Origin: Blepharisma stoltei ATCC 30299
Taxonomy: Eukaryota; Protista; Ciliophora
Assembly: GCA_965603825.1 (NCBI GenBank)
Contig: CBFDEM010000047.1
Coordinates: 62,001 to 126,000 of the forward strand
Reading direction: 5' to 3'
Length of the DNA: 64,000 bases
Below the pieces are notes generated by a model. That model saw only the letters and a program-made list of their open reading frames with translations, did not search any database and was not told where the DNA came from. The translations under genes were made by a program, and so were the position numbers. Shown here one piece after another: positions 1 through 64,000 of this stretch. Each line of letters starts with the position of its first letter. The first letter of the stretch is position 1.

Positions 1-740
1 ATAGCACCCTTAGGCATTCCTGTTGTCCCACTTGTATAGCAAATTGTATATAGTGAATCTGCAGTGGGAGGGTGAACTTCTCCATCAGGTGCCATACGTG
101 CAATTTCAGCCAAACTGTAAAATGCAAGCCCAAGACCTGAGGCTTCTGCTTTAAGTTCATCACTAATTTCCTCAAAAACAGCCACAATTTGAAGATTCTG
201 TATTAGTCCTTGTTTTCTGAATTTTATAATGCCTTCTGCTTGCTTCAATGGGCATGATACTGCTTTCATGTTGGTTTGGCCTAAAATGAAATCAAGACTT
301 TCTCCTTGTAAAGTATCATAAAGAGGCACAGACACTATTGACTGGGACATACAAGCAATGTCATTGACTATCCATTCTTCTCTATTGCGGGAATAAATGC
401 CTAGGAATGAGTTTCCTTCGTCATCTTTTGTGGTAATTCCTAAGGAATGATAGCCATATCCAAGACTTAAGGCAAATTGAGAGACTTCTCCATATGTTTT
501 CCATTGGTAGTCTCCTATAGTGCCGTCTGGATTTTTAGCTCGGGTGCCGAGGAAATTCTTTGAGCTATGGCGTTCAACAGAAGCTTTAAAGGACTCGTAT
601 AAGGTGGTCGCTCCATTGAAACACTTATAAGAAATATCTGGGCCAGGCTCAGGGTAGCCGAAAACTGGTGATTGGCCAGGAGATCCAGCATCTACAGCAG
701 CTGTATACCTAAAGGATGGCTTTGTTGAATTTGCACCCAT
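1..740 (-). CDS. Long-chain fatty acyl-CoA synthetase (AMP-binding family), runs off the left edge of the window
   Basis: Manual translation from ATG at 740: MGANSTKPSFRY...FLGTR...GDYQWKTYGEV...TICYTSGTTGMPKGA (AMP-binding signature). Absent from the ORF track because it has no stop in the window. Confidence 0.9.
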   Translation of the reverse strand, partial: MGANSTKPSFRYTAAVDAGSPGQSPVFGYPEPGPDISYKCFNGATTLYESFKASVERHSSKNFLGTRAKNPDGTIGDYQWKTYGEVSQFALSLGYGYHSLGITTKDDEGNSFLGIYSRNREEWIVNDIACMSQSIVSVPLYDTLQGESLDFILGQTNMKAVSCPLKQAEGIIKFRKQGLIQNLQIVAVFEEISDELKAEASGLGLAFYSLAEIARMAPDGEVHPPTADSLYTICYTSGTTGMPKGA

Positions 741-1331
741 ATTTATATATTCCACAAAAGATTAAGATTAATTAAGGTGTCAATGAAAATTCCTGATTAA
801 ATTTTGTGGGCTATATGTCATGCTCCAATCTAGTTCTTAAATAATTTTAATCCATTTATTTTATATTTTTAATATTTCTGTTTCTCTAATAACAAAGCTT
901 AAAGCTTATTTAATTTCCAAAAAAATTACTTTGAAGGGTTCTTTTGAATTTAATTTTTAATTAATTTATATCTACTACAGCTATTTGGAGATAAATATTT
1001 ATAAAGGAAAATTGTCGATTTCAAGTGCTATATAAATAAATGCTTAAAAGACTTAAGCACAAGTTCAATTAATTTTTTCCCTGGTAAGAACAGAAAAGTA
1101 AAGCTAATATTAAAAAATTTCTTATGAAAAAGAAATTTTTGTCAATTATTTATTAATTTGTGATAAATTCCAAGACCTTTTTAAGAATTTTAATTAGCTG
1201 AAACATTTGATAACTATCGTGGATACAGATGAATTTTTTAAAAATTCTTTATAATTTTATTATAAAATTATAATTTAAATGTAAAGCTTTGCTAATAATT
1301 TATTTTTGGACTCTAATAGATATTTTTCTTT

Positions 1332-2144
1332 ATGTCGTCCAGAGCATCAAATACTCCTAGGGCAACAACAAAATATCCAGAAAGCAGAGCATATTTTTCA
1401 ATAGAAGACCATACCAGAAAAGATTTACTTAATATACTTATACAAATCAAAAAGATAATCATGCTTAATGCTATCAATTCATTAGAATATGCTAAATGAG
1501 AAGCATTTACTGATTCAATTGTAATTATAAACAAACTATTGCTCATTTTAATAAAATCGAAGCAGATTTCTATTAGAGATTTCTACAAATCTCTAAAACA
1601 AGCATGGCTTTTTATCCTACAAGAATGGGATTTAATAAATGACCTTTATGGCTGAAATATCTTTTCTATTATTTTTCAAAAGCTCATAATGCATTTTATT
1701 AGCGTCAGCGATAATAAAAGAATGAAAAAGTGCCTCGAAGGCTTTATTTTAATTTCTGAAAAATTTGAAATTTTTAATGATAATTATTTGGATTTTTTAA
1801 ATCTTCTGATTACAGGCTATTATGATAATATTGATGAGGAAATCATAAGGTTATGCTTAAACTCTTTGAAAATTATAGAAAAACAACCCAAAAAATATGA
1901 AATCAATATGGGGAATTTAGAACTTTCTATAATTACATGATCCCTGATGATTGGGGAGGAAAAATATGATGAAAATGTTGAGAATTTATTAAAATTAGAT
2001 TGAGATATAGATGATATTTGGTATGATACAATTGAAAAGTTAATATGAAAGCTGTTTATAGATGAAAAACATGAGCTAGCATTATTATTAGATAAAAAGC
2101 TTAAAGAAGCTTATAATATAAAAATTAAAAATTTCCCAAATTAG
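1332..2144 (+). CDS. Hypothetical protein, 270 aa with TGA=Trp
   Basis: Continuous frame ATG1332 (MSSRASNTPR...) to TAG2142-2144 with five TGA and no TAA/TAG; includes track ORF 1689..1940. No recognised motif. Confidence 0.55.
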
Positions 2145-3068
2145 CCAAAAAAATCTACCAGAAATGTGCTTATTTGGGAAAATTAAATCAATAAAAATAT
2201 GAAAGAATTTCAATTATATAAATGTAAAAGTCTACATATTTCTAGCTAAAAAATGCAATTTATATGGTAAATGAAGAGCTTCATATAAATGTGTAAATTA
2301 AGCTGTATTTTTAAAGCCTTCATAATGAAATAGCATTAGATAAGGCGCGTTGCTTTCTGGACTTCAAGTTGCTTTACTCTATGTGCATTAGAAAGCAAAC
2401 CTAGAGAGCCCAACAACTCAGCCAACGAGTTGTCCGACAGATTGGGGTTCATCTTTCTGGATTGAGGTCACAAGGTGACTAATGAAGGAGCAAGGGAGAT
2501 TAAAATCCCAGACAAGAGATTTCAATAATCCTTCAAAATATTGAATCTTCTGCCTCCATATCTTTTAAAAATGCATGTTCAGTACTATAAATAGTTAGCA
2601 ATTGCGTCATGATTTTCTTATATTTGCGCTTCATAGAGCTAATAGTTTCAGACTTATTATAGAAATAAGGCATATTTATTGATATTTTTAAAGATATGAG
2701 TAAGGATTGCTCCATCATAAAAGGAGAGAATGAAAATTTCAAGATTAATGAGCCTTAAATATTATTAGTTACTTGATAGATAAAGGCTTTTATCTTAAGA
2801 GATTCTTCTCATTGAGTGGCATTTAACTATAAGATAATAATGGGTATTGCATAATTAAAATTGAGAAAATTACTAGAAGGAATTAATTAATTATTATCAA
2901 GTTTAATAGGGGAGCCAATCAATTTATTATGATTTAATAATGCGAAAAGGATTGTTTGTCCTGCGGAATCAGAACAATACTTAAACACTAATTAATTAAT
3001 TTTAAGTCATTTTTTCATTTATTTTCCTACAATTTTAGCAGTTTCTAATCTGAAATTATCATTTATAA

Positions 3069-3887
3069 ATGCAAAAAGAACAAATTTTTCATGAAAGCAT
3101 CACTTTATTCCGAGATCGTCTCGCAGACCTAATTACAGTTGAATTCATGAGAAAATACCACAATGGGTGGGTCAGAAAAGTTGTTTCACTATTTGACAAG
3201 CGCCATGAGCGCTCAAAACTCAATGATTTAAAAACATGGGACATAATCCCTCTAATGCATCTCTTAAAATCCAACGAAATCATTTGTGACCCGAAATTTG
3301 GCCCAAGGACTCATTTATCTTTTATAAAAGTCATCAAAAAATATAGGAATTATTGGGCACATCAGCAGCCTTTGGAATGATATGAAGTTTATAGGGCGGT
3401 GGATATGATGATTTTATTATTAGAAATCTATGGAACTGGGTCTCAAGCTTTAATTGAAAATCGAGACTTAATTTTAAGCGAGATGGCAAGAATAAAGGAA
3501 GCAGAAAAAAGAAAAGGGGTCATTGAAGAAAAGAAAATTGTGAGGGAGGAGCCGCCGAAGCGGAAAATTTATGAAAATCCTCATTTTGTGAAGAAACAGC
3601 AGAGCACTGAATTAAAACGAGAAGAAAGCCCTGAGATTGATGCAGGGGATTATGAAAATCTATCTGGACAGTTGCCGACGAACTGCAGCATATGTGATAA
3701 TCAGCTTGGGAATGTAATTTATTTTGAGCATTCTTCATGCAAAGCTAGTATTTGCTACCTATGCATTCAAAACAATTCTATGATAAAAAATAATGACTCC
3801 TGTCCAGGATGCAGAAGTAGATTTTCACTTGAAGAAAACGATTATATTAATTTGATAGTAGAAGCAATGCAAGGATATCCACAATAA
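3069..3887 (+). CDS. Swt1-like HEPN domain + C-terminal RING-type zinc finger protein (272 aa)
   Basis: Track ORFs 3069..3380 and 3399..3887 join in frame via TGA3378 (QQPLE-W-YEVYRAVDMM). HEPN Rx4H motif RNYWAH in Swt1-like context; C-terminal CSIC...HSSC...CYLC...CPGC. Confidence 0.75.
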
Positions 3888-4050
3888 ATAACCAAATTTA
3901 AATTAATTTTATGCTATTTGTAAAATATTGCTTATTTGAACTAAATTATTCCAATTTCGAAAGCAATTTTCGTTCACAAAACAAGGTATAATGGAGCATA
4001 AAGCTAAATTAAATTCTTTTAACAAAAATTAAAGAATAATTCTAATTATT

Positions 4051-4956
4051 TTATCTTATTAGATGTAATGGGAAATTTTTCGTAATTTGATACCCATCAA
4101 AGAACAAAATTACCAAGTTCACTTCAAACTCAATCCTAAATTTCTTATAAAAAGTCGTAGGGCATGTAAACTGCCTTGGGAACAGCATAAATAGCGGGAT
4201 TTGTGCTCCTTTCCTCACATTTCCATCCGCAATTTGCAGACTTTGCACTTCTGTCGCTTCTTTAATAGTCCCATCGTTAGATGTAATTGATTCTATTCTG
4301 ATTACTTGCAATTCAATGCTTTTTATACCTTTAGACGACTCCATCACAGACAGCCAGCCATTGAAATCTCCATTAAGCTCAAATACAGATGAAGCCAATT
4401 CCCCTACAATGCGGAAATTAGGGACATTGCTGAGCTTTCCTGGGTTTTCAATGCTTGCAGGGGAAATATTAAAAGGGACTGGAACTTTTTCTCGGGTCAT
4501 ACCTTCACTGAGTCCAAGATCTGGGACTTGTACAACGATTTTTAAAGAATTTGGGTTGTTTATGCGATTTTTTACATTTTCAGAGACCACAAAAACTGAT
4601 TTTATTTCATATTGGATTGTGATGTAGACGCCTATATAAGTCTCCAATAGAAATTGCCCTTCAATTGGGACTAAATTTATAACAAATGGGAAAATCATTT
4701 TCGATTCAGTAAAAGTGCCTCCTGGAAGGGTTTCTGTAGACTTGCAGAGGGTTTGGGGTGGGACTTGAGGGAGAAGAGAGTCAAGAGCACCTACATTTTT
4801 AACGCTGGCTTGGCCTCGGATGTATCCATCGAAGTTAACGATCAGATTATTGTATTGGATGCCAATTGGAGCGTCTTCAATGCTTATGTGGCCTCTAATT
4901 TGTTCACCTGCGGTAAAAGTCTTGTTATTTCTCTCCAATACAATTTCTGCTTTCAT
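4051..4956 (-). CDS. VPS26C: VPS26C/DSCR3 (arrestin-fold retriever subunit)
   Basis: LLETYIGVYITIQYEIK, IKSIELQVIRIES, EATEVQSLQIADGNV, LFPRQFTCPT, FRIEFEVNL motifs typical of DSCR3. Confidence 0.85.
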   Translation of the reverse strand: MKAEIVLERNNKTFTAGEQIRGHISIEDAPIGIQYNNLIVNFDGYIRGQASVKNVGALDSLLPQVPPQTLCKSTETLPGGTFTESKMIFPFVINLVPIEGQFLLETYIGVYITIQYEIKSVFVVSENVKNRINNPNSLKIVVQVPDLGLSEGMTREKVPVPFNISPASIENPGKLSNVPNFRIVGELASSVFELNGDFNGWLSVMESSKGIKSIELQVIRIESITSNDGTIKEATEVQSLQIADGNVRKGAQIPLFMLFPRQFTCPTTFYKKFRIEFEVNLVILFFDGYQITKNFPLHLIR

Positions 4957-5307
4957 ATTGAAATAAATTAAAAATTTGACATTATTTATTTTTTATAGCC
5001 TTATTGAGCTTTCTTATCGAAATTCTTATAAACTTGTAGGCTAAATATCTCCATACAAAAATAAGGCTCTACATTTTCTAAAATTAATAAAATATGTCGT
5101 CTTCTCATCAAGTTTTATTTTATTATCTTAATCTTTCCCTCCTTTTAATTTTTGTAATTTTTATCAGAATTTTCTATTTATTTTAGCATTATATTAGAAA
5201 TAAAAAATAAATTCATTGAAAATTTGCCACAAAATATTCTGATAAAGATGTATGTAATTTTTTATATGATTGGAAATCATTCTTAACATTTCTACCATTA
5301 AAATAAA

Positions 5308-5763
5308 ATGACGGAAGAAGATGAACAAAAATTAGTAATTCCTTCAGTTGTTCGTTGGGAATTATCATTCCCAAATGAAGCTTTTGTATATCAACTCTCA
5401 CAGGAAATTAATTCTGAACGTGAGAGGAGCTTGTCAATAGCCCGCGAATTGGAACAAGAAAAAAGGAAGAATGAAGAGCTAGAAAAATATTTAGCTTCCT
5501 TAGTGAATTCGAAGCCAGGTGTTCCTAGGGTGGAAAGTAATAATTCTATTGCGAGCACTGCTCCAGATTTAAATGATGAAAAACCTCTTATAGGGGCTTA
5601 TTCTGCCGAAATTCGAAAGCAGAAAATTCTAAAGTATAAGCAAAAGATGGTAAGATATCGACAAAAAGTGCGACTTTCACGAAAGTTTGGAGGAAGAAGC
5701 AAAGTTGCTAAACAAAAACTGAGGATCAAAGGGAAATTTGTGAAGAGTATTGACAATATTTAG
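5308..5763 (+). CDS. CCT-motif protein with coiled coil
   Basis: C-terminal IGAYSAEIRKQKILKYKQK...RKFGGRSKVAKQKLRIKGKFVK resembles the CCT (CONSTANS/TOC1) motif ending RxKGxF. Confidence 0.7.
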   Translation: MTEEDEQKLVIPSVVRWELSFPNEAFVYQLSQEINSERERSLSIARELEQEKRKNEELEKYLASLVNSKPGVPRVESNNSIASTAPDLNDEKPLIGAYSAEIRKQKILKYKQKMVRYRQKVRLSRKFGGRSKVAKQKLRIKGKFVKSIDNI

Positions 5764-6215
5764 TAATCTCACTATGCGTGATGTCATTATGAGAGTAAAA
5801 TGGCTAAATAATTGAAAAATTTACAAAAAATTTTGAATAATAATTAGAATTGGGTAAAAAGCTATTGGAGTATTATGTTTAAAGCCTTTAGAATTGCTGG
5901 TGAATAACAATAAAGTAATTTTATCTTGAAACTATGATAAAAATTAAAAAATTATCAAGCAGTGTTTTTAGGAACTAAAAACAATTATATAAAGCTACCC
6001 ACAAAATTAGTGATTTACCTATATGGAAAAAATAATTTGTTATTAAAAAAGGCAATTCACAGCTTTCTTGGGTTTTATTTGAAAAATAACTTTTTTTCTG
6101 AAACTAATAGAAATTTTTAATTTAAATATAGCTACTTATAATACTAAAAAATCACATTCCAACAATTCACTATTCCTAAAGCTGCTTTATATAAAAATTA
6201 CTAAATTCTTATCTA

Positions 6216-7781
6216 TTAAATATGGTGTGTGGCAACAGCCTCATACTTTTTTGTGTCAAAAGGATAAAGCCAGTGCCTAAACATTGATTTTTCCCTTACG
6301 CTATTAATCCCCATTTCTTTCAACAGATCATCAATATAGAAAGGAGAGTAAGTTTGTGAGCTAATAAATATCGGCTTATGTTTATAAGCCGGATAATAGG
6401 CAAATCCTTGCTTTTTCTTCTCCTCAATGTCTTTTTTCATATCATCAATTGATGGGACTTTTACGTGCCCTCTCAGCATATCATTAATCCACATAGCTTG
6501 AATATTAAACCAAAGCGACGTATAAATAGTAATAAAAGCACCTACGAAAGCCACGTTTCGTTTCCCAGGGATTAGCATGTGTTTATAACTCCAAAACCCG
6601 TCTTCTTTTAGAGGTTCTATAAAGTATTGGGCATTAAAACCAGTCGCATAAACTATAGTGTCAGCTTCTATGAAATTCCCATTTACAATGACACCATTTT
6701 CTTGAATTTCAGAAATTGTGCCTTTAATAATTTTTATTTTTCCATTGCGAATGTTTTCTTGTGTATGCTCTTGTCGAAGCCCAGCTGTTTCAATAAAATG
6801 GAACTTTTGGTCGTCAGGTTGAAATTCTTTGATTGCTTTATATCGGAATTGCAAATCCATAAATTTCAAAAGTAAATATTCAATAGGATAAAGATATTTG
6901 TGAATAAAGGAATTTTCGGTATCAAAAATAATGCCAAAGGTGTACATAAATCTAGATAGTAAAGTGACCCATAAAGGGATTCCATAAGGCTTTTCTTCTT
7001 CGGGGAAGCTATATCCTACAGTTCTGATTAGCCCAGTTGGCTTTCCGCCGTATTCTAGTGTTGTGTTCATTATATCAAATGCACTTTTTCCAGACCCAAC
7101 CACGATGACTTTTTTATTTTCACATAAATGCTTTGCATTTATAAATTGGCTGCTGTGGAGTATTTTTCCTTTAAATTTTTCTTGTCCTTTAAAACTTGGG
7201 ATATTTGGGTTATTATGAAGCCCAGCGGCCACAATAAGGAAGTCATAATCTTTGGTAGTACCGTCACTAAAAGTCAATTTCCAAGTCTCATCAGGGTTTT
7301 GGGTAATATTTTTGACCTCTTTATTGAAACTGCATACTGAATTCAAGCCAAATTTTTCAGCATAAGCTTCTAGCCATGCTTTTACTTGTCCTTGCTTTGG
7401 GAATGTTGGATAACTCTCTGGCATATGAAAATCAGGAATATGATAAGTTTCTTTTGGCCCTTGAAGTCCTGCATTGTCGTAATTTTTATGCCAGACTCCT
7501 CCGACCCCAGGATTTTTATCAATAAGTTCTACGTCGTAGCCTTGTAATTTGAAGGTTTTTGCACTTACAAGCCCTGCCACGCCGCCTCCAAGAACGCCAA
7601 TTGTTTTTGGGATTTTCGAAATTATGTGTTTGTTAGGATGCTGGTCATATGAAATTTTAGGCAAAATCTGATAAGCAGGCCCAGTAGACTCTGGGTGACT
7701 AACTGTGGAGAATAAGTAATATCCAGCCCCTAGTGGAGCAATTAGTGGAGCTTTCTTGATCATCCTCCTTAAAAATGCCAT
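6216..7781 (-). CDS. Flavin-containing monooxygenase (class B FMO)
   Basis: GGGVAG FAD motif, GGVW, FMO fingerprint FKGKILHSSQF, NADPH motif GSGKSA, DTIVYATGF. Confidence 0.92.
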   Translation of the reverse strand: MAFLRRMIKKAPLIAPLGAGYYLFSTVSHPESTGPAYQILPKISYDQHPNKHIISKIPKTIGVLGGGVAGLVSAKTFKLQGYDVELIDKNPGVGGVWHKNYDNAGLQGPKETYHIPDFHMPESYPTFPKQGQVKAWLEAYAEKFGLNSVCSFNKEVKNITQNPDETWKLTFSDGTTKDYDFLIVAAGLHNNPNIPSFKGQEKFKGKILHSSQFINAKHLCENKKVIVVGSGKSAFDIMNTTLEYGGKPTGLIRTVGYSFPEEEKPYGIPLWVTLLSRFMYTFGIIFDTENSFIHKYLYPIEYLLLKFMDLQFRYKAIKEFQPDDQKFHFIETAGLRQEHTQENIRNGKIKIIKGTISEIQENGVIVNGNFIEADTIVYATGFNAQYFIEPLKEDGFWSYKHMLIPGKRNVAFVGAFITIYTSLWFNIQAMWINDMLRGHVKVPSIDDMKKDIEEKKKQGFAYYPAYKHKPIFISSQTYSPFYIDDLLKEMGINSVREKSMFRHWLYPFDTKKYEAVATHHI

Positions 7782-8239
7782 TATAGCAGCTATATGCTGG
7801 TGAATTTAAATTTACGTCACTAATGTGGATTAATTAAGAAAAAAATGATTAGGGAAGAAAAGCAGTTAGTTAGAGAAACAGATTTTAGTGTCTGTGGGCA
7901 AATCAGTCAATTAAGTTCTCCATATTAATTTTTCACCACCTCAGGGTGTTAAAATGGACAAATTCAGAATGATTGAAAATTGCATAAGGATTGAAGCAAT
8001 TGTAAGAGCTCAAAGTTATTGCTGTATTTAAGTATAGACTATTATTGATTAATTAAATAATAAAAGTAATTTTAATAAATATTTTGTTTGAGAGTATGTA
8101 GTGATATTTATTTGATATTTTTATACTTTTGATTTAGGCCAAGCTACATTTTCGACTTGCAAAAATTTTTTTATTCAAGAACTAACATATTTGAAAATCT
8201 TCCATCATTATTAAGGCATTTTTATGAATAAATTTTATC

Positions 8240-8625
8240 TAAATTTTCCTAGCTAATTGTTTTTCTTCAGGATTAAATCTGAAGAGAGGGTTCCTTCATT
8301 TTAGGCTGCTTAGGGAATGAGTCATAGTTGATCTGAGATCGGATAATCAAAATTATTTGATAATTGTCTTTTAAAGTTTGCAGCCAACTATTATCATCAT
8401 TTTTATATCAAACTCCGCCTGGTCAAGATTTTTTCCTATAATTTCAATGCAATATCCTTCCTTTTAGAGTTGTTGCCCAATTAAGCAAGAATTCCTCCAT
8501 TGATAATTCCAATAGTTTTTAAATTTTTTGAAATAATATGCTTATTTGGATTTTGATCATATTAACCTTAAGAATTAATTGATAAGGAGGAGCTACAGGC
8601 TCTGGATTGTTATTTTGATTATAAA
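8240..8625 (-). pseudogene. Decayed 5' fragment of a second FMO copy
   Basis: Frameshifted and stop-containing pieces NPEPVAPPYQL..YDQNPNKHIISK..KTIGIINGG..GGV[TGA]YKNDDN..YDSFPKQ align to HPESTGPAYQI..YDQHPNKHIISK..KTIGVLGGG..GGVWHKNYDN..YPTFPKQ of the neighbouring FMO. Confidence 0.8.
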
Positions 8626-8661
8626 TAGCTTAGAATCCATATAATCTTAAATATTTTTAGT

Positions 8662-9537
8662 TTAAAAATTTTTGGCCAACGGCGATCTTCGGCTAAACTC
8701 TTCTCTCTTAGCAGGGCTTGGAGTGCTTTCTTGCAAGAAATCCTTTGTTCTTATCCCTGATTTAAATGGGGTTATCATTTGCACATTTCTTTCTTCATAA
8801 TCTTGATTTCTTTCTCCATATCCCCTTCTCTCATTTTCATATCTTTTTGGATAATCACTCTTTTCTATCTCATTTCTTTTTTCTAGCAATTCCTGCACAT
8901 CCTTTATTTTCTTTTCTTTTTCTTCCACACATAGCTGCAGCTCAAGCTCTCTTTCATTTGCAATTCTTTTTTCTTTATCCAGCTCTTCTTCTAATTGTAA
9001 AAGCAAACTCTCCTGCGATTTTACATATTCTTCCATTCTCCGTATTTCTTCTTGTTTTTGGGTAATTATTTCTTGGTCTTTTTTGTGGATTTCTTCTTGA
9101 TATTTTAAAATGCCTTGGTTGCTTATATATTCCCTCATTTTAGTTTCTAAAGTTTTAAGCAAAATAGTCGTTTCTTGCTGTAGCGCGATCTCTTTTTCCT
9201 TATTCGATTTTATTGAATTTTCTTTTTGTTTGAGTTCTGCAGAGATTTGACTATCTTCTTCTTGGAGCTTTGCAAGCTGGTCTCGTAACGATTTAATTTC
9301 ATTTTCTGGTAAATCAGTCTCAAGGTCTGAAATCATTTTTTCAAGGCTTTCAATTTCTTCAGCAATGCCTTCAGCTTCATGTTGGTGAATTTGAATTTCT
9401 GTGTTGTGCTTTTCTAGTTGCTTGTCTATGTCTAGTTTGCAAGACTGGAGATATTCAATTTCTTGCTGAATTGAGGAAATGTCGCTTTTTCACGGTTCTG
9501 ATGATAATTCAGAGTGTGAGATGGGAAATAGGGACAT
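8662..9537 (-). CDS. Coiled-coil protein (291 aa)
   Basis: Track ORF extended in frame through one TGA to ATG9537 (MSLFPISHSELSSEP-W-KSDISS); E/K/Q-rich heptads. Confidence 0.7.
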
Positions 9538-9781
9538 ATTATTTAAAAGAAGAATCGGATATTAATTGAGAAATGTATAAGATAAAGATGTGCAAAAATA
9601 AATATTAATTATTTTTCTATATGAAACTCTATTTTGATGTTTTTTTTGCTTAATATAGAATACCATAAATATCTATATTGAAATTTGTCACAGCTAATCA
9701 ATAATTTTTTTTATAATGCTAAATCATAAAATTAATAAATTAAAGTAAAATTAAGTCGTTTTTGATAATGCATTTGCTTCT

Positions 9782-10741
9782 CTATATAACACTCAAGATA
9801 CCTCCAATAATAGCCCCTACAACAGAAACAATATTGCATATTGCACTAGTATTATTACTAATAAAACTGAGAGTATCCTTAGCTGTCGATATAATTTCAC
9901 TTCATTTAACTAGCTGTTCACTTAGCTTAGCCAAATTATTAGATTTCTTCGAAGATTTAATGAGTCCATTAGAACCCCAAACTTCAGCCTTTGATTTCCC
10001 GTCTTTATCAGTAAAAATTCCTTTCAATTTTTTATTATTCACAAATTCGCCTACAAATTTTGTCCCATTTGCATATTTTAAGACACCATCACCGCTCATT
10101 TTATCATTTTTAAATTCCCCTATATAAGTATCCCCACTTGGCCATTTAAAAGTGCCATTTCCATGCTTTTGGCTATTGCAAAAGCTTCCTTCATATTTTC
10201 TTCCGTCAGGAATTGTATAAATTCCATGGCCATTGATGAAATCGTTATTAAAATTTCCCTCATAGACCATACCTTCTGGCCATTTAAACCTGCCAGGTCC
10301 ATGAAGCTTGGAATTTCTGAATTCTCCACTATATCTCCGCCCATCAGGTAAATAAATTTCCCCTTCTCCATGCAGCTGGTCGTTAATCCATTTTCCTTTT
10401 AATATAGTTCCATCAGTTTTCGTCAAAGTGCCTTGCCCATTTATGTGGGAATTTTGAAATTCTCCCTCATAAACATTTCCATTGGGCCATTCAAAATTTC
10501 CTTGTCCTTCTTTTTGTCCCATATTAAAGTCACCTACGTACCTTCGTCCGTCTGGAAAGCATAGGACACCTCAGCCATGTCAGCTGCCACTTGATCAATC
10601 CCCATCATAAGTATAGCCACTTGTATAGATCATATACCCTTTTCTATGTGGTATGAAGTTATTTGTGTAAGTATCTATAAATGCAGAGCCTTCATAAAAC
10701 TCATCTCTTGTATGGTAACTGACATCATAGAGATCTTGCAT
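9782..10741 (-). CDS. MORN-repeat protein with C-terminal hydrophobic tail (319 aa)
   Basis: Repeated YEGEF..G..HGxG units. The track ORF extends both ways through TGA (YDGD-W; LVK-W-SEIIS) to TAG9782; ends AICNIVSVVGAIIGGILSVI. Confidence 0.85.
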
Positions 10742-11313
10742 TATTCTTGACTAAAAAAATTATAGAACAAATTGAAATGGCAAGTTTTTATATTTTCTCA
10801 ATTGTGAATTTTGATAAGGAAGTATGAAAGATGTAGTTTTTTGAAAAATAAATGAATTTTATAATAAAAATAAAGATTGATCAGAATATTTTTTAGATTC
10901 TAATATAGTTATAATAAAAATTAAATGAAAATGAAGATTAATTGATAATTTTATTATGCAAGATGGAAATGGTATGAAGCTTTAATTAGGTAATTTTATA
11001 TATATGAATAGTTGATCAAATTTCTTTTAATTTATAGGATAATAAAAATTATTATGGAATATGAAAGCAAACCTTATAAAAATGGCCTATTAAGAAGACT
11101 TTCAATACTCTGATATTGCATACTTTAGTGTTAAAATATGAAAAGGGTAATAAAATCAAAGATAAGGGATTTATCAAGTCAATAAAGAAAATCTAAATAT
11201 AAAAATTTCATGCGATTATTAAAGGATAAAGGCAAGACGCAAAATCAATATTTAAAACCAATTAAAATTTACTATAAAATGGCTTTTTATATTTGAAGCT
11301 TTCTAAGATTTAA

Positions 11314-12702
<1,389 letters not shown>

Positions 12703-12898
12703 CTAGAATGCAATAGATTTAGCTCAAAATGCCAAATTTGGAAATTTTCTTTAAATTAGCATTTCTAGCTCATTTATTTTAATTAAATTATAATAATAAA
12801 ATAAAGATAAAGAGAATAATGCAAAAACTTGTATTATAATAGTGTATTATTATATTTATAAAACCTTTAATAAAACCTGTGAAAATTTAGTAAATTTA

Positions 12899-14473
12899 AT
12901 GGACAAAGATAAGTGAAATCAAATCTTACTCTTAGGCGCTGCAACACTTGGCTTTATAGGTCTTCTTCACTACAGAAAATCCCAAAACGCTCGCAAGGCA
13001 ATTCGTCGGACCACATCCCAAGTCCGTCAAATTGAAAAACTTGAGAAAATTCTTAACGAGCAGAAAGCGATTGAGCACGACATCCAAAGAGGTGTCAGGG
13101 CTCCCAAAATGCTGCCTCCTCCTGAAGGAAAAGTATTTCTAAACCCTCTTTTGGGTACAGGGGTGAAACAAGATATTAACTCAGGACGAGCCTTTCTCCC
13201 AGAATCTGTATTTAATAAAGTCGGTGGATACTTAGTTGCTGATAATGTCTTTTCAATTGACCCAGCATCTGCTGGAGGGTCTATTTTACTCGTAAAAGGA
13301 TCTCCTAGAATGGAAATTGTTATGAATCCAAAAAATGTGAAAGCGGCAATCGTTACATGTGGAGGCCTATGCCCTGGCTTAAACGTAGTAATCCGAGAAA
13401 TCGTTATGTCACTGCACTTTAATTACGACACAACTGAAATATATGGCATATGGAATGGATATTCAGGATTTTATACTGAAGGCTTTATAAAAAAGCTGAC
13501 TCCTCATGATGTAGTAGACATTCATACACTCGGAGGGACAATTTTAAAGACTTCTCGAGGAGGCTGGAATTTAGAAAAAATTGCTGACTGCATTGAAGAA
13601 AGAGGCTTTAACCAAATTTATGTGATAGGTGGGGATGGGACACACAGAGGGATTAATGCGCTTGTAGAGGAAATGGAAAGGAGGAATCTTCCTGTTTTTA
13701 TTGCAGGAATTCCTAAGACTATTGATAATGATATACCAATTATTGATAAATCATTTGGATTTGATACAAGTGTAGAAGAAGCCCAAAGGGCAATTGATTC
13801 TGCCAATATAGAAGCTAATAGTGCTGAATATGGAGTTGGGCTTGTAAAGCTAATGGGTAGAAACAGCGGCTTTATCGCTATGCAAGCTTCAATTGCAAAT
13901 AGAAATGTAAATGTTTGCTTGATCCCTGAGTCTGAGTATGAGTTATCAGGGCCAAATGGCGTTTATAACTATATTTTAGAAAGACTCAAGGTAAAAAAAC
14001 ATGCTGTTGTCGTCGTAGCTGAAGGAGCTGCTGTATCCTGTAAAGACGAAAAACTAGTAATGCCAGGAACTGATGCATCAGGAAACCCTATTTTATATGA
14101 TATTGGAAAACATTTAAGAGATGGAATTGTGAAATACTGCAAAGAGCATGGTATGAATATTACCTTAAAATACATTGACCCTACCTATATGATTAGAACT
14201 GTCCCTGCCAATTCTGGGGATAAAGTCTTATGCGCAACTTTAGCACAAGCTGCAGTCCACGGTACTTTTGCTGGGTTTACAGGATTTTCTGTAGGCTGTG
14301 TGGCTGGAACCCCTTGCTTTATTCCTATAGATTTAATGATTTCGACTAGAGAAGGTAAAAATTCTTTGCCTGGCCAACGGAGAGTAGACTTAGAAGGAAA
14401 TTATATGTGGTGGAGGCTTATGGCTTCAACAGGGCAGCCAAGCTTTATTAATGAGGTTAAAGAACTTAATTAA
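12899..14473 (+). CDS. PFK: ATP-dependent 6-phosphofructokinase (plant/protist type) with N-terminal hydrophobic extension
   Basis: TCGGLCPGLN, GGDGT, PKTIDND, LMGR, YIDPTYMIR. Frame extends 70 codons upstream through one TGA to ATG12899. Confidence 0.93.
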
Positions 14474-15195
14474 CTATTCAAAATTATATGATGGATTATC
14501 TGTATAACTTGTTCTAAAGCTTCATTGAAAAAATGCTTGCAATTTAATGTGTAATGCCCTTTACATTTTTCTTTTAATTCTTGTACATATGCTAAAGAGT
14601 CTGAATAAGGGATTATTTCGTCAGGCTCTCCATGCAAAATATAGATATCTCCTTGAGACCTTTCACAATAAATTTTCATATCGATATTTATCCTTTCAGT
14701 GACCATTTCCTGGGTAATTTTAAATTCTTTTCCAAAAGCTGAGTGCAAAATCTCACCATTTTCCTGGAGAATCTGGTATTTTTCTTGTAGGTAGTGAGGT
14801 AAAACTGTCATATAAAAGCGTGGGGCTAATGCAATAATTTTTTTGACGTCTCCGTGTATAGCAGAATATATGATTACGTCATTTCCTGCTTTGGAATGGC
14901 CTATAATTCCTGATACTTGGTATCCTTGGGATATAAGAAATTTTACAGCGTCGTCTAAGTCATTAGCTTCTCTTTCAAAACCTGCCCATGAGAAATCGCC
15001 TTGACTGTGGCCGTTTCCTGAGAAATCAAATCGAAAAGTATTTACTTGTAAATTCTCGCTTAAATACCTATATAGAAACAAGTCCATATCACAAAGTTGC
15101 CCGTGGCAGATAATATAGATGTTATTATCATTTGGGGATTTTATTGAAAATTTGTAAGCTAGTTGTAGGCCATTTCGATTTGTAAAGAATTCCAT
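14470..15195 (-). CDS. Alpha/beta hydrolase copy 1 (canonical)
   Basis: CHG oxyanion motif, FRFDFSGNGHSQG, GHSKAG elbow, HGEPD, CKH. Confidence 0.9.
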   Translation of the reverse strand: MEFFTNRNGLQLAYKFSIKSPNDNNIYIICHGQLCDMDLFLYRYLSENLQVNTFRFDFSGNGHSQGDFSWAGFEREANDLDDAVKFLISQGYQVSGIIGHSKAGNDVIIYSAIHGDVKKIIALAPRFYMTVLPHYLQEKYQILQENGEILHSAFGKEFKITQEMVTERINIDMKIYCERSQGDIYILHGEPDEIIPYSDSLAYVQELKEKCKGHYTLNCKHFFNEALEQVIQIIHHIILNS

Positions 15196-15232
15196 TTAAT
15201 GATTTTAAATATAAAATTTTAGCATAGCCATT

Positions 15233-15943
15233 TTAATTTTCAATAGCATGATGAATAATTTCGACGACTTCGTCAAGTGCTCCATTCAGCAAATGATCGC
15301 ATTCCAACGTATAATGGCCTTTACATTTTTCTTTTAAGGCACTCGCATACTGTAGAGAATCTATATAAGGAATAATTTCATCTAAACTGCCATGAATAAT
15401 ATAAAATTCACCTTGTGCTCTTCGACAGTAATATCTCATGTCAATACTCATTATTTCATCAATCATCTCTCTTGTGCATCCAAAAGCATAGCGAACAATA
15501 TGCCCATTAGCCTTGACTATTGCGTCATTTTCGCGCATATATTGGGGAATATAACTCATGTCAAATTTAGGAGAAATCGCGAAAATTTGTCTGATCTGTC
15601 CATAAATGGCTGAATAAATAATTGCATCAATTGCAGATTTTGAGTGCCCAATAATTCCTTCAACTTTATAGCCTAGAGAATTTAAAAATTTTACAGCATC
15701 ATCTATATCCCCAGCTTCACTAATATGGCCTGCATAAGTAAATTTACCATCGCTTTTTCCATTTCCAGGAAAATCAAATCTAAAGGTATTGACTCTAAGA
15801 TGTTGACTAATAAAACTATAAATAAAAGAGTCCATGTCAAAAAACACCATCTGGCAGACTATGTAAATTCTTTTATCTTCTGGGTTTTTTATAGAAAATT
15901 TGTAGGCAAGCCTCAAACCATTTCGATTTATAAAGGTTTCCAT
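15233..15943 (-). CDS. Alpha/beta hydrolase copy 2
   Basis: Start set at METFINRNG by paralogue alignment; GHSKSA, HGSLD, CDH. Confidence 0.85.
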   Translation of the reverse strand: METFINRNGLRLAYKFSIKNPEDKRIYIVCQMVFFDMDSFIYSFISQHLRVNTFRFDFPGNGKSDGKFTYAGHISEAGDIDDAVKFLNSLGYKVEGIIGHSKSAIDAIIYSAIYGQIRQIFAISPKFDMSYIPQYMRENDAIVKANGHIVRYAFGCTREMIDEIMSIDMRYYCRRAQGEFYIIHGSLDEIIPYIDSLQYASALKEKCKGHYTLECDHLLNGALDEVVEIIHHAIEN

Positions 15944-16289
15944 GTTTTTTATATTTTTGAGGAAACTGATTTTTAAATTAATTTTGATATCATCAGATAA
16001 CAAGTACAGATATATTAATTGAAAATATTTGTAGGCATTTCTATAAATAAATTTAAACTCAATAGTTTACTTGTTATTTTTATTTTTTTATGTTAAGCCA
16101 CAATAGACTTTCCATTAAGTTATAATAAAATTGAAATTCTGATAATTTATATATAAAAAAAATATTTTTGCTTTACTAAAACAGATCCTTTTGTATGTAG
16201 TTTTTATAAAATTTAAAAAGCAAAATCACTAATTATAATTTTTATATGAAGACATTTTAGGTTTTAGTTTTAAATAAAAATTACTATTA

Positions 16290-17069
16290 TTAATTATCTA
16301 ACATAATCTTCTCAACTATCTCAACAATTTCATCAAAAACCCCAATGAAATAATGGTCAGCGCTTATCCTAAAATGTCCTTTACATTTTTCTTTCAATTC
16401 TTTTACAAACTCCAAAGACTCTGAATAAGGGCAAACTTCGTCAGCATCCCCATGAATAATAAAAATATTTCCTTGAGCCCTTTCACAATAAAATTTCATG
16501 TCAGTACTTATTATTTCCTCAATCATTTCCCACGTGAACTTTGACTGAGACTCTAAACACATATGGACAAGTTCTTTGTTTTGTCTAAGAAAATCATAAA
16601 TATCTTGCAAAAAATACGGTAGAATGTTCATATGAAATCTTGCAGACAATGCAAAAATATTTTTAATTTGGCCATATAAGGCAGAATAAATAATTACACT
16701 TGTTGCGCATTTTGTTTGCCCAATAAGCCCTTCTGCTTTTAAGCCTTTTGAAGCTAAAAACTTGACTGCATCGTCAATATCGTCAGCATCTCTGGCAAAA
16801 GCAGCGATAGAGCGTTCACCTTGACTATTTCCGAACCCAGTGAACTCGAATTTAAATGTATTTATGCCCAAATTTTCATGTAAAAATCCACACATGATAA
16901 AAATTTCTGGAGGTCACATTTGGCAAATTACCAAAATCCTTTTATCGGAGGAGTTTCTTATTGAAATGCTGTAGGCAAGCTGCAATCCGCTTCTATTTGT
17001 AAAATAACTGATTTCACTACTTTGAATTTGGGGCTGAGGGCTTGAATTTTCTTCTGAAAAGGATGACAT
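16290..17069 (-). CDS. Alpha/beta hydrolase copy 3 (nucleophile Ser to Thr)
   Basis: Extends through TGA in CQM-W-PPE (TGG in paralogues) to ATG17069; elbow GQTKCA. Confidence 0.85.
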
Positions 17070-17289
17070 AATGAAAATCACGATTAATTCTTTATATTAT
17101 TACTATTTAAGAGTTTTAAGGAAGACGTAGCTTAAATAAGCTCTTATGAATAGATTTTAATTATAACTGAAATCTACAGTATTGAAGTAATACCATTTAA
17201 GTATTACAATGCTTTTTAATTGAGTTTTTATTTTTTATTTAAAAGGCTTAGTTTTAAGCAGACTAATTACTGTCTAAAATACTGATGAG

Positions 17290-17527
17290 GTAAATTGCTG
17301 CATCCCAGATTTTTCTTGATATAAATTGAAATAAGCTTGTCTCTTTGTTATTGTATGCAAAATTCACATATGATAAATAGGTGAGAAGGCCACATTTGGA
17401 ATATCATCCTAATCTTTTTGTCGTTAGGGTTTTATTGAAAAGCTGCACGACAATTTTAAGCAAAATAGGAAATACTGCTTACTTCACTAGTTTTCTACCA
17501 AAATGGGGCTATCTGGGATACTGGCAT
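17290..17527 (-). pseudogene. Alpha/beta hydrolase 5' relic
   Basis: Broken fragment NKNPNDKKIRMIFQMWPSHLFIICEF matching paralogue N-termini. Confidence 0.65.
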
Positions 17528-18037
17528 ATTAAATTACAATTCCTAATTCTTTATATAGTATTAAAACCATTATTTGCTGCTTCGTAGCATCATTTTTATA
17601 TTTATTTTAATGTTAGTTCTAAATCGGTCTTCATACTTTTGATTTTTATTTCTGACTCATTATTTTTAATTATTTTGAGCGTTTTTAAAAAGTATTCAAT
17701 GGATAAATAACTATATTATGATTCAATACTAGTATTTAATCTTTATATAGTGCAATGAAAGTGATGAATTGCATATAATGCTTCAGTAATCATCTTATTG
17801 AAATTTAGCTTAAATTGGTCTTTTCATCTCTCCTTAAACTGATAAGATATTTTTAAAAATCTAATAAGGGAATATTATATTTATGCAGACACAAATATTG
17901 CTCGTACTTTTTAACTAGGCAAGACAGACACTAATTAATAAATCGATCATTTTCTTTATTATAAAAATATTTACCATTTCTGATGGAACTTTATATAATT
18001 TTCTCTTGCTTATTACATTTTCTCACGTAAATTATTA

Positions 18038-18751
18038 TTAACTATCACGAATAATTTGGCTAATAATGGTAACTACATCATCTAATGCTCCAGTAAGCAT
18101 ATGATCACAATTTAACGCAAAATGTCCTTTACATCTCCTTCCAAGCTCTTTTACAAACTCTAAAGAGTCTGAATAAGCTACGACCTCATCTTCGTATCCA
18201 TGAAGAATATAAATATTGCCTCGTGCCCTCTGACAATAATATTTCATATCAATTTTCAATATTTCTTGAGCCATTTCTCTTGTGCACCCAAATGCGTAGC
18301 GAACTATTTCTCCATTTGAATTAATAATCGCGTCATGCTGTGCCATATAGTCTGGGATAAGTCCCTTATGAAATTTTGGACAAATAGCAATTATAATTTT
18401 TACCTCACCGTATAAGGCAGAATAAATAATTGAGACAGTTGCTGACTTTGAATGCCCGATAATACCTTCAACTATATAGCCTCGGGATACTAAAAATTTT
18501 ACAACATCGTCTATGTCTCCAGCTTCACTAATATGGCCTGCATAAGTAAATTCTCCATCACTTTTACCATTCCCAGGAAAATCGAATCGAAAAGTGTTAA
18601 CTTCTAAACTTTGGCTGAAAAAACTGTAAATAAGAAAATCCATATCGAAAAACACAAATTGGAGGACTATATAAATTCTTTTGTCTTCTGGATTTTTTAT
18701 GGAAAATTTATAAGCTATTTTCAAACCGTTCCTATTTGTAAAGGTTTCCAT
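18038..18751 (-). CDS. Alpha/beta hydrolase copy 4
   Basis: GHSKSA, HGYED, CDH; close paralogue of copies 5 and 6. Confidence 0.88.
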   Translation of the reverse strand: METFTNRNGLKIAYKFSIKNPEDKRIYIVLQFVFFDMDFLIYSFFSQSLEVNTFRFDFPGNGKSDGEFTYAGHISEAGDIDDVVKFLVSRGYIVEGIIGHSKSATVSIIYSALYGEVKIIIAICPKFHKGLIPDYMAQHDAIINSNGEIVRYAFGCTREMAQEILKIDMKYYCQRARGNIYILHGYEDEVVAYSDSLEFVKELGRRCKGHFALNCDHMLTGALDDVVTIISQIIRDS

Positions 18752-19011
18752 GTTTTATAATTCTTATAACTGGATATTTATAAATTTTTCAAATAGATAA
18801 ATCAGAATAGGCTTTAAGAAAATAAAAATTTTGATATAAATGGCAGTCTAAGAATATTTGCTGGCGCTAAAGTGCTTCATTATTCAAAATTTTGATAGCG
18901 ATTTATTTTTTCTGATTATCAGCTTAGCTTGTCATTTATTTCAAGTTTTTCTACCAAATTCCAAGACCCAATTTTGTTGTCTGATTTTATCTATTTTATA
19001 ACGAATTTTAC

Positions 19012-19190
19012 TTATTTAGACATAATATTTTCAACAATCCCAGCTACTTCATCAAAGACTCCAAAATACAAATGATCGCAGCCTAGAGTGAAATGTCCTC
19101 TGCATTTTCCTTTTAAAAATTGTACATATTTCAAAGAGTCTACTTAAGGATAAATTTCGCTTATTTTCGTCATCCTACAAAGCTTGCAAT
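19012..19190 (-). pseudogene. Alpha/beta hydrolase 3' relic
   Basis: Matches the C-terminus of copy 7 (KCRGHFTLGCDHLYFGVFDEVAGIVENIMSK); the rest is deleted, with an in-frame TAA upstream. Confidence 0.8.
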
Positions 19191-19910
19191 CATTTTTTGG
19201 TATTAATTAAAAATATTAGGAAAAAATCAAGATCTCAAAAGCGCTTTTACTTTTTTTAATCAAAAAAGCTGCTTTTAACGGATTTTAATTTATTGAAGAT
19301 AGCTAAGCTATTTTTATTTTTATCTAATTTTAATATATTTTGTAATGTAAAAACTCTAAAATTATATTGACTAGGAGGAACCTAGTAACTTAACTTAATT
19401 CTTTATATAGTATTAAAATCAATTATTTGATGCTTCGAAGCATCACTTTTATATTTATTTTAATGTTAATTTCTAATGAAATTTGTTTTTCATATACTTT
19501 GGATTTTTATTTCTGACCCTAGTTATTTTTGATTTTTTTGAACGTTTTTAAAAAGTATCAATTGATAAATAACAAATATTATGATTCAATACTGGGATTA
19601 ATCTTTATATATTGCAATGCAATTGATGAATGATCATATAATGCTTCAGTAATCATTTTATTTAAATTTAGATTAAAATGGTCTTTGCATCTCTCCCTAA
19701 AATCTTAAGATATTTTTAAAATCTCAATGAGGGAATTTTTAATTATCATATCTATACAGACACAAATATTAGTAGCAAGATAAAAATTTTTGCTAATTAA
19801 TAAAAAATGATTTTCCTTTTTTATAAAGAATATTTACCATTTCTGAAGGATTTTATTTATAATTTTATCTTATTCCATTTTATCTTAAATTAAATTCACG
19901 TAAATTAGTA

Positions 19911-20624
19911 TTAACTATCACGAATAATTTGGCTAATAATGGTAACTACATCATCTAATACTCCAGTAAGCATATGATCACAATTTAACCCAAAATGTCC
20001 TTTACATCTCCCTCCAAGCTCTTTTACAAACTCTAAAGAATCTGAATATTCTATGTTCTCATCATCGTATCCCTGAAGAATATAAATATTGTTTCGTGCC
20101 CTCTGACAATAATATTTCATATCAATTTTCAATATTTCTTGAATCATTTTTCTTGTGCACCCAAATGCGTAGCGCAGTACTTCTCCATTTGAATTAATAA
20201 TTGCGTCACGCTGCGCCATATAGTCTGGGATAAGTCCCTTAAAAAATACAGGAGCAATAGCAATTATGGTTTTTACCTCACCGTATAAGGCAGAATAAAT
20301 AATTGAGACACTTGCTGACTTTGAATGCCCGATAATACCTTCAACTATATAGCCTCGGGATACTAAAAATTTTACAACATCGTCTATGTCTCCAGCTTCA
20401 CTAATATGGCCTGCATAAGTAAATTCTCCATCACTTTTTCCGTTCCCTGGAAAATCGAACCGAAAAGTGTTAACTTCTAAATTTTGGCTGAAAAAACTGT
20501 AAATAAGAAAATCCATGTCGAAAAACACCGATTGGAGGACTATATAAATTCTTTTGTCTTCTGGATTTTTTATGGAAAATTTGTAAGCCAATTTCAAACC
20601 GTTCCGATTTGTAAAGGTTTCCAT
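19911..20624 (-). CDS. Alpha/beta hydrolase copy 5
   Basis: Start METFTNRNG; GHSKSA; QGYDD; CDH. Confidence 0.88.
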   Translation of the reverse strand: METFTNRNGLKLAYKFSIKNPEDKRIYIVLQSVFFDMDFLIYSFFSQNLEVNTFRFDFPGNGKSDGEFTYAGHISEAGDIDDVVKFLVSRGYIVEGIIGHSKSASVSIIYSALYGEVKTIIAIAPVFFKGLIPDYMAQRDAIINSNGEVLRYAFGCTRKMIQEILKIDMKYYCQRARNNIYILQGYDDENIEYSDSLEFVKELGGRCKGHFGLNCDHMLTGVLDDVVTIISQIIRDS

Positions 20625-20884
20625 GTTTATGATTCTTATAACTGATATTTTTAAACTTTGCAATTAGATAAATCAGACTTAGCTTTAAGAAATGTAAATT
20701 TTTATATAAATGGCAGACTAAGAGTTTTTGCTGACTCTAAAGTGCTTCATTGCTCAAAATTTATTTTTTCTGATTATCAGCTTCCTATTTATTTAATTTT
20801 TTGTAATAATATAAAAAGTTTTCTACCAAATTCCAAGACCCAATTTTTGTTGTCTGATTTTATCTATTTTATAACGAATTTTAA

Positions 20885-21610
20885 TTATTTAGACATAATA
20901 TTTTCAATAATTCCAGCTACTTCATCAAACACCCCAAAATATAAATGATCGCAGCTTAGCGTGAAATGCCCCCTGCATTTTCCTTTTAAAAATCGTACAT
21001 ACTCTAAAGAGCCTGCATAAAGACAAATTTCATCAATATCTCCGTGGATAATATAAATATCTCCTTGAACTCTTTCACAGTAGTATTTCATATCAAGGTT
21101 TACAGTTTCTTCAATCATCTCCCATGTTAGTCTTAGTTGTCTTCCAAAAGCAGTATGCATAATTTCTTTATTTTGTCTGGTAGCTTCATAGAATTTTTGC
21201 ATAAAGCTTTATAAAACATTCATATGAAATCTCGCAGATATTTTTACAATTTTTTTAACCTGTCCATACAAGGCAGAGCAGATATACCAGTCACTCATAA
21301 ATATCTCAATACAGTCTTTTTATTTTGCTGTTATACAGAATTGATATAATTACTCCGATCACATCCTTTGACATTCCAATAATTCCTTCGGCTTCAAATC
21401 CTCTTGAAACTAAAAATTTTACAGAGTCTCAATATCACCTGCATCCCTTGTATAGCTCCAAAAATAAAACTCCCTTGGCTGTTTTCATTTCCAGTGTATT
21501 CGAATTTAAATGTATTTACATTTAAATTTTCGTGGAAAAAATTGCATAAGATGTCAGTATTGAACAATTATCCAGATCCTTTTTTCATCAGGTTTTTTTA
21601 TCGAAATGAT
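20885..21610 (-). pseudogene. Alpha/beta hydrolase pseudogene (copy-7-like)
   Basis: 3' third open, but in-frame TAA near 21210, a ~62-bp insertion at 21281-21348, small deletions and a lost 5' end. Confidence 0.85.
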
Positions 21611-22287
21611 AAGAGATATAAATAAATAGATTTTAAGCTTTAGCTTGTTTAGATTTAGATTAGATTATGATGGGTTTTTAAAGCCTCACTTTCTGAAGAG
21701 CTGTGCATTCGGCAGCTAACGCCGCGGGGTGGCCTTCCTCGGTTTTTAGGTACAGACATTTTCTCTCCTGATATAGGGAACTCTAAATAGCTTAACTTAA
21801 TTCTTTATATAATATTAAAATCTATTATTTGCTGCTTCGCATTATCATTTTATATTTATTTTAATGTTAATTTCTAATGAAATTTGTTTTTCATATACTT
21901 TGGATTTTTATTTCTGACTCAATAATTATTTAGCGTTTTTAAAAAGTATTCAATTGATAAATAACTAATATTAAGATTCAACCACTGGGATTAATCTTTA
22001 TATATTGCAATGTAATTGATGAATTATCAGATAATGCTTCAGTAATCATCTTATTGAAATTTAGCTTAAAATGGTCTTTGCATTTCTCCTGAACTCTTAA
22101 GATATTTTTAAAAAATCTAATATAGGATGCAGATACAAATATTAGACTAGGCAAGATAAAAAATTTTTGCTAATTAACAAAGGATAATTTTCTTTTTTAT
22201 AAAAAATATTTACCATTTCTGATAGAATTTTATATATAACTTTCTCTTATTCCATTTTCTCTTAAATTAAATTCAAGTAAATTATTA

Positions 22288-23001
22288 TTAACCATCACGA
22301 ATAATTTTGTTAATAATGGTAACTACATCATCTAATACTCCAGTAAGCATATGATCACAATTTAACCCAAAATGTCCTTTGCATCTCCCTCTAAGCTCTT
22401 TTACGAACTCTAAAGAATTAGAATAAGCTATGATCTCATCATCATATCCATGAAGAATATAAATATTACCTCGTGCTCTTTGGCAATAATATTTCATATC
22501 AATTTTCAATATTTCTTGAGCCATTTCTCTTGTACACCCAAATGCGTAGCGCACTATTTCTCCATTAGAACTAATAATTGCGTCATGCTGCGCCATAAAG
22601 GCTGGGAGAAGTCCATTAAGAAAATTTGGAGCAATAGCAAATATGGTATTTACCTCACCGTATAAGGCAGAATAAATAATTGAGACAGTTGCTGATTTTG
22701 AATGTCCAATAATACCTTCAACTATATAGCCTCGGGATACTAAAAATTTCACAGCATCATCTATGTCTCCAGCTTGACTAACATGGCCTGCAAAAGTAAA
22801 TTCGCCATCACTTTTTCCATTCCCTGGAAAATCGAACCGAAAAGTGTTAACTTCTAAATTTTGGCTGAAAAAACTGTAAATAAGAAAATCCATATCGAAA
22901 AACGCAAATTGGCAGACTATATAAATTCTTTTGTCTTCTGGATTTTTTATGGAAAATTTGTAAGCCAATTTCAAACCGTTCCGATTTGTAAAGGTTTCCA
23001 T
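22288..23001 (-). CDS. Alpha/beta hydrolase copy 6
   Basis: Start METFTNRNG; GHSKSA, HGYDD, CDH. Confidence 0.88.
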   Translation of the reverse strand: METFTNRNGLKLAYKFSIKNPEDKRIYIVCQFAFFDMDFLIYSFFSQNLEVNTFRFDFPGNGKSDGEFTFAGHVSQAGDIDDAVKFLVSRGYIVEGIIGHSKSATVSIIYSALYGEVNTIFAIAPNFLNGLLPAFMAQHDAIISSNGEIVRYAFGCTREMAQEILKIDMKYYCQRARGNIYILHGYDDEIIAYSNSLEFVKELRGRCKGHFGLNCDHMLTGVLDDVVTIINKIIRDG

Positions 23002-23261
23002 GTTTATGATTCTTATAACTGATATTTTTAAACTTTGCAATTAGATAAATCAGACTTAGCTTTAAGAAATGTAAATTTTTATATAAATGGCAGACTAAGA
23101 GTTTTTGCTGACTCTAAAGTGCTTCATTGCTCAAAATTTATTTTTTCTGATTATCAGCTTCCTATTTATTTAATTTTTTGTAATAATATAAAAAGTTTTC
23201 TACCAAATTCCAAGACCCAATTTTTGTTGTCTGATTTTATCTATTTTATAACGAATTTTAA

Positions 23262-24026
23262 TTATTTAGACATAATATTTTCAATAATCCCAGCTACTTC
23301 ATCAAACACCCCAAAATATAAATGATCGCAGCCTAGCGTGAAATGTCCTCTGCATTTTCCCCTTAAAAATTGTACATACTTCAAAGAGTCTGCATAAGGA
23401 CAAATTTCATCAATATCTCCGTGGATAATATATATATCTCCTTGAACTCTTTCACAGTAGTATTTCATATCAAGGTTTACAGTTTCTTCAATCATCTCCC
23501 ATGTTAGTCTTAGTTGTCTTCCAAAAGCAGTATGCATAATTTCTTTATTTTGCCTGGTAACTTCATATACTTCTTGAATAAAGCTTGGTAAAACATTCAT
23601 CTGAAATCTCGCAGATATTGTTACAATTTTTTTAACCTGCCCATACAAGGCAGAGTACATAATTACTCCAATCGCATCCATTGACATCCCAATAATTCCT
23701 TCGACGTCAAATCCTCTCGCAGCTAAAAATTGTACAGCGTCGTCAATATCGGCTGCATCTCTTGTATAACCCGCAAAACTAAAACTGCCTTGGGAGTTCC
23801 CATTTCCAGTGTATTCGAATTTAAATGTATTTACATTTAAATTCTCGTGCAAAAAATTGCATAAGATAAAAACTTCTGGAGGCCACTGTTGAATAATTAT
23901 CCAGATCCTTTTTTCGTCAGGTTTTTTCATTGAAATGTTACAAGCTAATTGAAAATCGTTTCGATTTGTAAAATAAGTCGGATTGCGGCTGATTTGACCA
24001 GAAAAACTTTCTAAAGGCATAGACAT
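23262..24026 (-). CDS. Alpha/beta hydrolase copy 7
   Basis: Full ORF; elbow GMSMDA, HGDID, CDH. Confidence 0.88.
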   Translation of the reverse strand: MSMPLESFSGQISRNPTYFTNRNDFQLACNISMKKPDEKRIWIIIQQWPPEVFILCNFLHENLNVNTFKFEYTGNGNSQGSFSFAGYTRDAADIDDAVQFLAARGFDVEGIIGMSMDAIGVIMYSALYGQVKKIVTISARFQMNVLPSFIQEVYEVTRQNKEIMHTAFGRQLRLTWEMIEETVNLDMKYYCERVQGDIYIIHGDIDEICPYADSLKYVQFLRGKCRGHFTLGCDHLYFGVFDEVAGIIENIMSK

Positions 24027-25133
24027 AATAGGTTTATATAAAAAAATTATTTTTTATTGAATTTGCTTAATTAAGCTACGTCACTTTTATTTTACAATTA
24101 ATTCAAAACGTATCAAGGCTAATTGCTCGTTTTAATATCTTCACAATAGTTTCTAATTTCTTTCGCCCTTTTTTATGAATTTATGAAATAAAATTTATTA
24201 AAAGATGCATTCTTATTAAAACATTCTGATTATATATATAATTATAATTAAACAGCTGCATTTAAGAATGTAAATTTTATAATTAAATTAATTAATCTTC
24301 GATTATTTGAGAAAAAGAGCGTTTCTTGGCTTATGGCTGAAGGAATTTGCAATCCTGTATATCTGCCCCTAAATTTATTATTTCAATTAATTTCATAAAA
24401 TTAATCAAATCTTTAGGCTGAATTAATAAAATGTTTGAACCTTATTATAATTACATTAATTAGAATTATTGAGAAGCTCTTTTATCACATTCATCTGATA
24501 ATTTCTTTAATTTGCCTAGAACCTCTTCTTTGCCAGCAGATCTTGGCACATCAACTTTATTTTCACTATAAGAAATAGTTAGTTATCTATCAAAACTGTT
24601 ATCTTCTCCTTTTGTAATTGCAACAAAAATTAGATAAAATGCGATAGTTAAATAGAAAAGTCAAGGCTAGAAATAATGTCACATCAGAGAAAATAAATTG
24701 GTTTCAGGTAAAGTATTTTTTGGAAAAAGTGGAAATAATAAATAACTCTAAGATAGAAATTTTAAAAAAACGACAGCTTCTCATTTGCCTCAAGCTCTAT
24801 TTCTATAAATAAAAGTACTTTATATAAAATGCATATAGAACTTCTATAACTTGAAAACTTCTTTGTGAAAGCAAAAGAGATTTATCCGAAAATTTGAGCA
24901 AAAATGCCACTGAGCCTACAAATTTAGTTGCATATACTGACAATAACAACAAATAAGTCTTATATTTCAGGCCTTTAAGCCTCGTGGCTCATCTAGTTTT
25001 TCCATTTTTTGTTTGAAATCACTTTGGCAAGCCTCTTCCTGAAAATATCAGGATCGGGAATCGATAAGGCTTTGTAAAACACTAAGGAATATTTTTACTA
25101 TCTTTATTAATTTTCTAAATCATAATATATGTA

Positions 25134-25907
25134 TTAATTTTTCGAAATAATATCTTCAATTATCTCAATAATCTCATCAAAAACACCAATGTATAAATGA
25201 TCACAGTTAAACGTAAAATATCCTTTGCATTTTACATTTAATGCTTTAACATATTCTAAGGAATCTGCAAAAGGGCACATTTCGTCCTCATTGCCATGGA
25301 AAATATAAAAGTCTCCTTGAGCCCTTTCACAATAAAATTTCATATCAGTATTTATTGTCTCTTCTACCATATCTCATGTAAATTTCCACCGAGAACCAAC
25401 GCCAGTATGAATAATTTCTTTTTCGCGTCGAGCGATTTCTGTCGTTTCATGCAAAAAGAATGGCAAAACATTCATATGAAATCTTGCTGATAATACAATG
25501 ATATTTTTTACTTGTCCATATATAGCAGAATAAATAATCACGCCTTGTGCAGCTTTTGAGTGTCCTATAATTCCTTCTACTTCATATCCTTTGGAATTTA
25601 AAAAATTTACAGCATCGTCAATATCGTTTGCATCTCGGGTTAAGCCTCCAAATGAGTGCTCTCCTTGGCTGTTTTCGCAGCCTGTGTAATCAAATTTAAA
25701 TGTATTTGCGCTCAGATTTTCATGCAAAAATTGATTTATTATAAAAAGCTGGGAAGGCCAGTTTTCACAAATAATCCAGATCTTTTTTAGTTTAGGATTT
25801 TTTATCAAAATGCTGTAAGCTAAGCTCAGACCACTTCGATTTGTAAAATAGCTAATAGTGTTTCCCATAATTCGGCCTATTAGTCCACTATCAACAATGT
25901 TAGACAT
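25134..25907 (-). CDS. Alpha/beta hydrolase copy 8
   Basis: Two track ORFs joined by TGA25374 (KFT-W-DMVEE, cf. RLTWEMIEE); GHSKAA. Confidence 0.88.
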
Positions 25908-26837
25908 ATTAGCATTATAAAGATAGCTGTAACAGCTTTTTTATTTTATAATTAAGAATTTAAGCGTCATCTATGATGCATCTCATTCTGAGAATTTATA
26001 ATGGCTACTTTAAATAGACAGGCTCTGAAATTAATTCACCATATAATCAAGCTTAGAATAAATTTTTACGTTATCATTTCAATCTCTTTCTAGCCTCCAT
26101 TCGCCAAAAAAACTTTTGCTGAATAGCTAAGGCTTGAGTAAGAGGTTTATTAATAGCTCAGAATTATTGTAAATTAAATAAAAAAATATTAAGATAAGTC
26201 TCAATAATGTTGCAGTAAAGAGTCTTTGGACAGTTGAGACGGTAGAAGCATAGTTTTTATCAGAATAAAAAGAATAATTTAGGCTAGCCTTAGCACAAGG
26301 TCTGCCCTATTAAAATTCCACGTTTAGCAGAATTTATGAATAAACTGATAGATTAATGTTATCTGAAGGTTTTAGTGCCCGATATTTTACTTTATCCTTT
26401 ATTCTATAAAATAACCGATATTTGCTATGTTGATTGTTTGGAAATTTCATCTTGATTTTGCCATCTTTACAATTAATATCTATAATATCCCTGTATTAAT
26501 TACCTATTTGCTCTCAATCTAATAATAAAGCTACAATTAAATAATGGCATTAAAAGATAAAAAACTTGTAGATATTTCTTGCAGTCAGAAATGTTTTATT
26601 TCATTTAGACTTTAAACATTTACAAAGTATAAATTTATTTGAAAGCAATTTTTAAATAATTTCTTTTAACTACTTACCAGTAGAAGTTTTATTTATTAAA
26701 AGAAGCAGACTCCTTTCTCATTAAATTCAATGGGAAACTCAAAATTCTAAATATTTCAGTATTTAAGAATCGAAAATCCAAAGCATATTACATAAAAATG
26801 AATTACCTATCTCTTATTAATGTAATAATAAATTTAT

Positions 26838-27554
26838 TTATGATATGACCCGTTCAATAATTTCTAAGACCTCGTCTAAAATCCCAATTAAACAATGATC
26901 ACAATCAAAAGAATAGGTGCCTTTGCATTTATCATTCAATTCTCATGCAAGCTCTAAGCACTCTAAATATGGGCAAAATTGATCTTCTAGCCCATAAATT
27001 ACATAAATATTTCCTCTAGCTCTTTCACAAATTTTTTTCATATCAATGCTTTGCACTTCTCTTATCATTTCTCATGTGAAATTTCAATCTTCCCCAAAAG
27101 CATTATAAACGATTTCGCCGTTGTTTTTGAGAGTTTCAAAGTTTGAACTTAAAAAGTCAGGGAATTCGCTCATATTAAATTTTGGCGATACTGATATAAT
27201 ATTTTTGACTTCACCATATAGTCCAGCATACAGAATCACGCTTGTTCCATATTTTGAGGCTCCAATAATCCCATCGACTGAGTATCCTTTAGATGTCAAA
27301 AATTTGACAGTATCATCTAAATCATCTGCGTCCTTAGTATACTTGTAAAACACTCTTTCCCCTTGACTTCTTCCTTCACCAGTTAAATCAAGCTTACAAA
27401 CATTTGCGTCGAGATGTTGATAAACGAAATCAGAAAAGAAGAATATCTCGGATGGGTATAGTGCACACACAATATAAATTTTTTTATCATCTGGGTATTT
27501 TATTGAAAGGTTGCAAGCCAATTGCAGTCCATTGCGATTTGTGAAATACTCCAT
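26838..27554 (-). CDS. Alpha/beta hydrolase copy 9
   Basis: Read through three TGA (GED-W-NFT-W-EMI...LA-W-EL) to TAA26838; elbow GASKYG; CDH. Confidence 0.85.
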
Positions 27555-28128
27555 AACGTTATTTATTATATTCTTGAAGGAGAAATATATGATGAAAACA
27601 TTATTCTTAATTCAGCATTAGATTTATTTGGGATATCAGTAATAGAAACTATATTTAAAAAGTAAATTAAAAATAAAATATCAGTGAAATAGCTAATTAA
27701 TCATTAGTAACTTAAAACACCTTTCAAATTTGATTACACAACAAATTGAGGTCTTTTTTTGGTTTAAAAGCAAAATAAATATTATTTTTTGTAAATGAAG
27801 GAAATTTCAGTCGCCAAGATTAATATCAACCAATTTTTTTATCATTAAATTTTCCATTTTAAGTTTAAAAAAGGAAATAGTTAATATTAGAAAATTGATA
27901 TATCAGGCTTGCTTATTTTTTTGTTAAAAGTGCTGAATGTGATCTTCCTTTTCATAAATGATTTTGTGTTATAAGGTATAATTAAGAATCGAATGGTATA
28001 AAAAAATTTTGAATGCCTAAAATTTAGAAACACCCTAAGCCAAGACTCCAAATACATGGTAACAAAGAGAAAATTAACTATAAATATATATCAGATTACG
28101 ATGAATAATTTCTTATGCAATTAATTAT

Positions 28129-30924
28129 TTAGTAGTATTCGCAGCCATCATTCCTCGTTCCTGAAATGTAATGACTTCCACGAGCTAATTCATAAGTTTT
28201 TGATACCTCTTGGCCTTTTTCTTCAATATGTCTCTTAAAACTATCAGCATCATCTCTCCAATTTGACAAATTATTTATATAGTCAATTTGTGATTTGTTT
28301 ATTTTCGTAAAAAAGGCACCAAAAAGTGCATTCTCAATTAATTTCTCACCTTCATTTTTGATAGGATATTTAAGCTCAGCAAGAAATTCTCTGTTTCCAG
28401 GCATTCCACTAAGAAGTGGCGTTTTTCTTGATTTTAGAGTTTTTTTTTTTGGGTTATAAGATCCCTCATTATATTTTTTCATTGCATGCGCTGCTTCGTG
28501 AATAAATGTTATTTTTCTGGCACAAGACTTTAAATCATCATTCTGAGACAAGCTTGGATGTAGTAAAATAGTTCCACCAAACACTGTCATTCCACTAAGA
28601 TTATCTGGGATGTTCGCAAAATATGTTGTTTCAGCTAAATTTCCAATGTTTTCATTCCAAATATTCTCATTTAAAAAGGCTCCTCTAGCAGGCGTAGAAA
28701 ATAAAATTGTTGTAAGTTCTTCTTTTTGAGTCTTATTCAATTTTTCTGGGCTTCTAAAATGCAATTTAATAGCTCTCTGTTCGCATTCAGTAAAAAAATC
28801 TGCATTTTCTTTATTTAAAGTTCCGCTAAAAAGTCTTGTCAGATGAGATGCTAGATATTGCTTTAAAATAAAGTGTTCAGTATCATCGCTAAATACCATT
28901 TTGTGAAGCAATGAATTCCTAAATTCTTCTAACTTGTTTGCTTGATCTTCTCTCCTTGTAAAACAAATATTCCAAGACGAATCACCAATAATTCGCTGAT
29001 CCCCTGTCAAAGCTCCTTCTATGAACCAGTTTAAATTTTCTTCTTCGCTTTCTAGGGAAATAATTTTCATAGAAGTATCTTTTATCTCTTCCATAGTTTC
29101 AAGTTCAATGATATTTATTACTTTATCTTCTAACTCTTGCAGCTTCTTTTTTAATTTATTTGCATTCTCTTTAAAAAATTCAGTCAAGGAGTTTTTGATT
29201 AAGCATATAAAATATTTAGCAATTGTTACTCTGTTTTTGCTGTCCTCATAACTAATTTTATTGAAGTTAAAATCTTCGAGGTATTTTATGATATCTCCAT
29301 AAAATGAAATCAACATTTCAACATCTTTACCCCTTATTATAGAATTATATGTGCCTATAAAATCTTCAAATTCGTTAACAGCAAGATAATTAAATTGATC
29401 TTTTCTATTAATTTGTAATTTCTTGATTTTTACAGCCAATGTATTAGCAGCTGCTATTAATTCGCTCTTTTCTAGTAAATTTTCATTGTCAGGGTCCAGA
29501 TTAACTTCTTCATTTATAGATTTCTTCAAATTACTCCATCTAGGGATAAGATGTCTATTTAAATAATCGTTAAAATCACTTTGAATAGTAGGCAAATATG
29601 AAAAAGTAGCTTTGAAAAAGTCTAAAATTTCAATTTTTGTCCAATTATTTATCTCTTCAAACTGAGAAGTAAATGACTGTAAATATTGCTGTATCTTTTT
29701 AATTTTTCATTCTTGTATTCTATTTCGATCTAAGTATAAGTATAAAGCTAGCATTTGTACATGACTCTTAGCCCGCTCTAAACTCTTGTCTTTTACACTC
29801 GGAAGAGTTTCGAAAAAAGTGTCTAGCAAGTTATATCAACGGTCTGATCTTGTTAACTGCGCGTTAATTATATTTTCAATAGGCAGTATAAGTTGATCTA
29901 TAACCCCTTCTACTTTGATGAATTCATCTAGTTTTATATCTTCAAAAAGTGTACTTGCTGATGTTTTAGCAATATTTGAAGTATAAATGAACAATACTTC
30001 TAAAATTTTATTCATCATGCCAATACTTGCTTTATCATTCATATTGGCCAAATAATTTGAATTTAGATAATTATAAGATATTTTTAGGACTTCTTCTCTT
30101 GATGTAAAAAAGTCGAGCAAAGGATAAAAATTCCAATAAAAATAGTCATGAATTATTTGGCACAGTTTTTCGATAGTGCTTTGCTCAAATTTGATATGAT
30201 TGGCTAAACTTAAAACATTCGAAAATGTGTGCCATGAGCAAATATTGTCAATCAGGTTATTCAATATTAGCTCTCGCAGAAAATTGAACTCTATTTTAAA
30301 GAATTTTAGGGCCTCACAACTAAAGGAAAAAAACTCATCCGCACACTCATTTCTATCGTTTGCAAAGTTCATCAAAAATTCTGATGTTTTGATCAAATTT
30401 CATGGGCCTAACTCTCTGATGAATTTCAATCTTTCTTGCGAAAATTTTAAAACAAAAGAGAAATAAGTTGCAAAACTTACGATTTTTTCTTTTACTTTTA
30501 GGCTTTCACTTACATCTGAATCAGACCTTGTCATCCAGTCATAAATTTCGTTTGATTCTAAAAGCCCAAAAACTTGATTCGCAAACCTTTCTTCGAGATT
30601 GTCGATTGGAGATTTTATAAGCAGAGACAGAATTGACAGTTCATATCCAGACTTTAGAAGTTCCTCCAAATGTTTGAATTTTATCTTGTCCTTCCTATTG
30701 TAAGCTAAACAGTTTATCACCCTAAAATATTCTGAGATGCTAGTAGCATCATTATTTTCAATCATCGATCGAATATTTTCTTCTGAGTAATTTTTTAGGC
30801 TGAACTCTGGGATTTTTAGATAATCCAGGCTTTTTATATTCGTATTATTGTACCAACTCCTGATTATTTCATGATTTTCGAGTAAAAAAATCTTTAGCGC
30901 TTCATTTGGATCTAATAGTGACAT
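28129..30924 (-). CDS. 931-aa orphan protein with C-terminal HExxH zincin-like domain, copy A
   Basis: Three track ORFs form one frame via three TGA with no TAA/TAG. LSGMTVFGGTILL...ITFIHEAAHAM...NEGEKLIENALFG. Confidence 0.8.
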
Positions 30925-31239
30925 ATTGGGAATATTATTTATAAAAGATCTAAAAACTATTATTTTTCTTTTAATTAGAATAATTTATTTGACTTAAAGA
31001 ATTTTTGTGTTAAATATAATTTATTTCCTTACTCAATAATTTAATTTTTCGAACTGTTGATTAAAGGCTGAGGATAGATCAATCAACTTGCGACTGTCAT
31101 GTAATAATTAAAGAATTGTAATTGCTCAATATCCTTTTAAAAGGAAATAATAGCAGGCAAAATAAACATTTTAAAATAACATATCCTTTATAAAGAAATA
31201 GAAAAAATAATTTTTATCAATTATAAATTTTAATGAGCA

Positions 31240-31360
31240 TTTTTGAGGATAAGCTTGGAAATATATCAGAATTTCTTCTTTTGTATTTTGGTTCCATTCA
31301 CTATTTTACAATTTTAAATAGAAATTCTTTTATCGCCTCATATGGATCTAATAGTGGCAT
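31240..31360 (-). pseudogene. N-terminal relic of the HExxH family
   Basis: MPLLDPYEAIKEFLFKNCKIV resembles MSLLDPNEALKIFLLENHEII. Confidence 0.6.
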
Positions 31361-31484
31361 ATTAAAATTATATTTTTAAAAGATTTAGAAACTCCTTAAG
31401 CTAAGACTCAATATTTATGTTCAACAGAGTTAAAATATAGTCTCTATTTTATTCCTATTGATAATTTCTTATGCAATTAATTAT

Positions 31485-34284
31485 TTAGTAGTATTCGCAG
31501 CTATCATTCCTCGTTCCTGAAATGTAATGACTTCCACGAGCTAATTCATAAGTTTTTGATATCTCTTGGCCTTTTTCTTCAATACATCTTTTAAAACTAT
31601 CAGCATCATCTCTCCAATTTAACAAATTATTTATATAGTCAATTTGTGATTTGTTTATTTTCGTAAAAAAGGCACCAAAAAGTGCATTCTCAATTAATTT
31701 CTCACCTTCATTTTTGATGAGATATTTAAGCTCAGCAAGAAATTCTCTGTTTCCAGGCATTCCACTAAGAAGTGGCGTTTTTCTTGATTTTAGAGTTTTC
31801 TTTTCTGGGTTATAAGATCCCTCATTATATTTTCTCATTGCACGCGCTGCTTCGTGAATAAATGTTATTTTTCTGGCACAAGACTTTAAATCATCATTCT
31901 GAGACAAGCTTGGATGTAGTAAAATAGTTCCACCAAACACTGTCATTCCACTAAGATTATCTGGAATATTTGCAAAATATGTTGTTTCAGCTAAATTTCC
32001 AATGTTTTCATTCCAAATATTCTCATTTAAAAAGGCTCCTCTAACAGGCGTAGAAAATAAAATTGTTGTAAGTTCTTCTTTTTGAGTCTTATTCAATTTT
32101 TCTGGGCTTCTAAAATGCAATTTAATAGCTCTCTGTTCGCATTCAGTAAAAAAATCTGCATTTTCTTTATTTAAAGTTCCGCTAAAAAGTCTTTTCAGAT
32201 GAGATGCTAGATATTGCCTTAAAATAAAGTGTTCAGCATCATCACTAAATACCATTTTATGAAGGAATGAATTCCTAAATTCTTCTAACTTGTTTGCTTG
32301 ATCTTCTCTCCTTGTAAAAAAAATATTCCAAGACGAATCACCAATAATTCGCTGATCCCCTGTCAAAGCTCTTTCTATCAGCCAGCTTGATTTTTCTTCT
32401 TCGTAAATAATTTTCATAATAGAAATATCTTTTGTTTCTTCTAAAGTTTCAGATTCAATGATATTTATTAATTTATCTTCTGATTCTTGCAGGTTTTCTT
32501 TTAATTTATTTGCATTCTCTTTAAAAACTTCAGCCAAAGAGTTTTTGATTAAGCATATAAAATATTTAGCAATTGTTTCTCTGCTTTTGCTGTCCTCATA
32601 ACTAATTTTATTGAAGTTAAAATCTTCAAGGTATGTACTGATATCTCTATAAAATAAAAACAATTTTTTGACTTTCTTTTTCCTTATTATAGAAATATAT
32701 ATGCCTATAAATTCTTCAAATTCGTTAACAGCAAGATAATTAAATTGATCTTTGGTATTAATTTGTAAATTCTTGATGCTCATAGCCAATCCTATAGCAT
32801 TTGTTATTAATATTCACTGATTGCATAGATTTGCATCATATACACCTGATTCAATTCTTTCATTCATAGGAATAATCATTTGATTCCATCTAGGGATAAA
32901 TTCTGTATTTAAATAAGTGTTAAAATCACTTTGAATAGTAGGCAAATATGAAAAAGTAGCTTTGAAAAAGTCTGAAATTTCAATTATTGTCCAATTATTT
33001 GTCTCTTCAAACTGAGAAATAAATGACTTTAAATATTGCATTATATTTTCAATTTTTGATTTGTGTGGCTTACTACTTGGATCTAAGTATAAGTATAAAG
33101 CTAGCATTTGTACATGACTCTTAGCCCGCTTCAAACTCTTGTTTTTTACACTCGGAAGAGTTTCGAAAAAAGCATCCAGCAGGTTATATCAACGATCTGG
33201 ACTTGTTAATTGCGCATTAATTATATTTTCAATAGGCAGTATAAAATGATCTAAAACCCTGCTGTGAACGTGTAACCTTGATGTAATTCATCTAGTTTTA
33301 TATCTTCAAAAAGTGTACTTACTGATTTTTTATCAATATTTGTAGTATAAATGAACAATAATTCTAAAATTTTATACATCATGTCAATGCTTCTTTTATT
33401 TTTAAGGCTGATATAATTGGATTTCAGATAATTATAAGATACTTTTAGGACTTCTTTTGTAGATGCAAAAAAATCTAATATAGTATCTCAGTTCCAATAA
33501 AAATAGTCATGAATTATTTGGCACAATTTTTCGATAGTGCTTTGCTCAAATTTGATATGATTGGCTAAACTTAAAACATTCGAAAATGCGTATCATGAAC
33601 AAACATTGTCAATCAGGTTATTTAGTATTCGTTCTTGCAGAAAATTGAACTCTATTTTAAAGAATTTTAAGGCCTCACAACTAAAGGAAAAAAACTCATC
33701 TGCACACTCATTTCTTTCGTTTGCAAAGTTCATCAAAAATTCTGATGTTTTGATTAAATTTCATTCACCTAACTCTCTGATGAACTTCAATCTTTTTTGC
33801 GAATATTTTAAAACAAAAGAGAAATAAGTTGCAAAACTTACAATTTTTTCTTTTACTTTTAGGCTTTCACTTACATCTGAATCAGCATTTGTCATTCAGA
33901 TATAAATTTCGTTTAATTGTAAAAGCTTAAAAATTTGATCCGTAAACCTTTCTTCGAGATTTTCGATTGGAGATTTTATTAGCAGAGACAGAATTGGTAG
34001 CTCATATTTGAAGTTTAGAAGTTCCTCCAAGTGCACGAATTTTATCTTGTCGTCCCTATTGTAAGCTAAACAGTTTATCACTCGAAAATATTCTGAGATG
34101 CTGACAATATCATTATTTTCAATCATCAATCGAATATTTTCTTCTGAGTATTTTCTTTGTTTGAACTTTGGGATTTTTAGATAAACCAGGCTGTTTTTAT
34201 ACGTATCATTGTACCAACTGCTTATGATTTCAGATTTTCGAGGAAAAAAATCTTTACCGCTTCATTTGGATCTACTAGTGACAT
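31485..34284 (-). pseudogene. HExxH family copy B, frameshifted, motif mutated to HEAAR
   Basis: 1-nt deletion near 34233, net +11-nt disruption near 33260-33285, second His replaced by Arg. Confidence 0.78.
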
Positions 34285-34412
34285 ATTGGAATACTTAGAA
34301 TAATTTATTTAGCTTTAAAAATCTTTAATTAGATACTAAAAAAGCTCTAACCTCTGTTTCGATAAAGTAGCAACTCATTTTTTGATTAATTTTAAAGAGT
34401 TAAATATAATTT

Positions 34413-34612
34413 ATGGCTCTTTGTTTGCCTTCAGTAAAAATTTGTATTTCCTTTATTTAAAGTTTCATTAAAAAGTTGAGATGCAAAATATTGCCTTAAA
34501 ATAAAATGTTTTAGACATCATTGCTAAAGTGTAAATCACTATAAATACCATTTTATGAAGGAATGAATTTCGAAGGTCTTCTAACTTGCTTGCTTGATCT
34601 TCTCTGTCTGTT
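34413..34612 (-). pseudogene. Internal relic of the HExxH family
   Basis: ggctctttgtttgccttcagtaaaaa...aaataccattttatgaaggaatgaa...aacttgcttgcttgatct matches 35521-35700 of copy C with indels. Confidence 0.65.
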
Positions 34613-34878
34613 AAAAATTATTTCAAAACAAATTTCCTAATATGAAAATAATTTTAAATTTAATAAATTAAAGATTAGCCTATTGAGTGTGATCTTCCTT
34701 CTCTTAAATGATCTTGTGCTATAAGGTATAATGAATATCGAATGGCACAAAAACAATTTTGAATGCTCAAAATTAGAAACTCCCTAAGCCAAGACTCCAA
34801 ATTCATGCTCAACAAAGAGAAAATTAATTATATATATATATCAGATAACGATTAATAATTTCTTATGCAATTAAGTAT

Positions 34879-37674
34879 TTAGTAGTATTCGCAGCCATCA
34901 TTCCTCATTCCTGAAATGTAATGACTTCCACGAGCTAATTCATAAGCTTTTGATACCTCTTGGCCTTTTTCTTCAATATGTCTTTTAAAACTTTCAGTAC
35001 TCTGGCTCCAATTTGACAAATTATTTATATAGTCAATTTGTGATTTGTTTATTTTCGTAAAAAAGGCACCAAAAATTGCATTCTCAATTAATTTTCCACC
35101 TTCATTTATGTCATGATCTTTAAGGAAAGAACTAAATTCTGAGTTTCCAGGCATTCCACTAAGAAGCAACGTTTTTGTTGATTTTGGAGTTTTCTTTTCT
35201 GGATTATAAGATCCCTCATTATATTTTCTCATGGCATGGGCAGCTTCGTGAATAAATGTTATTTTTCTGGCACAAGATTTCAAATCATCACTCTGTGACA
35301 AGCTTGGATGTAGTAAAATAGTTCCACCAAACACTGTCATTCCACTAAGATTATCTGGGATGTTCGCAAAATATGTTGTTTCAACTAAGTTTCTAATGTT
35401 TTTATTCCAAATATTCTCATTTGAAAAGGCTCCTTTAATAGGCGTAGAAAATAAAATTGTTGTAAGTTCTTCTTTTTGAGTCTTATTCAATCTTTCTGGG
35501 CTTTTAAAATGCAATTTAATGGCTCTTTGTTTGCCTTCAGTAAAAAAATCTGCATTTTCTTTATTTAAAGTTCCGTTAAAAAGTCTTGTCAGATGAGATG
35601 CTAAATATTGCCTTAAAATAAAGTGTTCAGCATCATCGCTAAATACCATTTTGTGAAGGAATGAAATTAAAAATTCTTCTAACTTGTTTGCTTGATCTAC
35701 TTTGCTTGTAAAAAAAATATTCCAACACGAATTACAAACAATTTGCTGATCCCCTGTCAAAGCTCTTTCTATCAGCGATGGTAAATTTTCTTCTTCGCTT
35801 TCTAAGGAAGTATTTTTCATAATAGAAGAATCTTTTGTCTGTTCTATAGTTTCAGGTTCAATGGTATTTATTACTTTATCTTCTGACTCTTGCAGCTTCT
35901 TTTTTAATTTATTTGCATACTCTTTAAAAACTTCAGCCAAAGAGTTTTTGATTAAGCATATAAAATATTTAGCAATTGTTACTCTGTTTTTGCTGTCCTC
36001 ATAACTAATTTTATTGAAATTAAAATCTTCAAGGTATGCACTGATATCTCTATAAAATAAAAACAATTTTTTGACTTTCTTTTTCCTTATTATAGAAATA
36101 TATGTGCCTATAAAATCTTCAAATTCGTTAACAGCAAGATAATTAAATTGATCTTTGGTATTAATTTGTAAATTCTTGATGCTCTTAGCCACTCCAATAG
36201 CATTATATAATAATCATCACTGATTGCGTAGATTTGCATCAATATCTTCTGATTCAATTCTTTCTTCCATAGGAGCAATCATTTTATTCCAACTAGGGAG
36301 AAGCTCTGTATTTAAATAAGTGTTAAAATCACTTTGAATAGTAGGCAAATATGAAAAAGTAGCTATGAAAAAATCTGAAATTTCAATTTTTGTCCAATTA
36401 TTTATCTCTTCAAACTGAGAAATAAATGACTGTAAATATTGCTGTATCTTTTTAATTTTTCATTCTTGTATTCTATTTCGATCTAAGTATAAGTTTAAAG
36501 CTTGCATTGGTACATGACTCTTAGCCCGCTCTAAACTCTTGTTTTTTACATTCGGAAGAGTTTCGAAAAAAGCGTCTAACAAGTTATATCAACGATCTGG
36601 ACTTGTTAATTGCGCATTAATTATATTTTCAATAGGCAGTATAAAGTGATCTAAAACCTCTTCTGTCTTGATGAATTCATCTAGTTTTATATCTTCAAAA
36701 AGTGCACTTGCTGATTTTTTAGCAATATTTGAAGTATAAATGAACAATACTTCTAAAATTTTAGTCATCATGTCAATGCTTCTTTTACTTTTAAGGCTGA
36801 TATAATTGGATTTCAGATAATTATAAGATATTTTTAGGACTTCTTCTCCAGATGTAAAAAAATCTAATACAGTATCTCAGTTCCAATAAAAAAAGTCATG
36901 AGTTATTTTGCACAGTTTTTCGATAGTGCTTTGTTCAAATTTGATATGATTGGCTAAACTTAAAGCATTCGAAAATGCTTGCCATGAACAAATATTGTCA
37001 ATCAGATTATTCAATATTTGCTCTCTCAGAAAATTGAACTCTATTTTAAAGAATTTTAAGGCCTCACAATTAAAGGAAAAAAACTCATCTACACACTCAT
37101 TTCTATCGAAAGCAAATCTCATCAAAAATTCTGATGTTTTGATTAAATTTCATTCACCTAACTCTCTGATGAACTTCAATTTATCTTCAGAATATTTTAA
37201 AACAAAAGAGAAATAAGTTGCAAAACTCACGATTTTTTCTTTTACTTTTAGGCTTTCACTTACAAATGAATCAGACCTTCTCATTCAGTCATAAATATCG
37301 TTTGATTCTAAAAGCCTAAAAACTTGATTCGCAAACCTTTCTTCGAGATTGTCGATTGGAGATTTTATAAGCAGAGACAAAATTGGCAGCTCATATTTGG
37401 AGCCTAGAAGTTCCTCCAAATGCACGAATTTTATCTTGTCGTCCCTATTGTAAGCTAAACAGTTTATCACTCTAAAATATTCTGAGATGCTAGTAGCATC
37501 ATTATTTTCAATCATCAATCGAATATTTTCTTCTGAGTATTTTCCTAGCTTGAACTTTGGGATTTTTAAGTAAGCCAGGCTGTTTTTATTCGTATTTTTG
37601 TGCCAACTGCTGATTATTTCATGATTTTCGAGGAAAAAAATCTTTGCCGCTTCATTTGGATCTAATAGTGACAT
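34879..37674 (-). CDS. 931-aa HExxH zincin-like protein, copy C
   Basis: Four track ORFs joined by seven TGA (e.g. DIYD-TGA-M vs EIYD-TGG-M in copy A); same 2796-nt length as copy A; HEAAH intact. Confidence 0.8.
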
Positions 37675-37724
37675 ATTGGAAATAATATTTATAAAAGATC
37701 TAAGACAATAGAATTTTTCTTAAG

Positions 37725-38355
37725 CATATTAAAGAATTTTACTGCTTCACAACTGAAGGAAAAAACTCATCTACACATTCATTTTTATTAAGAGCAAAGT
37801 TTATCAAAAATTCTGATGTTTTGATCAAATTTCTTGGACTCAATTCTCTGATGAAGTTCAAACTTTTTGAGAATATTTTAAAACAAAAGAGAAATAAGCT
37901 AGAAAACTAGCGATTTTTTCTTTTTCTTTTAGGCTTTCCCTTACATCTGAATCAGACCTTGTCATTCAGATATAAATTTCGTTTGATTCTAAAAGTTACA
38001 AAGCTTGGGCAATAAATCTTTTTTCAAGATTTTCGATTGGAGATTTTATTAGCAGAGACAGAATTGACAGTTTATATTCTGAGTTTAGAAGTTCCTCCAA
38101 AGGCTCGAATTTTATTTTTTCTGCACTATCATAAGCTAAATAGTTTATCACTCTAAAAAATTCTGTAATGCTGCCAGCATCATTATTTTCAATCATCAAT
38201 AGAATATTTTCTTCTGAGTATTTTTCTGGGCTGAGCATAGGAATGTTTGCAAATATCAGAGTTTCTTCCTTTATTTCTTCGTGCCATTAACTGACTATTT
38301 TACAGTTTTTAAGTAAAAAATCTTTTACCGCGTCATGTGGGCCTAATAGTAACAT
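37725..38355 (-). pseudogene. HExxH family copy D, truncated 5' part
   Basis: MLLLGPHDAVKDF... with in-frame TAA stops; similarity ends after about 210 codons (FSFSCEAVKFF). Confidence 0.8.
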
Positions 38356-38418
38356 ATTGTAAGTAATCTTTATAAAAGATCTAAAATATTATATTTTCTT
38401 TACTAAAAATTATAATGA

Positions 38419-39141
38419 TTAATTATTAGAAATAATTTTTTCAATTATCTCGACGATTTCATCAAAAACTCCAATAAAAAATTGATCGCTATTCAGTGTA
38501 TAAATCCCTTTGCATTTTTCTTTTAATTCCTTTAAGTACTCCTGTGCATCAGAAGGAGAACAGAACGTATCAGCATCTCCGTGAATAATGTAAATGTCTC
38601 CTTTAACTCTTTCACAGTAATATTTCATATCGAGGTTCCTAAATTCATCCATTTCTTCTCTCGAGCATATTCACTCTCTCCCTAAACCACGATGAATCGC
38701 TTTACTGTTTTCCATCAATAATTCATTAACATCCTGCAAAAATACTGGAAGATCCATCATATTGTATCGTGGCGATATTGAAATAATTGTTTTTACATCT
38801 CCATATAAAGCCGAGTAAATAATCGAACTAATAGCTGGCTTGTACTGCCCAATAATTCCTTCAACTTTATAATCTCTGGAAGTTAGAAATTTAACAGCGT
38901 CATCTATATCTGCTGAATCCCTTATAAATCCAGCATATGAATGCTCTCCTTGGCTATTTCCGCTCCCAGTAATATCTATTTTGAAAGTATTTGCATCAAG
39001 ATGCTCAAAAATAAATTCAGATAAGAAAAAAAGCTCGGAAGGCCACATTGGGCAGATGAGATAGATTTTTTTGACTTCTGGGTATTTTATTGACATATAG
39101 TAAGCCAGTTGCAGTCCATGCCGATTTGTAAAATATTCCAT
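38419..39141 (-). CDS. Alpha/beta hydrolase copy 10 (Ser to Tyr and His to Gln; probable pseudo-enzyme)
   Basis: Joined via TGA38671 (GRE-W-ICS, cf. GREWKF); elbow GQYKPA; SDQF in place of CDH. Confidence 0.85.
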
Positions 39142-39647
39142 GAAACTATTATATTTAGTTTTATGATGGCTAATAATTGATTTTACTTTATTATAAAACA
39201 ATAGCTTTGAGATAATTATGATTTGGAAACTTTTTATAATTTAAATAATCAAGAGAAATATTAACCATATTTTTTATCATTAAATTGTAAAACTCTTTTT
39301 ATATGAATTTGGTATAGGAACAATTAAGATAAAAATCTATATTAGATTTTATATATTTGCATCGCCCTTTAAATCTTTAGTATTTAAGTCTCTAAGTGGT
39401 TTTTATAATTTTATATGCTATAATTTTTCTTAAATTATATCCTGATATCTTAATAGATTTATCAATAAATGAACATTCAGGCTCTAATAAACATAATTAT
39501 TAATTTAATAGATTAATCAACCCTAAATCAACTTGAAAATAGATTTATATAAACTTCTTTTAATTTTATATCAAAAGGTATAAAAATATGAAATTAGAAT
39601 AAAAAATTATAGAAGAATATATATTAAATTAACAAAAAAAAATTTTT

Positions 39648-40424
39648 CTAGCTCAATAAATTAAAGAGATTAATTTTTGAAAAATTTAAATAATAAATGT
39701 TTTTAATTTTCAGATATAATTTTTCAATTATCTCCATCACCTCATCGAAAACACCCATAAAAAAATGGTCACAGTTTAGAGCATAACATCCTTTGCATTT
39801 TTCTTTTAATTCTCTTGCATAATCACTCGCATCTGAAACGGGAATGTACTCATCAAGCTCTCCATAAATTATATAAATATCCCCTTTAGCTCTTTCACAA
39901 TAATCTTTCATATTTGTGTTTATTAGCTCATCCATCATTTCTTTATTAAATTTCCATTCTCTTCCAAAAGCCATAAAAACAACCTCATTACCATTGCGAA
40001 TTGACTCAAAATTCCTTTGTATAAATTCTGGAAAATCAATCAAATGATATTTTGGAGCCACTGCTATAATTGTTTTGACCTCACCATATAAGGCTGCATA
40101 GTGAATAGCGCTAGTTCCATATCTCGAGCATCCAATAATTCCTAATACTGTATATCCTCTTAAGACCAAAAATTTAACTGCATCATCTATATCATCTGCA
40201 TCTCTCCCATACCCAGCAAGGCCGTGCTCTCCTTGACTTTGTCCGTTCCCTGTTAAATCAAGCATAAAAACATTTGCATTTATGTGTTCGCGTATAAAAT
40301 CAGGTAGTAAAAATACTTCTGAAGGCTTCATAGAAGGGACAATATAAATGTTTTTGTCATCTGGATATTTTACAGATATTTTGAAAGCCAATCGTAAGCC
40401 AGAGCGATTTATAAAATACTCCAT
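39648..40424 (-). CDS. Alpha/beta hydrolase copy 11
   Basis: Elbow GCSRYG, CDH. Tail lengthened by an apparent 1-nt loss in the T-run 39720-39724 (one more base gives EKIISEN*). Confidence 0.82.
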   Translation of the reverse strand: MEYFINRSGLRLAFKISVKYPDDKNIYIVPSMKPSEVFLLPDFIREHINANVFMLDLTGNGQSQGEHGLAGYGRDADDIDDAVKFLVLRGYTVLGIIGCSRYGTSAIHYAALYGEVKTIIAVAPKYHLIDFPEFIQRNFESIRNGNEVVFMAFGREWKFNKEMMDELINTNMKDYCERAKGDIYIIYGELDEYIPVSDASDYARELKEKCKGCYALNCDHFFMGVFDEVMEIIEKLYLKIKNIYYLNFSKINLFNLLS

Positions 40425-41221
40425 AATGCAAGCAATTAGATTTAATATAGTTATAGATTATATTTATTTATTTGATTTAAGAAAAAAGAAGTTCTGTTTA
40501 TTTTCACGTCTATTAAGAAGAATAAATTATTTATCGCCATATTAAATAATAAAAGGAAATTCTCCTAAAAGAATTATGTTAAATATTTAGATCATCCTGA
40601 ACAGTTAGTTGCATGATTAATTAAAATAGTAATAAATTTAAAATATTTTATCAAGTAGGAAAATAATTAATCTGAATATTTTGATTGGTTTGTGTTTTAT
40701 GTAATAATTAAAGGTTTAGCATGCAAAGTACATAAAAAGGTTTTAGGATAATTGAAGATCTAATATTACAATTTGCTTGAGAATAAATGCTTGCATTTGA
40801 GAAATAAAAGGGCAATTGATAATTGTAAAAGATTGAAAATAAAAAATGATTAAAATTATATTGCAATCAATGATGGAAGTGCAAATATTCAATAAAAATT
40901 TAATATCATGATAAAATCTAACGTTTTTAAAATTTTTTTCCATAAGCAAGTCAGAAATTTTATCGTGCTTAATTAAACTATGCTTATTATCAAAGCAATT
41001 GTGATGACAGCCATGTTTATTATTAATTTTAGGAATTTCAGACTCTTTAAAGCAAATATATTATATAATAAAGGCGTTGATTTTAATCAAGGTGTTAGAT
41101 ACATAAAAGATAATGAAAACTCAATTAATATAATTCAAATTTTTGACATCGTCGCACTTTCAAGGATATTAGCAAATATTATAGTAAAAATGAATTAATG
41201 TAGTAAGAAGTTCTCATAAAA

Positions 41222-41944
41222 TTAATTGCCAGAAATTATTTTTTGGATTATCTCGACAACTTCATCAAAAACTCCCACAAAATAATGATCGCAATTTAAG
41301 GTAAAATGGCCTTTACATTTTTCTTTCACCTCGTTTACAAATTCTAGCGAATCTGAATAAGGACATATCTCATCAGAATCTCCGTGGATAATGTAAATAT
41401 CTCCTTTAGCTCTTTCGCAGTAATATTTCATATCAATACTTCTCATTTCTTGGACCATTTCCATTGTGATTTTCCATGTTCTTCCATAAGCTTCGTGGAT
41501 AATTCATCCAGACTCTTTGATTACATGCATCCTATCTTCCAAAAATTTGGGAAAAACATGCATATGAAATCTAGGAGCGATCGCTATAATATTTTTGACT
41601 TCACCATACAAAGCTGAGTAAAGAAATAAGCCAGTTGTATACTTTGAATAAGCTATAATTCCAGAGACTTCATACCCTCTAGAATTCAAAAATTTTACAG
41701 CATCTTCTATATCATCTGCATCTCTTCTATAGCTGCCATGAGAATGCTCACCTTCGCTGTCTCCGTCCCCTGTAAAATCAAACTTAAAAGTGTTTGCTTC
41801 CAAAAACTCAAAAATAAACCCGCACAACCAAAAAAGCTGTGTGGGCCACATAAGACAAGTTATGTATATTTTTCTATCATTTGGGTTTTTTATTGAAAAG
41901 TTGTAAGCCAATCGCAGACCATTTCGGTTAGTAAAATAGTTCAT
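41222..41944 (-). CDS. Alpha/beta hydrolase copy 12
   Basis: Joined via TGA41504; elbow AYSKYT, HGDSD, CDH. Confidence 0.85.
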
Positions 41945-42239
41945 ATTAGAATTTTTTATTATGAATTAAAAAATTAATTTATGTATCAAAGAATTCCTGC
42001 ATTAATTTTTATTAAGTAAAATAAATGTTAAATGAAAAAATAAATAACTTGGAAATAGTTACCATTTTTTTATTTTGGAATTCACTTATTTGAGTATTAA
42101 CTATGCAGAATTAAAATAATTAACCAAGGTTTATGCAGACGCCAGAGATATTTATAATCAATAAAGCCAGTTTTATTTCCACAAAATTATTATTCAAAAA
42201 TAATGATTAAGTTTCATAAATAATTTTATTGATTATCTC

Positions 42240-43215
42240 GAGACATTTATATAATAATAATAATAATAATAATTTAACGGTTATCGCCCTCTAGAGGACC
42301 AATATTTTCCAAATTCTTCTTCTTTTTTCTTCCCCTTCAACTCCAATTATTTCCATCTAAAAAATTCTGTCCATACCTCACATTTTCGGCTTTTTTCTTC
42401 AAATTCAATTCTACTTCATTTAAGACTTGATATCTTCGTCCTAAACTCCTTTCATAATTTTCTACCCCAATATTATGTATATCCAAAATCTTGTTGCATT
42501 CATATCTCTTTTTTCTTCAATTTTTCTTTCTCCATGACTTGCATGCAAATTCCATTTTATTTCATCCCTTCCCTTTTCGCGGGCAAATTTTTTTGCTTGT
42601 AATCGACTCAACGCCTAAATTCCAACACTTAGCATTTTCTAGGGAATCACCTCCTTCAGAATCCTTACTCTCTGGTGTACCTTGGCCTTCAGCTTTATCT
42701 CCAGCATTCCCAACCTCAGTGTTGTCCTTGATTCCACTTTCATCACTTGAGGTTTGAACTATTTCCACAGGCCGAGTGCCTGTTGTTGCATAAAGCGGCG
42801 TAGTTGTCTCACTATCAAGCACTTCTTCAGTTTGGTTCCAAGCCCAGGATACAAATCTTCCTCATATTTCATCTTCATCTTCTTCATCATAATCATCATG
42901 GTCATCGTAGTTGCTTCAGTAATCCTCCTCAGATTCATAGTCAGAAAAGAACTCTTCTGGTGGCATCAAGTATTCTTCTGCATTGAGAGCAATATCTGTA
43001 CCATTTAGCCATTCTTCCTCGTTCTCTGACATGCCGCCAAACTCCATGACTTTCCAATGCTGCTTCATCATCCTTGATACCTGGCTAGAAGGCAGTAATT
43101 CCCTTCCCTTCATGTACAGCTTTAATTCTTCTTCTAAAATCAAGCGTCGCGCACTCATTGAACACTTTAAACATGCCATTTAAAACCTTAATTTAATAAT
43201 GAGACATTTATATAA
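42240..43215. mobile_element. Inner 946-bp element flanked by exact 15-bp direct repeat GAGACATTTATATAA, with (TAA)n tract at one end
   Basis: Repeat at 42240-42254 and 43201-43215; (TAA)7 at 42252-42272; interior visibly more GC-rich than the flanks. Confidence 0.8.
42274..43179 (-). CDS. Orphan 301-aa acidic/basic protein carried by the inner element
   Basis: ATG43179 to TAA42274, 302 codons, five TGA, no TAA/TAG; joins track ORFs 42916..43179 and 42562..42822 and fills the element. Confidence 0.75.
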
Positions 43216-43672
43216 AAATGGCTTGTTGAGCCAATTCTCTCTTAAATCCTGTTTATCTTAATTAATTATTGTGAGAGAGGCTATCCGGTGATACATCATA
43301 GGCTTTTCTCCACTCTTGCTTTGTTGGCTGCTTGCCATCTGCTATATCCTACTCTTTCCTCAGGAGGTAGGCTCGAATACTAATTCTGAACTTATTAGGA
43401 CGCTTTGCTGTGCGATGTATCAAGCATGGGCTGTCCTTCCAGAAATTTGAAAATAGAATTTCTGCAGCTGATATTCCACAAGGTTTGCCTAAACAAGTTG
43501 AGCAACAACGCAAAGATGATCGGTCAAAGTTCAATCTTGTGGCAGTTTTTTCCTCATAGAAAAATGCAGCCAGAGTTGGGAGGAAATACAGAGATGTCAG
43601 TGACTATTTTTCTAGCCGATCAGGCAGCATGAACACCCTGTGCTTCGATTTTCCATTTTTGTATAAGTAAAC

Positions 43673-44377
43673 TTAAAAGACTATCTCGATTACTTCATCG
43701 AAAACTCCAATAAAAAAATGATCGCAATTTAACGTAAAATGTCCTTTGCATTTTTCTTTCAGCTCACTAACATACTCTAAAGAATCTCAATAAGGATTTA
43801 TTTCGTCAGCATCCCCATGAAGGATATAAATATCTCCTTTTGCTCTTTTACAATAATATGGCATATCTGTGTTTATTAATTCTTGTATCATATCCCATGT
43901 GCATTTCCACCCCCTTCCAAAGGCAGAGTGAACAATTTCTTTATTTTGGTGAATTATTTCTAAGTCATCTTGTAAAAATTTCGGTAGAGGATTCATATGA
44001 AATCTTGGAGCTAAGGCGATAATTTTGTTAACTTGGCCATATAAAGCAGAGTAAACAATGACGTTGATAGCGTTTCTTGAGTGCCCAATAATTGCTTCTA
44101 CTTTATATCCTAGAGAAGATAAATATTTTATAGCGTCATCTATATCGCCGGCGTCTCTTTCAAAGCCAGCATAAGTATGCTCACCTTGGCTGTTCCCATT
44201 GCCTGTAAAATTAAATCCAAAAGTGTTGCAATTCAAGTTTTCGAATAAAAATTCACTGAGAATAAAAATTTCTGTTAATGATAATTGGCAAACTATAGAA
44301 ATTTTTTTATCGTCTTGATTTTTAATTGAAAAGCGGCAGGCTAGTTCTAGGCCATTTCGGTTTGTAAAGTAATCCAT
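43673..44377 (-). CDS. Alpha/beta hydrolase copy 13, C-terminus clipped by the insertion
   Basis: Reads through TGA43787 (PY-W-DSLEY) to CDHFFIGVFDEVIEIVF*; elbow GHSRNA; original tail displaced to 42207-42241. Confidence 0.85.
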
Positions 44378-44866
44378 ATTTTAAGTGAAAAGTTAAGAAA
44401 AGAACTATTTAAAATAAAGCTGAAACTCTAAGTGAAGACAAACAAAATTTAGAATAGGCCAGAATTTAATAATGGCTGAATTTTATAAATATTAAAAATT
44501 AAGTTTAGATTATAAGCTGATTTAGTATAAAATAAATTTAATTTTTTATTTAAAATTTTTAATTGATATTAAAAAACAGGCAAGGAGGCAAGAGCATGGA
44601 AAGCTACTTCATTGGCTCATCTGGATCTATATAGACATTTTTTAATTTTATAATGATACCTTAATGGACACTCGAAGATATTAGCGGTCTAGAATGATGG
44701 GTTTTGTCTTTGAATTTTCCTCAATTACTGTAAGTTATCAACAAAATTTCAACCATAATTATTCATAAATTTATAAAATTTGTATATGGAGTTTTATCCA
44801 TAGCATTTCTTTTAAAATGCACTATATATTTAAAACTTAAAATAATTTATTTTTAAAAAAAATAAA

Positions 44867-46111
44867 CTATACATCAATAGACTTCCCTGACATCCAGACT
44901 CCAAATTTTTTAGCAGCAATTTTCTTTAAGCAAGCAGCCTCATTTAATGCAATTTTTGCAGTGAGTTCAGCTTTCTTTATTTTTATCATAATTTTCAACT
45001 GATTAAATTTTCTCCTTGCACATATTCCTCGTCATCAGGACTGTATGATTGTGGCTGCTAATTTTTCTTCATCATGATGCCTTTGTGAATTAATTCTGGA
45101 TTTATTGTTTCTTTTAGGCGACCAAGTGCTTCTAAGGGTGTCAGCTCTTGTAGATTTATCAAGATTTGGGGAATAAATGTAGCTTTTGTTAGGTTTTTGG
45201 CTAGGGAAAGGGATTTGTGGGGTGAACATTTGGGTTTCTTCATCAATCATAGGAATATTATCTATAATTGGGCTTCCTCTGCGCCTATTAAATGCAGTTC
45301 TTGGCTGCTCTGGGCATGATCGCCTTTTATGATGATTAAAAAATGGTAAATCATAGTTAAATTTGAATTTAACTGAGTCATTTTCATCAGAATTCCTTTG
45401 CTTTGGCTTACTTTTCCCTAAAATATATTTATGATATAAATCTGTAGGAATTGACGGCCTTTTACTCGCAAGTTTTGATAAAAACTTATCCTTAATCGAC
45501 CTCAAATTTTTTGCTTTTCTTTTAACTCTTTCAATACAATTTTTAATTGTAATTGTGAGGGGATTATTATTGCCGAAGTTAAAACTGCAAATTTTTAAGC
45601 CAAAATTTAAACTTTCTAAGGCTTCTTCATGTTTTGATAAATGTTCATACTCTAGTCCTAGGCTATGATGAGCAATTGCAAGAGTTTTTATATTTGACTT
45701 ATTTTGTGCCACTTTTAGCAAGCTACAGGCTTTAGATGCGTAGCTTATGGCTTCTTCGTGATTGCCTCTTTCAGATAAGATTCCACATAAATTCAGATAA
45801 GTGCTTGCTAAATTCTCTACTTCTATAAAAGAGCTTTCAGAAAGCTCAATTATTTTCTCAAAGTACGCAATTGCTTGTGATTCTTTGCCTACTTTTCTTA
45901 AATAGCAGCCTAGGTTGTTATAAACCAAAGCCCTCAGCTTATCTTTAGACGAATTTGATGGGAAAAATTTCAGTGTAAAAAGGGCCTGATTTAAGTAATA
46001 AAGGCTGTGTCTAAAATTTTTTTTTCTTAATTGTTCACTTGCAAGTTTGCTTAGCTCTATAATGTTATCTTCAAGCCTCATAGGACTTGCTGTTAAAATG
46101 CTGTCATTCAT
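44867..46111 (-). CDS. TPR-repeat protein with C-terminal IQ calmodulin-binding motif (414 aa)
   Basis: TPR helices (VYNNLGCYL...AIAYF; TYLNLCGIL...EAISYA); AATIIQS-TGA-TGA-RG = IQxWWRG; stop TAG44867. Confidence 0.88.
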
Positions 46112-46130
46112 ATTAATAAAATTACATTAA

Positions 46131-46946
46131 CTAAAGATTGCTCCATCCAGTCAGCTCAGAGCCGTCGGTTTCTCCAAAATTTGTGGCGACACTTCTGCGA
46201 CCTTTGCCAAGGCCATGCTCTTTAGAAGCTGTTTTCGGCCTTGAGCTAGTTTTTTTAATAGAGCCTGACCTGACAATTCTTAACTTGTTTTCTCTATTAT
46301 TTGAGTTTTTTATATATTTCTCAATGAGATTGTCATTAATTAAATCAGGGTCTATAATCGATGGTTGCTTGAGATCTGTTTTTGTATCAAAAATGGGGTT
46401 TGGAGAATTTGACCTTGTTAAATTTGATTTTTTTGGGCTCGCTAGAACAGTTGTGCAGGAAAACAAAGGCACATATCTTTCTTTTATGCTAAAAATGCAT
46501 TTATCTGAATTTGAGCTACTTGATTGTAGCTGATTTTTCACTTGCAAATAAAACGGGATATTTCCATGATATTTTGATTTTTTTTGGGCTACTTCAATAG
46601 GATTTTTCGATATATGTGTTTTTATATATTCACTGACATGGACCATACTATTATTTATGCTTTTTGTCTTTGAAGAGTCTGTTGGTGAATTTACTTTACT
46701 AAAAGTTTGCGATATATTTACAGCAGACCCTGATTTGTCAAGAGTATTCAGAGATGGTCTATACGACAATACATTTTTCCTTATAATCCTTGATCCTTTT
46801 CAATTCGGCTTTTTATATGCAAAAGTCTCACGCAGCTCCTTGTTAGACTTTGTATTAAAATTTAAGCGGTGACTTCTATATCCATATGGAGATTTTGACT
46901 TATATATCGTAGGTCCTATATCTCCTTCAAGTGTCAATTTTTCCAT
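46131..46946 (-). CDS. Hypothetical Ser/Lys-rich protein (271 aa)
   Basis: Track ORF extended through one TGA to ATG46946; low complexity. Confidence 0.65.
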
Positions 46947-46978
46947 TTTTTACATAATTATCTAAATCTATTATTCCC

Positions 46979-47908
46979 TTACATCATGAGACATGCACAA
47001 AAGTTAGGCTTTTCGTCAGATTCGTGGTCTCTTCTTGTTTTTCTTCTTTTTTCTTTGACTTGAGGCGTTTGTTGAAGCATGGTTGATTCGAGTCTTAAGC
47101 CTCTGATTGGTAAAGTTTCATAAGCATGGGATTCTGGCTTATTGTTGATAGGAATTTCTACAGGAGGATTGGTGACGTTTGGGTCAAGTTTTTTTCTTTT
47201 GTCTAAAAAACACCAGACATATCTGTCTAAATGGTCAAATTCTTCTGAAAGCAATTTGTCTTTTTCGATTCTGGCGAGTTTTTTTATAAGTTCATTTTCA
47301 TTGAGGGCAGGACATTCTAGCTCGCTTGTGAGGTTTTCTTTTTCAACTTGGATTTTATTGATAGCAAGATCAAGCTCTTCGTAGCTAGCGTTGATATTTT
47401 TAGCTCGCAAAATTTCGTTAGCGATGTCTACTAAGCAGCCTTTTAAATTTTCAATTGTTGTATTGAAAGGTAATTTTATTTCAAATTGGATCATAACTTG
47501 GAACTCAATACTAGTGATTCTTATATCAAGCCAAATATCCTGAGAAGTTATATCGCAAGAGATATTATCTCCATTAGCAGTAAATTCCCCAATGCTCCCT
47601 TTCTAAATTAAAATTACTTTTGGTAGAATTTGTTGGTTTCTTGACAAAGAGTTTGCATAAAGATTATTCAAACCTGAAAAAGCTGGGTATTTCTCTATTG
47701 TTTCACATATAAAAAATCTCAAATAATTCAATGAGTCGCTGACTAAAGTTTACTTAGGATCGCAGCTAAGCTGAATATTGCTGCTTGGGTGGATGTTTAA
47801 GTGAACATTTAAAGTTATCTGTTTTTGTGGCTGATTATTGTGACCTAAGTACACATATTTTTCTGTTTCTTCGTTTTGGATGCCAAGTTCCTCTAAAAGA
47901 TCATCCAT
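46979..47908 (-). CDS. Hypothetical protein with two 15-nt introns and C-terminal CaaX box (CACLMM)
   Basis: ATG47908; the frame is open only after removing introns 47739-47753 and 47603-47617; basic patch followed by CLMM*. Confidence 0.75.
47603..47617 (-). other. 15-nt spliceosomal intron GTAATTTTAATTTAG
   Basis: Contains in-frame TAG; removal restores the frame. Confidence 0.88.
47739..47753 (-). other. 15-nt spliceosomal intron GTAAACTTTAGTCAG
   Basis: Contains in-frame TAA; removal restores the frame. Confidence 0.85.
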
Positions 47909-48008
47909 AATCTGTGAGATAGCTTATTATAAAATTTTAGAAAATCTTCTTTTTCTTATAAAATCCTAATTATTTATTCAAAAATTACACAATTTTATTA
48001 AAAATTAA

Positions 48009-48497
48009 TTATGCTTCAGGTATACGATATTTTTTAACAAGCTCTTCTTCATCAGATAATGTCAATTCTTCATCAACAAAAAATTCTTGATTTAATTCCT
48101 CTATTCCTTTATTTTTAAAAAAAGTAGCTAATTGGGCTTGACATATCTCTGATAATGATTCAATCCCCATAATATCAGCTGCGCTCATAGTTTCAATCAA
48201 AAGTTTTAAATCTAACGATTTAATGAAAAAGCAATCCCATGGGTCTTCTAAGGCATCAGAAATATTGCTTGAAGGCAAAGGCTTTTTCGGGACGTCAGGG
48301 TGTTTATATTTATGATGGTGGGCGAATTCCAAAACTTTTTGCAGCGAATCCAGAGAAATATCGCTGAGAGTAACTTCGTTTGAATTTTGTGATAGTAGCT
48401 CATTTTTTATTAGGACGCTGATGTTTTTGAGCTCAGATCTTGTGACTATTCTATGCCCTTCTTTTGTAATTAACGTTATTTGCTGAGAACTTAGCAT
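48009..48497 (-). CDS. Skp1-family protein (divergent)
   Basis: ITLITKEG, LQKVLEFAHHH, KPLPS...DPWDCFFI, AADIMGIESLSEIC: Skp1 POZ and dimerisation pattern. Confidence 0.85.
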   Translation of the reverse strand: MLSSQQITLITKEGHRIVTRSELKNISVLIKNELLSQNSNEVTLSDISLDSLQKVLEFAHHHKYKHPDVPKKPLPSSNISDALEDPWDCFFIKSLDLKLLIETMSAADIMGIESLSEICQAQLATFFKNKGIEELNQEFFVDEELTLSDEEELVKKYRIPEA

Positions 48498-48693
48498 GAT
48501 TTAATAATAAGTTTAAAATGAATCATTAATAAGACAACAAAAGCAAATTATGAGTCTATTTTATAGAGAAAAATAGAAAAAAAATTATAAGTTATATTGA
48601 TAATGAGATATAAATAATTTAAAAGGCCAATATGAAAATACTAATAATTTTTATATTTTCCACATTTTTTTTGGTTTTTGTGTTATAATAAAA

Positions 48694-49020
48694 ATGAACC
48701 AATGGAAAGCAGAATTGATAGGATGTACAAATGCATTTCCAACTTGCTGGGTTGTGTTTCCTGGTAATTGGATCGGATCAGCATTTTTGCAAGGATTGAC
48801 AATATATGAAATGAATGAAGGCAACGGAGGTATAAAAGAATGCTTATTAGGGACTTTTACAGGCTGTTTTGGGCTTGCTATTAACCGTCAGAAAATCAGA
48901 CAGAAATATGAAATTGCAGGAAGCTGCGTAATAGATTGTCTTTTATATAGCTTAGGCTGCAATTGCTGTTTATCTTTACAAGAATTTAGAGAGGTTAGAA
49001 TGCATATAGCAAAGGTATAA
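48694..49020 (+). CDS. PLAC8-family cysteine-rich protein
   Basis: W...LIGC, NRQKIRQKYEIAGSCVIDCL...CNCCLSLQEFRE. Confidence 0.85.
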   Translation: MNQWKAELIGCTNAFPTCWVVFPGNWIGSAFLQGLTIYEMNEGNGGIKECLLGTFTGCFGLAINRQKIRQKYEIAGSCVIDCLLYSLGCNCCLSLQEFREVRMHIAKV

Positions 49021-49473
49021 TTAAAATAATAGATAGTAAGTATAAAAATTAGCAGTTTTAAAAGCAATGGAAGATAAATTACCATATTGATCAGAATATA
49101 GTTAAAATGGAAAACATGAAAAATTGTGAGGTATTGAATATTATGCAGGAGATCATCTGTAAAAATCTAATTGATTTTAAAAACTCTAAGAAACTCGAAA
49201 TTTCCACAGTCAAATATACTAATCATCTTTAAAATTCAAATTTTTTAACTCTTATGATTTTCCATTATAATTAAGTATCATCTTTACTTATATTTTCAAA
49301 TCTATTTAGTCTAAGACATAGCAATTATTATATAATTAAAATTCTTATATAGTCTTAATTTTATATCTGATTTTTTTAAAATACCGACATTCTATTCAGA
49401 TTAATAATCTGCTTTCTGATCAGATAATTTTTATCCATTAACAAATTTTTTTCAATAGAACCCAATAATAAAT

Positions 49474-50589
49474 ATGAAATCAATCTTGATAATCCTCCTT
49501 TGTACAGTCGCTTTTGGCTTAGAATACCAATCATGCAGCACCGTTAGCTGTGGTACCGGAGCAAATAATCAATGTATATCTGTTTATACAAACAACAAGA
49601 CTACAATAGTAACACCATGCTCAGCCAATCAAACATGTGCTGATAATGGCCAATTTTCAGGCACAACAGGGAACTGGGCAGCAGCAAACTGCGCAGAAAA
49701 ATCGGCACAACCCAGTCCCTCAATAGACTGCTCTGTAAGCTTAACAACTTTAACAGGGAAGCCTTGCTGTAATGACAATAATTGTAAAAGTGGAAGCTGC
49801 GATAATGGAATTTGTGAAGGACTTTCGAACGGAGCCAATTGTACAGTCGATGAAGAATGCAGGCCAGGGTATTATTGTAAAAGCACTAATTGGACATTCC
49901 CAACTAATGGCACAAATGTGACAAACGAAACAAATCTGACAGGGCTGTGCTCAGACTCTTTATCAAGTGGTGACATCTGCACGTTCCATAATGAGTGTCC
50001 TATAGGATATGGCTGCAACAATTCTACCTGCACTCAGCTTTTTTCACAAGATATCAATGCCGTCGTGTCTGACAAAAGATTTTGTAAATCAGATTTTATT
50101 AGAAATGGCAAATGTGATGGAATTTATATACGTTCAAATAACACCCGCTTATCGTCCCCATATGCTTGTACGATTGGCCAAAGATGCAATTATGTATATG
50201 CTTCTGATAACGCAGTTGCAGCTGAAGATTGATGCCAATGTGGAGGGGTAAAAAATGATACTGGGTACTGTGGGAGCTTTGGAAATGTCATTGGTTATTG
50301 GGATGAAGTTTTCCCGAAGCTTCAATATAGCCGTTCTGATTGTTCAGGAAATTATTCACACACTGATAATTTCGCTGAACTTTTCAATTGCAGCTCACTT
50401 TCGAGTATCGAAGAACAGTATTTAGAAGGAATGAATGAACAAGCCACTTATTGGACTTTATATCAGTCTGGTGCTATAGACAGCTGTGTGAATCAGCTTG
50501 GACTGTTCCCGACCAATGTCACTTTGGGTTCTGATACCAGTGGGGCTATGATGATGGTGATTTCTTCAATCTTATTAATATTTGCGTAA
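49474..50589 (+). CDS. Cysteine-rich secreted, probably GPI-anchored surface protein (371 aa)
   Basis: Signal peptide MKSILIILLCTVAFG, many Cys and N-x-S/T sites; reads through TGA50230 (AED-W-CQCG) to hydrophobic tail SGAMMMVISSILLIFA*. Confidence 0.82.
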
Positions 50590-50609
50590 TAGGATTTATT
50601 AAATAATTA

Positions 50610-51923
50610 TTATTTATTCAAAATTATAGAAGTATCTTGGTCTTTTTGCTCTTCCAAAGATTTTTGTGATTTGGCATGCTTGATAATTCTACCGCATAAT
50701 TTTTCCATTTTATCCATATGATCTGTCAATTTATCAACTTTTTCCTTTATCGCAACTATAAACTCATCCCCAGCGCCACCCATTTCAGTGATATTTTCCC
50801 TGTTTTTCTTTAATTCTACTATTTTTTCTCTTAAAGATTCATAGGAATCTTTTGTGATTTGATGCTTTTTCCCAAGCTTATTTTTGCATCCAAAATAAAT
50901 AAGCCCAGCTTGGATTGTGTCTGCTGCAGCTTGTGCTTTATAAATTGAAGCAAAAGAATTGGATTCGTTAGTAGAAAAACTTGCGTATTTTTGGATAACA
51001 ATGATAAAAAGGGATAAAAATACAGTCCCTAATGAATATCCAATAACTGCCATGGTTCTTCCAAAATAACTTATAGGATAAAAATCCCCATATCCTACAC
51101 TAGACATAGCAGCAAACATACACCAAATCCCACTCAAAGGGTTCTGAAAATCTTGATGAGAAATATCGATCAATGGCCTTTCAAAAATCCTCATAAGGCA
51201 TCCACAAATAATCATAGAAGGTATCACTAACAAAAATAATATCGCAACCATAGGATGCTGGGCAACCAGGCATTTAAATACAAATCTGACATTTGCTTTG
51301 GCATTATTATTTAAACAAAAAGTTCTTGCTAAATGATTTTGATAGGGTGTATAATTGATAATAGCTCTGTATATAAAAATCAGCCTTACAATCATAAAAA
51401 TGTATAATAATTCTGAGAGGTTGTAGCAAATTTCTATTGTTTCGTAATTGTATCTATATGGTAAATATATTGAGGCATTAATGTAAGGATAAGGAAAAAT
51501 AAATAAAAGTATAAATTCAATGGTTCGGCTCATGCTAAAGGTCTTTTTAATTTTCCGCTTAATTACTACTGGAAAATTTCAAACAGTGATTTTGTATTCT
51601 GGCTCTACAGTCATCAAGTATTTATCCAATAAAGCCTTTTTGCTGTCTCTTTGCACTAAGAAAAAGAATGATGCAAATGTAGTCACACATGTCATTTCTC
51701 GAAAATATTCAACGCGGCCTAGATCTTCTTCACAATTATCATGAGTTCGTGTTGGGGAATAGCTGAATTCATAGTCCAATGTAGCCGCAGCAAGTCCAAT
51801 TAAACTAAAAAACCCAGAAAGTAGTTCACAAGATCTCCATTCATTAAAGATTGCTTCTGAAGTGCTGACTCCTTTATTTCCTGATTTTTTAATCAATACG
51901 TCTTTCAACGTATATTTACTCAT
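50610..51923 (-). CDS. Potassium channel, SK/KCNN-like (437 aa)
   Basis: Two track ORFs joined by TGA51579; RIFERP, pore MSSVGYGDFYP, C-terminal coiled coil. Confidence 0.85.
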
Positions 51924-51982
51924 CTTATTGTGACAAAATAATAAATTTTTGGATTTATTAAAAAATGAAATTAAACTAAATA

Positions 51983-54169
51983 TTATCTAACTAAAGTCAC
52001 CAAGTTTCCTGAGTTACTGACCAGAAGTACGTTTAAATCTGCATATGTAGTGATACATTCCTGCAATTCGTCTTGAGAAAACCCTTTGGCTAAGACTCGT
52101 CTTTCAATCCCTGCAATATCTGATGTCGAATTGTCACTCTTTTTGCATTCTTCTTTAATGATTTTGATAATTGCTGAAATCGGGTCAATTCGCTGCTTTG
52201 GTGCATTATCTATGTTGACAGAAGCTCTGGAAGATTCCATTAATCTTAAAGCTTCTTCTATATCGTCTTGGTCGACTGTTTCGCTGAACCTTAATCTTGC
52301 TAGTCCTTGAGCTAAACGGATAATCCCTAGTAAAGTTCTGGGTGTTACATAAACATAGCCAATTTTATTTATATCAGTTTGTTCTAAGCGTTTTTCTACA
52401 TATTTTTGGATAATAAAATTATGCAGACCAGAAGGAATTATCGGCTCCATTCTTTTTGCTTCAGCTATATAGGCCCTCATGAAATTCGCATCCAAAGGCA
52501 CAAAATGGTCTTTTTCTTTCGCTTTAAGATGCTGATGCACAAAGGTGACTGCTTCTGCCAAAGAAAGATCAGATTGAGGATCAGGAGCATCCAGCAGCAA
52601 AAAAACTAGATCAAACCTTGACAGTAGCGCAGCAGGCAGATTAATATTTTCATGAGGAGTTTTTTTTCTATCATATCTTCCATACAGTGGATTTGCAGCT
52701 GCCAATATCGAAGTCCTCGCATTTAACGTTGTCGTAATCCCTGCTTTTGCAATAGACACACTTTGCTGCTCCATAACTTCATGAATTGACGTCCTATCCC
52801 TCTCGTCCATTTTATCAAATTCATCAATACAACAAATCCCTTGGTCAGCCAGGACAAGTGCACCTCCTTCCAAGGTCATTTCTCCTGTAATCGTGTCTTT
52901 TAGCACAGCAGCAGTCAAACCTACCCCTGATGACCCTTTTCCTGTCGTATAAATCCCTCTTGGAGCCAGAACCGAAATATGCTTCAAAAGTTGGCTTTTG
53001 GCGACCCCTGGGTCTCCCATAAGCAAAATATTAATGTCGCCTCTGATTTTCATGCCGTCAGACATTTCTTTGGAAACTCCTCCGACTAATAATAAAAGTA
53101 AAGCTTTTTTGACGTCTTCAAGGCCATGGATTTCAGGGGCGATAGACCTTGATAGCCTTGTATACATGTCTTGGCCTTGTCGCTCACTGTGAATTCTTTC
53201 GACCATTTCAGCACTGAGGGAGGTATCTTTATAAGACTTTTTTTCGCGGGTGATTTTGAAGGCTTCTATATAAGTATCGTGGATAAGCCCAGCTGTGACA
53301 GCTCTGAAGCCAAGATAAGGCATTGTTAGGAGAGGACCTGTAATGGTTACAAGGTCTCCTGGGGTGCATTGTCGGGTGGCTGCACTATAAGCGTAAACTT
53401 TCATAGACCTCGGGACTTGGCCCATTGGAACTTGGTCAGATGGTTCTTGAATACGAATTTCTTGGAATGAGACAAATTTAGAACCTCTGGTTTGATGATG
53501 AAGATTTCCACGAGAATTACTAGCTTTACAAACGTCAGATGTACACTCTACCAACGGTAAATACGACAACCCTCCTACAGTCTTAAACTCTTCATGGCCA
53601 CATACATCACATACAAATGACGCAACAGCCATATGAGGTTTTACCTCAGTCGCCCTTGTAACGACACCTTTAACGGAAATTAAATTTCCAACATTTTTCG
53701 AGTCGACCTTTCTTAATGGGAAAATTGGAAATTTCAGCCCTGGACGATGCGAAATAATAAGGTCATATCTTCTCAGTATTTCTGGAGGCAGCTTATTTTT
53801 GTTGTCATTTGTAAGTCGCTGCTCCAATATAACATCTTGGACTGTTTTAGGGAAATCTCTTGTAGGTGTAGGTAAAATGCTGTCTACGACGTCCATGAAC
53901 AGTTTTTGGTATCTTTTGGTGTTTGCCTTAATGTTCTCGACTAATCTTGCATCTTCGCTTCTTGTTAAAAAGCTTTCTAAATCTTCTAAATATATTTCGA
54001 TCAAACTTCTGTCTCTATCCGCAATTTGTTTTAGTTGGATCAGATAAGGTAAACGACCGAAATTTGGGTCTGGTTCTAAGTCAGGATCAGTGAAAGATTG
54101 AAGGAACTCTGTCAGACTTTTCTTTTCTTCGTCAAAACTAGGCTTCTGCCATTCACGATTTGCCTTCAT
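51983..54169 (-). CDS. MCM7: DNA replication licensing factor MCM7
   Basis: Zn finger CDVC..C..C, IRGDINILLMGDPGVAKSQLL, IDEFDKM, SRFD. First ATG at 54169 (the track start is a TTG). Confidence 0.95.
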   Translation of the reverse strand: MKANREWQKPSFDEEKKSLTEFLQSFTDPDLEPDPNFGRLPYLIQLKQIADRDRSLIEIYLEDLESFLTRSEDARLVENIKANTKRYQKLFMDVVDSILPTPTRDFPKTVQDVILEQRLTNDNKNKLPPEILRRYDLIISHRPGLKFPIFPLRKVDSKNVGNLISVKGVVTRATEVKPHMAVASFVCDVCGHEEFKTVGGLSYLPLVECTSDVCKASNSRGNLHHQTRGSKFVSFQEIRIQEPSDQVPMGQVPRSMKVYAYSAATRQCTPGDLVTITGPLLTMPYLGFRAVTAGLIHDTYIEAFKITREKKSYKDTSLSAEMVERIHSERQGQDMYTRLSRSIAPEIHGLEDVKKALLLLLVGGVSKEMSDGMKIRGDINILLMGDPGVAKSQLLKHISVLAPRGIYTTGKGSSGVGLTAAVLKDTITGEMTLEGGALVLADQGICCIDEFDKMDERDRTSIHEVMEQQSVSIAKAGITTTLNARTSILAAANPLYGRYDRKKTPHENINLPAALLSRFDLVFLLLDAPDPQSDLSLAEAVTFVHQHLKAKEKDHFVPLDANFMRAYIAEAKRMEPIIPSGLHNFIIQKYVEKRLEQTDINKIGYVYVTPRTLLGIIRLAQGLARLRFSETVDQDDIEEALRLMESSRASVNIDNAPKQRIDPISAIIKIIKEECKKSDNSTSDIAGIERRVLAKGFSQDELQECITTYADLNVLLVSNSGNLVTLVR

Positions 54170-54174
54170 TCTTT

Positions 54175-54195
54175 GCGCCAAATTATAAATGGCGC
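54175..54195. promoter_or_regulatory. Inverted pair of E2F-like sites upstream of MCM7
   Basis: GCGCCAAATTATAAATGGCGC; the minus strand contains TTTGGCGC (E2F consensus TTTSSCGC) in AT-rich DNA. Confidence 0.5.
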
Positions 54196-54484
54196 TAGAT
54201 TAGTGTGTTGATCTATTTCTAAGCAATTCTTGCAGTAATTAGGCGAAATCGACAAATTTAAATTAAATATGATATGTAAAACATTTATGTCATAGTGAAA
54301 AATTAATTTGTAGAGAAATTATAAAAACATAAAAAATTAGCTAAACCAATGAATTTTATGAGGTTTGGGTAAAAAAAAGCTTGTTTTCATAATAAACAAT
54401 TTGATTTGCTTACTGTATTATTGATATTTTGCAATATTTTAAAAAATTATTCTATTAAAATCATCAATTAAATATATTAATTAT

Positions 54485-56530
54485 CTACTGTTTTGCAAAA
54501 TGCATCCTTTCATTTCTATTATTGAAATATGCCTCCTTATGTATCTCAGCGACCAGTCCTTGCTTATAGCTCTGCCATTTTTTAAACCCATCATGCAATT
54601 CATCAGTTGTCCATTCTCTTGGACAATCAATTTCATATGTATTTTTCAATAAAGCTTTTAAATACAGCTACATAAACCTTACAATCGAATTTTCTGACAA
54701 TAATCCTAGATGTTTCTGATTTAAAATAAATATTTTCATCCCATGTGAGTTTGAAATTACGCTGAATTTTGCAGGCTCTACATCAATATTATCAACATCG
54801 TCTATATCTTTATTAGGTGTTTTTAATAATATTCTCCCTCCAAAAAAGTCTCCAACCCTTAATATATTAATTTCAAGCCTCTCTTTAAAAATATGATTCT
54901 TTTTGGACAATTCTATCACATTTTCTCCAAAAAATTCTTCAGCTTTTTTTACTTCTTCAGTATCTGACAAATCTATAGCCCTATAAAGCAGTTTTTTCTT
55001 ATAATTTTCTACAGTTTTCCACACAGAATCAGCCCTAACATTCATATCATTATTTCCAGTTAAAAATGGTTTAATAATTTTTGCTTTTAATTTTGGACTT
55101 ACAGCTTCAGTCGGAAATTTCGGTAAACAGCTGTATCCTTCTCAAAATACTGTGCAGATTCCACTATAAATTACATATAAACCTTTAGGCTTCATGCCTT
55201 TTTCCAATATAATTTCATTTAGCCCATAAGTTCGAGGCTCAATATTGGTCGCGAGAGGGATTAGTCCTAAAGCTTCAGTCCCTTCAAAAAGGTTAAGACT
55301 TTTAAAAAAATCAACTTTTATTTGGACACCAACTTGTAATTGTTCTTGAAATATAAGGCGATAATCATCTTTTGGGATTGCTATCATATATGTTTTTTCA
55401 CTAGCAATACAGGATGCAGCTCTTTTAGAGTTATCAGTATTAGTAGCTAATAAAGCCCTTTCCCCAAACGTTTGGCCATCATACATAGAGTGGATTTTTA
55501 TTTCTAAATTCCCAAATTCTGGCGATTTTTTTAAAATATCCACACTTCCATAAATAATCACAAACATGTATTCCCCACTTTCGCCTTGCCTAACTATTGT
55601 TTTCCCAGCTTTATAAGACTTAAATTTGCATTTTTTCAGCAACTCCACACATATTTCTGGCTTGAATTTTCCAAAAAAGCTTAACTTGCTTAAAACACAA
55701 GCAAGTTTAAAGTAATTTCTTTTTTCTGGCTGCTTTAAATACTCTTTTTCAATAAATCTTAAGTCGTCGCAGCTTAATGACCCTTTAAAAATCTCCCCAA
55801 AATCTTTGTCTACCGATATAGTAGGCTCTAATTGGGCATTATAAGCTAATTCTTCATGTATTTTATCCCGAATTTCTTTAATAGACTGCAATTTCAGTTC
55901 TTGAGACATTAATGCTTCTTGCACATAATCAGTGCAAAATTCATCTTTTTCTTGTAAAAGCTTCCTTGTAATATCTTCAGTATTCGTTAAAACCTTTTGG
56001 GTGTTTTCATTTGCATTGAAACTTGAGTCAATTTTTTTGGTCTCGTCAGCTAACTGGTATGATAAATCAATTTCAGTTGGGATCCCTGTAACAAAGCTTT
56101 TTTTAATTATTGGAAGATAAGGCAGCGGATTTGATGTTTTTGATTTCTTAGACCTCCTTATTGTCGAAGATTTTGATGAAGGAGTCACAGTCCCTACCTG
56201 AGGGGTTAAATTAAATGATAGTCTTAGCGTGTTTTTCTTGCTCTCTCATTCTTTAAAAAGGTTTTCGACTTCTTTTGAGCTTGACAGGTTAGATCTGCTT
56301 GTCAGCAGATTTTTGTCAAGAAAAAGGTTGCTGGAGGTTTTTCGAGGGCTGATTTTGGTAGGAGACAGAAGAAACTCGTTTTTACGTTTTAGCCGAGCTG
56401 TTTTTGGAGTTTCTTGTTGGCTGCTGAACCTGAAAGATGTGAGCGGTTTCAGCTTTAAGCTGTCATCTTTAGAATTGTTGCCTTCAATGTAAATAAATTT
56501 GAATTTTGAATTCAGGCTTTTGCTAGACAT
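54485..56530 (-). CDS. Cyclic nucleotide-binding domain protein (two cNMP domains, 676 aa)
   Basis: Three track ORFs joined by two TGA plus a 15-nt intron; IVRQGESGEYMFVIIYG, FGERALL, RAASC. Confidence 0.85.
54668..54682 (-). other. 15-nt spliceosomal intron GTAAGGTTTATGTAG
   Basis: Ends in the in-frame TAG; the frame continues 60 more codons to TAG54485. Confidence 0.85.
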
Positions 56531-56811
56531 ATAAATTTATTTTTGGAAAATTATTGTAAGGAAAGGCATATTTTTTCATTTTTAGATATTTTGGAAGAAT
56601 ATCCACATTAATTAATTGAAAAATTAGAAATACTATAGAAAAAAAACTCTTGTATCAGGAAAAATCCAACACAAATGTTTGCATTCTTATCAATTTCCCC
56701 CTAAAATAATTTATTCAATTTTACAAGCACTTTTTCATTATAATTAATAGTATTTTTCTTCTTCAATTCCACATTATTACATATAATTTTATTAATATTA
56801 ATAATTTTCAG

Positions 56812-57627
56812 ATGGAGACCATTATATTAGAAAGACTTTCAGAGAACATCGCCTTAATAACACTGAACAGACCAAAAATCCTGAATGCTATGAGTAAAAA
56901 GATGTTCGAAGAGTTATCAAACACCATGAACCAACTTTCAGAAGACCCTGATATCCGATGCATTATCCTTAATGCCAATGGTAGAGCCTTTTGTGCAGGG
57001 ATCGACATTAATTATTTAAGAGATTTCTTTGAAGACACCAAAAGAGCTGATACCGGCAGAACTGGGATCCAAATAAGAGAAAAACTCAAAATCTTGCAGA
57101 GCCATGTGACGTCATTAGAAAGATGCACAAAACCAGTCATAGCTGTGACTCATGGACTATGCTTAGGTGCAGGGCTAGATCTAATAACAGCTTGCGATAT
57201 CAGAATTTGTTCAGCAGACACAATTGTTGGGGTTAGAGAAACTCGCATTGGGATGGCAGCTGATATAGGGACTTTACAGAGACTGCAAAAGGTGGTAGGA
57301 AATCAGTCGTGGGTGAGAGAAATGGCTTTTACAGGAAAAGACGTAAAAGCTGTAGAAGCTACAGGCCATGGGCTGTTTTCTAGGTGCCTTGAAAATAAAG
57401 AAAAAGCGTTAGAGGCTGCAAAAGAGCTTGCCAATGAAATTGCAGCTAAAAGTCCAGTAGCTTTGGTTGCTGCTAAAACTTCATTGATTTTTTCAAGAGA
57501 TCACTCAGTTAATGAAGGGCTAGACCACATCGCTAATTATAATGCTTCTGCTTTACAAACTGAAGATCTAGCAAGAGCTATTATGGCAACTATGCAGAAA
57601 ACTAAGCCAGTCTTTCCAAAATTATAG
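56812..57627 (+). CDS. ECH1: Delta(3,5)-Delta(2,4)-dienoyl-CoA isomerase (crotonase family)
   Basis: LNRPKILNAM, FCAGIDI, DLITACDIR, GMAADIGTLQRL; PTS1-like C-terminal PKL. Confidence 0.88.
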   Translation: METIILERLSENIALITLNRPKILNAMSKKMFEELSNTMNQLSEDPDIRCIILNANGRAFCAGIDINYLRDFFEDTKRADTGRTGIQIREKLKILQSHVTSLERCTKPVIAVTHGLCLGAGLDLITACDIRICSADTIVGVRETRIGMAADIGTLQRLQKVVGNQSWVREMAFTGKDVKAVEATGHGLFSRCLENKEKALEAAKELANEIAAKSPVALVAAKTSLIFSRDHSVNEGLDHIANYNASALQTEDLARAIMATMQKTKPVFPKL

Positions 57628-57967
57628 GTTAATATCAAAATTTTTATTCATTAATTTTAATCATAATTTTTGAGGCTAAAACTGCTGTTAGGAGGGCATA
57701 GCCTTGGAGTCTACCATATGAAATTCATAAGAATACAAAGCACTGCTTGATTTCAGTTAAATATAAAAAGATTTAGTTAGCTTATCTTTAACATAGATGA
57801 ATTTTCGGCAAATTCCTCATTTTCTTAAATATTTACTCTTAAAAGACCATAAAGAAAGTTCTAGGCTTATGCTAAAAATTAAGAAGTTTGCTTATTTATA
57901 TATATAAGAGTATCCAGCTTCATAAAATTACGATAATTATTTCTCTCCCTTTAATATTCTATATTTT

Positions 57968-59653
57968 ATGGTCGATCTACTTCTTTTTATCAGCGAAGAT
58001 GCAAAAAATTACAGCGCCCTTCAAGGAATCAGCTCAAAGCATCTAATCGAAAAGAATTTCTCACTAACCTACTCAGAAATTTCTTCCCTTTATGTAGATC
58101 TCAACCAAGAGTTTCAGTCCCAGCCCAACATTGACATCTGAAAAATTTACGCAGCATGCGCTGTAAATTCTATTCTTTATCTCCCCTCCTCCCCTTCTCC
58201 AAGCTCTCAAGAGCCTACATTTACCCCAGAACATGTTAATAATTCTATAAGCTACTTTATGTTTTTATGGGAAAATTATCAATTAGCATTCCCTGACGCC
58301 TATGAGAGGCTGGCCTCAAAAATAACTGAGGCAATAAATAGTTGTGAAGATTTCCAGTTATTATTAAAATGAATTCAACAAGGCGTGTCTTGCAAAGAAA
58401 AATTTAACGTCGATATCAGTACGATAGAAATGTACGGAGCTATAAAATCCAATGCAGAACTAATGAAAAACGCGATCTCAGATGATAAAAATGAAATTTT
58501 AAAAAATTTAGAAAATTTAGTAGCATTAAAAACTTTGAAAATTGATCCTGGGATGAATACAGACTTAATTGTTGGATATGCACTAAAATGGATAGAAGGG
58601 ACTAATGATGTTAATGGAGACCAGAGGATGATAAATCAACAAGTTAATCAAGACCCTGAAACAAGTAGAAGCATGCTGAAAATCATAAAGGGGCTTGAAA
58701 TAACAGACGAAAAATTATTAAGCAGAATAGAATTTATAAAGAAAAAACTCCCAGATGCACCTTCTAATGAAGAAATTGCCTGAATTAACCATCGAAGTCA
58801 GTTAACCATAATAGCCCCAAAATATCTTCATGCTCAAGTTGAGGTATATAAGTGCAGAATTATATGAAAAGGCCAAGAAATAGAAGCTGCAATAAAAACT
58901 TATAAAGATGACAATGGCAAAAGTTGGGAAAGGTGCCAAAAAGAAGCTGAAATTTTATTGAAATTATCGGGGAAATCAAAATATTTTTTAAATTTTTATG
59001 GCTGCTTTGCAGATGAAATAATAGAAAAGGGCCTCAAAAAATACTGCTCAAATATCGTAATGGAATTCTGCCCATGGACACTTACTGAAATAATAGCAAC
59101 TAGACAGAATCAAAATCAAGTATTTACGCCGAAAGAATTATGTTCATTATTCATAGACTTATTAGAAGCTTTTATACACTTAGCAAGCTTAAAAATTTAT
59201 CACCAGGATATAAAGCCAGAAAATATTTTATTCGCTGACGAGAATGGCAGTTTGCAAATAAAAATTGCTGATTTCAATGTTTCAGGACATTCTGACAGAA
59301 TAGAATATACTTCAAGCCCGACTGAGGAACATGGTGTATATGGAACAGTAAGCTTTATGGCTCCAGAAGTAAGAGAACCATACATTAATGGTCAAAAAAC
59401 AGCCAAGTTTAAGCGAGAAAAAGCTGACGTTTTTTCACTTGGGTTGGTATTTTACCTTCTCGCAACTTTTAAAAATATATCAAGATTTAATGAAAATCCT
59501 TATAGGAGAGAAGAAGTGCTTCAGGATATAGAAACTGACTGGATTAAGAATATAATATATAGCATGCTGAATTTTAATTATAGAGAAAGACCTTCATTTA
59601 AAAAAGCACTCTCACAATTGATGAGTGAAACAACAAGGGTAAGAGAAACCTAA
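57968..59653 (+). CDS. Protein kinase with long N-terminal extension (561 aa)
   Basis: Single frame from ATG57968 through four TGA; AAIK, HQDIKPEN, DFN, APE, DVFSLG. Confidence 0.85.
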
Positions 59654-59703
59654 TATTTTTAAAAAATTTATACGATAAGACAGTTTTTTTCTAAACTAAT
59701 TGA

Positions 59704-61065
59704 TTAAGAAATGCTTTGCCAATTTTGGATCATTATTTTTTGAATACAAAGCAAAGCTGCACCATTTACTTCTTTATTAGGGTTCTGCAATAGCTCCATA
59801 GCTCTTATTTTAGCTCCAAGCTTCCCAGCCACAGTCTTCCCATACGGGTGGAATCTTGCAAACTCTCCAATATCTCCTAGCGCCAGTACAACAGTCTGCA
59901 CACTTTCTGAATTTAATAGCTGTACCAGTTTTTTCACAGGCCCAAAGCTATCATTTTCTAAATGTTTTGCATTTTCTTTCCAAAAGGCTTCAGTATGGGT
60001 CACGCCTGGTACTAAATCTCCTCTTTCTACTTCTTTTAGCCACTTTTCAAATGACGAAAACAGCTTGACGCTGCTGGCTAGGACATCTCCTATATCTTTA
60101 ACCAGATCTGTGACGTCTTGGTCTTTTAATATTCTTTTTGACAAATTATCTATAATTTCGACCAATTTATTTTCTATCATAATTTCTATAGTCCCTTCTC
60201 CAGCTGATAGGTTTTTTAAGGTCCCTAAAGCAACTCTGATGACTTTTTCTTTGTCAGTTCTACGGAGCTCTTTGATTATTTTTCCAATTAAATTGTAGTC
60301 ACTTCTGATAAAAAATTCGTAGGAGTCTTCATCAAATGAAAGCATCCATAAGCAGCAAATGGCAGCATAAATAGGCTGGAAAATTCCTGATTTTTGCTCT
60401 AAAAGTGGAACTAAAACAGTCCGGAGTCCTCCAGTTCTTAAAAATTCTCTTCTAATTGCGTCTATCTTGAAGAGAGGCAAAAAGCAATAAGTGGCTTCTT
60501 CTAATGGTAATGAATTTTCCATAGCTTGGTTTATCAAGGAATCCACTAATCTTGTAGCTTGGTTTATATAATCCCCAGGGTTTTCTCTATTTCTTAATAT
60601 AATTTCACTTAAAATTGACGCAAGAATATGGCTAGCTGCTCCTACAATTAATGGGATATTTTTAAAAGTATTTGCAGACCTCACTAATAAAGCCATGACA
60701 TTAAAAGTTTCCCTGCCTGTCGCCAGCTGAACCAAGCTTGCAATTTGACGGCTGTCATCTTGAATAGCACCATCAATAGTAGCCAAAAGACTTTGGGCGA
60801 AAACATCGTCGTCACTTGTAGAGTCTAATAAGGAGAATAAGGTGCGATATATAGGAATTGGGTCTTCTGCGATTCTTTTGCGTTGCTCTTCAAGATTAGA
60901 AATCATAAATGAGGTGTAGATATCAGATTGGCCACGGCCTATAGAGCCTGCGGCTTCAATTTGGTTGACGTTAGGCTTCATATAGATAGACACACTTGAG
61001 TACGCTTCTGGGTGGACGTAAAAGACTATTGAATAAGCCATCAATCTATCTCTAGAGACTGCCAT
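59704..61065 (-). CDS. ATP6V1H: V-type ATPase subunit H
   Basis: KEKVIRVALGTLKNL, FWKENA, DIGEFARFHPYGK, ALLCIQKIM. Confidence 0.92.
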   Translation of the reverse strand: MAVSRDRLMAYSIVFYVHPEAYSSVSIYMKPNVNQIEAAGSIGRGQSDIYTSFMISNLEEQRKRIAEDPIPIYRTLFSLLDSTSDDDVFAQSLLATIDGAIQDDSRQIASLVQLATGRETFNVMALLVRSANTFKNIPLIVGAASHILASILSEIILRNRENPGDYINQATRLVDSLINQAMENSLPLEEATYCFLPLFKIDAIRREFLRTGGLRTVLVPLLEQKSGIFQPIYAAICCLWMLSFDEDSYEFFIRSDYNLIGKIIKELRRTDKEKVIRVALGTLKNLSAGEGTIEIMIENKLVEIIDNLSKRILKDQDVTDLVKDIGDVLASSVKLFSSFEKWLKEVERGDLVPGVTHTEAFWKENAKHLENDSFGPVKKLVQLLNSESVQTVVLALGDIGEFARFHPYGKTVAGKLGAKIRAMELLQNPNKEVNGAALLCIQKIMIQNWQSIS

Positions 61066-61229
61066 AATTTATGTTATTGGCTTAGCTGACATTTTGGAAT
61101 ATTAAAAAGCTAAGATATTATAATTTAAAATTAAATACCAATATTGCTTTTATTTTTAGAAAAAATCATTATATCGACAAGAAATCCTTATTTCTATCCT
61201 TAAAAACAATTTTAAAAATATTTCAATAA

Positions 61230-61779
61230 TTATAATAAGAGCGTCTCTAGTCTAAATATAAAATACTTTGCGAAATCCCACAAACTGATAGGCGACGTCA
61301 TATCCACCCCTAGCAGTCCCATTAATTCTTCCACATCTTCATCAGTCACAGGCACCACCACTTTGCTTTGCAGCACATTTTTAATTTCTTCCATAGTAGT
61401 GCTTCCTCTGTCTTTTTTGTCAAACATCCTAAACAATTCTCTTCTTTCGTGTTCTTGGCCTCCTTCATACCAAATTTTAGTAGCAATTCTTTCCACGTCT
61501 TTAAGCTCTACTCTGAGTGGGTTCCCAATGAACTCTTGGATGATTTTTTCTAGGTCTTTTCTAGGCATTTTCCCGCCTCCTACATATTGTAAAATAGCTT
61601 TAAGTTGGGACATGGAAATGGTTCCTGAATTTTCGGAGTCAAAATAGCCAAAAGAGTCCCTGATGTCGTTAAGAATTCTTTCAGGCAGGACTGCTTCTTG
61701 GTTGGTGTGACCTCGCTTTCTCTGTGAAATTTGTCCTGGATAGGGATTTACCTTGTAGAGTTCGAGTAGATTGAATCAT
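61230..61779 (-). CDS. Centrin/calmodulin-like EF-hand protein
   Basis: ATG61779, 16-nt intron 61736-61751, then IRDSFGYFDSENSGTIS and LFRMFDKKDRGSTT EF loops; probable second intron 61252-61266. Confidence 0.8.
61736..61751 (-). other. 16-nt spliceosomal intron GTAAATCCCTATCCAG
   Basis: Removal puts ATG61779 in frame with the EF-hand ORF. Confidence 0.75.
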
Positions 61780-61986
61780 AAATAACTGTTATAAATGAAA
61801 ATCATGTCAGTATTTTGGTTTAAAAATCAAAAAAAATTATTTTTCGACCTTAATTAAGGCATTTAGAAAATTCTAATCAAAAAATAGTTCTTAAAATATA
61901 CTGTTTTATATCATTATCTAAATTCTATATATATTTTATTACTACTAAAGGAAATTAATAGCATTTCTCATAAATCTAAATTAGTT

Positions 61987-62688
61987 TTAAGCTTCGCTTT
62001 CAATTTCTTGTATTAATTTCTGGACGTTTTCATCTTCTAGCAACTGCAGCCCAGCCCTTTGCATTACTGCTACCTCAATATTCCTGCTGCCACTTTCTAC
62101 CACTTCTAATAGTCCTTTAATAGCTAATTTCAAGGTTTGGTCCATTGACTGATTTTCTTGATAATTTTTCTCTAAAAATTCTACCACATTTTTAGAATTT
62201 TTCCCAATAGCTTGAGCTTTCCATGCACTAAAACTTCCAGATGGCTCAGTCATAAATAGTTTTGGTTCTCCTGCTCTTCCAAATCCTACAACTAAAGTTG
62301 AGACTCCATAAGGCCTCACGCCTCCTTTTTGGGTGTATTCTTGCTGTGTCCTAGCAATATGTCTGGCAATATATTCAGCAGATGGCGGATCTTCCATTGT
62401 CAGCCTAAAACTTTGGCATTCAACCCTTGCTTTATCACATAGCACTCTTGCGTCTGCAGTAAGTCCTGCGAATGCTAATGCAATCCCTTCGTCAAGAACA
62501 TGGATTTTCTTGACAGTCCTGGTATCTTGAAGTTTAGCAGCAGCTTTTCTTTCAACAGCAAGCACAATGCAGTCAACTCCTTGAACCCCAACAGCACAGC
62601 GGCCTTTTCTGACAGCTTCCATTGCATATTCCACTTGAAATAGATGCCCATCAGGTGAAAATATAGTGATAGCAGTATCGTATGACAT
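61987..62688 (-). CDS. PSMA7: 20S proteasome subunit alpha-4 (alpha type-7)
   Basis: [51 protein letters not shown]. Confidence 0.93.
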
Positions 62689-62719
62689 CTTTATATGATA
62701 ATTTTAGTAAATGATTAGA

Positions 62720-64000
62720 TTAAACTAGTCCTTGTGCCTCATACCATCTTAAAGCTTGAATAAACGACTCTAAAGAGACAATTCCTGCAAATTGTAACGC
62801 TTTTGAGCAGACTGCTTCAAGTTTCCCACGTTTAATTTCCATACCAGCGCAATCAAATAAGTCTTTTATTTCTTCTTTAGGTCGCTCTCTTCTGAATTCT
62901 TCAATTGTTATGCCATAGCGAAGCCAGAAATCAGGGTATAATAATTGTACAGCTGATGCTTCATCTCCGTAATTATTTGGATCTGCAACAGATTTAAATG
63001 ACTTTTTGGGTATATCGTTTCTAATTGTAGGGACACCAAACTGTCTATCTTCGTCTCCGTCTTTTACAGTGTTTCTAAAGCCGAGCCTATTAGTTCTCCC
63101 TAAATCTGGATCAGGCTGCACCTCTCTTTTATTAGGCTGCCCATGTATGCATTGTTTAGCTGTCCACTCATTTTTTCGATGAATTGAAGATCCAAATGCA
63201 TGGTCTTCTGGCAAATTTGGCTTTCCCTGGCCTAAATTTCTGGGTTTTCCTAAATCTTCATGTGCAGTTGACCTGAAATCTTCAACAGTTTTTTGGACAA
63301 TAATTGTCTTTGGATGAGTGCTTCCATATTTTTCTGGCTGCAATGAAATTGCAGCCCCATCTAACTGCTTAGGATCAGGCAGGCCAAATCTATGTTCATG
63401 TTTATCAACTGGCCAATTATAATCTCTCCTTATTTGTTCTCCAGCTTCAGTGACCCCATGAGATTTATAATACATTTTTCTAACATCATCAGGCTCCATT
63501 GTTTTTCCACCTGGAGGGAAAATCAAAGTATAAGCGCTTTCACTGCCTATTGTCTTGACACCATATTTAAAATCAGGCTCATGCACTACGCCTGGCATTT
63601 CATAATTTCTCTCCATAGGCCTTCCAAGTGGCTCACGAATGCTTGAAGCGTATTTATCTTCTTTAAGTTTATTAGCGAATTCTGTAAGTCCTTGAAGCTG
63701 ATTTGGCTTTATGACTTCATGGACATGGTCTGATCCGTGAGTCTTTTTGCCATATGTAAAAGACTCTGGGGGAAGAGGATCGTCTGCGACTCCGTAATGG
63801 ATTTGTTTAGCGCCTGGCTCTTCATTGAAGCTTTTTCTGAATTTTTTGATGTTTGGTGGAGTAGATGTACGGGGTTGTTCTGGCTTGATACAGAACTCAG
63901 CACCTTCGTCAGGCATTTTGGTTACTAGTCCTGCAGGAGGGAGGTTTGCGTTCATTCGAGGCTGATTTTGAAAACCTGCGTTTGAGTAGTAAGAAGCTTG
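62720..64000 (-). CDS. EFHB: EFHB/CFAP21-like ciliary microtubule inner protein, probably 5'-partial
   Basis: YASSIREPLG, AGEQIRRDYNW, FGVPTIRNDIP, VADPNNYGDE; the frame stays open from ATG63955 to the window end. Confidence 0.8.
   Translation of the reverse strand, partial: QASYYSNAGFQNQPRMNANLPPAGLVTKMPDEGAEFCIKPEQPRTSTPPNIKKFRKSFNEEPGAKQIHYGVADDPLPPESFTYGKKTHGSDHVHEVIKPNQLQGLTEFANKLKEDKYASSIREPLGRPMERNYEMPGVVHEPDFKYGVKTIGSESAYTLIFPPGGKTMEPDDVRKMYYKSHGVTEAGEQIRRDYNWPVDKHEHRFGLPDPKQLDGAAISLQPEKYGSTHPKTIIVQKTVEDFRSTAHEDLGKPRNLGQGKPNLPEDHAFGSSIHRKNEWTAKQCIHGQPNKREVQPDPDLGRTNRLGFRNTVKDGDEDRQFGVPTIRNDIPKKSFKSVADPNNYGDEASAVQLLYPDFWLRYGITIEEFRRERPKEEIKDLFDCAGMEIKRGKLEAVCSKALQFAGIVSLESFIQALRWYEAQGLV

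Follow-up and report, generated by a model that had tools for sequence, protein, structure and literature searches.

In the window, by which we mean the whole stretch of 64,000 nucleotides analyzed here, an alpha/beta-hydrolase gene is broken near its 3' end by an insert that is built of two layers. Each layer is bounded by its own pair of direct repeats, and the two sets of repeats overlap at one end of the insert. This arrangement raises the question of how many insertion events are recorded at this locus and by which mechanisms they came about. Our preferred reading, to which we assign a probability of about 0.6, is that the last codons of one member of a tandem hydrolase array were struck by two germline insertions, one after the other, and that the inner one of them proceeded by target-primed reverse transcription.

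Genome assemblies and scope of the comparisons

The genome to which the window belongs comprises 41.46 Mb in 64 contigs with telomere repeats (CCCTAACA). The window itself consists of AT-rich DNA, and TGA is used as a sense codon within conserved genes. Database records assign its proteins to Blepharisma stoltei. When we compared the hydrolase locus with a second public assembly (GCA_914767885.1), we found extra stretches there that are absent from the window. Since two of these stretches carry the published BogoMITE terminal repeat, we identify GCA_914767885.1 as the hybrid MAC+IES assembly that Seah et al. (2023) published; the window accordingly represents somatic (MAC) DNA. The MAC+IES assembly, which was reached via its annotated proteins, was used as germline-like comparison sequence. 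Four read runs were compared as assembled contigs, a format in which rare empty-site molecules are not visible. Further copies were searched for at the DNA level in the MAC contigs of the same genome, and this search was non-exhaustive.

Truncation of the hydrolase gene

The insertion site is located in a minus-strand tandem array of alpha/beta-hydrolase paralogues. The truncated paralogue (43673–44377, minus strand) encodes 234 amino acids and ends with ...DEVIEIVF*. Its match to the Pfam family Hydrolase_4 is weak, and the catalytic-type motifs GHS, HGDAD, and CDH are still present. The codons I-E-I near its end correspond to the right copy (43682–43689) of an 8-bp duplication, TATCTCGA, the left copy of which is found at 42234–42241. 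These two copies match in 8 of 8 positions, the identity ends there on both sides and 1440 bp separate them. Two intact paralogues (38446, 41249) contain this octamer as well, at their homologous V-E-I codons, and an additional occurrence at 40120 represents another site.

Next to the left octamer, positions 42207–42233 (minus strand) read INKIIYET*, which corresponds to eight last codons and a stop. When 1448 bp were deleted in silico, the hydrolase ended with ...FDEVIEIINKIIYET / ...DEVIEIINKIIYET and its C-terminus became EIINKIIYET*. The two intact neighbors read IIEKIISNN* and IIQKIISGN* after the octamer. Moreover, the C-terminus ..EII[HNQ]KII.. or a close variant of it was found in eight paralogues from the genome, and the restored end fits this pattern. 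Judged by the sequence, 42207–42233 is the detached end of this very hydrolase and the octamer is duplicated hydrolase coding sequence. The first-pass annotation had described an 8-bp repeat around 1440 bp, the removal of which repairs the gene; its coordinates are exact, and the family motif at the restored end speaks for the repair.

In its present form, the hydrolase has lost nine residues of the family-conserved C-terminal helix and has gained two from the insert. An apparent transcript contig (43241–44328) runs from the hydrolase across the junction into the outer piece. Thus, the truncated gene still appears to be transcribed, and the outer piece would form a long 3' region of its transcript.

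The 15-bp duplication and the support for the junctions

Within the octamers, a 15-bp duplication, GAGACATTTATATAA, flanks the inner layer. Its upstream copy is located at 43201–43215 and its downstream copy at 42240–42254. The latter is made up of the final 13 bp of outer-layer sequence and 2 bp of the hydrolase octamer, and consequently the left octamer and the downstream 15-mer overlap by 2 bp. In the 41.5-Mb genome the 15-mer occurs three times, and two of these occurrences (42240, 43201) are those in the window, 961 bp apart.

Both right-hand junctions are spanned by contigs of run X5, which originates from another study, and a contig of run X1 crosses the left octamer. The independent MAC+IES assembly contains the same arrangement of the whole insertion. 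With these junctions recovered in two runs and a second assembly, the two-layer insertion that had been proposed from the window is real. Every coordinate also holds for the proposed 15-bp repeat around a 946-bp unit with a (TAA)7 tract and one ORF. The additional suggestion of a tandem integration of two layers with a common terminal sequence is unnecessary, since the 15-mer behaves as the target-site duplication (TSD) of a second insertion.

The inner layer is a member of a retroposon family

The inner layer (42255–43200, minus strand, 946 bp) is a full-length ORF301 retroposon, which consists of a 21-nt leader, the ORF, and a trinucleotide-repeat tail. The (TAA)7 tract at 42252–42272 is part of this tail, which reads as (ATT)6-7 on the minus strand (42252–42273), begins directly behind the TAA stop and continues into the 15-bp duplication. 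The 946-bp unit belongs to a multi-copy family, and copies were detected in the MAC as well as in the MAC+IES assembly. Two additional copies are full-length. One of them (C60, 99% identity) is located about 20 bp from a telomere; the other one (MAC+IES contig 2, L067, 98.6%) lies within at least 4.4 kb that are absent from the MAC and is germline-limited. The C17 copy (99.8%) is 5'-truncated, starts at the equivalent of window position 43125 and carries one frameshift, and its 3' end is kept. The 3' end is also kept in the C4 copy (93%), which has in-frame stops and 94 nt of different sequence at its 5' end. The remaining copies are a decayed fragment on C33 (97%), a 5' piece of only 93 nt on C22 (about 95%) and an old relic on C35 (about 72% at the DNA level).

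The flanking duplications differ at four loci. They comprise 15 bp in the window, 10 bp for the C60 copy (GGTATTATAA), 15–16 bp for the germline-limited copy (TAATTTGAGAAATATA) and 14–15 bp for the C4 copy ((T)ATGCCTTAGCTTTG); for C4, the uninterrupted target is preserved in an intact MFS sugar-transporter paralogue. No flanking duplication was found when the C17 and C33 copies were searched for one. The tail follows the TAA stop directly and varies in length, with (ATT)7, 5, 5, and 3 repeats and (TAA)7 in the germline-limited copy. In the window, C60, and germline-limited copies, the T(T)A at the start of the duplication keeps to the register of the tail, as would result from pairing of the RNA tail with the nicked end of the target. 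The 5' ends of the three full-length copies agree within about 10 nt (13–21 nt before the ATG), and there are a few unmatched bases at the junction. When we tested the inner unit for terminal inverted repeats and for long terminal repeats, neither was detected. Taken together, the long variable TSDs, the simple-repeat tail and the 5' truncation indicate that the inner unit was made by target-primed reverse transcription. The first-pass annotation had suggested this mechanism from a long TSD and a simple-repeat tail, and for the inner layer the four differing duplications and the variable tails support it.

We also looked for the 3'-end motif of the unit (GATAACCGNTAA followed by ATT) elsewhere in the genome, and its counts outside the ORF301 family equaled those of the control. 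A relic pair with this motif in a surface-protein array on C51 was dismissed as a segmental duplicate. In an Rfam search of 41900–43800, the sole match was sub-threshold and snoRNA-like.

The ORF301 protein

ORF301 (42274–43179, minus strand) encodes 301 amino acids with five in-frame TGA codons read as Trp and takes up 906 of the 946 bp. Its codon usage is host-like and resembles that of the hydrolases (+0.19 vs. about -0.2 to -0.4 in the other frames). The first half of the protein is strongly acidic and the second half is basic. We searched the protein in pieces and obtained no Pfam match. Similarly, an Atlas search yielded no relative, and there was no protein similarity to the LINE ORFs fetched from the genome. 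For the N-terminus, the only relatives among 1.8 billion representative proteins were two B. stoltei copies. Frameshifts and stops build up in the truncated copies, and judging from this pattern only the full-length copies look maintained.

A contig that covers nearly the whole ORF301 was found in a run with gene-sized contigs that vanish in intergenic DNA; this run was taken as RNA by guess. The contig has a 3-nt insertion, which is absent from the window copy.

A candidate LINE partner

The inner unit itself contains no reverse transcriptase. LINEs in the soma of B. stoltei have been published (non-LTR, RTE-like, APE+RT; Seah et al., 2023, PMC9942856), and we counted at least 35 RVT_1 matches in the genome. 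A LINE on C46 has an RT frame of 597 codons, which is followed by TAA and (ATT)6 and thus ends like ORF301. When the last 24 nt before the tail were compared between this LINE and ORF301, the anchored score was reached by 4 of 2000 shuffles, and a local alignment was not significant. The small 3' hairpins were no better than those of shuffled sequences. From the similar tails we conclude that ORF301 was likely copied in trans by LINEs of the same genome.

The ORF301 family thus comprises undescribed, non-autonomous, protein-coding retroposons, and the window copy is a young one. The idea of an undescribed non-autonomous family of ORF-carrying elements, which had been put forward for the insert, is borne out for the inner layer, which is multi-copy and lacks an RT.

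The outer layer and its germline form

The outer layer (43216–43681, minus strand assumed) comprises 466 bp. If positions 42242–42254 are included, which would have been contiguous with it before the second insertion, its length is 479 bp. Its G+C content is about 42%. Even at E = 10 no further copy was found in the MAC, the ends carry no terminal inverted repeats above chance and no host-like coding frame was detected. Every long frame of the somatic and of the germline form was compared with Pfam, and the frames were also searched in protein databases and in Atlas; none of these searches gave a match. Likewise, neither blastn nor tblastx matched the outer layer to any of the fetched LINE loci.

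The MAC+IES assembly contains an extra 264 bp at 43457–43464, which are absent from the MAC and consist of 256 nt and an additional copy of the 8-bp repeat CAGAAATT. The somatic junction AATTTCTG at 43457–43464 therefore marks a non-TA, repeat-bounded IES site within the outer layer, and such IESs are a published class in B. stoltei. The X5 contigs break exactly at this junction, as expected if the IES+ and the IES- forms are both present. In its germline form the outer layer has 743 bp and contains an open frame of 172 codons, a length that was reached in 8 of 1000 shuffles. The codon usage of this frame is neutral, and the outer layer may be a decayed coding fragment.

Most likely, the outer layer is a retroposed fragment, which would have been inserted earlier and also by a reverse transcriptase-mediated process. 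Its insertion mode is a guess, since it has no recognizable tail, partner, or other copy.

In the diverged run X12, homologues of the outer piece and of ORF301 were present on short contigs at a depth of 2–5, compared with about 60–140 for ordinary loci. This low depth hints at germline-limited relatives in that run.

Fate of the insert in germline and soma

The insert is present in the MAC+IES assembly, in the somatic assembly and in MAC-type runs, and its germline-limited part amounts to 264 bp only. The soma keeps the insert apart from these 264 bp, which belong to the outer layer, and its hydrolase therefore terminates after two codons of inserted sequence. The germline form of the locus additionally contains two BogoMITE IESs with the published C-rich terminal repeat, one of 192 nt at 44257 within the hydrolase coding sequence and one of 342 nt downstream of the locus. 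BogoMITE IESs are derived from cut-and-paste elements, flanked by TA/TAA and cleanly removed from the soma (PMC9942856); in contrast, the insertion studied here is not.

Order of events and alternative explanations

According to our preferred reading, a 479-bp single-copy sequence (743 bp in the germline) would have entered the hydrolase in a first step, with an 8-bp target-site duplication. In a second step, the A/T-rich 3' end of this insert would have received the 946-bp ORF301 retroposon. There, the first nick would have been placed just before TTATA, and the nicked end would have paired with the (AUU)n tail of the element. The second nick would have followed 15 bp downstream and thus 2 bp into the hydrolase octamer. 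With a second nick at this position, the 15-bp duplication would straddle the outer junction without any further assumption. The duplications, the tails, the family of copies, the presence of the insert in germline and soma and the truncation of the gene can be read directly from the assemblies. The order of the two events is deduced, since neither an empty-site allele nor an outer-only allele was seen among the contigs. Unless tails are preferred targets in this genome, it is by coincidence that the second element hit the first insert right at its end.

The main rival reading is that both layers arrived together. In such a scenario, an ORF301 source copy with its own 15-bp duplication would reside at another (germline) locus, and a read-through RNA from there would have been reverse-transcribed into the hydrolase with a single 8-bp duplication. 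The RNA would start about 470 nt upstream (about 730 nt in the germline) and end slightly past the tail, and the 2-bp overlap would represent priming microhomology. A single mechanism would suffice here, and it would account both for the lack of transposon features in the outer piece and for its occurrence as a single copy in the MAC. The C4 copy provides a kind of precedent, since its one duplication pair also encloses 94 nt of 5' sequence that is unique and in frame, and germline-limited copies of the ORF301 element do exist. However, the RNA must have ended within 2 nt of the end of the source duplication, and the scenario predicts a second outer piece, of which there is none in the MAC. 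Moreover, an X5 contig (43457–44500) shows no branch where the outer layer meets the hydrolase, although 220 bp away the forms with and without the IES are told apart in X5. A second germline copy of the outer layer is disfavored by this, and we consider a single event unlikely, albeit worth keeping in mind. Template switching as the source of both layers was rejected, since it leaves the internal copy of the 15-mer unexplained.

As a further possibility, the outer layer would be a DNA transposon of the hAT, P or Merlin type, non-autonomous and moved by cut-and-paste, which was later struck by the retroposon. The exact 8-bp duplication would be accounted for in this way, and a 14-nt inverted repeat (I11, 93%) is located near both ends. 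However, this repeat is not at the ends, the termini themselves are not inverted repeats and I11 is one among 33 comparable pairs in 1.7 kb. There is no other MAC copy and no transposase or Pfam match in the somatic or germline form, and 8-bp duplications are possible for LINEs, too. A hAT/Merlin-type origin of the outer layer, as considered in the first-pass annotation, is thus quite improbable. Even less credence can be given to the possibility that an IES, normally excised and shown by the assembly in its retained form, makes up all 1440 bp or else the inner 961 bp. It is true that the octamer begins with TA, that the insert does contain an IES of 264 bp and that partial excision of retroelement sequence has been published for B. 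stoltei (PMC9942856). But the window is a MAC assembly in which the insert is still present, and the MAC+IES assembly marks just the 264-bp stretch as germline-limited. No contig joint that skips 1448 or 961 bp was found in the four runs, and the apparent RNA contig reads across the junction between hydrolase and outer piece. The notion of a gene-bearing IES, the excision of which would repair the hydrolase, had to be abandoned for these reasons.

Relation to known elements

Processed retrogenes, and also LINE derivatives that contain only ORF1 (mammalian HAL1, for instance), are protein-coding, intronless, flanked by TSDs and made by the LINE machinery. ORF301 differs from them, since it has no poly(A) tail and its ORF is not recognizably a LINE ORF1. 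We rejected the classification of ORF301 as a processed retrogene because of its trinucleotide tail, because the full-length copies are all TSD-flanked and because no intron-bearing or other parent was found in the MAC. Nested insertions are well known for L1 and Alu elements, for which a second target-primed insertion into the A-rich tail of an older one leads to a duplication that spans the old junction. The nesting in the window resembles this situation, but an A/T-rich stretch takes the place of the poly(A).

With SINEs and other LINE-dependent retroposons ORF301 has in common the presumed mobilization in trans, a partner-like tail, variable duplications, and 5' truncation. A 3' end in common with the partner LINE is a SINE-type feature, which for ORF301 is weakly supported. 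However, SINEs are non-coding, usually shorter than 500 bp and have Pol III heads, whereas ORF301 is mRNA-like, with a codon-optimized ORF that nearly fills the element. ORF301 was therefore not classified as a SINE, since the ORF is host-like in 906 of 946 bp and there was no Rfam match to a Pol III-type head (tRNA, 7SL, 5S). LINE-dependent retroposons are a known kind of element; the ORF301 family is new and unusual in coding for protein. The LINEs of B. stoltei (PMC9942856) are found in the same genome, their insertions are kept in the soma, some of them are partly excised and the C46 tail is alike. Unlike these LINEs, ORF301 has no APE or RT and comprises only 946 bp with an orphan ORF of 301 amino acids.

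Implications of the locus

The published account of LINEs in the Blepharisma soma makes no mention of a SINE or a non-autonomous retroposon (PMC9942856), and the locus adds a non-autonomous, protein-coding retroposon family that looks active. Somatic, subtelomeric, and germline-limited DNA all contain copies of this family, and genes are broken by at least two of these copies (hydrolase, MFS transporter). All this is ordinary transposon biology at an unusually clean resolution and overturns nothing known.

The duplications of both layers are still perfect, and the germline-like and the somatic form of the insert differ by a single internal deletion of 264 bp. The locus can thus be regarded as a dated natural test of genome editing on a fresh retroelement insertion, most of which was kept and a small part of which was eliminated. 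Such partial elimination bears on models of IES origin. As an unlikely extension of these findings, one may speculate that ORF301 represents a ciliate-specific class of protein-coding LINE parasites. Its bipolar protein would act on its own RNA like a LINE ORF1 protein, its 5' module would be a captured part of a host gene (C22 locus) and young insertions would be caught in conversion to IESs. If this were the case, the non-TA IES of 264 bp within an insertion with still-perfect duplications would be an IES at birth.

Modular structure of the ORF301 element

ORF301, the 946-bp retroposon forming the inner layer of the insert, has further copies in the MAC genome of B. stoltei (G000). At a locus on contig C22 (L006, G000:C22:196565-196657), the match was confined to the first ~93 nt of the element. 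This piece corresponds to window 43093-43185 and includes the ATG plus 29 codons; sequencing depth at the locus was that of normal somatic DNA, the diverged run X12 included. The C4 subfamily (L004/L069) carries an unrelated, in-frame 5′ module of 94 nt, the junction of which (~43098 in the window) lies at nearly the same point as the boundary of the C22 piece. The ORF301 mRNA looks modular in build, with its 5′ end perhaps captured from a host locus. In the own-genome DNA search, match edges varied slightly with the query, as seen for the C22 fragment, and thus the blank result for the 479-bp outer piece of the insert is no proof of its uniqueness.

When we compared the tails on the gene strand, four ORF301 copies ended in (ATT)n, whereas the germline-limited copy carried (TAA)7 (L067:3930-3960 vs. 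window 42252-42273). Since the tail unit varies among copies of one family, these data suggest that each insertion generates the tail anew instead of copying it faithfully.

Genomic surroundings of the insertions

The insert itself lies in an array of at least five alpha/beta-hydrolase paralogues arranged in tandem on the minus strand (window 38419-44377), the proteins of which are ~50-56% identical. In several of them, the nucleophile-elbow motif contains non-canonical residues, and the paralogue at 39648-40424 has a longer and unrelated C-terminal extension. In the germline-like assembly, two IESs of the published BogoMITE class flank the insert: one of 192 nt within the hydrolase-2 coding sequence (L068:6122-6313; window 44257) and one of 342 nt downstream of the orphaned gene tail (L068:8823-9164; window 42013-42015). 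The soma is cleanly devoid of both but retains the retroposon insert between them.

On contig C4, the ORF301 copy splits an MFS sugar-transporter gene (L069:3596-5818; G000:C4:~163400-164420) into pieces of 121 and 288 aa, which appear in the annotation as distinct proteins, including a chimera (P0002). An intact paralogue (88-89% identical) is located ~2 kb downstream. On contig C51 (L065/L066, G000:C51:100000-119999), genes for large cysteine-rich repeat proteins form a tandem array with decayed RT fragments between them, and a duplicated relic in this array resembles the ORF301/LINE 3′ end (hairpin, GATAACCGATAA, ATTATT).

The full-length C60 copy (L002/L026, G000:C60:649811-650759) has its own 10-bp duplication, and its end lies ~20 bp away from that contig's telomere repeats. 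Similarly, an RT-bearing LINE on contig C11 (L025) directly abuts telomere repeats, and the ends of retroelements and of chromosomes coincide in more than one case.
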